From contig MCFE01000245.1 in assembly GCA_002104905.1 (NCBI GenBank), positions 1 through 64,000 of the forward strand: 64,000 nucleotides of DNA. Direction: 5' to 3'. The notes below the pieces were generated by a model. The model did not search any database, was not told where the DNA came from, and saw only the letters and a list, made by a program, of their open reading frames with translations. Made by a program: the position numbers and the translations under genes. Below, in pieces: positions 1 to 64,000 of the stretch. Each line of letters starts with the position of its first letter. Positions within the stretch are counted from its first letter, which is position 1. Origin of the DNA: Basidiobolus meristosporus CBS 931.73 (taxonomy: Eukaryota; Fungi; Basidiobolomycota).

Positions 1-1
1 T

Positions 2-397
2 AACATTGATTCCAAGCGTGACTGGGGACATGCTCGTGATTACATCGAAGGTATGTGGCTCATGCTGCAGCAGGAGAGTCCAGAGGACTTTGTTCTCGCC
101 ACAGGGGAAACACATACTGTAAAGGAGTTTGTGGAGAAAGCTTTCAAGGTTGTTGGCAAAGACATCGTTTGGGAGGGTAAGGATGAGGAGGAAATCGGTA
201 GAGAAGCTGACACTGGTATTGCCAGAGTCAAGATCGATGCGAAATACTACCGTCCTACCGAAGTAGATCTCCTTCTTGGCGACCCTACCAAGGCTCAAAC
301 CCTCCTTGGTTGGAAGCGTAAGGTCACGTTTGACGAACTTGTCAAGGAGATGGTCGAAGCAGATGTTCAAGGTGTTCAAGACGGAGATATCAACTAA
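2..397 (+). CDS. gmd: GDP-mannose 4,6-dehydratase, 3' part (gene starts upstream of window)
   Basis: Frame open from base 2: [43 protein letters not shown]...[20 protein letters not shown], the characteristic GMD C-terminus; TAA at 395-397. Confidence 0.95.
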
Positions 398-846
398 TTA
401 TGGCATAGCCTTACACCCGATGCCATTATATAAATAAAACAGTTATTCAGCATGAAGTTGTTTGTTGTGTTCCACAACACAACCATCTGCCTTAGTATAC
501 ATGTGGTTAGATCGAAGGGTGTAATCTTGTGCAAGGGACCAAGCCAATATTAGTGGAGGACATAAATCAAAACGGAGGTAGTGGTGCGCACGAACGTAGG
601 TGAAAGAGACAATCGCATACTGCACATAATTTTACACCAACCTGTGTGGTTTACGTGACCCGGACATTAAAATCCAATATGGAGATTGTATTTCTCCAGC
701 ACATGTTGAAGTGCTCACTACTACAACCATTAAGATGTGGAAATGAAACCAGCTTTACTTGCATCAACGCTAGGATGAAGGAGATGCTTGCATGAGCGCT
801 TGGATAACAAGGCCTCGCACAATCCCAGGAAGTTAATAAGGCTTTA

Positions 847-898
847 CAAAATCCCATAATCCACGTATGTATGTGCAAAATCCCATAATCCACGTATG
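847..898 (+). repeat. 23-bp perfect direct repeat (CAAAATCCCATAATCCACGTATG x2, 6-bp spacer)
   Basis: Copies at 847-869 and 876-898, read directly from the sequence; intergenic. Confidence 0.9.
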
Positions 899-1498
899 GT
901 GTTATTGTAAATCACCAGAGATAAATATAACTAAAATGAAGTTATTGCAAGTCGTCAGGGATAAAACCCTCGTCTGGTTGAGCGCTGCTACAGACTGATG
1001 GGGTAATAAGCAACAAATCAATCGCAAATTAATTACAGCGCGGATGCAATGTTTTCTTCCAAGCACCACCTCCACACTCAAAGATTAGCCTTCGTGATAA
1101 TGGGTTAGTTAAATTAATCACCTACTGATAGCAACATTTTTCCAGCTGGTATGTGATTCCATTGGATTCCAGGCTGCACCAGTTGCATGCGCTTGTTACT
1201 ATTCCAACAAATTCTGTGATCTCTGGGCCTGAGTTCATGCTTGCCGACACCCCGCATTGATTTGATCGAAGGCTTCTCATATAGGAGACAATGGCTGGTT
1301 AAATACCCGGTGCGAATGTTCATTTCTCTGATTCATACTTTTCGCCTCAGTAGTTCCTTGATCTTGCTCTCCCGAATCCTCACTACTGCCCAATCTACAC
1401 TATTGCCTGAGGGATGCGGCTTCTTTCCACCAAAGGTAAACCCTAGATTCGTCTCCTTTCATGAGCTAGCTCTAACTGTACTTGCCCTAACAGATGCG

Positions 1499-3644
1499 AT
1501 GTATGTCACACCAAAGGCAACCAAGTCGATAGTCTCCCGTATTGGTTCCTATCCGGTTACAAACGACGCGGTGCTCGCCATCAATGGATTTCTTGATGAG
1601 TTTTTGTATCTGTTAATCTCTTATCTGCCCAGTGATAGAATGGATGTGTCGGGGGTCGAAGAGTCATTGTTTAGGCTTCTACCGCACGGTCCCTTGGCCA
1701 GAGAGGCAATACGAAGTGCGCACAATGTCTCGAAGACCTCCCCGTCCAGGCTCAACGAGTTTGGCACGAGCACTATGGCCCCCGCTCTACTCGACCCACT
1801 CCCAACCTCTGAGCCTGATCCAGATACAACTGCTAGATATGAACAACTCAGGATTAAATGCTTGAGATATAGCACATTGGGTGCTGAGCATGCCAACACT
1901 TCGCGCCTGCTTCTTGGTCCCCAGCAAGCCGGGGAAGACTTCACAAGCATAACTGTACTTTTCATCACCGCTATACTGGAGTATATGGCAAGGTTCCTAA
2001 TCAACAGCATAGCAGTGATGGCCAAGCAACAACTCAGGGCTGGCATTGGTCTGGAGGAAGTGTTCAGTGGGTTAAATATCGATGGCCATATCAAGGAGCT
2101 GTTTCAGAACATGGCATTTTATACCAAGTTACAGGTATTTATACTATTTGCTGCTCGCCTTCGCGTGACTCCCGTTACTTATCCATATATGGTATGCTAG
2201 AAACGAGCGGTTGCCGAGGCACTAGCGAAGGGGTCTAAGAACTTCAGCCCAACAACTCGAAAAATTACTACCACTGGAATATCTAGGGATACACATGAAG
2301 CCTCTCTTGTTACCAAAAAAGAACCAGAAGGATCGCTCATCCAAGTAGAAAAGCAGGAAGACCTTACTCTTGGTCAAAATGAGCTTTCGGCAAGGAAAGG
2401 AAGAACTTTTTCTTCATTCATTCTAAAGGGTAAAACCAAGACACCAAGTAACCCAAGCTCAGGGGAAAACTCCCCCTCCCCTAAATCGGGAATATTTCGT
2501 TTTATGCCGGCAATTCCGGCTGAGCCTCAGAATCTAAGCCACCGTAGCAGATCTGTTGAGGCTCTTCGGCTCTCTAGAAAGAGTGTGGAAACCACAAAAA
2601 GTGAAGGGACTAATGTGTCTTTGGTAAATAATAGAAGTTCAATGATTCGGGGTGGAATTGGAATTAATCAATGTCACTTCAGGATGAATCGTTTGAGGAG
2701 TTTCTTCATGCAAACGAAACCAAAAAAATGACGCTCACGCCAAATCGACTGAGAAGCATCGAGGTAAGAAAATACTTTGTGCAGGGAAGCGACCTTATTT
2801 AAGACGGCTGTTATAGATCTTAAAAAAGAAGGAAAAGTACCAGCCCAGAGCTCCCATCAGGATTAGTCCAAACCTAATGAAATCCGAACTCCCAGACCAC
2901 AAGAAAATTGTTGTCCCGAAGAAATCCGAAACACTCTACGAGTTCCTCAATAGCGGACCAGCAGAAGCTCCCCCGGTGGTAATGATTCTTTGGTGTTTTG
3001 AGTGTTGGTCACAGGATGACTTATCATATGATTTTCAGAATTCCAAGAAGTATATTTCCAGAGCTCCGGTCATTATGAAACGGACTAATTTACAACCACA
3101 ACCGATCAAAAATTGTCCTAAAGATACTAATGCATCAAACACCGCTGTCAAGCCAAGGGAAAGCATCTACGACTTTTTGTTGAACGAAAATCCTTCCACG
3201 CTCCGCCCAACTTCAGAAAAACCTTGGCTAAAAAGAACACCCTCTACAACAAACCCGGAGCCACTAGACGATGCTTTGGCCGCAGGCTGCAAGAGCGAAC
3301 TGAGAAGCACCCCTTTGTACCGGCGACGCAGAGGCTTATCAATGCCACTCAATATTAACTGTGCTTCAGTCAAGGATGGCTTGAAATCCCTCACACCTAC
3401 AGATCTATCGAATACCCTTTCACTAGACCCAACATCGCACCGGCTACATCACCAGCGGTCATTGATAGATCTATCAAGTTGCTCTCTGAAGACTGAGAGC
3501 GATGACTCAGAGTCCTCCGATGCAGCAGCAACTCTGATAGATACACCCATTAATAGCCCTAAAACTACCTCGATTCAAGACATTTTGAGTGAGGATGACC
3601 GAGCGTTCTATACCCTGTGTATGTGCGAAAGCTGTGACGCCTAA
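1499..3644 (+). CDS. Multi-exon fungal protein of unknown function with N-terminal histone-fold-like region and long low-complexity C-terminus
   Basis: ORFs 1241-2200 and 2877-3644 linked by GT-AG introns (donor near 2133; short exon DESFEEFLHANETKKMTLTPNRLRSIE near 2684-2763). FITAILEYMARFLINSIAVMAK...DGHIKELF resembles the H2A/SOS-type histone fold. An acceptor-like CTAACAG near 1487-1493 means an upstream exon is possible. Confidence 0.65.
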
Positions 3645-4082
3645 TTAATGTTGAATTCTTCCACATGCCCACTAATATAATCCATCCATAATTACTTTCA
3701 TCCTCTGCTCTACTTCCTTGTCACCACTTGTACTGCATTGCTCGACATTGATATAATTCTCCTCTGGGACAACGCTCGACACTGATATAATTCTCCGCTG
3801 GGAGATAGTCATATAAAACGAGATCAATTCACTCCATATTGACTGGTTATCGCTCCATATGGCCTGGCTGCCACTCCATATAAGTACTCATTAATTCTTG
3901 GATACGCATGTTTATTTGGAGCCAGCATTAACGTATTGTATGACTGGTGATCCCAATTGGGGCCGTCTAGTGGCCAAAATTTTTTCCTTCCAGTGACGTT
4001 TTGAGGGAGCCACCATCGAATTCCCATAAATCATTCACTCTCCTTGTGCTGCTGGCTGCCACCCAACTCCTCACTCAACAAT

Positions 4083-5358
4083 ATGTTCTTATCCAAGACT
4101 GCTCCAGTTGCTCTTAGAGCTCTTCGTAGCACTGCTCAGGTAAATTTGGCTCGGTCAACTCAGAAGTCGTATACGAACGCCGTGTTTTATGCGAGTATCT
4201 TGCTAATCCTAAACCTTTTATTCCAGCTTTCTGCAGCTAGAACTCTGGCTACTGCCACCTCTGCACCTACTCTGAATAAGAATCCTGCCACCGTAAGTCG
4301 TCGCGGATTGCTTTGGGGTGTTTCGATGTGTTATTGATACATATTCTCCTTAGGGTAACTACGTTGTCACTCTTATTCCGGGTGATGGAATTGGCCCTGA
4401 AATCTCAAAGTCCGTCAAGGAGATCTATGCTGCCGCTAACGTCCCAATTGAATGGGAAGAGGTTGACGTCACACCTGTCATTAGAGAAGGGAAAACAGTC
4501 ATTCCGGATGAAGCACTCCATTCCGTACAGAAGAATAAGATTGCCTTGAAGGGACCTTTGGCTACTCCAATTGGCAAAGGCCACGTCTCGCTCAACTTGA
4601 CTTTAAGAAGAACCTTCGACCTCTACGCCAACGTTCGTCCATGCAAGAGCATTGTTGGATACAAGACACTATATGATAATGTAAATACCGTGTTGATCAG
4701 AGAAAACACTGAGGGTGAATACTCCGGTATTGAGCATGAAGTGGTTGATGGGGTTGTTCAATCCATCAAGCTGATCACCAGAGAAGCATCGGAACGCTGT
4801 GCCAGATATGCCTTCGAGTACGCCGTCGCCAATGGACGTGAGCGTGTCACAGCTGTTCACAAGGCCAACATCATGAAAATGTCTGATGGGTTGTTCTTGA
4901 GCGCATGCCGCGATGTTGCTCAAGAGTTCCCCCAAATCAAGTTTGATGATGTCCTACTAGATCGCGCCTGCCTTCATGTTGTTCAAGACCCCCATACTTA
5001 CGCTGATGCCGTGATGGTCATGCCCAATTTGTATGGTGACATTATCTCTGACATGTGCGCTGGATTGATTGGTGGATTAGGACTTACTCCATCAGGTAAC
5101 ATCGGTAAGACTGCTTCCATCTTCGAGTCAGTCCATGGTACCGCGCCCGACATCGCTGGCCAAGACAAGGCGAATCCCACCGCCCTTCTCCTCAGCTCGG
5201 TCATGATGCTTCGTCACATGAAGCTCGAGCCATTTGCCAACTCCATCGAGTCTGCCGTCCTCAAGACCATTGCGGAAGGCAAAGCCCTGACCGGCGACTT
5301 GGGAGGAAAATCCACCAACTCACAGTTCACAGCCGAAGTCATCAAGAACCTTGCCTAA
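4083..5358 (+). CDS. IDH2: NAD-dependent isocitrate dehydrogenase catalytic subunit 2, mitochondrial
   Basis: Presequence-like [16 protein letters not shown]; two introns; [76 protein letters not shown] motifs. Confidence 0.95.
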
Positions 5359-5518
5359 GCATTCATCCTGTATTATTCCACCAACTTTGACGAGCAAGCG
5401 ATATATATGGTTTATTTTATCGTCTTCAATAAAACGTAGATTTCTATCAAGATATTAATTATTAACTAATGAGGGATCTATACAAGGGTGATAGAGTACA
5501 TCTAGGCCAGCAGATTAA

Positions 5519-6987
5519 TCACCAACCATCGGAGATACTCATGAGTGTGAACACCAGCATCACGGTACCCATCAGGTCACCCACAGCGGTAATGATGGGC
5601 ATGATATAGTTGTCGGGGTCCAATCGATGGTTCCAGAGGTAGAATGTAAGCCATTCTGTAAGCAGCAGGAGGGCAGCCACCAAGGAGACTGAGGTGAATG
5701 TGTATAGAATAAATAGAGGTATGCTGACTACGCCCGTTCCCAGTCCTAACGCAACAATGCTGACCAGGAACAGCCATTGGGCAGGGACATTCAACCCAAA
5801 CAGCACCATCATCGCTCGGGAGTGGTTCTCGTAGCGCGCACCATGCAATGCCGTAGAGATACGAGAGGCATAGATGCTGGCCACATTCCCGGCCACCCCG
5901 GTCAAAACGGGAGAATACAGGGCGAGCTCTGGGTACTGATTGATAAAGCGCTCCAAGACCAAACCGGAGAAGCTGGAGATAATAAGTGCGCCAAAAATGG
6001 GAGACCAGCCAACAAATAATAACCCCTTGACATGTTCATTGGCCAAGATCAAATGAGTCCATACGGGAATAGTTAGCAACGAGAGGATCAGGATCACTAT
6101 GCAGATATGCGTGTCTAATGAGAATTTCCATTAGTGGATGCTCGTGTGCTCAGCTCTAGTGCGAGTCCTACCTATCACAACCAAAAACCCACGACTGAAC
6201 CCCGCAAACAGAGTCAAGGCAATAATATCACCAAAGCTTGCAGCCAAAGGCGAGGCTACGTTGTCGGGGTTGATATTGAGTTTTCGGCTATATATCACCA
6301 CAGCGCACATGAACGCTCCCAAAATCAGGCTACTGACAGAGGCGCACATGATGCTGCTGGTGACGACCAACAGCATTTCAGCGGCTGTGTTAGACGAAGG
6401 GTTGATCAGGTTGGCCATGAAGATGGAGAAGCATCCAGCTACGCCCCCAACTACGACACTCTGCAGCTGTATGAGCATCATATTCCCCACGATCAGACTG
6501 CGACGTTTGCTCGATGGCTTGTCCAACTCCCCAAGGTTAGCCTAGAAACCATGCTATTCGTTAGGATTAGGTGGTTGCATCAAAGCGGCTACACTACCAA
6601 CCGCTGTAGAGAGACGGGCGGCAAGGTTCATCTCCAGATTCCCTTTCAAATTCAGCAATATCGGGACCAGTATAAAGAGCTCGGAAATCTGAACGAACAC
6701 CTGCCAGTTCTAGCAAACTGTTAATATGGTGGGCTACGCAAGGTGTACATTGACAAATTACCTGGATCTCATCTAGCATCCAACCAGCATAGATACAGCC
6801 AGCCATGCCGCACAAAAGGGAGGGGAAAGCCTGTTGGAATCATTTCAGTAACGGCCACATGGTGCCGGGATCTCATATTGAACTATACCTGAAGAATCAG
6901 ATTCCAATTTCCTTCGCCATACGACTGATATTCACGCTTCCCAAGCTTTGAAGAGACTGGGAGCATATCGTTCGCACCATCACCCAT
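5519..6987 (-). CDS. SLC41/MgtE-family divalent cation (Mg2+) transporter
   Basis: Spliced exons give [54 protein letters not shown] and [19 protein letters not shown], i.e. the two MgtE integral-membrane repeats of SLC41. Start codon uncertain. Confidence 0.88.
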
Positions 6988-8020
6988 CAAGACTTTTGTA
7001 TCCTCACTAGTACCGCTCTGTCGCGTAATAATATGGGCTAAGGTAGGAATCGGAGGGCGTGCAACTTTTAGCCATAAAATGTCAAAGTTGAAGTGAGATG
7101 GAATGTCGATGGTGCTGAGGGGGAATATATATCTGATTCAGAGTTGAGCCATCGTCACATTGATCAGATATGGATTAACCCCAGATGGGTACAGGATATT
7201 GTTACTAATATTGTTACATAAAAAGTGGTAAATCAGGGATCAACTCTGCCACCAGTGATCGCATATCACTGATGGTTAGATGTCGAAACCAATTTCCCTT
7301 GTTCCTATCTGCGCATATAAGCCCACCATTCGTATGACCTCAGCCTGATGGACAACATTGGCTGCAACAGTCTCTTGCATGGTTTTGAGCTGCTCATGGA
7401 CAGTCGAGATGTCGGTGAAAACGCATCGATAGCAGCGTGGATTGTTTTGGCCATTACAGAGCCATTCCACTCACCACGTATTGATGAAATGAGTACGAAG
7501 CATGATTACGAAACACCAACCATATATGTCAAGATACTTTTAATCTATCACGATCAAGACGTCCTCAACACAATCCGAATGTTGTTCAAATTATTGACCC
7601 ATACATATTGCATGACCTCTTGGCGAGGTGAATGAGTGCGGTTGAATTGTGTAACCGATCACAACAGTATATTATAGCGACATTAAGCTTATTTGTATTA
7701 TGTAGTTCCCAAGGAATTTCCCTGGATTTCATCACCGAATAGTCACCCTGATAGTTGCACAGGCAATGCTAATTAAATGGCCGAAAATCTCTCCGCTATC
7801 TTGTGATGCATGTGTCACTGTGGGTTAATGCAACTTCACACACATTTAGCACTCTAGCCCTATCACCCGCGATTTCATGAGGTTTATTGGCATGTGCTCG
7901 GTACAAGCGATATCTAGCAAATTGGTTCACAATAGAGAAAACTAGTTGTGGCTAGCAAATTAGTTATGCCCCAGGATAGATTAGAAAAAGAAAAGTGATT
8001 GGTGAAAGAAAAGCCATCGA

Positions 8021-11000
8021 TTAATGCTTGCGTCCCTTCTTTTTGGTGACAACCTTGAATCCTTGATTCCCTACAGTGGATTCCTCCGGCTCGTCGGTAG
8101 TCTTGGTGGGCTCGGTCAATCGGCCCGGTAGAAGACCGGCGTCTATTTTACGCTTCTTGATGAATTCGTGAGCAAATCGTCGGCCGTCTAGGGTGGTAGA
8201 GCTTGCGTAAACGGATTCTGATATAATCTCCAATGTTGCTGGTGGTGGGTTCAACGGAAATGTGAGCAACATTTGTACAAATTCGTCCACTAAATGAGTT
8301 CATTTAATTGGTTAGATCCTATCCTACCCTTCGGGTGATCCTGTTGGAATCCTACCATTGATGCCATTCAGGTCCTTGAGCGATGCTCTGCACCATTTTA
8401 GGAACTCTTCAGAGGGCTTGTATTCGTTGTAGGACTTTCTAGGTTGAGCCAGGGAAGCAGCAGATGGAGGTGGAAAATCTGCAGCAGTGGGCTTGGGTTG
8501 ACTTTGGGTGCTTGTTCTAAAATGAGTCAAAGGATTGTTCATGATCAAAACAACCATGAAGCTTCACTTACTTTACGGGGTTGGCTGGTTCTGGCTTATT
8601 TGCGAGGGGCGGGGTGCCAGTAGGCTTGTCTGTTTGGTTCTTCCCACCTACGATAGTAACCCAACCTTCATTCGCCTAAGTTCGAAACCAGGTTAGATTA
8701 TGTTCTTGAAATATGGGGCGCATTTCATCTTACCTTTCCGGTAGAGGTTACGGTGTCTGCGTATCTTTTGCCGCTTGCTCCAGTTGGAGTGTTTTTTGAT
8801 TGTGCCTGGCGCTTGAGAGCCTCTTCCTCTTCTTTTTGAATATCAAGCATGCTTTTCTTTGGTGCATTGGTGTTTTGCCATCCAGAAAGTGCTGCAGTGA
8901 CAGCAGCAGAGGCTTCTTGATTGATCTTCTCTTGATGCTGTAGAGCGGCAAGCTCAGCATGGAGCTGCTCCTGGCGCTCAATCCTACGCGATTCCGCTAC
9001 CTGAGCTTCAATTTGTTGGATCTCTCGAAGCGATACATGGTTGGTTTCCATATCTGGAGAAGAGCTGCCCTTAGCCCAGGGTGCATTCCTTGCTAGGTTG
9101 GGTAGTTCTGCCGTCTCAGCTTGGTTGGAGATATCAGTAGCATGAGTAGACTGATCGACATTCTGATCGAATGGTATGCTCGCGGTATCGTCAACTTGAT
9201 CCATGACGGCTTCTGGCATTTGATCCTCACTTAACTGCTTCTCGCGAGAATTCTCGTCTCCGCGTGGGAGAACAGTTGCTTCTTCCTCTTTCACTGGCAG
9301 AGAATTGTTTTCATGTGAGTTAGCGGGGATTTCACGTGGAGGTTCCGTTTCAAGAGCCTTTGCCTCACCACTTTGCTCTTGGTTTTGAAGGGAAGGATCT
9401 CGAGGATCAATGGGAGATCCCGAGTTGTCTTGCTGCCAGCCTTGTCGAAGCTGGGGATTCTCCATTTGTCTGTAAAGGTTTGCAGCTTCCGCATCGTTGA
9501 TGGGGCCTGAACCTGTCCATCCGGCTAACTGGGGATTCATATTCAACGCCCTAGCCTGGAGCATTGGGTCATTTAATTGGCCCGCACCAACATGCGGCAG
9601 CAGTTTTGAAAGTAGCTCGTTTTGAAAGCCAGGGCTTTGCGGTTGTTGTGCAGGAGGAGAATAGGGCTGTTGGAATTGATGCATGAGCATTTGCTGGCGT
9701 TGTTGTAGTACTTGAATATATCTTTGACGCTCCATCATAAGCCTGATGGTGTCTGGGTCAACACCGCCCCTTCCCAGATCGCCCCCATGCATTTGTGGTT
9801 GCTGCTGCTGATGCGGGTTTCTACCGTTGCCAGGATGTGCTAAATGGTCATTATTCCAGTTGTTCCCCTGATCCATACCACGATATTCCGGTCGGAAACC
9901 ATCTTGCCAATTCTCTTGTCTTTCCAAAATACGTCTAATGTTAAATGAGCCTTGTTCATAGGCAGGCGTATACGGTCCACCGAAGGGGTCAAAACCAGCT
10001 TTTCCAGGCCCAGCTTGGTGGTGCATGTAGCGATCGGCCACAGGGGTGTTTGGTAAGCTGTGGGTATCACGTCCATAGCCTAGCGGCTGTCGCTGGATCG
10101 ATGGTAAAAATGCAGCGACCAAGAAAGGTTTAGCATCATCGCCAACCCGTTGGATCAACATGCCCAGAGGTTCAAACATCGGCTCATCCTCTCTTCTCAC
10201 AAGCAGAGAAGGAGTAAAAAACCCACCTTCGTACCACTCGTGCATATCTTCAGGTGAGAAAGGACCTAAAAACAAATTCAACTTTGTGTAAATATTCTGT
10301 TTCTTCGGAGAGAACTCTTATACCTTACCTTGGATGTTGCCAGATGGATCTTTATATAGCCATCTAAGCAGATGAGGAGGCACCGCCTCGTGGTAGTCAT
10401 GGATGGAGGCAGGGTATCTTCCTTCAGGAATGCGCATGTGGTCGGGGGACTGAGATGGAGAGATACCACCATAGGGAAATGGCTCTCTGAATGATCGCTC
10501 ATTTTCGGATTTTTTGGAAAGCACCTCCACTATGTTGATTGGTCTGTCGCCACCGACTCTACCCTCGCTACCTCCTCCTAACGATAGAATGGCCCGATTG
10601 AGTCTTTGACTAGATTGTGCTTCCGGAAGTGACCCCAAGGAGGAGTCTTGGTTCTCTTTTAACAGTGAGCCCTATGCACGATAGTTAAGCCAGACAACTC
10701 AAGGGAATGAATAGAAGCCTCATTTACTTGGTCTTGCTTCAGCTGCTCGTCGGATATTTTCAGTGATTCGAGAGATTCTAGGGCTTCACCAATGCCCTCA
10801 CCACCGAATCTAAACACCCCATCGCTATCAAACGACCCAACTGTGTGCCTGGTCACATTACTCCATAATGCTTCGTCTGTATTAGAGCCAGATGGATTTT
10901 CTCTGAGCATAATGGACTTGGAGAATCGAGCTAATTCTTGATGTATGTTATCTTCATGCTGATGAGATCCCTCCGGTACAGCAAAACCTCTCACCTTGTT

Positions 11001-11815
11001 CTAATTTATCATCATCTCTAAAGTGCTCTTTATTATGGGAGGATCCTAGAGGAGTGCCAGTTAGTTAAAATACTCCAAGTTTTATCATCAAGCGACCTAC
11101 CTCCTCTCGCTTGTCCCATGCCAGAATTTCCAACACGATGAGCGCCTCTCTCACCTCTTCCATGGCCTCCACCTGATGAATGATGCACAATTCTTCGGGT
11201 AAGATCGCTGTTTACGGAGCCGGAGAGTAGCTGTTATGCAAAATTAACCAGAGCATGCTTTTAGTAGTCTCCAACAGAACAACACTAGAGTGCTACCCAC
11301 CTTTTTTTCCTGTTCTGTAAGTTCAATACTGGCCATGGGTGGGAGACATTCGTCACTTGTCACGTATTCGTGTTTTTCAAAGTCCAAAGGTAAACCGACG
11401 GGTTTGTAAAGGGAAAGCATAAAATCTTTGGGGTATTTAAATGGATTCAATTGATCCACGAAATGTACATCGTTCGCCGAGTTTTTCAGCTCCTCTTCGA
11501 CCCCTTCAATTTGGGTCAAGGTATTTCGACGGGAGTTTGTTCGACTGTTTGCAGCTACCGAGGAGTAAGAAAAAGTTGGGTTCGAAGGGCTCCCACTGTT
11601 TGAACTGGACGCCATGGTCGGGTTATTGGAGGTAATATTAGGGAGATTTGATGAGTTTCGGACGGTTGGGTCAGTTGAGCCGGTTGAATTACTTTTTGAT
11701 AACCGTCTCATCCTCAAATAAACAGATTTACAGTAAGTAAAATATCATCATGACCAAAGTGTAAAGGAGAATGGCGTTACCATTCCGGACCGAAGTTCAT
11801 AGTGTTACTTGACAT
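8021..11815 (-). CDS. GYF-domain protein (GIGYF/Smy2-like translational repressor/adaptor)
   Basis: First exon MSSNTMNFGPEW (GIGYF-type N-terminus); NPFKYPKDFMLSLYK; GYF domain WLYKDPSGNIQG|PFSPEDMHEWYEGGFF; Q-rich middle; C-terminal EEFLKWC and LDGRRFAHEFIKKRK. Confidence 0.9.
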
Positions 11816-12397
11816 GTTTTAAGCCTGAGACTGGTTGCTAATAAGAGCTACAATAAGACCTATATTGGAATAGCAACTCAAGATTAGAAATGGAAAAGGA
11901 TCTTGCGTACAAAAGAGACCTGAGTAAGATGATGGCAAATACGGAGGGTTGCTGTGCCTGAGGAAGAACACTACGACGTACCTTTTCCAATTAGCTTAAA
12001 CTTTTCGAAGACCTGAGTGAGTGGAGTCTATGCGTATACTGATAAAGCAAATAATTATTTATCAATCCTGCTTACGACAAAGTGTATTCCACCCACCATG
12101 TGATTTGGCAGGATGGGATGAATCCCTGATCCATGAACGATCCCGCACACGATCACCCTTTGCCAGCATAAATGGCTCTGTAACCTCTTGATCTTATAGC
12201 TTGTGCAAACACCCGGCATATTTGCTGACACTTCACATCCAGAATATAAAGCACATCAATGAGGCCGTAACTATTTCATTGAATGCATACTTTTGAAACT
12301 GTATACAAGAGCTTATCTATATGCTCCAGTGCCACATAACACATCCAAGCCACCGCAGAAGTGAAAGGTGACTAGATTCATTCGAAACAATCCAGAT

Positions 12398-12415
12398 TAA
12401 CCCTAACCCTAACCC
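12398..12415 (+). repeat. Short interstitial telomere-like repeat (TAACCC)3
   Basis: TAACCCTAACCCTAACCC followed by a degenerate CTAAA, in the divergent GYF/capping-protein intergenic region. Confidence 0.7.
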
Positions 12416-12545
12416 CTAAACTAAGCAACATTGATTAAGCATTTTCATTAAGGGTACATCCCCCTAAATCGGAATTACAAAGGGAATAGTTGGATGACGA
12501 GGTTCGTAAGACGCACATTGTTGACCTTTCCCAAGACAAATCGAG

Positions 12546-13722
12546 ATGGTAATTGTTTCCTACCTGCTTTACCGGCCAGTCCAATGATTTGCGGCTAACT
12601 TCCATTCCTACCGCGCTACCATTACGGTCATCTTATTTGTAGGCTGACCAATTGGACTGTGCTTTGGATTTAATGAGAAGATTACCTCCTCAACAAACTG
12701 AGGAGAATCTCGCTGGCTTGATTGATATCGTGCCTCATCTCACCGAGGAGTTACTTCAGAACGTTGACCAGCCACTTAGAATCCAAACCTGCCAACAGAC
12801 AGGAAAAGAGTATTTAGTTTGCGATTACAACCGAGATGGCGATTCCTATAGGTATGTGTTTACTATTTCAATAGTAAGTTGGCTTGATACTCAGACGTTA
12901 ATGGTTTCTGCATTGTGCTCCATCGTTTCAAGATCTCCTTGGTCCAACGAATATGATCCCGCACTTCCAGATGGCAGTGTACCTTCGCCTAGACTTCGTA
13001 AACTTGAAGTCTTTGCCAACGAGGCCTTTGATACATATAGAGAGCTGTAAGAAACCAAAAATCACTCGAGAGTTTACCGCGGCCTCAACTAACGTCTGCG
13101 TGATTCAGCTATTACGAAGGAGGAGTCTCGTCAGTTTATTTCTGGGATTTGGATGATGGATTCGCTGGAGTGATATTGATCAAGAAAAGTGGGTGCATCC
13201 GATACTTGATCTGCTTGTCATTTGATTCTTTACTAACCTGCCATTGCTTACAGTCAATGACTCTACCAAGAAGATGAAGGGCGCCTGGGACTCTATCCAC
13301 GTATTTGAAGCTCAAGAAAGAGGTCGCAACGCACACTACAAGTTGACATCCACTGTTATGCTCTACACTATTACCAGCAATGAAGATGTCGGAAGTATGA
13401 ACTTATCTGGGAGCATGACTAGACAGGTACATTTTAGTCGGCTATGCCTTCTAGTGGGGAGCATGTTTAACGTTGAGTGCTACTTTAGGCTGAACAAGAC
13501 TTCCCAGTTGATGACTTATCGTCTCATGTTGGCAACATTGGACACATGATTGAAGATATGGAATTGAAGATGCGTAACTTGCTGAGCGAAGTGTACTTTG
13601 GGAAAACTAAGGACATCGTCAACGGATTAAGATCAGTCAACTCCTTGCAAGAAAACAACAAACAAGCTCAGATCCAGTCGGAGCTTATCAGCAAGTTGCA
13701 AGGAAGAAAGCTACCCATGTAA
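12546..13722 (+). CDS. CAP2: F-actin capping protein subunit beta
   Basis: ATG immediately followed by a GT intron; [31 protein letters not shown]|[64 protein letters not shown]. Confidence 0.96.
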
Positions 13723-14716
13723 CCAACACTTACACCTATGCAACCATTAAATTTTATTTGGATATCCATAATAGAATTGAGCCATTTAGGCTGTTGGGGG
13801 CTAACTCACTTGGGGCCATTTTAATCGTACATTTAGTCAAAAAAATCCTTCTAATAATATACCAATGGATATGGGCTTTATTATAAAATAAGTCAAGTGG
13901 GTATAAACCTAGTCTTGTCTAATCTCACATGCCATATATTCTTTTATCATGGCAAGATTGTAAATGTTTAGTTTCCACAAATTATTCGTATAGCTTAAGA
14001 CTCTATTTAGCCTATTGCTGAATTATGAAATATTTACTTGAAATTTGGTTTGTAAAATATTGGCCAGTTCTTAGGCTTAGTAAAGGCCTGGAAGTTATCG
14101 AAAATTTCATATTCGTCCGAATGACCCCAAACTTTGCACACTACTTCCCGGAACCTTTCTTATTACATTCTTATCATTGGTTTTACGAAGCTCCCCTAAA
14201 AGTACAAATACCCTATTGGAGCTCAACAAGTAAATATCGTGCGATTCTTGTAGTTCTCCAAGTCACTTCTGATACTCCCTAGAATCCTGCAGCAGACAAT
14301 ACTATATTCTGTTTGTGAATTAGTGCTTGTTCTGGTGATAATTAGCAGTGGATGTAACACCTGCTTGTGAGTACTTGTAGCCTTGGTCTAGTGTATTAGA
14401 GATGGTTATGGGAAGGGGTTTTTAAAGTATATGGATTTTCTAGCCTTTCAATGATTTCACAGGTCTTTGGGCCTAATATTAAGTAGGTTCAAGATGATAG
14501 ATATAGTATGCTTATCATTTTTGATTGATATTACATGGGTTTCTATTGACTACTTATGGAGAGCGGTATTCAAAAAGAATAGAGCCATTTAGGTTGTTGG
14601 ACAATAGGTACCAACTTAGTAAACATCTTTATTTGCATTAATATGTAAAAAGGATGCATTCTTGAGCAGTTCATATTATTCTCAAACCATGCGAAATAGA
14701 TGAATGTACATAGGTT

Positions 14717-15893
14717 CTATTGCTCACGATGGAAGGTAGACACAGTTGCTTGCCCATTAGGGAAAACCACAATATCAGCAACCTCAACATGCTCTGGACG
14801 TGATGCCACAAACACTATACTCTCAGCAATATCTTCCCCATTGAGGGGAGTTATCCCTTTGTATATCTGGCCAGCACGTTCCTCATCTCCATTGAATCGT
14901 ACCATAAAGATTTCTGTTTTAACCAAACCAGGGGCAACAGAGGTGACCTTCACTTTGGTGCTCATCAGCTCTAGACGCAACGTGCGAGTAAGCGCCTCAA
15001 CTGCATGCTTCGTAGCACAGTACACCCCTCCCCCAGGATACACTTCCCGGCCTGCGTGCAATTCATCAGACAACATCAACTGTAAGGAGGAATCCTTCCA
15101 GACTGTGCTTACCCGAGATTGAGCTGACAATGATGATATGACCTCTGTTCCTTTCCTTCATCCCAGGGAGTATTGCTTGGGTGCAATAGAGTAGGCCCTT
15201 CACATTGGTGTTGAACATGACATCGATGGCATCACTTGCAACCTCTTGAATCGTATCGAGTCCAATGGCAAGACCTGATTGACCCAAATGAATCTATGTT
15301 AATGGCCCATCTAGGTGCCAACGGGTGTGGTTTGAGGGCAACGGGAAAGGGTGGAGGAGGACGGGCCAAGTAGCGAAGCATATGGACTTACCAGCATTGT
15401 TCACAAGAACATCAACGGCTTTGAACGCTTCTGGCAAGGAGTTGACCACTTCGTCGACATTGTTCTTGTCGCTGACATCGAGCTTGGCAATATGGATGTT
15501 GATGTCTGGATACTCCTTGGTGAGTTGCTCCTTCAGTTCACTCAAGCGCTCCACCCTGCGAGCTGTCAAGATCTGTGATCAATAGATATGCATCTCTTCA
15601 GTGACTCTCCTGTCTCTGCCTCTGTGGCTGTGGTTGCAGCTGTGGCGGCTACCAACACCATTCGCCATTTTAATGCACTAATTGTGCAAAGTAAAAAGGA
15701 CATACCAGGTTGGAACCTTCGGCCGCAAACTGCTTGGCACAACTAGCACCGATACCGGCACTAGCGCCAGTACTACAACAAGGTCAACAAACAGTTCCGA
15801 GCATTTAGTATGATATCAGTCAGGCATGGCACTGGCAAGTACTCAGAAAGCAGTTCCTTACATGAACACCGTTTTTTGCTGAAGTCTGCCCAT
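14717..15893 (-). CDS. NADP-dependent short-chain dehydrogenase/reductase (YdfG/YMR226C-like 3-hydroxy acid dehydrogenase), copy 1
   Basis: MGRLQQKTVFI|TGASAGIG Rossmann motif, LVNNAG, YCATK catalytic motif; 5 exons. Confidence 0.92.
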
Positions 15894-16222
15894 CAGGTAC
15901 TACTGGTAGTATACGTGACTATGGGTGGGTTTAAATAGAGAATGGATAAGCGTTTGTCCTCGTCCATGAAGTTACAAATAATGTTGCACTCTACCAACAT
16001 CACTGATTGTTGTAACACCGTGCTCATCCCTTCCATTTATAGAGAACTATCAGTATGACTCTTTCACACCAGCGAAATGATTAATATATACTAGCAGTGT
16101 GGTCAATTATTTATCAGATATACATCAAATGCTAGATTGGGATTCTTGTGATGATTTCAGACAATAAAATGAGAAACGGATTTATTTGGTGTAGACAACG
16201 ATCTGGCTCACTTGTATTAAGC

Positions 16223-17359
16223 TTATTGTCTATGAACAGTAGTGGCTGCAGCCTGCCCATTAGGAAAGATCAAAATATCAGAGAGCTCTACATGCTCCGG
16301 TCGGGAAGCAGCAAAGACGATAGTCTCGGCAATGTCATGTCCACTGAGGGGCTTCATTCCTTTGTATACCTGATCGGCGCGTTCTTTGTTGCCACCGAAT
16401 CGCACCACAGAGAATTCAGTTTCCACCATACCTGGTGCGACCGAAGTAACACGGATTCTGGTATTCATCAGTTCAAAACGTAGACTACGGGTAAGTGCTT
16501 CAACTGCGTGCTTGGTAGCACAGTACACACCACCATTTGCGTAAGCTTCTTTACCTATATTATGCACAGTTCGTTAATGGGCTGTGGCGATCCGAGCCTC
16601 CGATCTAGCTCACTCACCGGCGATTGAGCTCATGTTGATGATGTGTCCCTTGTTTTGTTCTTTCATCTTTGGAAGGATGGCCTTGGTGCAATACAGTAAA
16701 CCCTTCACATTAGTATCGAACATTGTATCAATAGCATCCACAGTAACATCTTGAACTGTGTCCAGGCCAATAACAAGTCCTTGCGATAAATTAATGAGTA
16801 TATGATTGTCATCGAAGGAGTATTGTAATATAGCACTTACCGGCGTTGTTCACTAAAACATCGATTGCCTGGAACTCCTTTGGGAGGGAGGAAATCACCG
16901 AGTCGACATTTTCTTTGTCGCGAACATCGAGCTGGGCGATATGGACCCTCGATTGTGGGTGTTCTTCCTGAACTTTCTTCTTTAGCTCAGACAAGCGCTC
17001 ATGTCTACGAGCAGTCAATATCTTGAATATTCCCATATAAGTCTACATGTTTGGACCAGCTTGGCAACAGTGCACGAGAAATAAATACCAAATTTGAACC
17101 CTCAGCAGCAAAAAGTTTAGCACAAGCCTCGCCAATACCTGCACTTGCGCCAGTACTATAATGAAATTGTTTAGTCGTTCCCAGTATTTTTGTGCTTACA
17201 GGGAGGAATGGTGCTGCTTAATTACATGAAAACAGTTTTCCCGTTTAGTCTACCGTTCGAAAAGAGCCTCAGGGTGTTGGCAATGCCTAAAGGCTTCTTC
17301 ACTCCAGGCAGGCCGTAAGCACGGGTCGAGAGTATTTTGGAAGCTTTTGATAAGAGCAT
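16223..17359 (-). CDS. YdfG-like SDR copy 2 with N-terminal mitochondrial presequence-like extension
   Basis: Exon 1 [45 protein letters not shown], then [19 protein letters not shown]; same intron positions as the other copies. Confidence 0.9.
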
Positions 17360-17607
17360 TTCAACGTCAGGTTGATATTGTGGTGTTCATAGGCTACTTT
17401 GTTATATACGTTATTGTATTTCCATGTTAGCTCACTTGAATGCCGGTGAGCCAATAGTTTCTCATGCCATGGGAAACAACTGTTGACGCAACCGATCCCG
17501 TTGTTAAAATGACTGTAATTAACCATAACGAATCTGGATGAATATGTATATGGAATCGGCAAAGGAATGTGGTTTATTCTCATGGTATGCAGGTTGGAAT
17601 GGTTGAG

Positions 17608-18786
17608 TTATTGCTCACGGTATACACTAGTGGCACCTGCTTGTCCTTTAGGGAAAATGAGAATATCCGCAACCTCAACATGCTCGGGACGTGATGCTGC
17701 GAATACAATGTTCTCCGCGATATCATCCCCATTGAGGGGGGTCATTCCTTTGTAGACTTGGTCTGCACGGTCCTTATCGCCACTGAATCTTACCATAGAA
17801 AACTCTGTTTCAACCAAACCAGGGGCAACAGAGGTGACCTTCACTTTGGTGCTCATCAGCTCTAGACGCAACGTGCGAGTAAGCGCCTCAACTGCATGCT
17901 TCGTAGCACAGTACACCCCTCCCCCAGGATACACTTCCCGGCCTGCGTGCAATTCATCAGACAACATCAACTGTAAGGAGGAATCCGTCCAAACTGTGCT
18001 TACCCGAGATTGAGCTGACATTGATGATATGACCTCTGTTCCTTTCCTTCATCCCAGGGAGTATTGCTTGGGTGCAGTAGAGTAGGCCCTTCACATTGGT
18101 GTTGAACATGACATCGATGGCATCACTTGCAACCTCTTGAATCGTATCGAGTCCAATTACGAGACCTAATTCACCAGGATAAATGTACATTAGTGACCAG
18201 TATGGGAGTCGATGAATGTGATTTGAGGGTGACGGGAAAGGGTGGAGGAGGAGGACGGGCCAAGTAGCGAAGCGTATGGACTTACCAGCATTGTTCACAA
18301 GAACATCAACGGCTTTGAACGCTTCTGGCAAGGAGCTGACCACTTCGTCGACATTGTTCTTGTCACTGACATCGAGCTTGGCAATATGGATGTTGATGTC
18401 TGGATACTCCTTGGTGAGTTGCTCCTTCAGTTCACTCAAGCGCTCCACCCTGCGAGCTGTCAAGATCTGTGATCAATAGATATGCATCTCTTCAGTGACT
18501 CTCCTGTCTCTGCCTCTGTGGCTATGGTTGCAGCTATGGCGGCTACCAACACCATCGCCATTTTAATGCACTAATTGTGCAAAGTAAAAAGGACATACCA
18601 GGTTGGAACCCTCGGCCGCAAACTGCTTGGCACAACTAGCACCGATACCGGCACTAGCGCCAGTACTACAACAAGGTCAACAAACAGTTCCGAGCATTTA
18701 GTATGATATCAGTCAGGCATAGCACTGGCAAGTACTCAGAAAGCAGTTCCTTACATGAACACCGTTTTTTGCTGAAGTCTGCCCAT
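17608..18786 (-). CDS. YdfG-like SDR copy 3 (near-identical to copy 1 over most of its length)
   Basis: MGRLQQKTVFI|[19 protein letters not shown]; introns almost identical to copy 1. Confidence 0.92.
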
Positions 18787-19003
18787 TACGAATAATATTT
18801 TAGTCGACCTGACTGTTAAGAAGCTCAAGCTAACTTAGCTCGTCTGGTGTATTTCAAGAAATTGGGGTAGCATTCGCACACCGAAATTACTGACGTAATA
18901 TGCAAGCAAATGGTGAGATTCGATGTATTATGAGAATATTGTGCTGAGCGGGTGATACAATGTTTACGATACTCAAGATATTATGAAATTGCTCTTGGGA
19001 TGT

Positions 19004-20016
19004 TTATTCTTTACGATAAATGTTGGATGCACCTGCTTGACCCTTGGGTACGATCAGTATGTCTGCCACTTCAACATGGTCAGGTCGAGAAGCAGCAAAT
19101 ACAATGCCTTCCGCGATGTCATCGCCGTCAAGTGGAGTGAACCCTTTGTAGACCTGGTCTGCCCTGTCTTTATCACCTTTGAATCTGACCATGGAAAACT
19201 CGGTCTCTACCAGTCCAGGGGCCATACAGGTTACCTTGATTTTGGTGCTCATCAACTCCATACGCAAGGTACGAGTAAGTGCCTCCACAGCAAATTTGGT
19301 AGAGCAATATACACCACCTCCAGCGTAAGCCTCTCTACCTAAAAACAGGAGTTAGCTCCGACTCGAGCAGTATGGTGAATCCGCAGAACGTACCTGAGAT
19401 AGAGCTCACATTGATAATGTGACCAGAGTTGCGTTCTTTCATGCGTGGCAATATGGCCTGGGTACAGTAGAGTAGCCCCTTAACATTCGTGTTATACATT
19501 ACATCAATGTTTTCGGGAGCAACATCTTGAATATGATCGAGCCCAATCACCATGCCTAGTTGAATTGAGTTTAGGGCAAGTAAACCAAGGTGCCCAAGTT
19601 ACCCAGGAAGAGACGTACCCGCGTTGTTGATTAGAACATCAACATCTCTAAAATCCTGGGGCAGTGAAGAGACGACTTCATCAACATTGCTCTTGTCTCT
19701 AACGTCAAGCTTAACGGTATGAATTTTGACTTTGGGATACTTATGAAGTATCATTTCTTTCAACTCATCCAACCGCTCCAAACGACGAGCTGTGAGAACC
19801 TTTGGAGGAACTGAGGATTAACCTAGGTATTGATGAACATAGTGGGCCTACGAAAGTACCAGGTTCGAGCCTTCAGCGGCAAATTGTCGGGCGCACCCAG
19901 CCCCAATACCTGCGCTGGCCCCGGTGCTGCATCAACTCAGATTAATGTGCGGTCAACCACAGGGGAAAGTGACGAGTGACTTACATGAATACGGTTTTTC
20001 CTTCAAGTCTACCCAT
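19004..20016 (-). CDS. YdfG-like SDR copy 4
   Basis: MGRLEGKTVFI|[19 protein letters not shown] catalytic motif; same exon structure. Confidence 0.9.
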
Positions 20017-20513
20017 TGAATAAACAATATTAGAATAATTGGATACCAGAACCCTCTAGGTATTCATGGCATATATAGCATTTTCCCAGTCCACCTCCCA
20101 ACTTGCATGTGGGAATATCGATGGAACAGCTGTCTCAGGAGGGGGGGACCAATAAAGGAGTCACGTAATAAGCCATCCACTTTTCAGCTTGATTCCCACA
20201 ACTGTCGCGAGATAACTAGGAGTCATTCTGACGTACGCAATAGCAATCCGTAGAGATACAAATCACACCCGCCCACTTGGCTGATCCATTCCAAAACACC
20301 CACAAACACCGTCATTCAGATTAATTTATTCAGAAGTAATGTTACATCGAGGAAGTCGTGAAACAGATGTTCCTATTAACGAGAGTACTTTGTTACAATG
20401 TGGACATATGGAAAGGTTAAATACTTCTCATAAGCGGTCTCCATGATTCTATGCTCTTGTGATTAACAATACAATAGTTGACAAAAGACTCGGAGATTCT
20501 ATGTAGCAGTCGG

Positions 20514-21287
20514 TTATTGCCGATGTGAGGGCTTGAGCTCTCTAGGGGAATATCGGTGGGGCAGGAGCTCCTCCAAGGAAAGCACTTGAGTGGATCTATC
20601 TCGCTTGACCACATACACGTTTAGGTCTGTTCCCCATTCTGCCATGAACTGTCTGAAATTGGAAGGTCTGGTTGAGAAACCCCCCTCAACGGTATCCGAG
20701 AGAGACGCTTACCTGCAAATACCGCAGGGGAATATGAAGCTTTGAGAATCACTAACGAGGTTAAGGAGATGAGTATCTTTTTTCATGAGAATAATGTATC
20801 CTTCTTTACATCTTACGTGGCAATGGCAATGGCGGTGAATTTCGACTCCCCATCCGTCTTATAGTGAAGGAGATCACCAGTTAGTTGAAAGCTTGCGAAG
20901 GCGGTGAAACGGTTCAATTTACCAAAGCCCTTGAGAATGCGGCTCTTTCTGCGCAAATACCTGCTCCCAAAGAAGCGTTCTCCACATTGCAGCCTAGCAT
21001 AGGTCGAGACAGGTGAGGACGGGTGGCACATAACGACAAGGCGTAACTGCTCACCTTTGTAAAAATTGTTGGTGTCTGTGAGCAGAGCTGCTCCTACTTT
21101 GAAATTGGAATAAGGGACATAGGAGTTTGCTTGAGCTAATGTCACAAAACGTTCAGTACGATTGGCTTCGGAATCTATTTTTATCAAGGCGAAGTTCACC
21201 TTCCAGAGCTAAATCTATTAATTGATTGATCTGATCGGCGCTGATGTCAACAGAAGATGCGGATGACGAGAAGCCAGATATTGACAT
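20514..21287 (-). CDS. CDD1: Cytidine deaminase (tetrameric CDD1/Cdd family); possibly the C-terminal part of a BED-finger fusion starting at 21711
   Basis: Six exons read in frame: PYSNFKVGAAL, GCNVENASLGAGICAER (Zn ligand Cys, catalytic Glu), PCGICRQF (two Zn Cys), ELLP; stop TAA at 20516-20514. Confidence 0.93.
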
Positions 21288-21473
21288 GTGTTGGGGCTCG
21301 TTTATCCTCCGATGTTTTACCTCGGATTGCTTCTCTTCTGCAAAAGAGTCAGGAGATAGATCAAAGCTGGCTTACGCAACATCATACTAACCTTGCTGCT
21401 TCAACAAGTGATCGCGGTGTTGGGGGAAGAGCATATCTCATTAGTAGGCCACCAGCAGGCATGTTTGGCATAC

Positions 21474-21711
21474 CGTACTTTACCTCAGTTGTGAAGGCGC
21501 GTTTGACTTCCTCTGGAGCGTATTGGCATGTGCGGAGATGCGACGCCATCGTTCTGGGGATGCCGAGAATCCCTGGCACTCGGTCGATTCCGAGAGCTTT
21601 GATGCAGTAATTGCAGTGAGCATGATAATGACTTTTATTACATCGTATTCCTCTCCAAAAATGGTCCCATATAGGCTTTCGAGGACGCCCGATCATAGAA
21701 GTCGAAGACAT
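21474..21711 (-). CDS. BED-type zinc finger exon (hAT-transposase-like DNA-binding module), predicted to splice onto the cytidine deaminase
   Basis: GRPRKPIWDHF...HAHCNYC...MASHLRTC: conserved W/F, CxxC and HxxxC ligands of BED fingers; GTATGC donor at 21473. Confidence 0.75.
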
Positions 21712-24289
21712 TGAAGATCTTTCAGGAAATAAGCATTAATATATCTGAGTGGCAGTATCTCTTGACTCTCAACAAGTATCCTATTGATCCCTACTCTATG
21801 CCTGTACGAAAGATAGGGTGGTTGAGGCGCGGTTGATGATTCAGTGAAAAGCAAGAACTAGGTTGAGTGAAAGGATCACCATTGACTCACCATCATTATT
21901 TATACAAAATCGCTTGGAGCGCCTATTGGGCACCCGCATATATATCTACCTGCGCTACTAGATAACTCAAATGTTTCAGTAATTGGGTGACTTCCTTTTT
22001 CTATTGTAAATGATCGGGATGTATCTCCTTCACTGAACCAAATATGGACCCCACGATCCATTGGGTCGTCGTTGACGGATTTTCTTTTTCGAACAAACAA
22101 ACCATTCGATGCCAGAAGAATTATGCTTCGAATGCAATATCTGTCCTAATATGTTTGGCGCTCCTTCTAGTGGATAGAACGTGTGACACATCTTTGCACG
22201 ATCTATGTCTTTGCGAGAGTGCCTTGAGTGCTTAGAATAAATCCAAATTAGCTGAGAATTAGGACCACGATAAGCGGCCATATCCCAATATGTCCCGCTG
22301 ACAAAGAACAGCATTAAGCAATATCGATTACACATCCTGGGGTACCTCTAGTCCAAAATGGGATAGGTATGACACCAACAAGTATTGCTCCCTGTACGCG
22401 ATCTGTGAGACCTCTCTGCGAAGCAATGGTACAAACTAGGCACACCCGGTGATTGTTGCAGTAGCCTCGGATGAGTCCAAGTATTTGTGGTTAGACCGCA
22501 CGTAACCCCATCACTCCGAGCACTCTTATGATCATGCTTTTACCGAAACCTAATCTTTACTTCTCCAACCTTGACAAGTCGTGGAAATCCCGTCAGCTTT
22601 GGGAAATGAAGCCGGCCCTTTGGTACGACATCCCACTTCAAGCTGCTACCTTGGAAGCTTGAATAAAGCGCATACAGCGCTAGTTCAGCGGTAATTGGAG
22701 GCATGGTTGAGAACTGAGGTTAAATAGCTACTGCCAAAGGCGTTATATAATTCTAAATAAATTTGAGTTCAGTAGGCTTCCACCCTTTCGACACATCCAT
22801 TCGGCCAGGTCAACAAATTTGGCACATGACCTGGGCCATATTTAGTGAATGATCCTTAACATAGCCAACTCCTGAAGCTAAGGTGTTCATCAAAAATGGA
22901 CGAAGTGTTCTATAGAATATGATGGTCTCTAGACCTTCCGATTTGGATAGCTGATGCCTAGCAATATGGAAAAACGGTGATTTCAGGGTCTACTGACATG
23001 GCTGATTCAAGCTGTCAAATATCATATATTTGATTGATGTTTACAATAGTGCAACATTGTTGTATATTCGATTATTTATTTGTACACGCGATCGTGCTAT
23101 CAAGGCGAAGGTTGCAAGTGCGAACTGACGACCATATAAGAAACTTGGTTTACCCGTGGTAGTGTCCTACAGACGAGCTAGAATTGGTAAACACCGGTTG
23201 AAAGTACCGAAATGGCTTAATTAATATGGCGAATCACCTTTACTGTCAACAAACTTTCAAAACTATCCAGCATTTGGAATCCCAATGATACGCTGTCTAG
23301 AGCCTTGGTGCCTTGGCAAACTTATTTGTGGCAACATCGTTGATTGAAAAAGGAATTCAGTGAGGGTTAGCGAATCTTGATGGCGCAACCCAAGAGGCCG
23401 AAACATTATCCACTGTCCTTTAAATGACTCCACTTTCTGACATAGAAAATTTCCGATACAGCAGCTTTGGGAATACATAATGGGAACATTCGTTGTGCCT
23501 TTCAATGGAATATCTCCTCTTAATAGCAACTAATGTGATGAATGGAAGGTCATGGGGAACCCCACCATGGTATAGGTAGGGGTATTACTATATCTTTACA
23601 ACATCAATCTAGCTACCCACCCTCGCTACATTGGACTCGACTCAACTCTAGTATTTTCAAAAAAGCTGCATATAATTATACAATGCTTTGTTATTTGGAG
23701 AGAATTCTCTCTGACAACATTCATTCACACGCTTATCGCTTCCACCCACCCACATTGTTGAGGGTTCCTCTAGCCATTAATAGATGGCATCAAAAATAGA
23801 CATTTGCCACATTGGATCATTTCCAATTGGGTCGAAAACTGGTTTTCTCGTCAGATTTATGATCTTGATTGGTTTATCCCAATTAGGCAGGAATCCAGAT
23901 CAAATTATACGCTTGGTGTTAATGTCCAATTTAGACATGCGGTACATCATGTCGATAAAGCTTAATCACTAACCATTTGTATATAGCTTTTCTTTTGCAA
24001 TGATACATACCGCGCACCTCCGGTTCGGCTCTCTTTACACTTATTCTCTGCTGAAATCCTCTACTTATCTCATCCTCGCTGCGCATAAAACTTGACCACC
24101 TGTGGCTACTTGTGATATACCGTATATGGCCCTGATTGCGTCATGCTCGATCCCCCTTCCAAAAATGGATGCTTTGTCATCGGTGCATTGGTCACTGAAT
24201 AGTAGCAAGATAATGCTTGGTTGGACTTCGCTTGATTTATTTCCATGAACGATTCTATAATTATATCAAGGGATATACAACGATGAAGT

Positions 24290-26901
24290 CTATTTCACTC
24301 GGAAAAAGCTAACTCCGTTTTTGGCAGCGTCAACTGCCTCTATCAAACTCTTTTCATCCTCCGGCGTCCATAATTTGTCCGCGGGGATATCACTTAGCTT
24401 TTGAGTTTTGAAAAGCTCGGAATATTCGTTCTTCTTGTTCGTCAGCCTAGACGGAATGGTAAGGATCCCCTCTCTCAGAACACCGGTAGAATAATGTTAC
24501 CTCTTGACTCTTCTGGCGTCACCATGCCCACTGAGGACAATGAACGCTGTTCTCTTCGGCAGGCTTTCATAAAGATTTTCGATGTGGGAACTCAGCTCAA
24601 TTAAGGCTGGATCCAGAATATCCAATGGTAGCTGCTTTACGTCCGCATCTGCAGTACTTGATGTTGACGAGTCTACCGAGCTGCCTAAATGGAAGGTCAC
24701 ATCAGAGATCACGGAATATCTACAGTTAATAGCTTATCACTTACCATACAAGCTTTCTAGACTCTTGAATCGAGTCCATATGAAGTCGTGATCTTGAGCC
24801 TTGTCAGCAACTTCACGAACCACCTAGTTTCCCAATATCAACAAAGAACTCTCTTTCGAAATTAGTGGCGTGGACATACCTGTTCATCGTCAGCACACTC
24901 CACCTGTGTCTGGGCATCAGAACCGTAGATAAGCGCCGGTCCTTTATGATCAATCACCGCACCTAGCTTTGGTCGAGGTTGATGTCGACCCAGTCTTACG
25001 AAAATCGACTCTGTATCCACCATAAAAACCCCGAAATCCGGCCCTTTCAGCCAAACTGTTAATAACCTCATCCAGTCAGACCTAAATCGGGGATTTACCT
25101 CTCTTCAGCTTCAGCTTCAATAAGTCGATGCAAGTACTTGCATCTTCAGCACTGTCGTGACCAACAATCCCAGGTTCGTTTGTCTTCTGGATATCACGCG
25201 AGAGCCATTTGTTTGCTAGCCACTTGAGTCCAGGTTTGTAGGGCGGCCCACGGGTATGAGTATATATAATGGCGGTGTCGATGATATATGGGTGGACAAG
25301 CTGAAAAAATGAGATGGATCAGCTACCGGATTGCATCTTATTTTAGATGCTCTGCCGCTTACCTTCAGAGCATTCAAATCGCTGTTAAGAGAATGTCCGA
25401 CTAAAATGACGTGATGATCAATTATTTCCAATAGTCTTCTCTGGACATCCTCTAACCTCGTGGTCACATCCTTCAGCGTCTCTTCCGTGATACCACTGAA
25501 GCTGTAGAAGGATGCGTTTAGTAAGCGAGGGTAGGAAGATTGGCCAGCACTGTCTAACTTACTGTGTCACATAGTCGATAATCGCGTTATCAGGTTTGAC
25601 CAGCTCATCAAATATGACTTTGCATCCATAATCAACCAGAGTCACTCGTGTCACTTCCATGCCGTTTTCCGTTTTGCACTAGCAATCGAACGCATGAATA
25701 TCCGACCAACGGAATCAACGATAGCTAGAAATTTTACCATTTCGCAATCTAAGCCAATAATCGTCCTAGGCTCAGCCAAACGAGCGGTATCCGTACAAGG
25801 CTTGGTTTCCACCCAACCATCAGGAAGGCTCTCCATTCTGGATATGGAGATGGGCAGTGGATACTCGGAATCAATAAGCTGTACATTTGTCATCATGTAA
25901 TATTCGGGGTTCTTCGTTGACTTGTTTTTGGCGCCTGCGAACACAAAGGTATAAGCAAGTGTTCGAAATACATTGAGTGGTTAGCTTGCAACTGACGAAC
26001 TCGTGCTTCCTCTACTCTTCTCTGCTTTTCCGACTTGCTTAATGGGCAGTTCATGAAGTTCATAAGAGGTGAATGAAGTCTACTTCTATCGGTTGGCCCT
26101 TTGGTGGGACATACGTGTGTGAATATACTAGTCAATGCACCAAACATTTTTTCTGTGCCTCCGACCAAATGCCTGAAGGGATTGCATTTAGTGGCACTGG
26201 TTGTATATTGTTTTCATGTATGCCTTGAAAGGGTAGCCCCACACTCAAGTAAGGGATTATTACGACCACAACCTTGGATATATTGACCTTGTTCTGATAT
26301 TGGTGAGTAATAACCCTCCAATACAACGTGGCGGATGTTGGTGAAATACCTTGACAAGCATCCAAGAAGGATTAATACCGTCGCTAATGCACCAAAGAAC
26401 CAAATCTCGAATGTCCTAGATTAACTTGGATTTAACAACCAGCCAAAATCTATGCTATCATGACTGGTAATACTTTCACACTTAATGCAGATTTAAATCC
26501 TGCCATGTTGTAATAGAACTCCGGATATTGCTTAGGTAAAAGTAGCAAAAAGTTTTAACTAGAGCACGGTTGAAAGTCGAAGAAAAAGCATGTACATTAG
26601 GATCATCTTGTTTTTCTTGCTGTTTCTTCTGCTTTTTTAGTTTTCTTCTTTCTGTGCGAGATAATTGCACCTCTAGTTCAAATAGGAATCAGCAAACAGG
26701 AATTTGTATCATGAGGTAGGCTGATTTACCAAAGCCATCATTATCTACGAGATCTAGCTTGCGCTTAGTATTTTCTGACTGAGCAGTTTCGTTGGGTTCA
26801 ACTTTTGGAAGCATCAAAGTATAACGTATATTCAACTTGCTCCGGTATATCGTCTATACCACAGAAGAGATTGAGCTTTATACTTGGAAAAGTGACCGCA
26901 T
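24290..26901 (-). CDS. DEDDh 3'-5' RNA exonuclease (Rex1/Rnh70/REXO5-like)
   Basis: Many exons; IIGLDCEM (Exo I), ELVKP..IIDYVTQ|FSGIT, LVGHSLNSDLNAL (Exo II), IIDTAIIY, GHDSAEDA (Exo III); C-terminal LYESLPKRTAFIVLSGHGD and AKNGVSFF. Start approximate. Confidence 0.9.
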
Positions 26902-27141
26902 CCTGGATTTAACACGTATTGATTGGCTAAGGTGAGGTTTTTTCAATTGGTGTGTAGAATAAATCTCGACTAGTATGTTCAATATTCTTGGGCGGATACA
27001 TGGAAATTATCCATTTTACATAGTTTAGAATTTTCATCACTGTCATGAAATTCCTGCCGAAAAATTCCCCGACTTTGGCCTCAGAAAAAAAAAATAAATG
27101 ATAGAAGAGAGTCATGGCCGGCAACAGTTTACTTGTACAAA

Positions 27142-28139
27142 ATGCCCAACAAACGCAAGCTTCCCAAAAAAGCAACCCCTCAGAGGTAACCGCCACTCGA
27201 TTCTCGTGTTCCAAGTGACGAGATGCTCACTACTTCCCCATTTATGGTAGCTACGATCAAGCTCCTAAGAAAGATGTCATCCCTGATATGCCGCGAAAAT
27301 TCGCGCGGCTATTGAACTCGGAGGAGATTGCAAAGAGAAAGAAAGGTATATTATAGTGCTGATGGCTTCTGTTGCATCCATCTACTAACCTGAACGCTTA
27401 GAGAAAACCCCTGCTCAGTCGGGCAAAGCTCAGGTAGATCTAGTTGAAATTGTTGACTTTATAAACGTTGAACCGAGTCTTATATCTTGCCGTGCATAGG
27501 AGCTCACCCTTAAACCAAGAGAGACTCTGAAAGAATTCAATCGGTAATATATTCTCTTGTATTCCACGGTGATCTCATAGTCTGATCTTTTGTGCACTTT
27601 GTCAGACGAGTCGATCAGGAATTCAACAGTGAAATTTCCAAAGCAGGAAGCACAAGAAAGAAGGAGAAAAGAAAGCTGTAAATATGGGATTGCTTAGCTT
27701 TTGTTTGATGACTCGTGCTAAGCCTTCATATCTTCCCTTAGCTATAAAGAAAAGAAAATCCTTAAGGAGAGGGCCAAGAAAGAGCTACAGTGGGAAGACA
27801 GTCATGCAAAGGATTTCCATAATCTCGAGGACAAGGTCAAATTCGGGGAAATCGTAGATGCCCCACCCATCATCAAGGCCGTCCCCAAAGCTCGAAAGCT
27901 CTTTATTGTAAGTTGGATTTCCACACTAGTTGTAGTCACATTTGATATTTACCTTTACACAGCCACGTCAGAAGGAGGAATCCGATGATGAGCCTCAAGA
28001 GCAGGAGAAGCGTAAAAATAAGGGAAAACTCAGAATGCTCTCCGCAGCCCAACAAAGAATCATCGGTGCCGAGAGAGAGAGGGCTATTGCCTCCTATAGA
28101 GCACTAAAGAAGGCCCGCATGAACCAACCTGCTCAATAG
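27142..28139 (+). CDS. CCDC137: CCDC137-like nucleolar protein
   Basis: Small exons give DMPRKFARLL, LKPRETLKEFNRR, DKVKFGEIVDAPP and QRIIGAERERAIASYRALK, matching CCDC137 conserved blocks as I recall them. Confidence 0.75.
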
Positions 28140-28608
28140 TTCAGAACATTCATAGGCTATTATTGTAATATAATAAATGCGCATGTATATGGCGGTAGAC
28201 ATTTAATTAGCGGATGTTGTACACATGAGCTTGGTTTATTTTTGCAACGCTGTGAGCATATGGGCTTGACTGAAGGGACTGGCGGTGTCCTCTACGACAC
28301 AGCAGTCGTCAAGTGACAGTGGGAGTCGACAAATTATGCAACGATCAAATTTTCTCTCCGTATTTCTAGAATTATGACAATGTTTCGTTTTTAGAAAATT
28401 TAATTATGGGGATTCCCCACACAGTTCAACCATTGGGACCGAAAAATTTTACTTTCTAAGTTAACCGCAGAATTGAACCCCCGTCGCATGAATGGACCCC
28501 GCGCTGCCAGCGAAATCAAAAAAATTGCACTCTACAAATCTTTATATCTTCATGCTCTGCTGAGGGACAATCTTGCTTCTGTACTCCTCTTCTTGCCTGT
28601 AGGTTAAC

Positions 28609-29106
28609 ATGCTTCTCAAGTCCGCCGGTTGCTCAGCTGCTAAAGCTCTCTATCAGCAATCTCTTCGCCGTGGTTTATCCACCAGTGCCAGAGTTTTGAC
28701 TGCCTCCCTTGCCAGCAGTGCTAACCCTCTTACCCAAGCAGGCAAGACCCTTCTTGCTAGACATGCTGCTGTTGCTATGACCCCCACCCGTTTCGCTCTC
28801 CAGCGCTTCGGAAACTTTGGTCTCCGTCACATGGCTACCGAGACTGGCAAATTCAACCGTGAAAAGCCCCACGTCAACATTGGTACCATTGGTCACGTCG
28901 ATCACGGAAAGACCACTCTTACCGCTGCTATTACCAAGGTTCTTGCCGAGGCTGGTGGTGCCGAGTTCCGTGACTACGGAGAAATTGATAAAGCTCCTGA
29001 AGAACGTGCCAGAGGTATTACTATCTCCACCGCTCACGTCGAGTACCAAACCGACACCAGACATTATGCCCACGTTGACTGTCCTGGTCACGCTGATTAC
29101 ATCAAG

Positions 29107-29141
<35 letters not shown>

Positions 29142-30042
29142 CATCATTGTTGTGTCCGCCACTGATGGTCAAATGCCTCAGACTCGTGAGCATTTGTTGT
29201 TGGCCCGCCAAGTCGGTGTCCAACACTTGGTTGTCTTCATCAACAAGGTTGATGCCGTTGATGATCCTGAGATGTTGGAGTTGGTCGAGATGGAAATGCG
29301 TGATTTGCTTTCCCAATACGGTTTCCCCGGAGACAACGTCCCCATCATCCAAGGTTCCGCTCTCTGCGCTCTTGAGGACCGCAACCCCGAGATCGGCCGT
29401 AACGCCATCATGAAGTTGATGGAGGCTGTTGATAGCAGCATCCCCACTCCTGCCCGTGACTTGGACAAACCTTTCCTCATGCCCGTTGAAGATGTGTTCT
29501 CCATCTCTGGCCGTGGTACTGTTGCCACCGGACGTGTTGAGCGTGGTATGGTCACCAAGGGTTCTGAAGTTGAAATTGTCGGTATGGGCGAGCACTTCAA
29601 GACCACTTTGACCGGTATTGAAATGTTCCACAAGGAATTGGACAAGGGTATGGCCGGTGACAACATGGGTTGCTTGCTTCGTGGTGTCAAGCGTGAGCAA
29701 GTCCGTCGTGGTATGGTTATCTGTGCCCCCGGATCCGTCAAGCCACACAAGAAGTTCATGGCTCAGCTCTACATTCTCACCAAGGATGAGGGAGGTCGTC
29801 ACACTCCCTTCGTCAACAACTACCGCCCACAAATGTTCTTCAGAACCGTTGATGTTACCGCCATCCTTAAGCATCCCCCTGGTACCCCCGATGCTGATGA
29901 GAAGATGGTCATGCCCGGAGACAACGTTCAACTTGAGTGCGAGCTCTTGACTGATGTTGCCATTGAGTCTGGTCTTCGCTTCACCATTCGTGAGGGTGGT
30001 AAGACCGTCGGCACTGGTGTCGTTACCGAGATCTTGGATTAA
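28609..30042 (+). CDS. TUF1: Mitochondrial translation elongation factor Tu
   Basis: 477-aa intronless ORF with presequence; [33 protein letters not shown]. Confidence 0.98.
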
Positions 30043-30349
30043 GCTACCACTTGGTTTACCTGGCCCCTTTTCAGTTTCTCCAGGTCCATCTGTTCTATCA
30101 ACATTAGAAAGTACAAACACATTTCATTACAAGGAACCCCAGTTTAATGGAATCCATATATTTCCCTCTTGCATGATACATAATAAATTCTCAGTTTACA
30201 ATCAGGAATCGTTAGTGCAGACGGTTGAAAAAGGCACAATTCACGAGACGACTAGTTTATTTTCCAACAGATTTTACAGAGAACCGATTCTAAGACGTAT
30301 AGACTGTATACAAGAGAGGACTTAAGAGTGTAAGCGCAGCGGGGGTGGC

Positions 30350-31178
<829 letters not shown>

Positions 31179-31816
31179 AGTAGCGTAGAGTCACTGATTA
31201 ATCCAAGGGACAACGTCGCCGCGTCAACTTTACAGTTCTCTAAAATACTGAATTCCTTTGCAAATCGATGGACTCCGAATCGTTTTTTTTGCATTTTTTT
31301 TCCCGATCATTGGGGCGGAATGGGCGGAGTTCCTTCGCGTGATGGCTCCAACCCCCATTTCACGGAACCGCGAGGCATACCAGCCTGTTACTCAAGCCTG
31401 GACGATCCTCAATGAAGTGAGCTTCATTTCCCATTACAGTAGCCAGCTATGTGGAAAACGTCACTTGACCTTGCTGAACGGATGTTACCTGACACTGCAG
31501 CATCGCGCATTCGGCGGCATCTCCTTAGCGGCCATCATCTTATCATCGGATCAAGTCTCGGCTCAAGGCTGGCCGGAAATAAGCACTCACCATGGATGGG
31601 AATCTGGATGAAATCAATCAACGATTTAAGCATCCTCTGCAATGATAAACGAGTTCGTTTAGTGTGACATCTTTGGCATTTCGTGCAGTATGCTGCGCAT
31701 CGGTCATTTGCGAAAAATTTCTTTCTAATCGATGGGTTTTGCGATCTGTCCGAGTGTTCATAGAGCATTTTTGTTGACTTCGTTTTGTTACCCGTCGCAA
31801 CTTTAATTTTGTGAAC

Positions 31817-32871
31817 ATGAACAGAATCGTTGTACGTATGCTAACTTGTTCGTTTGGTCGTGTCCTCTATTTGGGTACGGTTACTTATTGGTTGTCTATT
31901 GTACTACAGAAAGCGAACGGCATTCAGCGTGGCCTTGTAAGCTTAAGCCGCCAAAACACAAGTGCTGCATTATTGGGTGGGGTCAAGTGTTATCAAAAGG
32001 TACCCATTTATCTGACGAGTGCTCTCTGAATCGGTTCCTGATGTTTATGCTCATGTAGACATATGCTACAACCTCTAGCCAAGACGATGTTCAGAAGGAT
32101 GAAGAGAAGCCCAAAAGCTTGTTTGCTAAATTGATGAGCCCTGTTGTTGACTACTACAAGCCAAAGTATCACGCCATCCGTCTTGGAGAAGTCTTCTACA
32201 AAGTTTGTGCTGAGCAAGGCTATGACAAAGAATTTTACATCAAAAGTTGGTGACACTCGCTGGTTTTGTTTCGAACTTTTCTAACCTGTTCACGTAGATT
32301 GCAACCTTCCAGATAACTTCCAAACATGGTTTTCTATCACCCAACTTCACGTTTGGATGCTCATGGTCAGACTCCGACCAGAACCCAATGGCAAGGAAAT
32401 CATCCAGCAGATGGTCAATTTCTATTTCTTGGATGCCGAGCAACGCATCAAGGATGCTGGGGTAGGTGTCGCTCAATTCATGACTATATTCATGGGGGCC
32501 TTTGAATACTAAGCGTATTTACAGGTCACTTCTGGTAAAATTGTCACCAGTACCGTCAAAGACCTAGTGGCCGGATTTCACGGAGGCGTGATGGCCTATG
32601 ATGAAGGCATGTGCAAGGATGACCCTGTTTTGGCTGCTGCACTATGGAGGTTCGTGTGTATTACCTTGACCCTCAGCTTGCGAGCCAGCTAACGTAAAAT
32701 TTCGTATTCCGTAGAAACCTTTTCACCACTGTTTTGAGCCACAAGCATGGCAAGGAGATGGCATATATGACACGTTATGTACGTGAGCAGCTATCACATC
32801 TTGACAAAATTTCTTCTGAGGATCTCCAGGCCGGAGACTTGACATTTGGCAAGCCCAAAGCATCCCTATAA
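31817..32871 (+). CDS. CBP3: Ubiquinol-cytochrome c reductase assembly chaperone Cbp3/UQCC1
   Basis: LPDNFQTWFSITQLHVWMLMVRLR, FHGGVMAYDEGM..DPVLAAALW|RNLF, YVREQL motifs across 5 exons. Confidence 0.92.
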
Positions 32872-33225
32872 GCTCACCACCCCACATTTCACAAACATGT
32901 ATTCTTACACCAAGTAATACTTCATAAACCGCATCTCATGCACACTTCAAACAACTTCTTAATACTGATCAGCTCCACCCACCATCAGTTCCATCCACCG
33001 ATATAACACAAATAAATTTTTTAGCGATCCCAATATTGAGGGGCCTTTGTTGTAAAAATTATAGCCCCATACCCCACATTGATTTCGCTTGGGGGTTTAG
33101 AAAGGTGGGACTCCATTAGCCAGGGAAAAAAGCCCATCAAATAATCTGGGAAAGGCTCGCTTAAGGTTAGCTTACACACCAGAAGCCTTCTATTTTTGCT
33201 TGAAACTCGTGTAAATTCCACCATC

Positions 33226-34054
33226 ATGCCTGAAGTTGCTGTAGAAACTCCCTATCCCATTATCGATACGGACCCTCACTTTTTCCGTGTCATACGCTAT
33301 TTCCGTCTCGAAGATTACGCCCTTATTGCTGCTGGCACTGCCGCCTTCCCCGGCGCTATGCATCTTATGGGTAAGTTTTTTACTTTCCTCGACCAGGGGC
33401 TTTCTACGCCGGCGCTCGTTAGTATTTCTGAGCGGTCAAGTGCCCCATTTCCACTGTTACCTCGTTACTACGGTGCTTTGTGTGCCCACATAAGCGTTGT
33501 TGTTATCTTGTGTAAAGTTACTTAAACGCCATCCTTTTGCTACGCTCTACAGAATACATCCATCCTACCGGTTCCCGCCTCAACCCCGGTTTGTGGAGAA
33601 ATGCTATGAGATCCTCCATTTTCTTCGGTGCCGTCGGTAGTTTCCTGTTGGCCTACCAAAACAGCAGTTGTAAGTAGTTTATAGTGTGAGATTGCAGTAT
33701 GTGCTGGAAGTTAAGCGAACTTGTTTTTAGTCCGTTTCTGGGGTTGGAGAGAGAACGAGCGCGAAGTCAAGAAGGACTTTGTCGAGTTGAGACAAAGAGC
33801 TGCTGAGGGCAAGCCATTGTATGGCAACTCCAACATGAACGAATACTCGCAAAGAGTTGCTGCACAGAATTCTCGTTATTCTGCCCTTAAATTCTGTAAG
33901 TGAGATGTGTTTCCGGAATATATTCTGTTCCTGTCAACTCAAACCTCCCATTCCAGCTGCCGTTCCCTTCTTCAACTTCGCCAATCATAACTACCACGGA
34001 GTTGACACTGCCAAATACTACGAGGGACTTGATCAAAACAAGAACTTGGAATAA
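33226..34054 (+). CDS. Fungal complex I 21-kDa accessory subunit (NUXM/NUO-21 type)
   Basis: YPIIDTDPHFFRVIRYFR, FLLAYQNSS|FRFWGWRENERE, RVAAQNSRYS, VPFFNFANHNYHGVDTAKYY. Confidence 0.9.
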
Positions 34055-34453
34055 ATCAATGTCGATTTCCCGAGCCTCCCTCTGGGGATTCATGTTTCCT
34101 TCCTGTTAGCTTTACAAACTCAATTGAAATTTATTGCATTCCTTTGCCACCCCACCATCCACAACTCTAAACCCTGTTTGTATGTTGATTTCATTAGATA
34201 TTTGTGAAATCTTACGACCAACAGGCCTACCAAGTTAACTGTCCTTTTATAAAATATATAAAACAAGTGCGAGTCCTATTTGTAGAGTATATTTATATTC
34301 TTCATCTTGTATTACTTGGTGAGAGGGATGTGGAGACACTAGTCAATCAAAGGAGCGAAACCGCTTGGTGTATTGCGCATGCGACAATTATTAACGCCTT
34401 TGGAGGGAAACCTAGTTCAAAAGATCTGGTCAAACACACGATGCAAGTTTCCA

Positions 34454-35902
34454 TCAACGCTCGGTCAAATTGAAATTGGGCCCTCCTGGAGTAGTAGCAT
34501 GAGCGGTCTGGTTCCATGACAGATAGGTATGGTCCCCAAGTTTTCTACATTGGAGAATGTAGACGTTAATTAGAGCAGCTCAACATCTCTTCCAAGCCAT
34601 TTCCCCTTACCTCGGTTTATACAGATGCCTGGCGGTGAATAATGCGCCCAACACTACACAGGCCACCCCAACGGCGATATAGGCAATACCAAGGAACGGA
34701 TTTCGGCCTCCCAAGAAAGAGGCGGTGGAGATGACGATTGCTTTCGTTCCTCCGAACTTGGTGACATCAAAGTTCAAGTCAATGGTCACCTCGTATTTCC
34801 CTTCTTTCATGACGGTGGCGTCATTACGACCGTAGAGCTTTCTGAAATTTGGAAGCCCTGCGGTGCGCATCCATACCTGAAAATGCTCATCCTGGGATAT
34901 ATCTGGAGGCGGGTTATCTGCAGTATATACTCCGTTAGGATATCTGATGGCCCAATTTGGAGGGGGTCGAATCTGAGTTAGATCGGTGTATCCGCTTTTC
35001 TTGTATTTCTGGGCATCCGATGCCCAAGCGATGCCTTTCGCTTGAAATGTAAATGTTTCATTATCTGCCTGGGCGCCACCAGGAATGTTCAGGAGGACGA
35101 AATTGCTTATGGTATCTTGTAAATACCACGAGTTAGCACACGAGCAGTTTCGATACGAGATTCATTCCAGCTTACCATTGAACATAGAATTCGCTATCAG
35201 GCCACAAGGATATATAGCAACCCGATTGTTTGGATTGTTGCTGTCCGTCGTGGTGGCCAGCGGCTTACAGTTGCTATTTTCAAGGGTAGCTGCATCAACG
35301 GCCACCCCTTTGAGTTGATTGACATCAAAACTTTTGACGTAGCGACGGTGGTTTTGGTAGAAATTGGTCAGTCTGTAGTATAGGAAGACCGGTGGCTTCA
35401 GAGTGGTAGGTATATCTAGCTTGATATAGCATCGGGTTGTATTTACACTTGGATTTGTTGCCAAGGGTACGAATTCCTTGCGGTACTGTGGGATAGGGAT
35501 TTTTGAGGCGCCGGGGAAGGCTGCGTTGAATGAGTTGGAGGGCATATATGAGTAGGTTTCCGTAGCGGCGTTGCACGAGGTATAGTCAATTACTAATTCG
35601 CTAACCTAGAAGTAAGAAGGTCAATATCGAGTTGCAGGTTGATATATTGCAAAGAGATTACGCTGTCGCTGGCATATAGCAGGAGACCGCCTAATGGAGC
35701 AAAGAGAATCCCTACGATAAAGAGCGTGGGAAGGACGGTCTTGGGTGTAAGAATTGGTTGCCATGCCTTCAGACGTTGTTGCTTGAAAGCCGTATCTATG
35801 GTGCAGTGAGGAGAGGGGGTCTGGTAAATGCTTTGAAGGATACCTCAAACACGAACTTTAAGACATACTTGCTGGCTTACGGTTCTTTATTTCAGAGCTC
35901 AT
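34454..35902 (-). CDS. CDC50: CDC50/LEM3 family flippase beta subunit
   Basis: NRKPAN|[81 protein letters not shown]. Confidence 0.95.
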
Positions 35903-36356
35903 CTGCTGCAACAAGCTGGAAAGGGCGAAATTCTATACTTGGCTGTTCTGAAAGGGTAGATAGGTAAGGAGAGGCTGAGTAGGAACAATGTCACATTCCC
36001 ATGAAATTCGAACTTGATTACATTGTCCAAGCCCTACATCCTGAACGCATTTATGTGCCTTCGCAGCTACCAATCACTATTGCACCTTGGCCAAATCACT
36101 GATGTTGAATAACAGGAAGTACATTAATGTTCCTAATTTTAGCAATTTATAAATAGACTAATGAGGGTACGGTTTGATGTGCCTTAGACAGCTGATTGAT
36201 GGAAAACCAATTTATTGAAGCACCAAGATATACACAATAGAATGCAGAGCAAAATCCATTAAGAAATGAGAAACAAAAACCAAAATATCCTATGTTGATT
36301 ACAGAATGAGAAACTAAATACAAAATTGACTGTAAGTATATATACAGCGCGTATGA

Positions 36357-37640
<1,284 letters not shown>

Positions 37641-38632
37641 CCGACTAATTGTTTATTTGGAACGTCAGCTTCGAGTTATAGCTATGGATATCAAAGAAGC
37701 CCAAGAAATAGTGCGGAATAATGTGAAAGTTAGGGCAAGACGTCGCTTTGTTGATCCTCATATTTATAACAGCGATGAAGGATACCATGTCCACACGGTG
37801 TGGGGCGCATATTCCATGACCAAACGATGAAACACAGGCAAATATCTACAATTTCAATCGCTAGTGTCTCTGCTAAATCTATCAGAACGTTTCTCATGAA
37901 TACCAGTTGTGGAGTGCTCTGGAGTCTCTCTGCTTTGTGCGAGATAGCATGCCTCTTCCACGTTCGGCACGATATCATCCTGATTCAATGAGTGATCGCA
38001 TTTCTTCGGCATGAAACAACAGCAGCTCGAGTACACGATGCACAAAAGTCAACACATACTCTTGCAACGTAGGAATTAAGAATGTTTTTATGAGGCAGTT
38101 GCATAAATTTGCAGATCCTGAAATTCCACCTCGAAGTCGATCAGATGGTGAGTGCTTCGATAAACCATGCTCTTGCTTTGCTCACTGGCATACTGAGCCC
38201 GCATAACTTTGTCACCTTTCTGTGCATAGAAGTGATGTTATTCTTCCCCCATACTCTCAAATCTCTAATTCTCCGCTATCTCGCTGATTCCATGCATTAA
38301 ATCGAGCTTCGAATCCTCAGCTCTCCATCGATAACGGCCTACCCCGTGCCTTAGTTGGCTGGAATACGACCAGTCAGGTTTGGTGTTTCCAGTGTTGCTC
38401 TATGGTCGCAAAAGCCCAAGTTTCAGCGGATTGATCGCGTGTGACAGTATTTCACATACTTTTCAGGAATCCGTGACTAATGAAGGTAAGAATAATCATC
38501 AGATATGGTAGTGCCCCCAAAATTTACTGAGCCAGGATATGGAATTAGAATAGACCCTCTATATAACGTCGTATGGATCTGACACCCAAGTTTAATTACC
38601 AGAACTACAGTATTGGTCGCACGAGTTGATGT

Positions 38633-38644
38633 GGGGGGGGGGGG
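38633..38644 (+). repeat. G12 homopolymer about 150 bp upstream of kexin 1 start
   Basis: Run of 12 G read directly from the sequence. Confidence 0.8.
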
Positions 38645-38796
38645 AGTCATGAAATATGTATTGCATTCCTCCTTTCTAAGCAGTATCCCATTCTAATCTT
38701 ATATTGGGCTTAGTATTCCCACTTTAATACTATTGCGATTTCTTCATTATCTCTCTACTCTCTTTTGTACCTCCTACTAAAATATAATACAGAGCA

Positions 38797-41405
38797 ATGA
38801 AGTTTCTTTGTAGGGCACTTCTTGCAATATCACTGCTGACTTTCCCCCACTCTATCACATCGAGTTTACCTGATTGGCATGGCCGTATGAAGCATGAGAC
38901 TCACGAATATTATACTTTAAAAGTAAATACGCAAAATGTATCGCCTCTAGATATTGCCACTCTACTTGGACTTGAGTATGTGGGCGATATGCGTGAGTTA
39001 GGGGATTATCACATTTTTTCAATGCCAAGGAACGTTATACATCCATACGGTTCGGTGGAAAAGCGCTTTGCACAGTTGAAGGAAGATCATGGCACCGGAA
39101 ACCTGAAAAAGCGAGAATTTCATCAGTTTAGCCAAGTGCAAGGTCAGCTCCAACAGCAGACTCTTAGAAAACGAGTGAAGCGCGTTGTGCCTGCCCCTCC
39201 ACCCCCGGCGGAGGGAGGATCCTCAGCAGAGATAAGCCAAAGCCTTACTGCCAAATCAGTAGCGGAATCGTTTGGCTTTCAGGATCCGGGTTTTCCTGCG
39301 CAATGGCATCTGTTTAATGAGCAAAACGTAGGAAATGACTTGAATATCACTGATGTATGGCGACAAGGTAAGTCGAAAGCAAGATAAAAGCGACTCGTTT
39401 ACAACTAATAACCTTATCCAAACACCTAGGTATAGTTGGAGAAAACGTGGTAGTTGCCTTGCTAGATGACGGTTTAGATATGTATAGTGATGACTTAAAA
39501 GCCAATTATGTATGTGTTATAAAGACACTCTAATGTTTCAACACTACTAATACCCCTTTGACCTCCAGTTTGCTGAAGGGTCCTATGACTTCAACGACCA
39601 CGTACCAGAGCCAAAACCAAAATTATTTGATGACTATCATGGAACTCGCTGTGCTGGTGAGATTGCGGCTGTCAATAACACAGCCTGTGGCATAGGTGTA
39701 GCGTATGGCGCTAAGGTTGCAGGTAGGATTGCACAGTTTACTTGCCGACGACTTCTTGCTAATCATCAATTTGGGATATGATTAGGAGTTCGTATTCTCT
39801 CAGGAGAGATAAGTGACGCTGATGAAGCACTAGCCTTGGTTTATAAGAACCAAAAGAACCATATCTTCTCATGCAGCTGGGGACCTCCTGACGATGGGCA
39901 GTCTATGGAAGCACCTAGTGAAATCATTCTTGACGCTATGATCAAGGGGATTAATGAAGGGCGCGGCGGAAAGGGTAGCATTTACGTATTTGCTACTGGA
40001 AATGGCGGCAACAGTGAGGACAATTGCAATTTTGATGGCTACACCAATAGCATATATACCGTATCAATTGGTGCTGCTGACAGAAAGAATGGACATCCTT
40101 ACTATTCAGAGAAGTGCTCAGCTCAACTGGCCGTCACCTACAGTAGCGGGGCTAGTGGATCCGATTATATCTACACCACTGACGTCGGCAAAAACAAATG
40201 CACCGATCGCCACGGCGGCACCTCGGCAGCTGCACCCTTGGCAGCTGGTCTCTTTGCACTTGTACTTTCAATACGTCCCGAACTACATTGGAGAGATGTA
40301 CAACATCTGGCAGTCAATACAGCGATTCCTATCGCTCTAGACGATGACGATTGGAAGGATACTGCGGCTGGCCGTCGATTCAACCATAAATACGGATACG
40401 GCAAACTGGATGCATATCGCCTGATAGAGGCAGCCAAAGTCTACAAGTCTGTCCCACCGCAAGTTCAGCTTACATCTGATGTTATCCATGTAAACCAGAG
40501 TATCCCCTCGGACTCTAATGGATTGAGTAGTACATTCACGGTCTCTGAGGATCTTTTGAGGCAACAAGCATTTGGAAAATTGGAACACATCACCGTTAAA
40601 TTGAATGCTGAGCATCAACGACGTGGTGAAGTTATTGTACATTTAATCTCGCCCAACAACATTACATCCGAACTGTCGCCAGGGAGAAAGTTTGACGACA
40701 GCGTCGAAGGGTTTCGTAACTGGACTTTCATGACGGTCAAGCATTGGTAAGTTATCTTAACGTGTTTTGCCTTGGTTTCTGTAAAACTGATTGTTCCAAA
40801 GGGACGAGCCATTGATAGGCGAGTGGACTCTTCGAGTATTGGACCCTGAAAACCCTGGCAAGACAGGAAAATTCGTTGACTGGACCATTAATTTCTTCGG
40901 GTCTAAATCAGAGGCGTCTGAGGAACCCACCTCCACCGAAACGCCTGAAGCACCTTCGGCCCAACTTCCTACGAATAGCTCTCAGGAGGTCGAGAAAATA
41001 ACCCATTCATCTTCAAGGGTGTTCTTGTTGAGTGTAGTGGGCATTTGCGGAACACTGGGCTTGGTTGTAGCGGCATTTTTGGTTCACCGACGTTATGTCC
41101 GAAACAGGGGACTTTGGGAAGCATACGAGTTTGAGACCATGGGATCTAATGGCAACAATCAAACACCCCGGGTTGGAATATTCGAGCAGGCGCGTAGATA
41201 CTTCAAGCCAAGCCAAGACATTGAGGATTCCCACGATGCTCTGCTGGGCAACAAGCAAGAAAATGACATCAACGCGATGTCGGCGTTTGTTGATGTTGAG
41301 ATAACACCTACAATGGCGGAGCAGTCGGGCTTCGAGATTGGAGAGAGCAGTGATGAGGAGATCGGAGAATCAAGCCATCAAAGTGCAGATGCAGAAAGTA
41401 TTTAG
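38797..41405 (+). CDS. KEX2: Kexin (subtilisin-like proprotein convertase), copy 1
   Basis: Signal peptide, prodomain ending RKRVKR, catalytic LLDDG / HGTRCAGE / GNGG / GGTSAAAP, P-domain, TM helix, cytosolic YEFET motif. Confidence 0.96.
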
Positions 41406-41800
41406 CCGCCACCCTAGTAGACCCTCTGTATATCATTTCACAATTCCCCGGCATATTATATTATACAACCATTATTTATTCCCGATGAAATAAACGATTA
41501 ATTTATACATCTTCCTCGGTGTAAACATCCTCCCATCACAGAATCCAAGGGTATCAACTAATTCTAGGATCAACCCAATCGTTACGCGTCAATAAGACCA
41601 ATCACCAGGGTGTTTACAAAAACCAAAACAACAATGATCCCGTTCGGCGAGAAGTTAAAAACAAACAACAGTCGTGACTGAAGTTTAGTTGGTATTCTTC
41701 CACGTCCATACCTCCATTCCCTTCTGCCCCTCTTATCTGTACTAGATATTTGCCATTTGTTTATTTGCGAGGGCAACTCTCGATATCTTAATTAGCTAGT

Positions 41801-44062
41801 ATGAGTAGTCTTCTGTACACCGTTTCCATTCCCATCAGTATTGAGGATGAGCTTGACAAGATCTCCTCTTTTTTCGAGAAGTTCTCGGTCGGGGCAAAGC
41901 CAAGCCAGGACTCTATTGAAGACTCCATGGAGATAGACACACCCTCTGAGCAGCAAAGAAGTTATAAGTACCTGGAGCTGTTACAGGACGTGGCCAATTG
42001 CGTCGTCGACTCCGTAACCATCGAACTGGATGATATTGCTAAATTCGAGGAAACCGAAAGTGGGCTAGTTAGAAATATTATGCAGAATACCAAGCGGTAT
42101 CAGGATTTGTTCTCTCGAGTCATTGATCGATTGATGCCTGCTCCTACCGTCGATGTCTCTGTACAAGGATCTGTCATTGATGTCATCATCAACCAGCGCC
42201 GCCAGCGTGACCAGGAGCGTAGTGAAGAAGCAGGCCCCAAGTTCCCAGACATTTTAACTCGCAGATACTCCGTGTACATTAAGCCCCTTTCCAAAGACAA
42301 GGCAGTTGCAGTGCGCGAGATTCACGGTGACCGCGTCGGTCAACTCGTAACTGTTCGTGGCATTGTGACCAGAGTCTCAGACGTCAAGCCGCTCTTGTCG
42401 GTTTGCGCTTACAGTTGCGACTCTTGCGGGTTTGAGGTTTTCCAAGAGATCAAGCAAAGACAATTCATGCCACTTACCGAGTGTCCATCTGAAGAATGTA
42501 CCAAGAACAAGACCAAAGGACAATTGTTTATGCAAACACGTGCCAGCAAATTCTTGAAATTCCAGGAAGTCAAGCTTCAAGAAATGACCGATCAAGTTCC
42601 TATGGGACATATCCCACGTACCATGACAGTTCACATGTATGAGGACTTGACTAGAAGTGTGAATCCCGGTGATGTGGTTCATATCTCAGGAATCTTCTTA
42701 CCGACTCCCTTCTCCGGATTCCGCGCCATCCGTGCTGGCTTGATTGCCGACACTTTCCTCGAAGGCCAGCACATCGAGCAACTCAAGAAGCAATACGAGC
42801 AGATGGAAATCACTGATGACATCCGTGCTGAAGTTGAGAGCCTCAGCCAAGATCCTGACGTCTATAGCAGACTTGCCAAAAGTATTGCCCCAGAAATTTA
42901 CGGCCATGAAGACGTCAAGAAAGTTTTGCTACTTCTTCTCGTCGGAGGTGTCACGAAGAATACGGAGGATGGCATGAAAATCAGAGGCGACATCAACGTC
43001 TGCTTAATGGGTGACCCTGGTGTAGCCAAATCCCAGATGTTGAAGTTCATTTCTAAAACTGCTCCCCGTGGTGTGTTTACCACTGGACGTGGTTCATCCG
43101 GCGTAGGTTTGACCGCTGCCGTTATGAGAGATCCTGTCACTGACGAAATGGTGTTGGAGGGAGGTGCTCTGGTGTTGGCTGATAATGGTATTTGCTGCAT
43201 TGATGAGTTTGACAAGATGGATGAACAAGATCGTACTGCAATTCACGAAGTAATGGAACAGCAAACTATCAGCATCAGTAAGGCAGGAATCAATACTACC
43301 CTGAATGCTCGTACCTCTATCCTGGCAGCTGCCAATCCAGTCCACGGCCGTTACAATCCCAACCTGCCTCCACTTCGTAACATCAACTTGCCCGCCGCCC
43401 TACTCTCCCGTTTCGATATTCTCTATCTGATGTTAGATACTCCCTCCGAAATCGACGAGTTGCTTGCCAGACACGTAACCGAAGTTCATATGACCAACTC
43501 CGCTCCTCAAACCGACGTTGAAGTCCTTGAGCCTAGTATGCTTCGTCATTATGTTTCCATGGCTAGACAGAAGCGACCTACCGTGCCTAGGGATGTTGCA
43601 GAGCATATCGTCAATTCCTACGTTCAAATTCGACACGAATACTTCTCTCACTTGAAGGGTGGCTCCCGCAACGGACAAAAAGGCCCAGCTGTACACATTA
43701 CCGCTCGTACCTTGCTTGGCATCATCCGTTTGGCCCAGGCTTTGGCCAGAATTCGGTTCGCTGACCAGGTTGATCCTCAAGATATCGATGAAGCCCTGCG
43801 TTTGATGGATTCCGCACACTCCAGTCTAGATCAATCTGCTAAGGGAACACAATCCTCAACCCAAGATACAATCTTCACCACCATTCTCCAAATGTTCAAC
43901 GAGCTTCCTGGTGAGAAGGTGCTGAAGTATCGTTCGGTTGTCGATCGCTTGTCGAGAACGGGAAATAGCGAGAAGAAGGTTATTGATGCTATCAAGAAAT
44001 ACGAGAACTTGAACATTTGGGTTCTCAACCAAGCTCGTACCAAGTTAACTTTGATTAATTAA
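41801..44062 (+). CDS. MCM7: DNA replication licensing factor MCM7
   Basis: 753-aa intronless ORF; LMGDPGVAKSQ, TTGRGSSGVGLTAAVMRDPVTDEM, IDEFDKM, AALLSRFD. Confidence 0.96.
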   Translation: MSSLLYTVSIPISIEDELDKISSFFEKFSVGAKPSQDSIEDSMEIDTPSEQQRSYKYLELLQDVANCVVDSVTIELDDIAKFEETESGLVRNIMQNTKRYQDLFSRVIDRLMPAPTVDVSVQGSVIDVIINQRRQRDQERSEEAGPKFPDILTRRYSVYIKPLSKDKAVAVREIHGDRVGQLVTVRGIVTRVSDVKPLLSVCAYSCDSCGFEVFQEIKQRQFMPLTECPSEECTKNKTKGQLFMQTRASKFLKFQEVKLQEMTDQVPMGHIPRTMTVHMYEDLTRSVNPGDVVHISGIFLPTPFSGFRAIRAGLIADTFLEGQHIEQLKKQYEQMEITDDIRAEVESLSQDPDVYSRLAKSIAPEIYGHEDVKKVLLLLLVGGVTKNTEDGMKIRGDINVCLMGDPGVAKSQMLKFISKTAPRGVFTTGRGSSGVGLTAAVMRDPVTDEMVLEGGALVLADNGICCIDEFDKMDEQDRTAIHEVMEQQTISISKAGINTTLNARTSILAAANPVHGRYNPNLPPLRNINLPAALLSRFDILYLMLDTPSEIDELLARHVTEVHMTNSAPQTDVEVLEPSMLRHYVSMARQKRPTVPRDVAEHIVNSYVQIRHEYFSHLKGGSRNGQKGPAVHITARTLLGIIRLAQALARIRFADQVDPQDIDEALRLMDSAHSSLDQSAKGTQSSTQDTIFTTILQMFNELPGEKVLKYRSVVDRLSRTGNSEKKVIDAIKKYENLNIWVLNQARTKLTLIN

Positions 44063-44538
44063 TGAAACCAGGGCTATTATTACGTTCTTGATCAATCGGT
44101 TTATTTTTCCATGTTTCAATATCAATGCCTATTCATGTTTGTATATAGATTCTTTCCCTTCATTTGTGAAATGGATTCTTCGCAAAAGTGTGGTTAGTCT
44201 TGTCGCTAATAAAGTTGACAATAATCCCAAATTCTCTAGCATCGAGTAAACCTTGCCAGTATGGAGCTATCGTAATTCCTCGGGAAATCCCTGTGATTGG
44301 TTGATTTTCCCCCTCAGGAAATCGTCCAAAACAGTATTTTGAGATTTCAAAACAAACAAGTACAAACATAAACAATGATATCTCTAAAAAGCCAAAACAT
44401 TGTGAATAACTCCAATTCCGTATCTTCTCTTCCGACAATCATAATCTTTCCTATTATTATCCCTGGATACATAACCGTCGTTCAGTTTACTTCGCCTAGT
44501 TTCTAGCATACCTTGTACTTTGTTCACAATATCACAGA

Positions 44539-47404
44539 ATGGTAACGTTGCTGGTGTTGGACTATCAGGTGTGTTCACAAACCGGCTAACCTATACCCTT
44601 GTCGCTATTTTAGGCTTCACGCAAACGTACCAGAGATTCCCCCGCTCCACTCCAAACCAGTGATGATTTGGTTAGCTCGCCACCGGCAAATTTCCTACCC
44701 TCCAGTCCTTACTTATACTCCGACTTGCCCGGAGAGGAAGACCTAATTCATGAAGATATGGTGGAAGATCTTGATGATGAAGCTGGAGAAGACCTATTCG
44801 GCTCCGATATGGAAAAGTAAATGATATCCAGTCTGTTGAACACTTGATTTGTTACTAACAGTGTTCTTTGGTTTATTAGCGACTATAAAGAGAATATCAA
44901 GCTCGACACGTACGAAGCAGACGATATCGATGACCAAGAATACGAAGCTATGGACATCGCCTCTAGGGCTGAGATCGAAGCTCGTATGAAAGCCAGAGAT
45001 GCAATGTATGGAAGAAATGTCCCTGCAGCATTCTTGGGAGAGTACGACGAAGCCGATCAGCGTATTTCGGAGCCTCGTCGCCGTAGAAGATTGAGAGAAA
45101 GAGATATGGATGTTGGCATGCAAATCGATGACGACTCCACATATACACCACTCGAGGATATGGATATGAAAGGACAAAGTATTGCCGAGTGGGTCCTAAA
45201 TCCCGAGGTTACCAAAGCCATCAAGAGAGAATTCAACCATTTCCTTCTCACTTACGTTGATGATCATGGTAACTCCGTCTATGGTGAACGGATTCGTAGA
45301 TTGGGCGAAGGTTAGTATCATTTATCATGCTTATCTACACGTCAAACCACAGCATTCTAATCAATTTCGTGATGCAGTCAACTCCCAAAGCTTGGAAGTC
45401 AGCTATACCCATCTCGCAGATTCCAAACCTCTATTGGCCTATTACCTCGCCAACTCCCCTTCACAGATGTTGACCATCTTGAACCAAGTTGCATGGGAAA
45501 CCGTACTCAAGATGTACCCCTATTACGATCGTATCTACTCTGAAGTCCATGTACGAATTGCAGAATTGCCGTCCATCTGCAGTCTACGTGATCTTCGTCA
45601 AACCCATCTCAACACCCTTGTTCGCGTGTTTGGTGTAGTTTCCAGAAGAACAAGCGTATTCCCGCAGTTGAAGTATGTCAAATATGACTGTCTCAAGTGT
45701 GGTAATGTTCTTGGCCCGTTTTATCAAGATGCCCAGAACGAAATCAAGGTCGGGAACTGTAACAATTGTGGATCCAAGGGTCCGTTCAATGTCAATGCCG
45801 AGCAAACGGTCTACAGAAACTACCAAAAAATCACTCTTCAAGAAACCCCCGGCACCGTGCCTGCCGGCCGTCTTCCTCGTCACCGCGAAGTAGTCTTGTT
45901 GTTCGACCTGATCGATAATGTCAAGCCTGGAGAGGAAATCGAAGTCACCGGTATATACAAGAATAACTTCGATTCCTCATTGAACACCCTCAATGGGTTC
46001 CCAGTGTTTGCCACCATCCTTGAGGCCAATTCTATCAACAAAAGATCCGATGAATTCGCCACATTCAGACTTACCGAGGACGATCTCAAAGAAATCCGTA
46101 ACCTCGCCAAGGATGAAAAGATCGGGCGGAGAATCATCAAAAGTATCGCCCCATCCATCTATGGACACGATGATATTAAAACCTGCCTTGCTCTCTCTCT
46201 GTTTGGAGGCTGTGCGAAGAATCACAACAACAAGCATCGTATCCGTGGAGACATCAACGTATTGATGCTCGGTGATCCGGGTACTGCCAAGTCCCAATTC
46301 CTCAAATATATCGAACAAACCGCACACAGAGCCGTCTTTACTACTGGCCAGGGTGCTTCAGCCGTCGGTCTAACTGCCTCTGTGAGGAAAGACCCAATGA
46401 CCAAGGAATGGACATTAGAAGGAGGAGCTCTGGTGTTGGCCGATAAGGGAGTGTGCCTTATCGATGAGTTCGATAAAATGAACGACCAGGATCGTACTAG
46501 TATCCATGAAGCTATGGAGCAACAGACAATTTCCATCTCAAAGGCTGGCATTGTCACCACACTACAAGCTCGATGTGCAGTTGTTGCTGCAGCCAATCCT
46601 ATCCGAGGCCGATACAACCCCTCTATTCCATTTTCGCAGAACGTGGAGCTCACCGATCCTATTCTTTCCCGTTTCGATGCCTTGTGTGTTGTAAAGGACG
46701 AGGCTGACCCACTTCTGGATGAACAATTGGGTAGATTTGTTGTGGAGAGTCACATGCGCAGTCACCCCGACTTCTCACCTGAAGAATTGGAAACTTCCAC
46801 AACCATCAAAGACGAAGATCTCATCCCACAGGACTTGCTCCGAAAATACATCATGTATGCCAAGGAGAACGTCTCGCCCAAGATTCATCAGATCGATGAG
46901 GAGAAGGTCACCAACTTCTATGCCCAGTTGAGACAGGAATCAGTGTTCTGTGGAGGAATCCCAATCACAGTCCGTCATCTTGAATCCATTGCTCGTATGA
47001 GTGAAGCTCGTGCCAAGATGCATCTCCGTGACTTTGTTCGAAGTGATGATGTTGACTTTGCTATCAAAACCATGCTTCGTTCCTTCACCGAAGCACAGAA
47101 ATATGCAGCCAAGGTGTATCTTCGTAAGAAGTTGGCCAAGTATCTTAGCTACGACAGTGACCGATATGAGTTATTGCTTCATTTCCTCAAGAACATCCTT
47201 ATGGACCATATCAAGTTGCATCAACTTAAGCACAAGGGACAAAGCCCAGAGAAGGTATCAATCCCTCTTCAAGAGTTCGAAAGCAAAGCGGCTGAGAAAG
47301 ATATTCATGACATCTATCCTTTCTGCGAGTCCCCACTATTTACCGAGAGTGGATTTGTACTCAATCGGGAGGCTGGTTTGATCGTCAAAGATTTGGTTGC
47401 TTAG
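44539..47404 (+). CDS. MCM2: DNA replication licensing factor MCM2
   Basis: ATG|GT first exon; acidic N-terminal region (GEDLFGSDME, LDTYEADDID, EARMKARD); GDPGTAKSQFLKY, TGQGASAVGLTASVRKDPMTKEW, PITVRHLES. Confidence 0.96.
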
Positions 47405-47711
47405 AGTGATCGGCCTCTCATTATGTTTAATAGATTTCTCATACACTATCTTGAAAAATTTTATTCTTGTACACACCACCATTGCTTTATTTATGATTAA
47501 ACTATCTAAAAGTCATATCCTCAAGCAGCCAGAAGGAATTACCAGTGGTGTTCAAGTAGATCTCCTCTCCATAATTGATGTATTCAAGCTCATCACATTT
47601 GAGATCTAGTGATTCCACTTCGTTGATGATTCATTTGTTTAATATCACATATATACATATCATAATTCCAGATTGATTATTGTGTCATGCTTTTCTGTGT
47701 ATTAGTTCACC

Positions 47712-49099
47712 ATGAATTCTACGCAAATATCCATAAACGACCCCCAAGTGTGTGTCAATTACATCGTAAGCGAGTGCCCAAGCAGCCTATTCAAGTATAC
47801 CCGGTTTACGATCAAGCTCCTGCTTTCAAGCTTTTAGCTGATCCTTTCTGCACTTCCTAGCTTTAGTAAAGAAAATGTAGAAACATACGTGGTTGAACAT
47901 CTGCAGGTAGTTTTGATACTTGTTTCCCGCTTTGAATGGCCTCTGATAGTGTTTCAACAGAAAATTGGTCCGCCGAAATGCCAGTTATTGCACGTTGAGG
48001 AATTGAGGCAAGCCTACTGCACCACGAGGAGTGGTAGTGGCTATCAAAAGATAGAAAAAGAAGCACTCGAGAAGCTGAAACCTTTGGTGAAAGCTTGCGA
48101 TGAACACGTAAGATTGGCCAAAAAGGGTTTGGAAATCAACTTCCGAACTGATGAATCGACCCCAGTATATAAAGACATGGTATGGATTTGACAAAAAGCA
48201 GATGTTTGTACCTTGACTATAAACTTCATGCAAGTAACATTTCTCAAAGTTGACAGAAATCAACCAGCTGAGCGAAGAAATCGCCACGTCGTTAAGAAAA
48301 CTGGAAGACCATGGTATACTATATATCTCTTTACTTTCTCATAAACTTATCTGTTGCTGAATCTACGCTTAAATACCAGTTCATAGTTTACAACTACCAC
48401 AAGCGAACTCGGTTATTCTAAGGATAGAAACGCTGAAACGAATTAAGCAAACCAAGGAGGTATCAGCACGTATTAAAGACAATCCAGAGAATGAACCAAT
48501 TCCTAAGATTTTGCTCGTTTACAGGCGAGTCTATTGGAGACCTTCCAGAAGGGCGGCAATGCATCCGTTGCCGGTGCCTCACGATTAACAGTATGCGATG
48601 TTTGCGGCGCGTACCTATCGATCCATGATTACGGAATAGACAGAAGGTTAAGTTCAAGATGATATGGCATTGTTTGGGAAATTTTATTGACATTTTCCTT
48701 GGATTCTCAATTGCATCAGATTGTATGACCATACTGAAGGACTGGTAAGTTAGTTTTAGTCTAAAGAAGCCATGCTAAGCAGTAAGCATTAATACACAGC
48801 CCCAACAATAGATGCACAAAGCTTTCAAGCAGCTAAGAATGGCTCATAAACAGCTGGAGGAGACCGTAAGAGCCCGAGACCAGCAGCAGCCTAATCCACA
48901 TACTACAGAAATAAGCAGCAGTATTAGTGACAAAAACTTAAAGCGGAAGAGCTATGAAACTGATATCAATTCTAATCGCGACTATTCAAAGAGGCGTGCA
49001 TATGAAAGTCGGCCCAATGGTAAACAATACCCTCGTGAAAAGTCAAAGTCGAGTTCCTATGGGGATAGATCATACAAAGAGCGAGATAGGTACAGATAG
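47712..49099 (+). CDS. LUC7: Divergent LUC7-like U1 snRNP-associated zinc finger protein
   Basis: ZnF1 DPQVCVNYIVSECP...GPPKCQLLH; ZnF2 VCDVCGAYLS..DRR|LYDHTEGL|MH; RS/RD-rich tail. Start uncertain. Confidence 0.78.
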
Positions 49100-49702
49100 T
49101 TTTAGAGAAGCAAATTGACCTGCAGCACTGTGGCATCCTGACTTCATGTATATTGTTGATTCCTTAGAGTTTAGTTATGTCTACATACCAATGCAATTGT
49201 AACTTCATGACTTCTTGTAGTCTGTAGTACTAGTTCAATGAAGTATGCATATAAAATAGCTCCATTTTTATAACTTACGTCTGCTGGTCATTGGTTAAAA
49301 TCGCGTCAGAAGAATACTAACTATTATTTAATTGAAATATTGGTGTTTCATGTAGTTCGGATTAAAATTCCAATCATTTACTCTACCCGCCCATTCAAAT
49401 ATACAGCCCATGATGAAGTTCTAGATTTCATAAAGGTCCAACCATTTCAGTGGAATTGAAATCAATTCCTAGTGTAAATCACGTGATTCAGGAGTTCGAT
49501 TTGGAATTACTTTGGAAAACGAGGCAAGACGGCAAATGATTTTCAACATCTGGTATTTAACATTGAAAAGATTGGTACAGCAGCTTCTTTAACTACTCCC
49601 TCACGACCTGCGAAGCCCTGGAAGTACTCGATACAGACGGAAACCTGAAAAAGGCAGAAATAAGCTAAGACATCCAATCCGAATATTGGATACACAACAT
49701 AG

Positions 49703-52365
<2,663 letters not shown>

Positions 52366-53095
52366 AGTAGCAAACCTCCAGTGGCTCGATATTTTGCTCG
52401 TAGCCATGTCTTGACTGCCTTTCAATCCATCCCAAAATGTAATATAGCACTGTTCAGCTAATAAGAGCCATTCTATTCACATGCATCCAACAAAGCCCTC
52501 GCGGACCTCGCCGGGCTTTTCCTTTGATAATTTGAACCAACTGCCTCTGTTTAAATATAATTTAATATCCGATTAAGCAGCCAATGGTTTATTTATTTTG
52601 GATGTTGCTCTACAGTGTCAGTACACACGATCACTCATCTATTAGCGTCTAGTCTACAATCCTAGAGTCCGCCCAGGAAACTTCTTCATATTTTCTCGAT
52701 TAAATAGTAGAAGTGCTTTACGGAATTATTCGACTCGAAAAAGTCACTACTGGTGGCGGTGTATTCGATTACATTAGGGGTGGATGGTTCGTGGAGATCT
52801 TGTTACCGCGTGCGTTAGGAATTAATGAGTTAGTTTCGGTAATGTTTGGAGCCTTCCAGAAGTTTAGAAAGGGGTGGACTCTTCGAATCGAGACAGAGAC
52901 TGCTCACGGTAAATGGGAAATTTGCAAAACTATCAAAAATGTCCGAGCTTTGAGGAGGTTTCGTAACACTATAGGCGACGGGCGGGAAGAAGCGTTGGGT
53001 ATATGGATTGGAGGGCTTAAAAAGAGACTTGTAGATGGCGGATTTTGGGTCATCAAGGCCGGCTGATGAGGTTTTGATTCGGCTTACTTGTTGAA

Positions 53096-55317
53096 CTATT
53101 GCATACGGCAGATGGAGTTGTTTTCTTTGGCAAGCTTTGCTAGCATGAGATCCCGCTGTTGTTCTATTGTCTGGACCACGGTTCCTTGCTCGACATAGCT
53201 CTGTAGCTCCGTAATCAATTCCTTCTTCCAATTGAATCTAATGGAGAACACGCCCACAACTGGCTTGTGATCCGATCCATACATTTCCATCAAGCCTTCG
53301 TAGCGAAGGACATCTATTTCCCCGGTCAGGGATTTGTAGAGTATTCGGTCAGTCCACGATGGGATTCTAGCTTTGGGGCTCGAGTCATAAATATGTCTAA
53401 GTGAGGGGGGCATGGAGTCGGAGAGCGACGATTCGGAGCTCATAAACGTTTGCCCGGTGTGTGGGACGTCGAACTTGTATGTAGGCGGGAAAGTAATTGG
53501 CGCCTCCTCGAAATTCGGAAACACCGTTCCCTTCTCCCGTTCCTGAGTAAGTTGGTCGCGATCCAACAAATACTGAAGGGATGTTAGAGACGCACCCGAG
53601 GGTCAGCCTAATATGCGTACTCACTCCGTAATCACCAGAGCTTAGCTTAGCATCGATGGTTCTACGATCTCCTTCCACCCGATAATTCAGGTCGCCCACC
53701 CAGAAAGTATAATCAAACCGGTCGCTCACTGTGACCGGCTTTTGACCTAAATTAGAGCCGTGAGCTTCAATCCCAACCGCACGTTCGTGTCCGACGTACC
53801 TGGGGGATAGGTTTTGTATCCATTTAGTCTAAGTTCTTTGTCTATACGTTTGTAGTCGTAATTTCTATCGGCAACTTTTCCTTGGTGTGCTGGAGGGTTG
53901 TTAGTCGGCGTCCGAACAATCTCTAACACGGTGTGTACTCACCAGTAAAGTGGCTATTTACAAAAAGCAACGAGGTGGTTCCAAACAAGACTGAAATCCC
54001 AACCCCTCCTTTGTTCCCAATCACACCACCAATACCTGTCGCTACCTGAGCCGAGTGAGTGGCTGAGCATTCGAATATGAATGGTTACTAACGGCCGAAT
54101 AGGTTCCTGTAGCGAATCCACCATACCTTTGATCCAATGCCTACAATCTCTCCACACGAACACTGCTAGATGCAATGCAGCCATGGTTTCGGATTTTACA
54201 AGCACATACTGGGGACTCAGGAGCTTCACCAGCTGTCTTTCCCACTCTTCCTTGGAAGGAAACAGCACTGACTCTGAGATGGGCCTTTGACATTCTTGGG
54301 TGCCAATGACCAGAAAATGGTATGGGTGCCCCGTCTGGTGACTGAGGTATGGGGTGACGCTAGGAGTTTCCTGGGTGGGTTTCTCGATGAACGGGTCTAA
54401 ATTTTTTGGCGGCGGCTGCGATGGATGGTGGTGAGAAGCCAGGACCAGTGCGCCAAACCAAGGGCACTTACTTTGCCATACATGTTCCAGGTCCCGCAAA
54501 ATATCTTGAGGGAATTCTTGTCGGGTGCTTCGTCGCTGGCATCAAACAAGGTTGAATATCTGTCGGCACTTCGATTTTTGTGTTTGAACACGGATCCCAT
54601 CACTGTGAGAAAGCTCTTGACAGAGCGGGGTAGAGTCGAATGCCGAAACGAAGCAGACTCAGTGTCCAGATCTATCCCCGCATCGTCGTTCATGCTGAAG
54701 TGGCGTCGCCGGGTGCCTCTGGGTGCTGGCAAGGAAGGCCTTCTATCTATATCTGCTCAAGGAGGTTACCATAGGGCTGATCAGCCAACACCACTCACAA
54801 ACTAACCTGCAAGCCTTCTTTTGCGCAAGTGGCGGATTCTTCTGATCCTTTCCCTCTGTCATGCATAATTTCAGTTCTCCAATCTTAAAAACACATTCCC
54901 TCACGCACGCTTTACCTGAACTCTCCAGATCTCTTCCTCTTCATTCCAGCTTGAATCGGACAGATTCGGCTGCTGTGGAAGCTCTCCGAAGGACTGCGAT
55001 CCAAAAGAGCCTCTATAGTACTTTCCAAACTTCCCCCTGATCGACGTGCGCTCGAAAGATGTCCTTTTCCCTTGCTCCGAATCGTTATGCAGGCTTTGGT
55101 CGGTGTCATCCGTCTCGGTGTCGGTATTTCCTCTCTCGCTCTCGCAAGAAGAATGTGTCAGGGACGATTTGTCGGAGCCAGAAGAATTCTCCAAGTCCCC
55201 ATCGCAGCTATCGGTGTCGTTCAGCACGGACGGATTCGATTTGGGGGTTAGGGATGGAGAGAGTATTGAAGCAGTGGTCTCGATGGCAACCCGCACTCCA
55301 TTCCAAAGCGATGTCAT
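53096..55317 (-). CDS. Inositol polyphosphate 5-phosphatase, INPP5E-like, with C-terminal CaaX-like motif
   Basis: GTWNM, LVIGTQEC, GNKGGV, FVNSH, FWVGDLNYR, FPPTYKFD, PSWTDRILY, SDHKPV; ends NNSICRMQ*. Confidence 0.92.
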
Positions 55318-55838
55318 TTACGGTTAAATACGAAATACTGCTCGTATTTGTGCAACTAATCAGGATTTGTGTTTTCGTCAATTTATTCAAGTTGTATTAC
55401 GGGCAAGATGAACTTGATCAGTAAAAGCGTGAATTCGAGAAGCAGCGAAGGTATCAAGGTAATCAAGGTGGCCGCTTGGAGGAACGAAAGAGTTGGATTC
55501 CTGAGGAGAGGATAAACTTGATGACATCGATGGCGCTTGACTTATATAGTCAATGGAAGTCACAAATCCTCCGACAACACTTGATGCACCTTCGGACGGG
55601 TCCCAGTCTGATCAAACATAGGCCAGATCTTGACCAGCTCCTAACCAACTTTATCTCTGCAGCGGAGAATTCCATTAATGAGGTGCATTGTAGGGATTGT
55701 TTCACTTGATATGGCACGAGATACCGCACGGGATACGTCAATGATTGCTTTCAATATTGTGAGGCTAAGTGGGTTTATTTATGAGGCGAAATGCAAAAGT
55801 CTGGTATGATAGAGCGATGTATAGATGAGGATATGGTC

Positions 55839-56902
55839 TTAGGCTTGGTTGAAGATTTTCAACTCCGGAAGAATGCGCGAATCAATGGTGATCACTGGTA
55901 ATTCTTCATTGACATGCTGGAATTCCGCCTCCTCTTCTCTTCCGAGATTGAGATCGTCCTGGCTCAGCTGACGCACCCTGCCTAGGGCAATGTCTACGGA
56001 TTGCTGTCCTGCAAAGTCGACCCACTGGTAATCAGTAAACCATGAATAGACCTTGCGAGGGAAGTTACGCCATCCAATGATGTTGCAAGAAGGCACAAAT
56101 CCAATAGAAGGCAACTCTGGAAGCGTATCTGCCTGAATGGGGGTCTCGGGGACTTGCTCTTGTTCGAAGAGCTCGACTACTTCAATCTTTGGCTCCTCAA
56201 GTATATCTTCTTGCTCAGTGCCTTGAGTCTGAGTCTGACCCTTGCTTGCTTCCTCGCTCTTGGTTTCTTGAGCCTCTACTTCCTCGGGCTCCACCAGCGA
56301 GTCGTAGCTGCCTTTGCTCAGCCCGTTCAGCACTTCAGCATAGGCAACTCTACCAACTGCTATTACCCCATCTGCAAATGGTCTATCCTTGTCGCGACTC
56401 AAAATAGCACCAACAGGATTGACTTCAGGATCGATAGGTGGAGTTGGATTGATACGTTCGCGTCGCAAACGCTTGACCTCAGTACTGACTAATTTCTCGA
56501 CATCCCCGGACTCCTTTCCCTCTTTTACCTCGTAGTCTAGAGCTGCGGCATCCATGATGGGCTGTTGGTTACATTAATGAGTAGGAATTAGCTCGACAAC
56601 TCGTAAAGTCATATAGAAATCGATAAAGCTAAACATACTTTCACGTACTCCTTAAAGAAATATCTCGACTTATGGATACCATCCCCCGCGGGTGGGGCTA
56701 GGTAAACGATGAGCTTACGAGGCATCTCTGAAGTAGCCAGAGGCTCCTTTGCAATGTGCTCAACCTGTTTAACATAGCGTTCACGTGTTTGTTTGGTCAG
56801 ATATTTGTCTCTCTGGATCAGCCCGAGTATACTTCCGGTAACTCCAAAGAAAATCAAGGTTCCTCTGGAGGGGAGCTTTGGCTTTTTAAACCAACTAGAC
56901 AT
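55839..56902 (-). CDS. TIM54: Mitochondrial inner-membrane translocase subunit Tim54
   Basis: KPKLPSRGTLIF, MPRKLIVYLAPP.GDG, FKEYVK|PIMDAAALDYEV, GWRNFPRKVYSWF. Confidence 0.92.
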
Positions 56903-57259
56903 GTCGGATACTGTGAGCGTGAACTACGATGCGCATTCAGTGTCAGTCACCCACAGTTTTCACCAAATTTTCACCAAATCCCATCGAAATTTTTTCCAGC
57001 TCCACCTCTTCGCTGGAAGCCACTGGCACACGAAAGGTGCATAGATCAGTGATTAAATGAGCAGAATCTAAACCAAGCTTCCAAGACGAAGCAGTCATCA
57101 CACGTGCGAATCCCCATGTCTTAAAGGTGAGCGTGAATGCAGTATCCAATAAGAAGTGGGTGAGGAGCAAAAAACTCGGCAAGAATAAAATCACCCGATC
57201 CTGCCAAACACCATTCCTTCTCTTTTTACCAGTTGGTGATTAGCAAGACTTTATCAGCC

Positions 57260-57637
57260 ATGCCTGCCGCCAGACAAACCAAAGCCAAGAAGGTCACTTA
57301 CAAGTTCACCTTGGACTGCAGTGGTCCCGCCAACGACAAGATCTTCGATGCTGCTGCCTTCGAGAAGTTCCTTCACGATCGCATCAAGGTTCAAGGTCGC
57401 ACCAACAACCTTGGTGACATCGTTTCCATCAAGCGCGGTGATGATGCCAAGATCACTGTTGTCTCCACCCAAGCTTTCTCCAAGCGTTACCTTAAGTACC
57501 TTACCAAGAAGTTCTTGAAGAAGCACAACCTTCGTGACTGGCTCCGTGTCATTGCCACCAACAAGACCACCTACGAGCTCAGATACTTCAACATTGCCAA
57601 CCAAGAGGAGGAGGAAGAGGAATCCGATGAGGAATAA
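57260..57637 (+). CDS. RPL22: 60S ribosomal protein eL22
   Basis: [49 protein letters not shown], acidic tail. Confidence 0.97.
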
Positions 57638-57799
57638 GCGTCTCCCCACTAGAATCCCTTTAAAATGTCTTTTAAATATTGACAATAAACTCTTGTAAGT
57701 GTTTGGTCAACCGAGAACCCGTTAATTCGATGGATGCACGGAAAGAGTGTAGATACGTAATTGATTTATTGTTGAGAAATACTTGTGAAATGCATGTGA

Positions 57800-59314
57800 T
57801 TATTCTGAGGCAGGTTGTTCCGAGGGCTTGGCCAGTTTCTTTGCAACAACCTCACGGAGAGAGGCCCATTGGTCAGCAGGCACATAGGACTTAACCTCCT
57901 CCACTGCCTTCTTGGCGTCTTCCAGTCGGCCGCTCTCGGTATAAGTGTCGACCATCATCCCGAGAGTCTGGCTGGTGCATTTACCAAGAGAGTTCAGCTG
58001 CTCAAAGATCACCTTCTTGGCCATCTCTGGCTTCTGAAGAGTATAGCATGTTTGAATCAGGGAAGTGAATACAGCCTCATCAGGAGTGAGGTTGTACTTC
58101 TCCAAGTCTTGATAGTAGTGAATGGCTTGGTTAAGGTTTCCATATCTACCAAATTGAGTGATCAAGTTGGTGAATGTTTGGATATTTGGCCGAGTGCGGG
58201 ATTTTCTCATTTGGGAGAAGATTTCTTTCACCTTGGCCATTTCCTGTGCATTGCCGAAACCAGTGATCAACGTGTTGAATGTTGCGGTGGCTGGACGAAG
58301 CCCGAGTTCAGGGAGGCTATTGTACACCTTCATGGCCGAATCTAAGTCTCCGTTCTGCATGTATCCCTTAATGAGAATGTTGATTGTCACCACATCGGGT
58401 GACACCTCGTATTTTTTCAGATCCTCATTGAATATTTTCTCCATGCTGGTGATATCATTCTGCTTGACATAGCCATTGAGCAAGGAGTTGAATGTCCGTA
58501 TGCTTGGCTTGATCCCGGAGGCGGTCAGCCTGTCAAACATCTTGAGAGCAGACTGCATGTCATCATGATAGACATATCTGGAGATAAATACATTGTGGGC
58601 CACGGGTCCAGTTTTGATGCCGCGCTTCTCCATCTCTACCAAAAGTCCCTTGGCCTCTTCCACCTTATTCGCCTCCAATCTGGAGGTAACCAGCACACCA
58701 AAGGTATTATCATCTGGCTCGTATCCATCGGCAAGAAGTTGTGCGTACATCGCATCAAGTTGCGAAATATTGTTGGTGGATTTACAAATAGCGCCCATAA
58801 CGATATTATAATGGGTGAGAGTGGGCTTGACTTTCGAATCGTTCTTCAGCCTTTCCCACAGCTCGAGTGCGCCCTTGTTGTCTTTATATTTCAGGATATT
58901 TTTAAACAAGTGGCTGTAGTTTTCCTCGGTGTATTCCAGGCCAGATTTGGCTATATCCTCAAACACCTGCTGGGATTTTCTTTTGTCGAAGTATTGAAGC
59001 AGTACGTCGTAATCCTCGCTACTGAAACCCCCTTTCCCGTCGACCCCGTGGTCTTGATAGAGTGTCCAAGCATCACGGAAATGATGGTTGTCAATGGCAC
59101 TGCGTAAATCTTCTTTCCAGTTGAGCCCTTCTGGATTTTGAATGTTGGCGTTAAATACGACATTCGCAGCATATTGAAATGCTCGAAAGTTCACCAGGCT
59201 TCCGGTCCGTGCAAGGTTGAGCTTGGAAAGGTTGTGAGCTAATGCAGAGGCCGGTGTACCACCAATACTGGGATACCTCAAAGGCAGAGCTAACTTGGAG
59301 AGAATGCTATTCAT
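57800..59314 (-). CDS. Mitochondrial pentatricopeptide repeat (PPR) protein
   Basis: About 9-10 tandem 35-aa repeats (e.g. PSIRTFNSLLNGY, PDVVTINILIKGY, PATATFNTLITGF, PNIQTFTNLITQF); basic presequence-like N-terminus from MNSILSK. Confidence 0.92.
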   Translation of the reverse strand: MNSILSKLALPLRYPSIGGTPASALAHNLSKLNLARTGSLVNFRAFQYAANVVFNANIQNPEGLNWKEDLRSAIDNHHFRDAWTLYQDHGVDGKGGFSSEDYDVLLQYFDKRKSQQVFEDIAKSGLEYTEENYSHLFKNILKYKDNKGALELWERLKNDSKVKPTLTHYNIVMGAICKSTNNISQLDAMYAQLLADGYEPDDNTFGVLVTSRLEANKVEEAKGLLVEMEKRGIKTGPVAHNVFISRYVYHDDMQSALKMFDRLTASGIKPSIRTFNSLLNGYVKQNDITSMEKIFNEDLKKYEVSPDVVTINILIKGYMQNGDLDSAMKVYNSLPELGLRPATATFNTLITGFGNAQEMAKVKEIFSQMRKSRTRPNIQTFTNLITQFGRYGNLNQAIHYYQDLEKYNLTPDEAVFTSLIQTCYTLQKPEMAKKVIFEQLNSLGKCTSQTLGMMVDTYTESGRLEDAKKAVEEVKSYVPADQWASLREVVAKKLAKPSEQPASE

Positions 59315-59493
59315 ATTGAACCGAGGCGTTTCCTTGACTATATGTGCATATATATGTAGCGCAACCAAAATTTTTCGAAGTGCCACTCTCGCAATTTCCT
59401 AATACGGTTCACTGCTTTTTTGTTTATTAAGTTGGCTATTGTTGGGTTGGTAGATTAGATGTAAACAAAATTCAATCGAGACAAAATTATTGA

Positions 59494-62048
59494 TTAAAGC
59501 TCTATACTATTTTCGCTGCTATATTCACTCTCGGAACTCTCCGACGATTCACTACTCTCGGAAGATTCGGTGGATAGATCCGACTCAGAAGAGCTACTAC
59601 TCCAAGACATCCTGGACAGCGGAATCACTTCTACTCCGTCCAATTCGACAGGATTGACTTCCATCTCGTCGTATTGGTCTTCGTCCTCGTCCTCGTCTTC
59701 GTCTTCGTCTTCGTTGTTTAGCATCAAGTAGGCATCGCTATTCTCTTGATTAGCTCCGAACATTCGATACGTTGATGCGGCGACAATCAGTGATATGGAT
59801 CCCACCAGAGCAATTATTGGTAGTAAAGTGTTTGTGGACGGTTTGGCCTTCGTAAGGTTGGGGTCTATGGCGGTTTCTGGGACCCCTTCATTCTCCGAAC
59901 GTTCCAAAACTGGCTCATGCTTTGCTCCATAAAAGTCCAGAGTCCAGGAATGCAGTATTCCAACTTTCTCTGGATTGTGGTCATCTATGACAGTAAGGGT
60001 CCAATTACCTACAACAGGCTCATCCCTACAAACTGATTAGCGCAGTGCAGGTACACTTTTAAAGATGGAAGACATTACCAGTGCTGGACAGACATGAAAG
60101 TCCAGTTTTTAAACCCCTGCTCGCTACTGTCGAGCGGTCGACCAGGCGAAAGTACTGAGGTCACATTGTTAGGGGAGGTAAGATAAACCTCCACGTCTCC
60201 ACGCAGTTGGTGCGATATATCAACGGTTACTGTAACATGCTCCAAAAGATTCAGAAGATGGTTTTGGGCCGCTTCGGTCGAAACGGCAAATGTCTGCTTA
60301 ATGCCAGCGCTACTGAACGGAATCGCTTGATCCACTTTCAGTAAGCCGGAGCTATAATGCACCTGTGGTCCAACTGATTCATAACTTTTGGATGCCTCGA
60401 TGAGCTGGTAGGCATCAAGTTTTCCAAAGCCGTATTTGTGATTGAACTTCAGCCCAGAAGTGGTGTTTTTCCAATCGGGGTCATCCAGAGAGAATGGTTG
60501 AGCAGAGCGAACAGTGAGGTGTTGAACATCCCGCCAGTGAAGGTCAGGCCTAACCGACAATACAAGCGCAAACAGCCCAGCGGCTAATGGGGCAGCAGCT
60601 GAGGTGCCTCCGTGCTTATCTGTGCAAACATCACTGCCCACATCCGTAGTAAACTAATTTGAGAACACATTAGCCTGCGATCTCTCGCAACAGGTCGATG
60701 AGATAGTTACAATTCCGCCGCCATTAGCACCACTGCTGTAGGTGACGGCCAGCTGAGCTGAACACTGTTCGGAGTAAAACGGCTGTTGGTCGTTGCGGTC
60801 AATAGCTCCAATCGATACCGTGTATATGCTATTGACGTAACCATCAAAATTACAGTTGTCACTCTCACCACCGTTCCCAGTGGCGAACACAAAGATGCTA
60901 CCCTTTCCATCCCGCCCTTGGGTAACTCCAGAAACCAGAGCATCCTGAATTACCTGGCTGGGTCCGTCCATCGAGATGCCATCGTCAGCAGGCCCCCAGC
61001 TACACGAATAGATGTGGTTTTTCTGGTTCTGGTAAACCAATGCTAGCGCCTCGTCTACATCGCTTATTTCCTCCGAGAGGATTCGGATTCCTAGTAATGC
61101 TCTTTAATCAAACTAACCATGGGGCACTCTGAGTTTTGAGCATCACGTTACCGGCAACCTTGGAGCCGAACGCTACCCCCACTCCACAAACGCTATTATT
61201 GGCGGCGGCGATTTCTCCGGCACATCTTGTTCCATGATAATCGTCTGGCAACCTAGGCTTGGGCACGGCGGAGCGGTCATTGAAGTCGTAGGATCCTTCA
61301 GCAAACTGAAATCACTGGTTAATGCATCAATACACCAAATCGCATGTTTACGGCAGCATCATACATAATTAGTCTTTAGGTCCTCGCTGTCCATATCCAG
61401 CCCATCATCCAACAGTGCAACAACTACATTCTCTCCAAATATTCCTAGAATTCGAAATACTTGTTAATATACGGCGTAAGGAGCGCTGGTTAGAAAGCTG
61501 AATCACCTTGTTGCCACACCTTCAGAACATTCAGGTCGTTTCCTACGTTCTCCGTGTTTTGCTACATAGTTGTTAAATAATTGATGCAAATTTTGTTCTT
61601 AAATTTACTGCAACTCACTAGATGCCATTGTTTTGGGAACCCGGGATCTCGTAGCATAGTTACGTTGAACACCGGCTTATTTGGGACGGTGCTCTGATTT
61701 CGCTGAGGTGGGATGGGGCCTCTCTTGATTCGCCTCCGAAACGATTCTTTGTGGAGGTGCTGAATGTGTTTCGACACGAAACTGTCCCGCTTTTCAAGGG
61801 AACCTTCAAGAACAGGCTAGATTTTTAGGCCCAGAAAATAAATGATAATCACCAAGGCTGCTCAATCTCCCCAAGTATTTAACTCCAAGCTGCTTTGAAA
61901 TCATCTCTGGCGTGGCCGAAGCATGTACCCGAATTGCATAATGATCATTTGCACGGTTGCGATTGGTATACCAAGCGGGTAGAGAACCCTCAGCAACACA
62001 GTACGATGCCAAGACAAACAACAGAAGGGATGCACTTGTTTGCCACAT
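59494..62048 (-). CDS. KEX2: Kexin copy 2; catalytic domain intact, frame disruption in prodomain (possible recent pseudogene or sequence error)
   Basis: Signal peptide [21 protein letters not shown] cleavage site, LLDDG / HGTRCAGE / GNGG / GGTSAAAP, P-domain, TM, acidic tail; frame changes near 61806-61820. Confidence 0.88.
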
Positions 62049-64000
62049 AATAACAATAGACGGCTACCTGGTTATTTCTAAAGCTAATACATAAATAATT
62101 CAAAGACTTCAGGCTAAACTAATTCTATCGCTCCGAAACCTTTCTAGGCGTTATATACAAAGCATTCTAATGGACTTGAGCGATGATTTGTCACATTAAG
62201 AAAATGGAACTTCGAAAATCTCCTTTGTGCTACTATGACGTGACTTGAATTTTGTCACAATAACCCAAGTTGGCTCAAGAGTTAACCACCACCAACGCAA
62301 TCGTTGATTAATGGAACTCCACAGTAGATGCTTGGAAAAGCAAACATCTAGCTAAGACGTATGCAGTCTTAATCAACAGTTATACTCAATTAAGCATTTT
62401 GTTTATATTTGTGATATCCAAGGTCATCATCAACATCCTTGTACACAACTTCCATAGTTTCAACACCTATATATTCATATTCATCATGACTCAAAATTTT
62501 ATATTTGACATCCACCTCACCTTTCATTACTGATGTCAAGACCTGAGGCCAAGCTTTTCCAGAATCAGCGTTGAGACATTGTCCCTGAGATGCTTTCAAC
62601 GCTTGATTCAATATAGTTAGTCTAACCCATACATATGACAAGCAAGTTGAAGCGGCCTGGTCCTCATGTGTGGTATAACCTACTGCTGATAACCCAGAAG
62701 AATCTAGGAAAATCTCGCTTTCAAAGCTCTAACATCCCCCAAAACTTCCGGTCAAATACCCGAGATGAACACCAGCAAAAGTTGCACCTTTCAGTTCTGT
62801 GACACCCATACCCTCCAATGCTTAGCAACATGCAGCAGAGTCGAAATCCCTTCCGATACTACCCAGATTCCCACCATGGTTACAGCCACTCTGGAATGAT
62901 CCCGGAGCTCAGTGGTTTGTAGAACAAAACCAAGGCGCATCTGGATTGTTGAAAGCCATAGAACATCTGTCAAACACCACTCTGCTGCATTGCGCAGTGT
63001 CGCAGGATTGTAAACTCGTATGTTAGCACCAACCCATCAAGGAATATTGATGGAGGCAGACACGATGCATTACGGATACTAGTTGAGAAGTGGAGGTAGC
63101 AATTGGTATCACACCATTACTACTATTTGTGGCAATCTCATTGTTGATAACAAGGCTTAAAGCTCCAAAACTTGTAATGGATGGTGAGTTGATGAGATGA
63201 TGATAAACGCTTGGCAGGATTCTTAAACTCTTATTATTTCCCAGTTGCATCGGGGTATTGAATGCTAGAAGGAGTAGATTCGTCAATCATGGACAATTAT
63301 GTTAACTCTCGCTCATCAAATATTTTCCTAGTAGCACCAATTTATCCATTCATTTAAGCCGCGTTTATGTTTTATCTTATTTCTGAGCCAACAGGATGAA
63401 GCAAAGTGGATTCCGACTGTTCTTCCAAAGCATGTTATTGCCCAGGATAGCGCAACATACCTGTGGTGACTTATTGAGTTGCTGCGTGTTTGTTACATTC
63501 CCGGTCATATGCCTGATTGCTTTGATATGATGGCGGGAGAATTTCATCACGGATACTCTCCGGTCACAATCAGCCAAGTCTTCATAGCGTAGCATTAGTA
63601 ATGCGGAAAGGTTCAAGAAGATCCAAGCTATTTTGGATACACAACCTGTACTTAAGCCCAGAATATCCATAATAATGGAAATCTATGGCTGTAGGCCGCA
63701 TACATCAGGACTGTGCACCTTTTTTGGGTAAACTCTTAATGACTTTTTGCATAGAATAGCGTCTCCCTATAGCGCCATCTACTATTTCCTAGTCTATTAA
63801 CTACGTCTGGACTGGATGCACAAATCAGGCAAAGAGAGGGTTCGCATCGTTGTCTTAATAAATGCCATTAGGAGTGCGCAATGATTGATTGTTCCACTTG
63901 GGCAAACAACAACAGTAAACGTTGATGCTAAGCATAGAGCTCTCCTCAGAACAGCCACTGTCCGCTGCCGATGGACATGCTGATCTGTTCTGGGTAGATC

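What the first reader, a model, noticed from the sequence alone, without database searches (positions are those of the whole stretch)
20514..21711. Predicted BED zinc finger-cytidine deaminase fusion: a candidate DNA-tethered deaminase
Seen: a BED-type finger ORF (IWDHF...CNYC...HLRTC) ends only about 95 bp upstream of a complete cytidine deaminase on the same strand. A canonical donor (TACG|GTATGC, 21473) and acceptor (CTGAC...TTTGCAG|, 21338) define a 136-nt intron that joins them in frame. Exons 21711-21474, 21337-21200, 21135-21055, 20993-20923, 20857-20817, 20751-20713 and 20652-20514 sum to 747 nt = 248 aa + stop, with linker EEKQSEVKHRRINEPQHMSISGFSSSASS. A second route (37-nt intron with a weaker GAG acceptor plus the GTTAGT donor at 21391) gives the same frame. 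Known: BED fingers are DNA-binding modules typical of hAT transposases and domesticated derivatives; CDD-family enzymes are Zn deaminases of free cytidine, normally small standalone tetramers. Inference: a transposase-derived DNA-binding domain captured by a deaminase could recruit C-to-U activity or nucleoside metabolism to chromatin or transposon ends (TE defence or editing), or act as a metabolite-sensing regulator. I know of no characterised protein with this architecture, but could not search.
Basis: partly seen in the sequence, partly recalled or inferred. Interest (0 to 1): 0.88.

Follow-up and report, generated by a model that had tools for sequence, protein, structure and literature searches.

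The report
BED finger–cytidine deaminase fusion gene
This fungal (Basidiobolus) gene really does join a DNA-binding-type BED zinc finger to a complete cytidine deaminase, an unusual and uncharacterised pairing that is spliced through a 4-base micro-exon and conserved in two copies in two species, but its deaminase looks like an ordinary nucleoside enzyme rather than a DNA editor.

Summary
The window is Basidiobolus meristosporus CBS 931.73 (contig MCFE01000245). Assembled contigs of two public runs join the finger exon to the deaminase exons in frame. Four genomic loci, two paralogues in each of two species, keep the same 8-exon structure. dN/dS is 0.02–0.07 on the finger and 0.03–0.06 on the deaminase. 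The internal ATG 21287 is not conserved.

The donor is GAG|GTAAAG (21484|21483), and a 4-nt micro-exon CAAG (21395–21392) lies between two introns. The product is 246 aa, not 248.

The finger is a divergent BED type (W, F, CxxC, Hx3C invariant in 30 homologues). It scores below Pfam's cut-off itself, but some homologues pass.

The deaminase is a full homotetramer-type CDA (human CDA, E 1e-36) with every catalytic and ribose-binding residue. It descends from a duplicate of the housekeeping Basidiobolus CDA.

Most likely it is a DNA- or chromatin-tethered nucleoside deaminase, or a nucleoside-sensing regulator. DNA or RNA editing is possible but disfavoured.

No search here found the architecture outside Basidiobolus, and no paper describes it. 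Public gene models exist but are mis-built. The scan also flagged the paralogue (s1-242936).

The parts
21897..22102 (-). Conserved upstream non-coding blocks, either promoter or 5' leader: GTTTGTTTGTTC (22102-22091), CCAAT at 22064, 21986 and 21929, TATAAATA (21904-21897)
   Evidence: The blocks are invariant across all four Basidiobolus loci while the sequence between them has indels. The X3 contig runs unbroken from 21484 to about 22104, so the transcription start is not resolved.
21722..21736 (-). Four-codon upstream ORF, ATG CTT ATT TCC TGA (MLIS*), 10 nt before the main ATG
   Evidence: Present as MLIS* or MLIF* in 3 of 4 loci, inside the conserved block TATTAATGCTTATTTC.TGAAAGAT. Function not tested.
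21484..21711 (-). Exon 1, 228 nt: start codon, AT-hook-like GRPRKP and a BED-type CCHC zinc finger (76 aa)
   Evidence: W15, F18, C33, C36, H58 and C62 are invariant in 30 homologues. 19 of 30 hit Pfam zf-BED. dN/dS is 0.02-0.07. The AF2 model has pLDDT 82, and its best PDB fold match is the ZBED1 BED domain. The donor GAG|GTA is conserved in 4 loci and used in contigs.
21396..21483 (-). Intron 1a, 88 nt, GTAAAG...GCAG
   Evidence: Skipped in contigs of X3 and X7. Only 37% pairwise identity among loci. It holds the in-frame tail and stop of the 109-aa ORF, which is not conserved.
21392..21395 (-). 4-nt micro-exon CAAG. A tandem acceptor 3 nt upstream would give the 7-nt form CAGCAAG (21398-21392)
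   Evidence: The two extra letters at the joint fit only CAAG. The island AG|CA(G/A)CAAG|GTTAGT is 85% identical in 4 loci, inside introns that are 34-37% identical. Both B. ranarum public models use the 7-nt form.
21338..21391 (-). Intron 1b, 54 nt, GTTAGT...TTGCAG
21200..21337 (-). Exon 3, 138 nt: basic and Ser-rich linker (EEKQSEVKHRRINEPQH MSISGFSSSASS) plus the first helix of the deaminase. It contains the non-conserved ATG 21287
   Evidence: Linker dN/dS is 0.17-0.38. Linker pLDDT is below 50 in the full-length model of the B. ranarum paralogue P0002. The Met at 21287 is Thr in P0002, P0003 and L004.
21055..21135 (-). Exon 4, 81 nt: PYSNFKVGAALL substrate-pocket segment
   Evidence: Same length and borders in all four loci. 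Aligned to human CDA.
20923..20993 (-). Exon 5, 71 nt: GCNVENA ribose-binding loop and the CAE zinc and catalytic motif
20817..20857 (-). Exon 6, 41 nt
   Evidence: The joint 20817/20751 is seen in X3.
20713..20751 (-). Exon 7, 39 nt: PCGICRQ zinc motif
   Evidence: Joints on both sides are seen in X3.
20514..20652 (-). Exon 8, 139 nt: C-terminal strands, ELLPHRYSP with the conserved aromatic residue, and the stop codon. Contigs of X3 and X9 end near 20435, giving a 3' UTR of about 80 nt

Best explanation
Window 21711-20514 (minus strand) is one 8-exon gene of Basidiobolus meristosporus. Its mRNA joins a finger exon, through a 4-nt micro-exon, to six deaminase exons and encodes a protein of about 246 aa. 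The protein has three parts: an N-terminal AT-hook-like GRPRKP plus a BED-type CCHC zinc finger; a disordered basic, Ser-rich linker of about 35 aa; and a complete homotetramer-type CDD/CDA cytidine deaminase.

The deaminase half is a duplicate of the housekeeping Basidiobolus CDA, which is still present as a plain 142-aa gene. After the duplication it acquired the finger exon and changed quickly on the stem branch. It has since been kept under strong purifying selection as two paralogues in at least two species. All of this is shown (about 0.9).

The mechanism is inferred (about 0.4-0.45 for the first option). Four subunits would form the usual CDA tetramer, whose closed active sites still deaminate free cytidine or deoxycytidine, or modified analogues. 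Four flexibly tethered BED/AT-hook arms would hold the enzyme on DNA or chromatin. That gives a nuclear, DNA-anchored nucleoside deaminase rather than a polynucleotide editor.
For: Transcripts. Contigs of runs X3 (at least 99% alike) and X7 (95-99% alike, another organism) carry exon 1 joined in frame to exon 3 via CAAG. The X7 contig spans 21622-21484 plus 21339-21216, running across ATG 21287.

Conservation. Four loci have the same eight exons: the window, L004 in the same genome, and L001 and L002 in B. ranarum. The window is syntenic with L002. A third organism (run X4) has two genomic copies with finger and deaminase exons at the same spacing.

Selection. dN/dS is 0.02-0.07 on the finger and 0.03-0.06 on the CDA, with dS above 1. 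Variable sites in exon 1 fall 18/6/53 by codon position.

No independent start for the deaminase. Met 21287 is Thr in the other three loci. No block inside intron 1 is conserved except the micro-exon island, whereas blocks upstream of the finger exon are conserved.

The enzyme is intact. It aligns end to end with human CDA 1MQ0 (E 1.2e-36). The alignment keeps F..VGAA, GCN(I/V)ENA, CAER, PCGxCRQ and the C-terminal ELLP..F. pLDDT is 95-98.

Origin. The four fusion deaminases form a clade (100/100) that is sister to the canonical Basidiobolus CDAs (100/98), with a stem of 0.84. Canonical CDAs are present in both species (P0177, P0004).

The finger is BED type. It has the invariant W, F, CxxC and Hx3C. 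Homologues pass Pfam's zf-BED cut-off, and one carries the hAT-associated DUF659. The ZBED1 BED domain is the top fold match.

Established knowledge: BED fingers are DNA-binding modules.
Against: No full-length, fully spliced transcript was seen. In run X3, introns 21199-21136, 21054-20994 and 20922-20858 appear only unspliced. Unspliced forms also outnumber spliced ones about 2:1 at the other introns.

Run X3 is labelled 'DNA?'. I infer it is cDNA from its spliced joints and its uneven depth.

An internal transcription start that uses ATG 21287 in this species cannot be excluded from contigs.

The finger itself scores below Pfam's cut-off (13 bits against 20.6), and the fold match is weak (TM 0.51, E 0.7).

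DNA binding, tetramer formation, localisation and substrate are all untested.

Seven fusion-specific substitutions sit at otherwise conserved CDA positions, for example Y to L in the ENAS-Y loop and F to W. Together with the long stem branch they show that the enzyme changed after the fusion, so its substrate may not be plain cytidine.
Confidence: 0.6

Rival explanations
1. It is a nucleoside-sensing DNA-binding regulator. The CDA tetramer serves mainly as a ligand-binding and oligomerisation module, and cytidine or uridine occupancy changes how the four BED arms bind promoters, possibly the gene's own conserved upstream blocks.
For: A housekeeping CDA remains in the genome, so the duplicate is free to take a new role. 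The stem branch is long and there are seven clade-specific substitutions. A tetramer carrying four DNA-binding arms on flexible linkers resembles an oligomeric transcription factor. Upstream blocks, including a 26-nt stretch identical in L002 (24 nt in L001), are shared by paralogous loci whose dS exceeds 1.
Against: The catalytic Glu and all zinc ligands are strictly kept in four genes, which a pure sensor need not do. There is no evidence that the finger binds those blocks.
Confidence: 0.2
2. It is a finger-guided polynucleotide deaminase. The BED finger places the enzyme on specific DNA or nascent RNA, for example transposon ends, where it converts C to U as a natural 'zinc-finger base editor' for genome defence or editing.
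For: The architecture is a DNA-binding module, a flexible linker and a zinc deaminase. BED fingers derive from hAT transposases, and some homologues carry DUF659. Iyer et al. 2011 (PMC3239186) describe CDD/CDA-clade branches fused to CCCH fingers (kinetoplastids) and to SAM and Tudor domains (oomycetes). The fusion clade carries Y to L in the loop next to the ribose-binding residues.
Against: The enzyme belongs to the C-terminal-hairpin CDD/CDA clade. It retains the ribose-binding N and E and the C-terminal aromatic residue that close the pocket around a free nucleoside in solved tetrameric CDAs. It has no insertions or deletions relative to human CDA. The fusion-specific changes are mostly conservative: K to R, S to T, E to D, F to W.
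Confidence: 0.12
3. The fusion is not the functional product. The locus mainly yields a finger-only peptide (109 aa from the intron-1-retained RNA) and/or a plain 152-aa CDA from ATG 21287, and the joined mRNA is a minor by-product.
For: Unspliced intron 1 has higher contig depth than the spliced joint (about 50 against 20) in X3. ATG 21287 exists in this locus.
Against: The 33-aa tail of the 109-aa ORF is not conserved, and retained introns stop at different places in the other loci. Met 21287 is absent in three of four loci. The frame across the junction, the micro-exon and the linker are kept in all four loci. A plain CDA already exists elsewhere in the genome.
Confidence: 0.05

Closest known systems
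Homotetrameric cytidine deaminases (human CDA 1MQ0, mouse 1ZAB, B. subtilis 1JTK, yeast Cdd1 1R5T) and the canonical Basidiobolus CDA (P0177, P0004)
   Same: The C-terminal 140 aa or so align end to end (E 1e-36 to 1e-22). They share the three-Cys zinc site, the catalytic Glu, the ribose-binding N and E, the Phe of F.VGAA and the C-terminal aromatic residue. The fusion deaminases are the sister clade of the Basidiobolus housekeeping CDA.
   Different: These enzymes are stand-alone proteins of 130-150 aa. Here about 110 extra N-terminal residues (finger plus linker) are encoded by two added exons. Seven clade-specific substitutions occur at conserved positions.
CDD/CDA-clade deaminases fused to nucleic-acid or chromatin modules (Iyer et al. 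2011, PMC3239186): kinetoplastid LmjF36.5940-like with CCCH fingers, and an oomycete branch with SAM and Tudor domains
   Same: A CDD/CDA-type catalytic domain is joined to a domain that binds nucleic acid or chromatin.
   Different: The partner domain is different (BED), and so is the lineage (Basidiobolus, Zoopagomycota). The catalytic domain here is a recent duplicate of the housekeeping enzyme rather than a distinct old branch. Pfam's LmjF365940-deam model scores only E 0.022, below its cut-off. That survey does not list a BED fusion.
BED zinc fingers (Pfam PF02892; ZBED1 2CT5, ZBED2 2DJR, ZBED3 9L4J; hAT transposases)
   Same: It has the W..F aromatic pair, CxxC, then Hx3C. The predicted fold's best PDB match is ZBED1, with ZBED2 and ZBED3 in the top 12.
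   Different: It is a divergent subfamily with a GRP..P.W.HF..G...N..H.HA.C.YC signature, and it scores below Pfam's cut-off itself. Its nearest relatives head 480-1100 aa oomycete proteins that have no transposase domain. No hAT catalytic or dimerisation domain is present here.
AID/APOBEC deaminases and engineered zinc-finger deaminases
   Same: The concept is shared: a zinc-dependent cytosine deaminase coupled to a targeting module.
   Different: AID/APOBEC belong to the helix-4 division with an HxE motif and an open groove for ssDNA. This enzyme has CAE, the C-terminal hairpin topology and a closed nucleoside pocket. It may or may not work like them, and it is not a member.

Membership tests
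Homotetrameric CDD/CDA cytidine deaminase (Pfam PF00383/PF08211) | Zinc site made of three cysteines (C-A-E ... P-C-x-x-C) with a catalytic Glu; class definition as in PMC6686228 | tested here: met
   GICAER and PCGICRQ are present in the window product and in all four loci. PF00383 scores 63 bits against a cut-off of 25.
Homotetrameric CDD/CDA cytidine deaminase (Pfam PF00383/PF08211) | Single core of about 130-150 aa, colinear with solved tetrameric CDAs, including the nucleoside-binding residues (F.VGAA, GCNxENA, C-terminal aromatic residue) | tested here: met
   The orthologue P0003 (residues 45-192) aligns to residues 7-138 of the 140-aa human CDA chain 1MQ0, E 1.2e-36, with one 1-residue gap and all these motifs kept. 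The window product carries the same motifs.
Homotetrameric CDD/CDA cytidine deaminase (Pfam PF00383/PF08211) | Forms a tetramer and deaminates free cytidine and deoxycytidine | not testable with these tools
   Needs purified protein, with SEC-MALS and an activity assay.
Homotetrameric CDD/CDA cytidine deaminase (Pfam PF00383/PF08211) | Stand-alone single-domain protein | tested here: not met
   About 110 extra N-terminal residues are joined in frame in transcript contigs and in four loci.
BED zinc finger (PF02892) | Cx2C ... Hx3-5(H/C) zinc ligands preceded by conserved aromatic residues | tested here: met
   W15, F18, C33, C36, H58 and C62 are invariant in 30 sequences.
BED zinc finger (PF02892) | Scores above Pfam's gathering cut-off (20.6 bits) | tested here: inconclusive
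   The window finger scores 12.3-13.1 bits, E 0.1-0.18. 19 of the 30 aligned finger sequences (27 phmmer homologues plus the three Basidiobolus fingers) hit zf-BED at E 1 or lower, and as whole proteins P0130 (35 bits), P0158 (36 bits) and P0138 (27 bits) pass. The oomycete homologues are named 'BED-type domain-containing' by UniProt.
BED zinc finger (PF02892) | BED fold | tested here: inconclusive
   The AF2 model has pLDDT 82. The top PDB hit is ZBED1 BED 2CT5 (TM 0.51, E 0.7, prob 0.51), and ZBED2 and ZBED3 are in the top 12. No hit reaches E 0.001.
BED zinc finger (PF02892) | Binds DNA | not testable with these tools
   Needs EMSA, SELEX or DAP-seq.
hAT transposase or domesticated hAT protein | RNase-H-like DDE catalytic domain and hAT C-terminal dimerisation domain | tested here: not met
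   The product is 246 aa. No Pfam match other than the weak BED and the deaminase.
AID/APOBEC-like polynucleotide deaminases | Helix-4 division topology with H-x-E and PCxxC; acts on ssDNA or RNA | tested here: not met
   The motif is C-A-E, and the domain is colinear with the C-terminal-hairpin CDD/CDA clade. Activity was not testable.

The most novel reading that the evidence does not exclude
The protein is a natural zinc-finger-guided cytosine deaminase that acts on DNA or nascent RNA at sites chosen by the BED/AT-hook arm. That would be a genome-defence or editing system (RIP-like, or a natural 'base editor') built from a housekeeping-type CDA in an early-diverging fungus.
Probability: 0.1. 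Interest if true: 0.9.

Novelty: new variant of a known kind. Interest (0 to 1): 0.6.

Why it matters
Tetrameric CDAs are textbook stand-alone salvage enzymes. A version carrying a transposase-type DNA-binding finger has been kept under strong purifying selection as two paralogues in two Basidiobolus species. That implies a selected function coupling pyrimidine deamination, or nucleoside sensing, to DNA.

If the enzyme acts on nucleosides, it points to a chromatin-local step of pyrimidine or modified-nucleoside metabolism in an early-diverging fungus. If it acts on DNA or RNA, it would be the first polynucleotide editor derived from a housekeeping-type CDA, and a compact natural finger-deaminase of biotechnological interest.

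The work also corrects three public gene models. It documents a conserved 4/7-nt micro-exon with a tandem acceptor, and functional micro-exons have scarcely been described in fungi (PMC11121469).

Tried and rejected
- **RNA runs.** The RNA-only run search listed no run, and the tool was unreachable three times. The 'any' search gave 9 runs.
The 136-nt intron and the 37-nt + GTTAGT route produced no joint in any contig, and the donor at 21473 is not conserved in the other loci.
- **JGI model P0001 (340 aa).** It uses a 25-nt 'intron', reads through or partly reads through three real introns, and destroys the CAE motif. I rejected it as the protein, although it mirrors the intron-retaining RNA in X3.
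- **Combined finger + CDA alignment A3.** MAFFT split the finger fragments, so I discarded it. The full-length model therefore used a shallow finger alignment, and the finger came out at low confidence there.
- **Sequence search of the finger against PDB chains.** No hit.
- **Literature.** No paper holds a BED finger together with cytidine deaminase and fusion, and none describes a zf-BED-deaminase fusion (the only paper holding both words is an unrelated plant-breeding review). Iyer et al. 2011 has no BED fusion.
- **Transposase remnants or an extra gene in the 2.6 kb upstream.** Only short conserved non-coding blocks were found.
- **Rfam on 20300-22400.** Nothing.
- **Pfam on the long oomycete finger-bearing proteins.** Nothing beyond the weak BED.
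- **Depth-based test for an internal transcription start.** Contig mean depths cannot resolve it.
Full report
**What the sequence shows**

On the minus strand, ORF 21711-21382 (109 aa) carries IWDHF...CNYC...HLRTC. Pfam gives a firm cytidine deaminase for the downstream part: PF00383 E 2.6e-17 and PF08211 E 8e-10. It gives only a sub-threshold BED match for the upstream ORF: E 0.18, 12.3 bits against a cut-off of 20.6.

**Source organism and public models**

A protein search with the 248-aa model put the locus in Basidiobolus. P0001 is B. meristosporus CBS 931.73 K493DRAFT_375631, 340 aa. It is the public model of this very locus: its gene DNA is identical to window 20514-21711 on contig MCFE01000245. 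That model already fuses finger and deaminase, but it uses a 25-nt 'intron' and reads through or partly through three true introns, which destroys the CAE motif.

B. ranarum has three relevant proteins:
- P0002 (239 aa, 82% identical, 96% of the query covered) is a clean finger-deaminase fusion.
- P0003 (192 aa) starts at a Met inside the finger.
- P0004 (142 aa) is a plain CDA.

**Comparative anatomy**

I fetched both B. ranarum loci (L001, L002). I then found a second B. meristosporus locus, L004, which is annotated only as a 120-aa CDA (P0220).

All four loci have the same eight exons: 228/231, 7, 135-141, 81, 71, 41, 39 and 115-139 nt. All give intact finger-linker-deaminase ORFs of 239-247 aa. 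The full finger exon lies upstream of the truncated models P0003 and P0220.

The window is syntenic with L002, with RNase_T upstream and a run of short-chain dehydrogenase (SDR) genes downstream.

Alignment of the 5' part shows the following:

| Region | Mean pairwise identity |
|---|---|
| Finger exon | 80% |
| Intron 1a | 37% |
| Intron 1b | 34% |
| 19-nt island (AG\|CA(G/A)CAAG\|GTTAGT) between the introns | 85% |

Variable sites in the finger exon fall 18/6/53 by codon position. The donor GAG|GTA is invariant and corresponds to window 21484|21483.

Nei-Gojobori dN/dS is 0.02-0.07 on the finger, 0.03-0.06 on the deaminase and 0.17-0.38 on the linker, with dS above 1.

Met 21287, the start of a would-be plain CDA, is Thr in the other three loci. 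There, the deaminase has no conserved start codon of its own.

**Transcript evidence**

No run was listed for the RNA-only search. The 'any' search listed nine runs, and I laid the Logan contigs of four of them.

Run X3 (at least 99% alike, same study as the genome) holds both unspliced and spliced forms. It shows joints at 20713/20652, at 20817/20751, and from 21484 to 21339 with two extra letters (TG on the + strand).

Run X7 (95-99% alike, another organism) has a 265-nt contig covering 21622-21484, the same two letters, and then 21339-21216.

The joint reads ...ACTGAG CA AG AAGAG... on the gene strand. The only way to produce it is a 4-nt micro-exon CAAG (21395-21392), flanked by gcAG| and |GTTAGT. 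The 7-nt form CAGCAAG would leave five extra letters, not two.

B. meristosporus has a tandem acceptor (gaAGcAG), so both forms stay in frame. B. ranarum has CAACAAG, and its public models use 7 nt. The mature product is therefore 741 nt, or 246 aa, with ...FTTE-Q-EEKQ... at the junction.

Skipping the micro-exon would shift the frame and stop after six codons. Retaining intron 1a gives the non-conserved 109-aa ORF.

**Caveats on the run data**

- X3 is labelled 'DNA?'. I take it as cDNA because it contains three canonical splice joints on the gene's strand and very uneven depth (17.8 upstream, 50-63 in the gene body, 93 at the 3' end). This is an inference.
- Contigs show presence, not absence.
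- Introns 21199-21136, 21054-20994 and 20922-20858 appear only unspliced in X3, as in the JGI model. No fully spliced molecule was observed.
- An internal start cannot be excluded from these data.

**The finger**

Only P0001 also has a deaminase.

The next hits (E 1e-11, 40-49% identity) are the N-termini of 480-1100 aa oomycete proteins. UniProt calls them BED-type, and they have no other Pfam domain. Further hits are Rhizophagus proteins that pass Pfam zf-BED (35, 36 and 27 bits), and a Dentiscutata protein with the hAT-associated DUF659.

In a 30-sequence alignment, W15, F18, C33, C36, H58 and C62 are invariant, and GRP..P is nearly so. 19 of 30 members hit zf-BED, and no other family recurs more than twice.

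AlphaFold on that alignment gives pLDDT 82. The best PDB fold match is the ZBED1 BED domain (TM 0.51, E 0.7), with ZBED2 and ZBED3 in the top 12. This supports the call but is not significant.

I conclude that the finger belongs to a divergent BED subfamily, preceded by an AT-hook-like GRPRKP. The AT-hook reading is my inference from the motif.

**The deaminase**

The B. ranarum orthologue's deaminase half (P0003 residues 45-192) aligns with human CDA 1MQ0 over residues 7-138 of the 140-aa chain (E 1.2e-36). It also matches mouse, Bacillus and yeast tetrameric CDAs.

All of the following are retained:
- the Phe of F.VGAA;
- GCN(I/V)ENA, which holds the ribose-binding Asn and Glu;
- CAER;
- PCGICRQ;
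- the C-terminal ELLP..(F/Y).

B. meristosporus and B. ranarum each keep a canonical 142-aa CDA (P0177, P0004).

In an ML tree of 44 CDAs, the four fusion deaminases form one clade (100/100). That clade is sister to the canonical Basidiobolus pair (100/98), on a stem of 0.84 against 0.11.

Seven positions that are at least 75% conserved in 202 CDAs carry a fusion-specific residue: G to N, Y to L in ENAS-Y, T to A, K to R, S to T, E to D, and F to W. At the first of these the canonical Basidiobolus CDA also has N.

The full-length model of P0002 has the deaminase at pLDDT 95-98 and the linker below 50.

**Mechanism**

Shown: this is one gene, the finger and enzyme are joined in frame in RNA-derived contigs, both halves are under purifying selection, and the deaminase half descends from a duplicate of the housekeeping CDA.

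Inferred: the protein forms the usual CDA tetramer with four flexibly tethered DNA-binding arms. Because the nucleoside pocket is unchanged, I think it most likely still deaminates free (deoxy)cytidine or modified analogues while anchored on DNA or chromatin (about 0.4-0.45).

Three alternatives remain:
- a nucleoside-sensing regulator that may bind its own conserved upstream blocks (about 0.2);
- a finger-guided DNA or RNA editor (about 0.1-0.12), disfavoured by the closed-pocket residues;
- separate finger-only and CDA-only products (about 0.05), disfavoured by the conservation pattern.

**Comparison and novelty**

Iyer et al. 2011 (PMC3239186) list CDD/CDA-clade enzymes fused to CCCH fingers (kinetoplastids) and to SAM and Tudor domains (oomycetes), but no BED fusion. 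Full-text searches found no paper on such a fusion.

My searches found the architecture only in Basidiobolus: two named species, plus one other organism seen in run X4 that has both halves in two genomic copies. Other BED subfamilies fused to CDAs elsewhere would not have been found.

Public records hold uncharacterised and partly wrong gene models of it. An earlier first-stage note of this scan (s1-242936, 1191 letters, same genome) flags what is almost certainly the L004 paralogue.

I rate it a new variant of a known kind: real, conserved and of unknown function.

Noticed in passing
window 21398-21386 (-); L001:4315-4321, L002:4148-4154, L004:2797-2803: A conserved micro-exon lies between two short introns. 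It is 4 nt (CAAG) in transcript contigs of B. meristosporus-like runs and 7 nt in the B. ranarum models. B. meristosporus has a tandem acceptor (gaAG cAG), so both forms keep the frame, and skipping the exon would truncate the protein after the finger. PMC11121469 states that functional micro-exons had not been described before in filamentous fungi.
   Followed up: yes
window 22102-21897 (-) and 21736-21722 (-): Upstream non-coding blocks are conserved in all four paralogous and orthologous loci: GTTTGTTTGTTC, three CCAAT motifs and TATAAATA. A 4-codon uORF (MLIS*) sits just before the start codon in 3 of 4 loci. GT follows the TATAAATA block in all loci, and a conserved ATAG|AGTAGG lies about 100 nt downstream, so a 5'-UTR intron is conceivable. 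The X3 contig runs unspliced up to about 22104. Rfam finds nothing here.
   Followed up: partly
window 21199-21136, 21054-20994, 20922-20858 (-): These three introns are seen only unspliced in run X3. The JGI protein model (340 aa) reads through two of them and most of the third, which destroys the catalytic CAE motif. This is either strong intron retention in that sample or pre-mRNA-rich data. The public models P0001, P0003 (N-terminally truncated) and P0220 (finger missing) all need correction.
   Followed up: partly
proteins P0121-P0143 (Phytophthora, Bremia, Pythium, Lagenidium, Saprolegnia, Aphanomyces): The nearest relatives of the Basidiobolus finger are not fungal. They head an oomycete family of 480-1100 aa proteins that has no other Pfam domain. 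One 361-aa member of the Phytophthora nicotianae cluster is named 'Endonuclease V' by its source, but it has no Pfam match.
   Followed up: partly
window about 20016-14717 (-): A tandem array of four SDR genes (adh_short, about 258-291 aa) lies directly downstream of the fusion gene. At least three of them are syntenic in B. ranarum (L002).
   Followed up: no
window 23901-23764: A 140-nt block, 80% identical to L002:1488-1626, lies in the 2.6-kb gap between the RNase_T gene and the fusion gene, about 400-500 nt past the RNase_T stop. It could be a 3' UTR element or an unannotated small exon.
   Followed up: no
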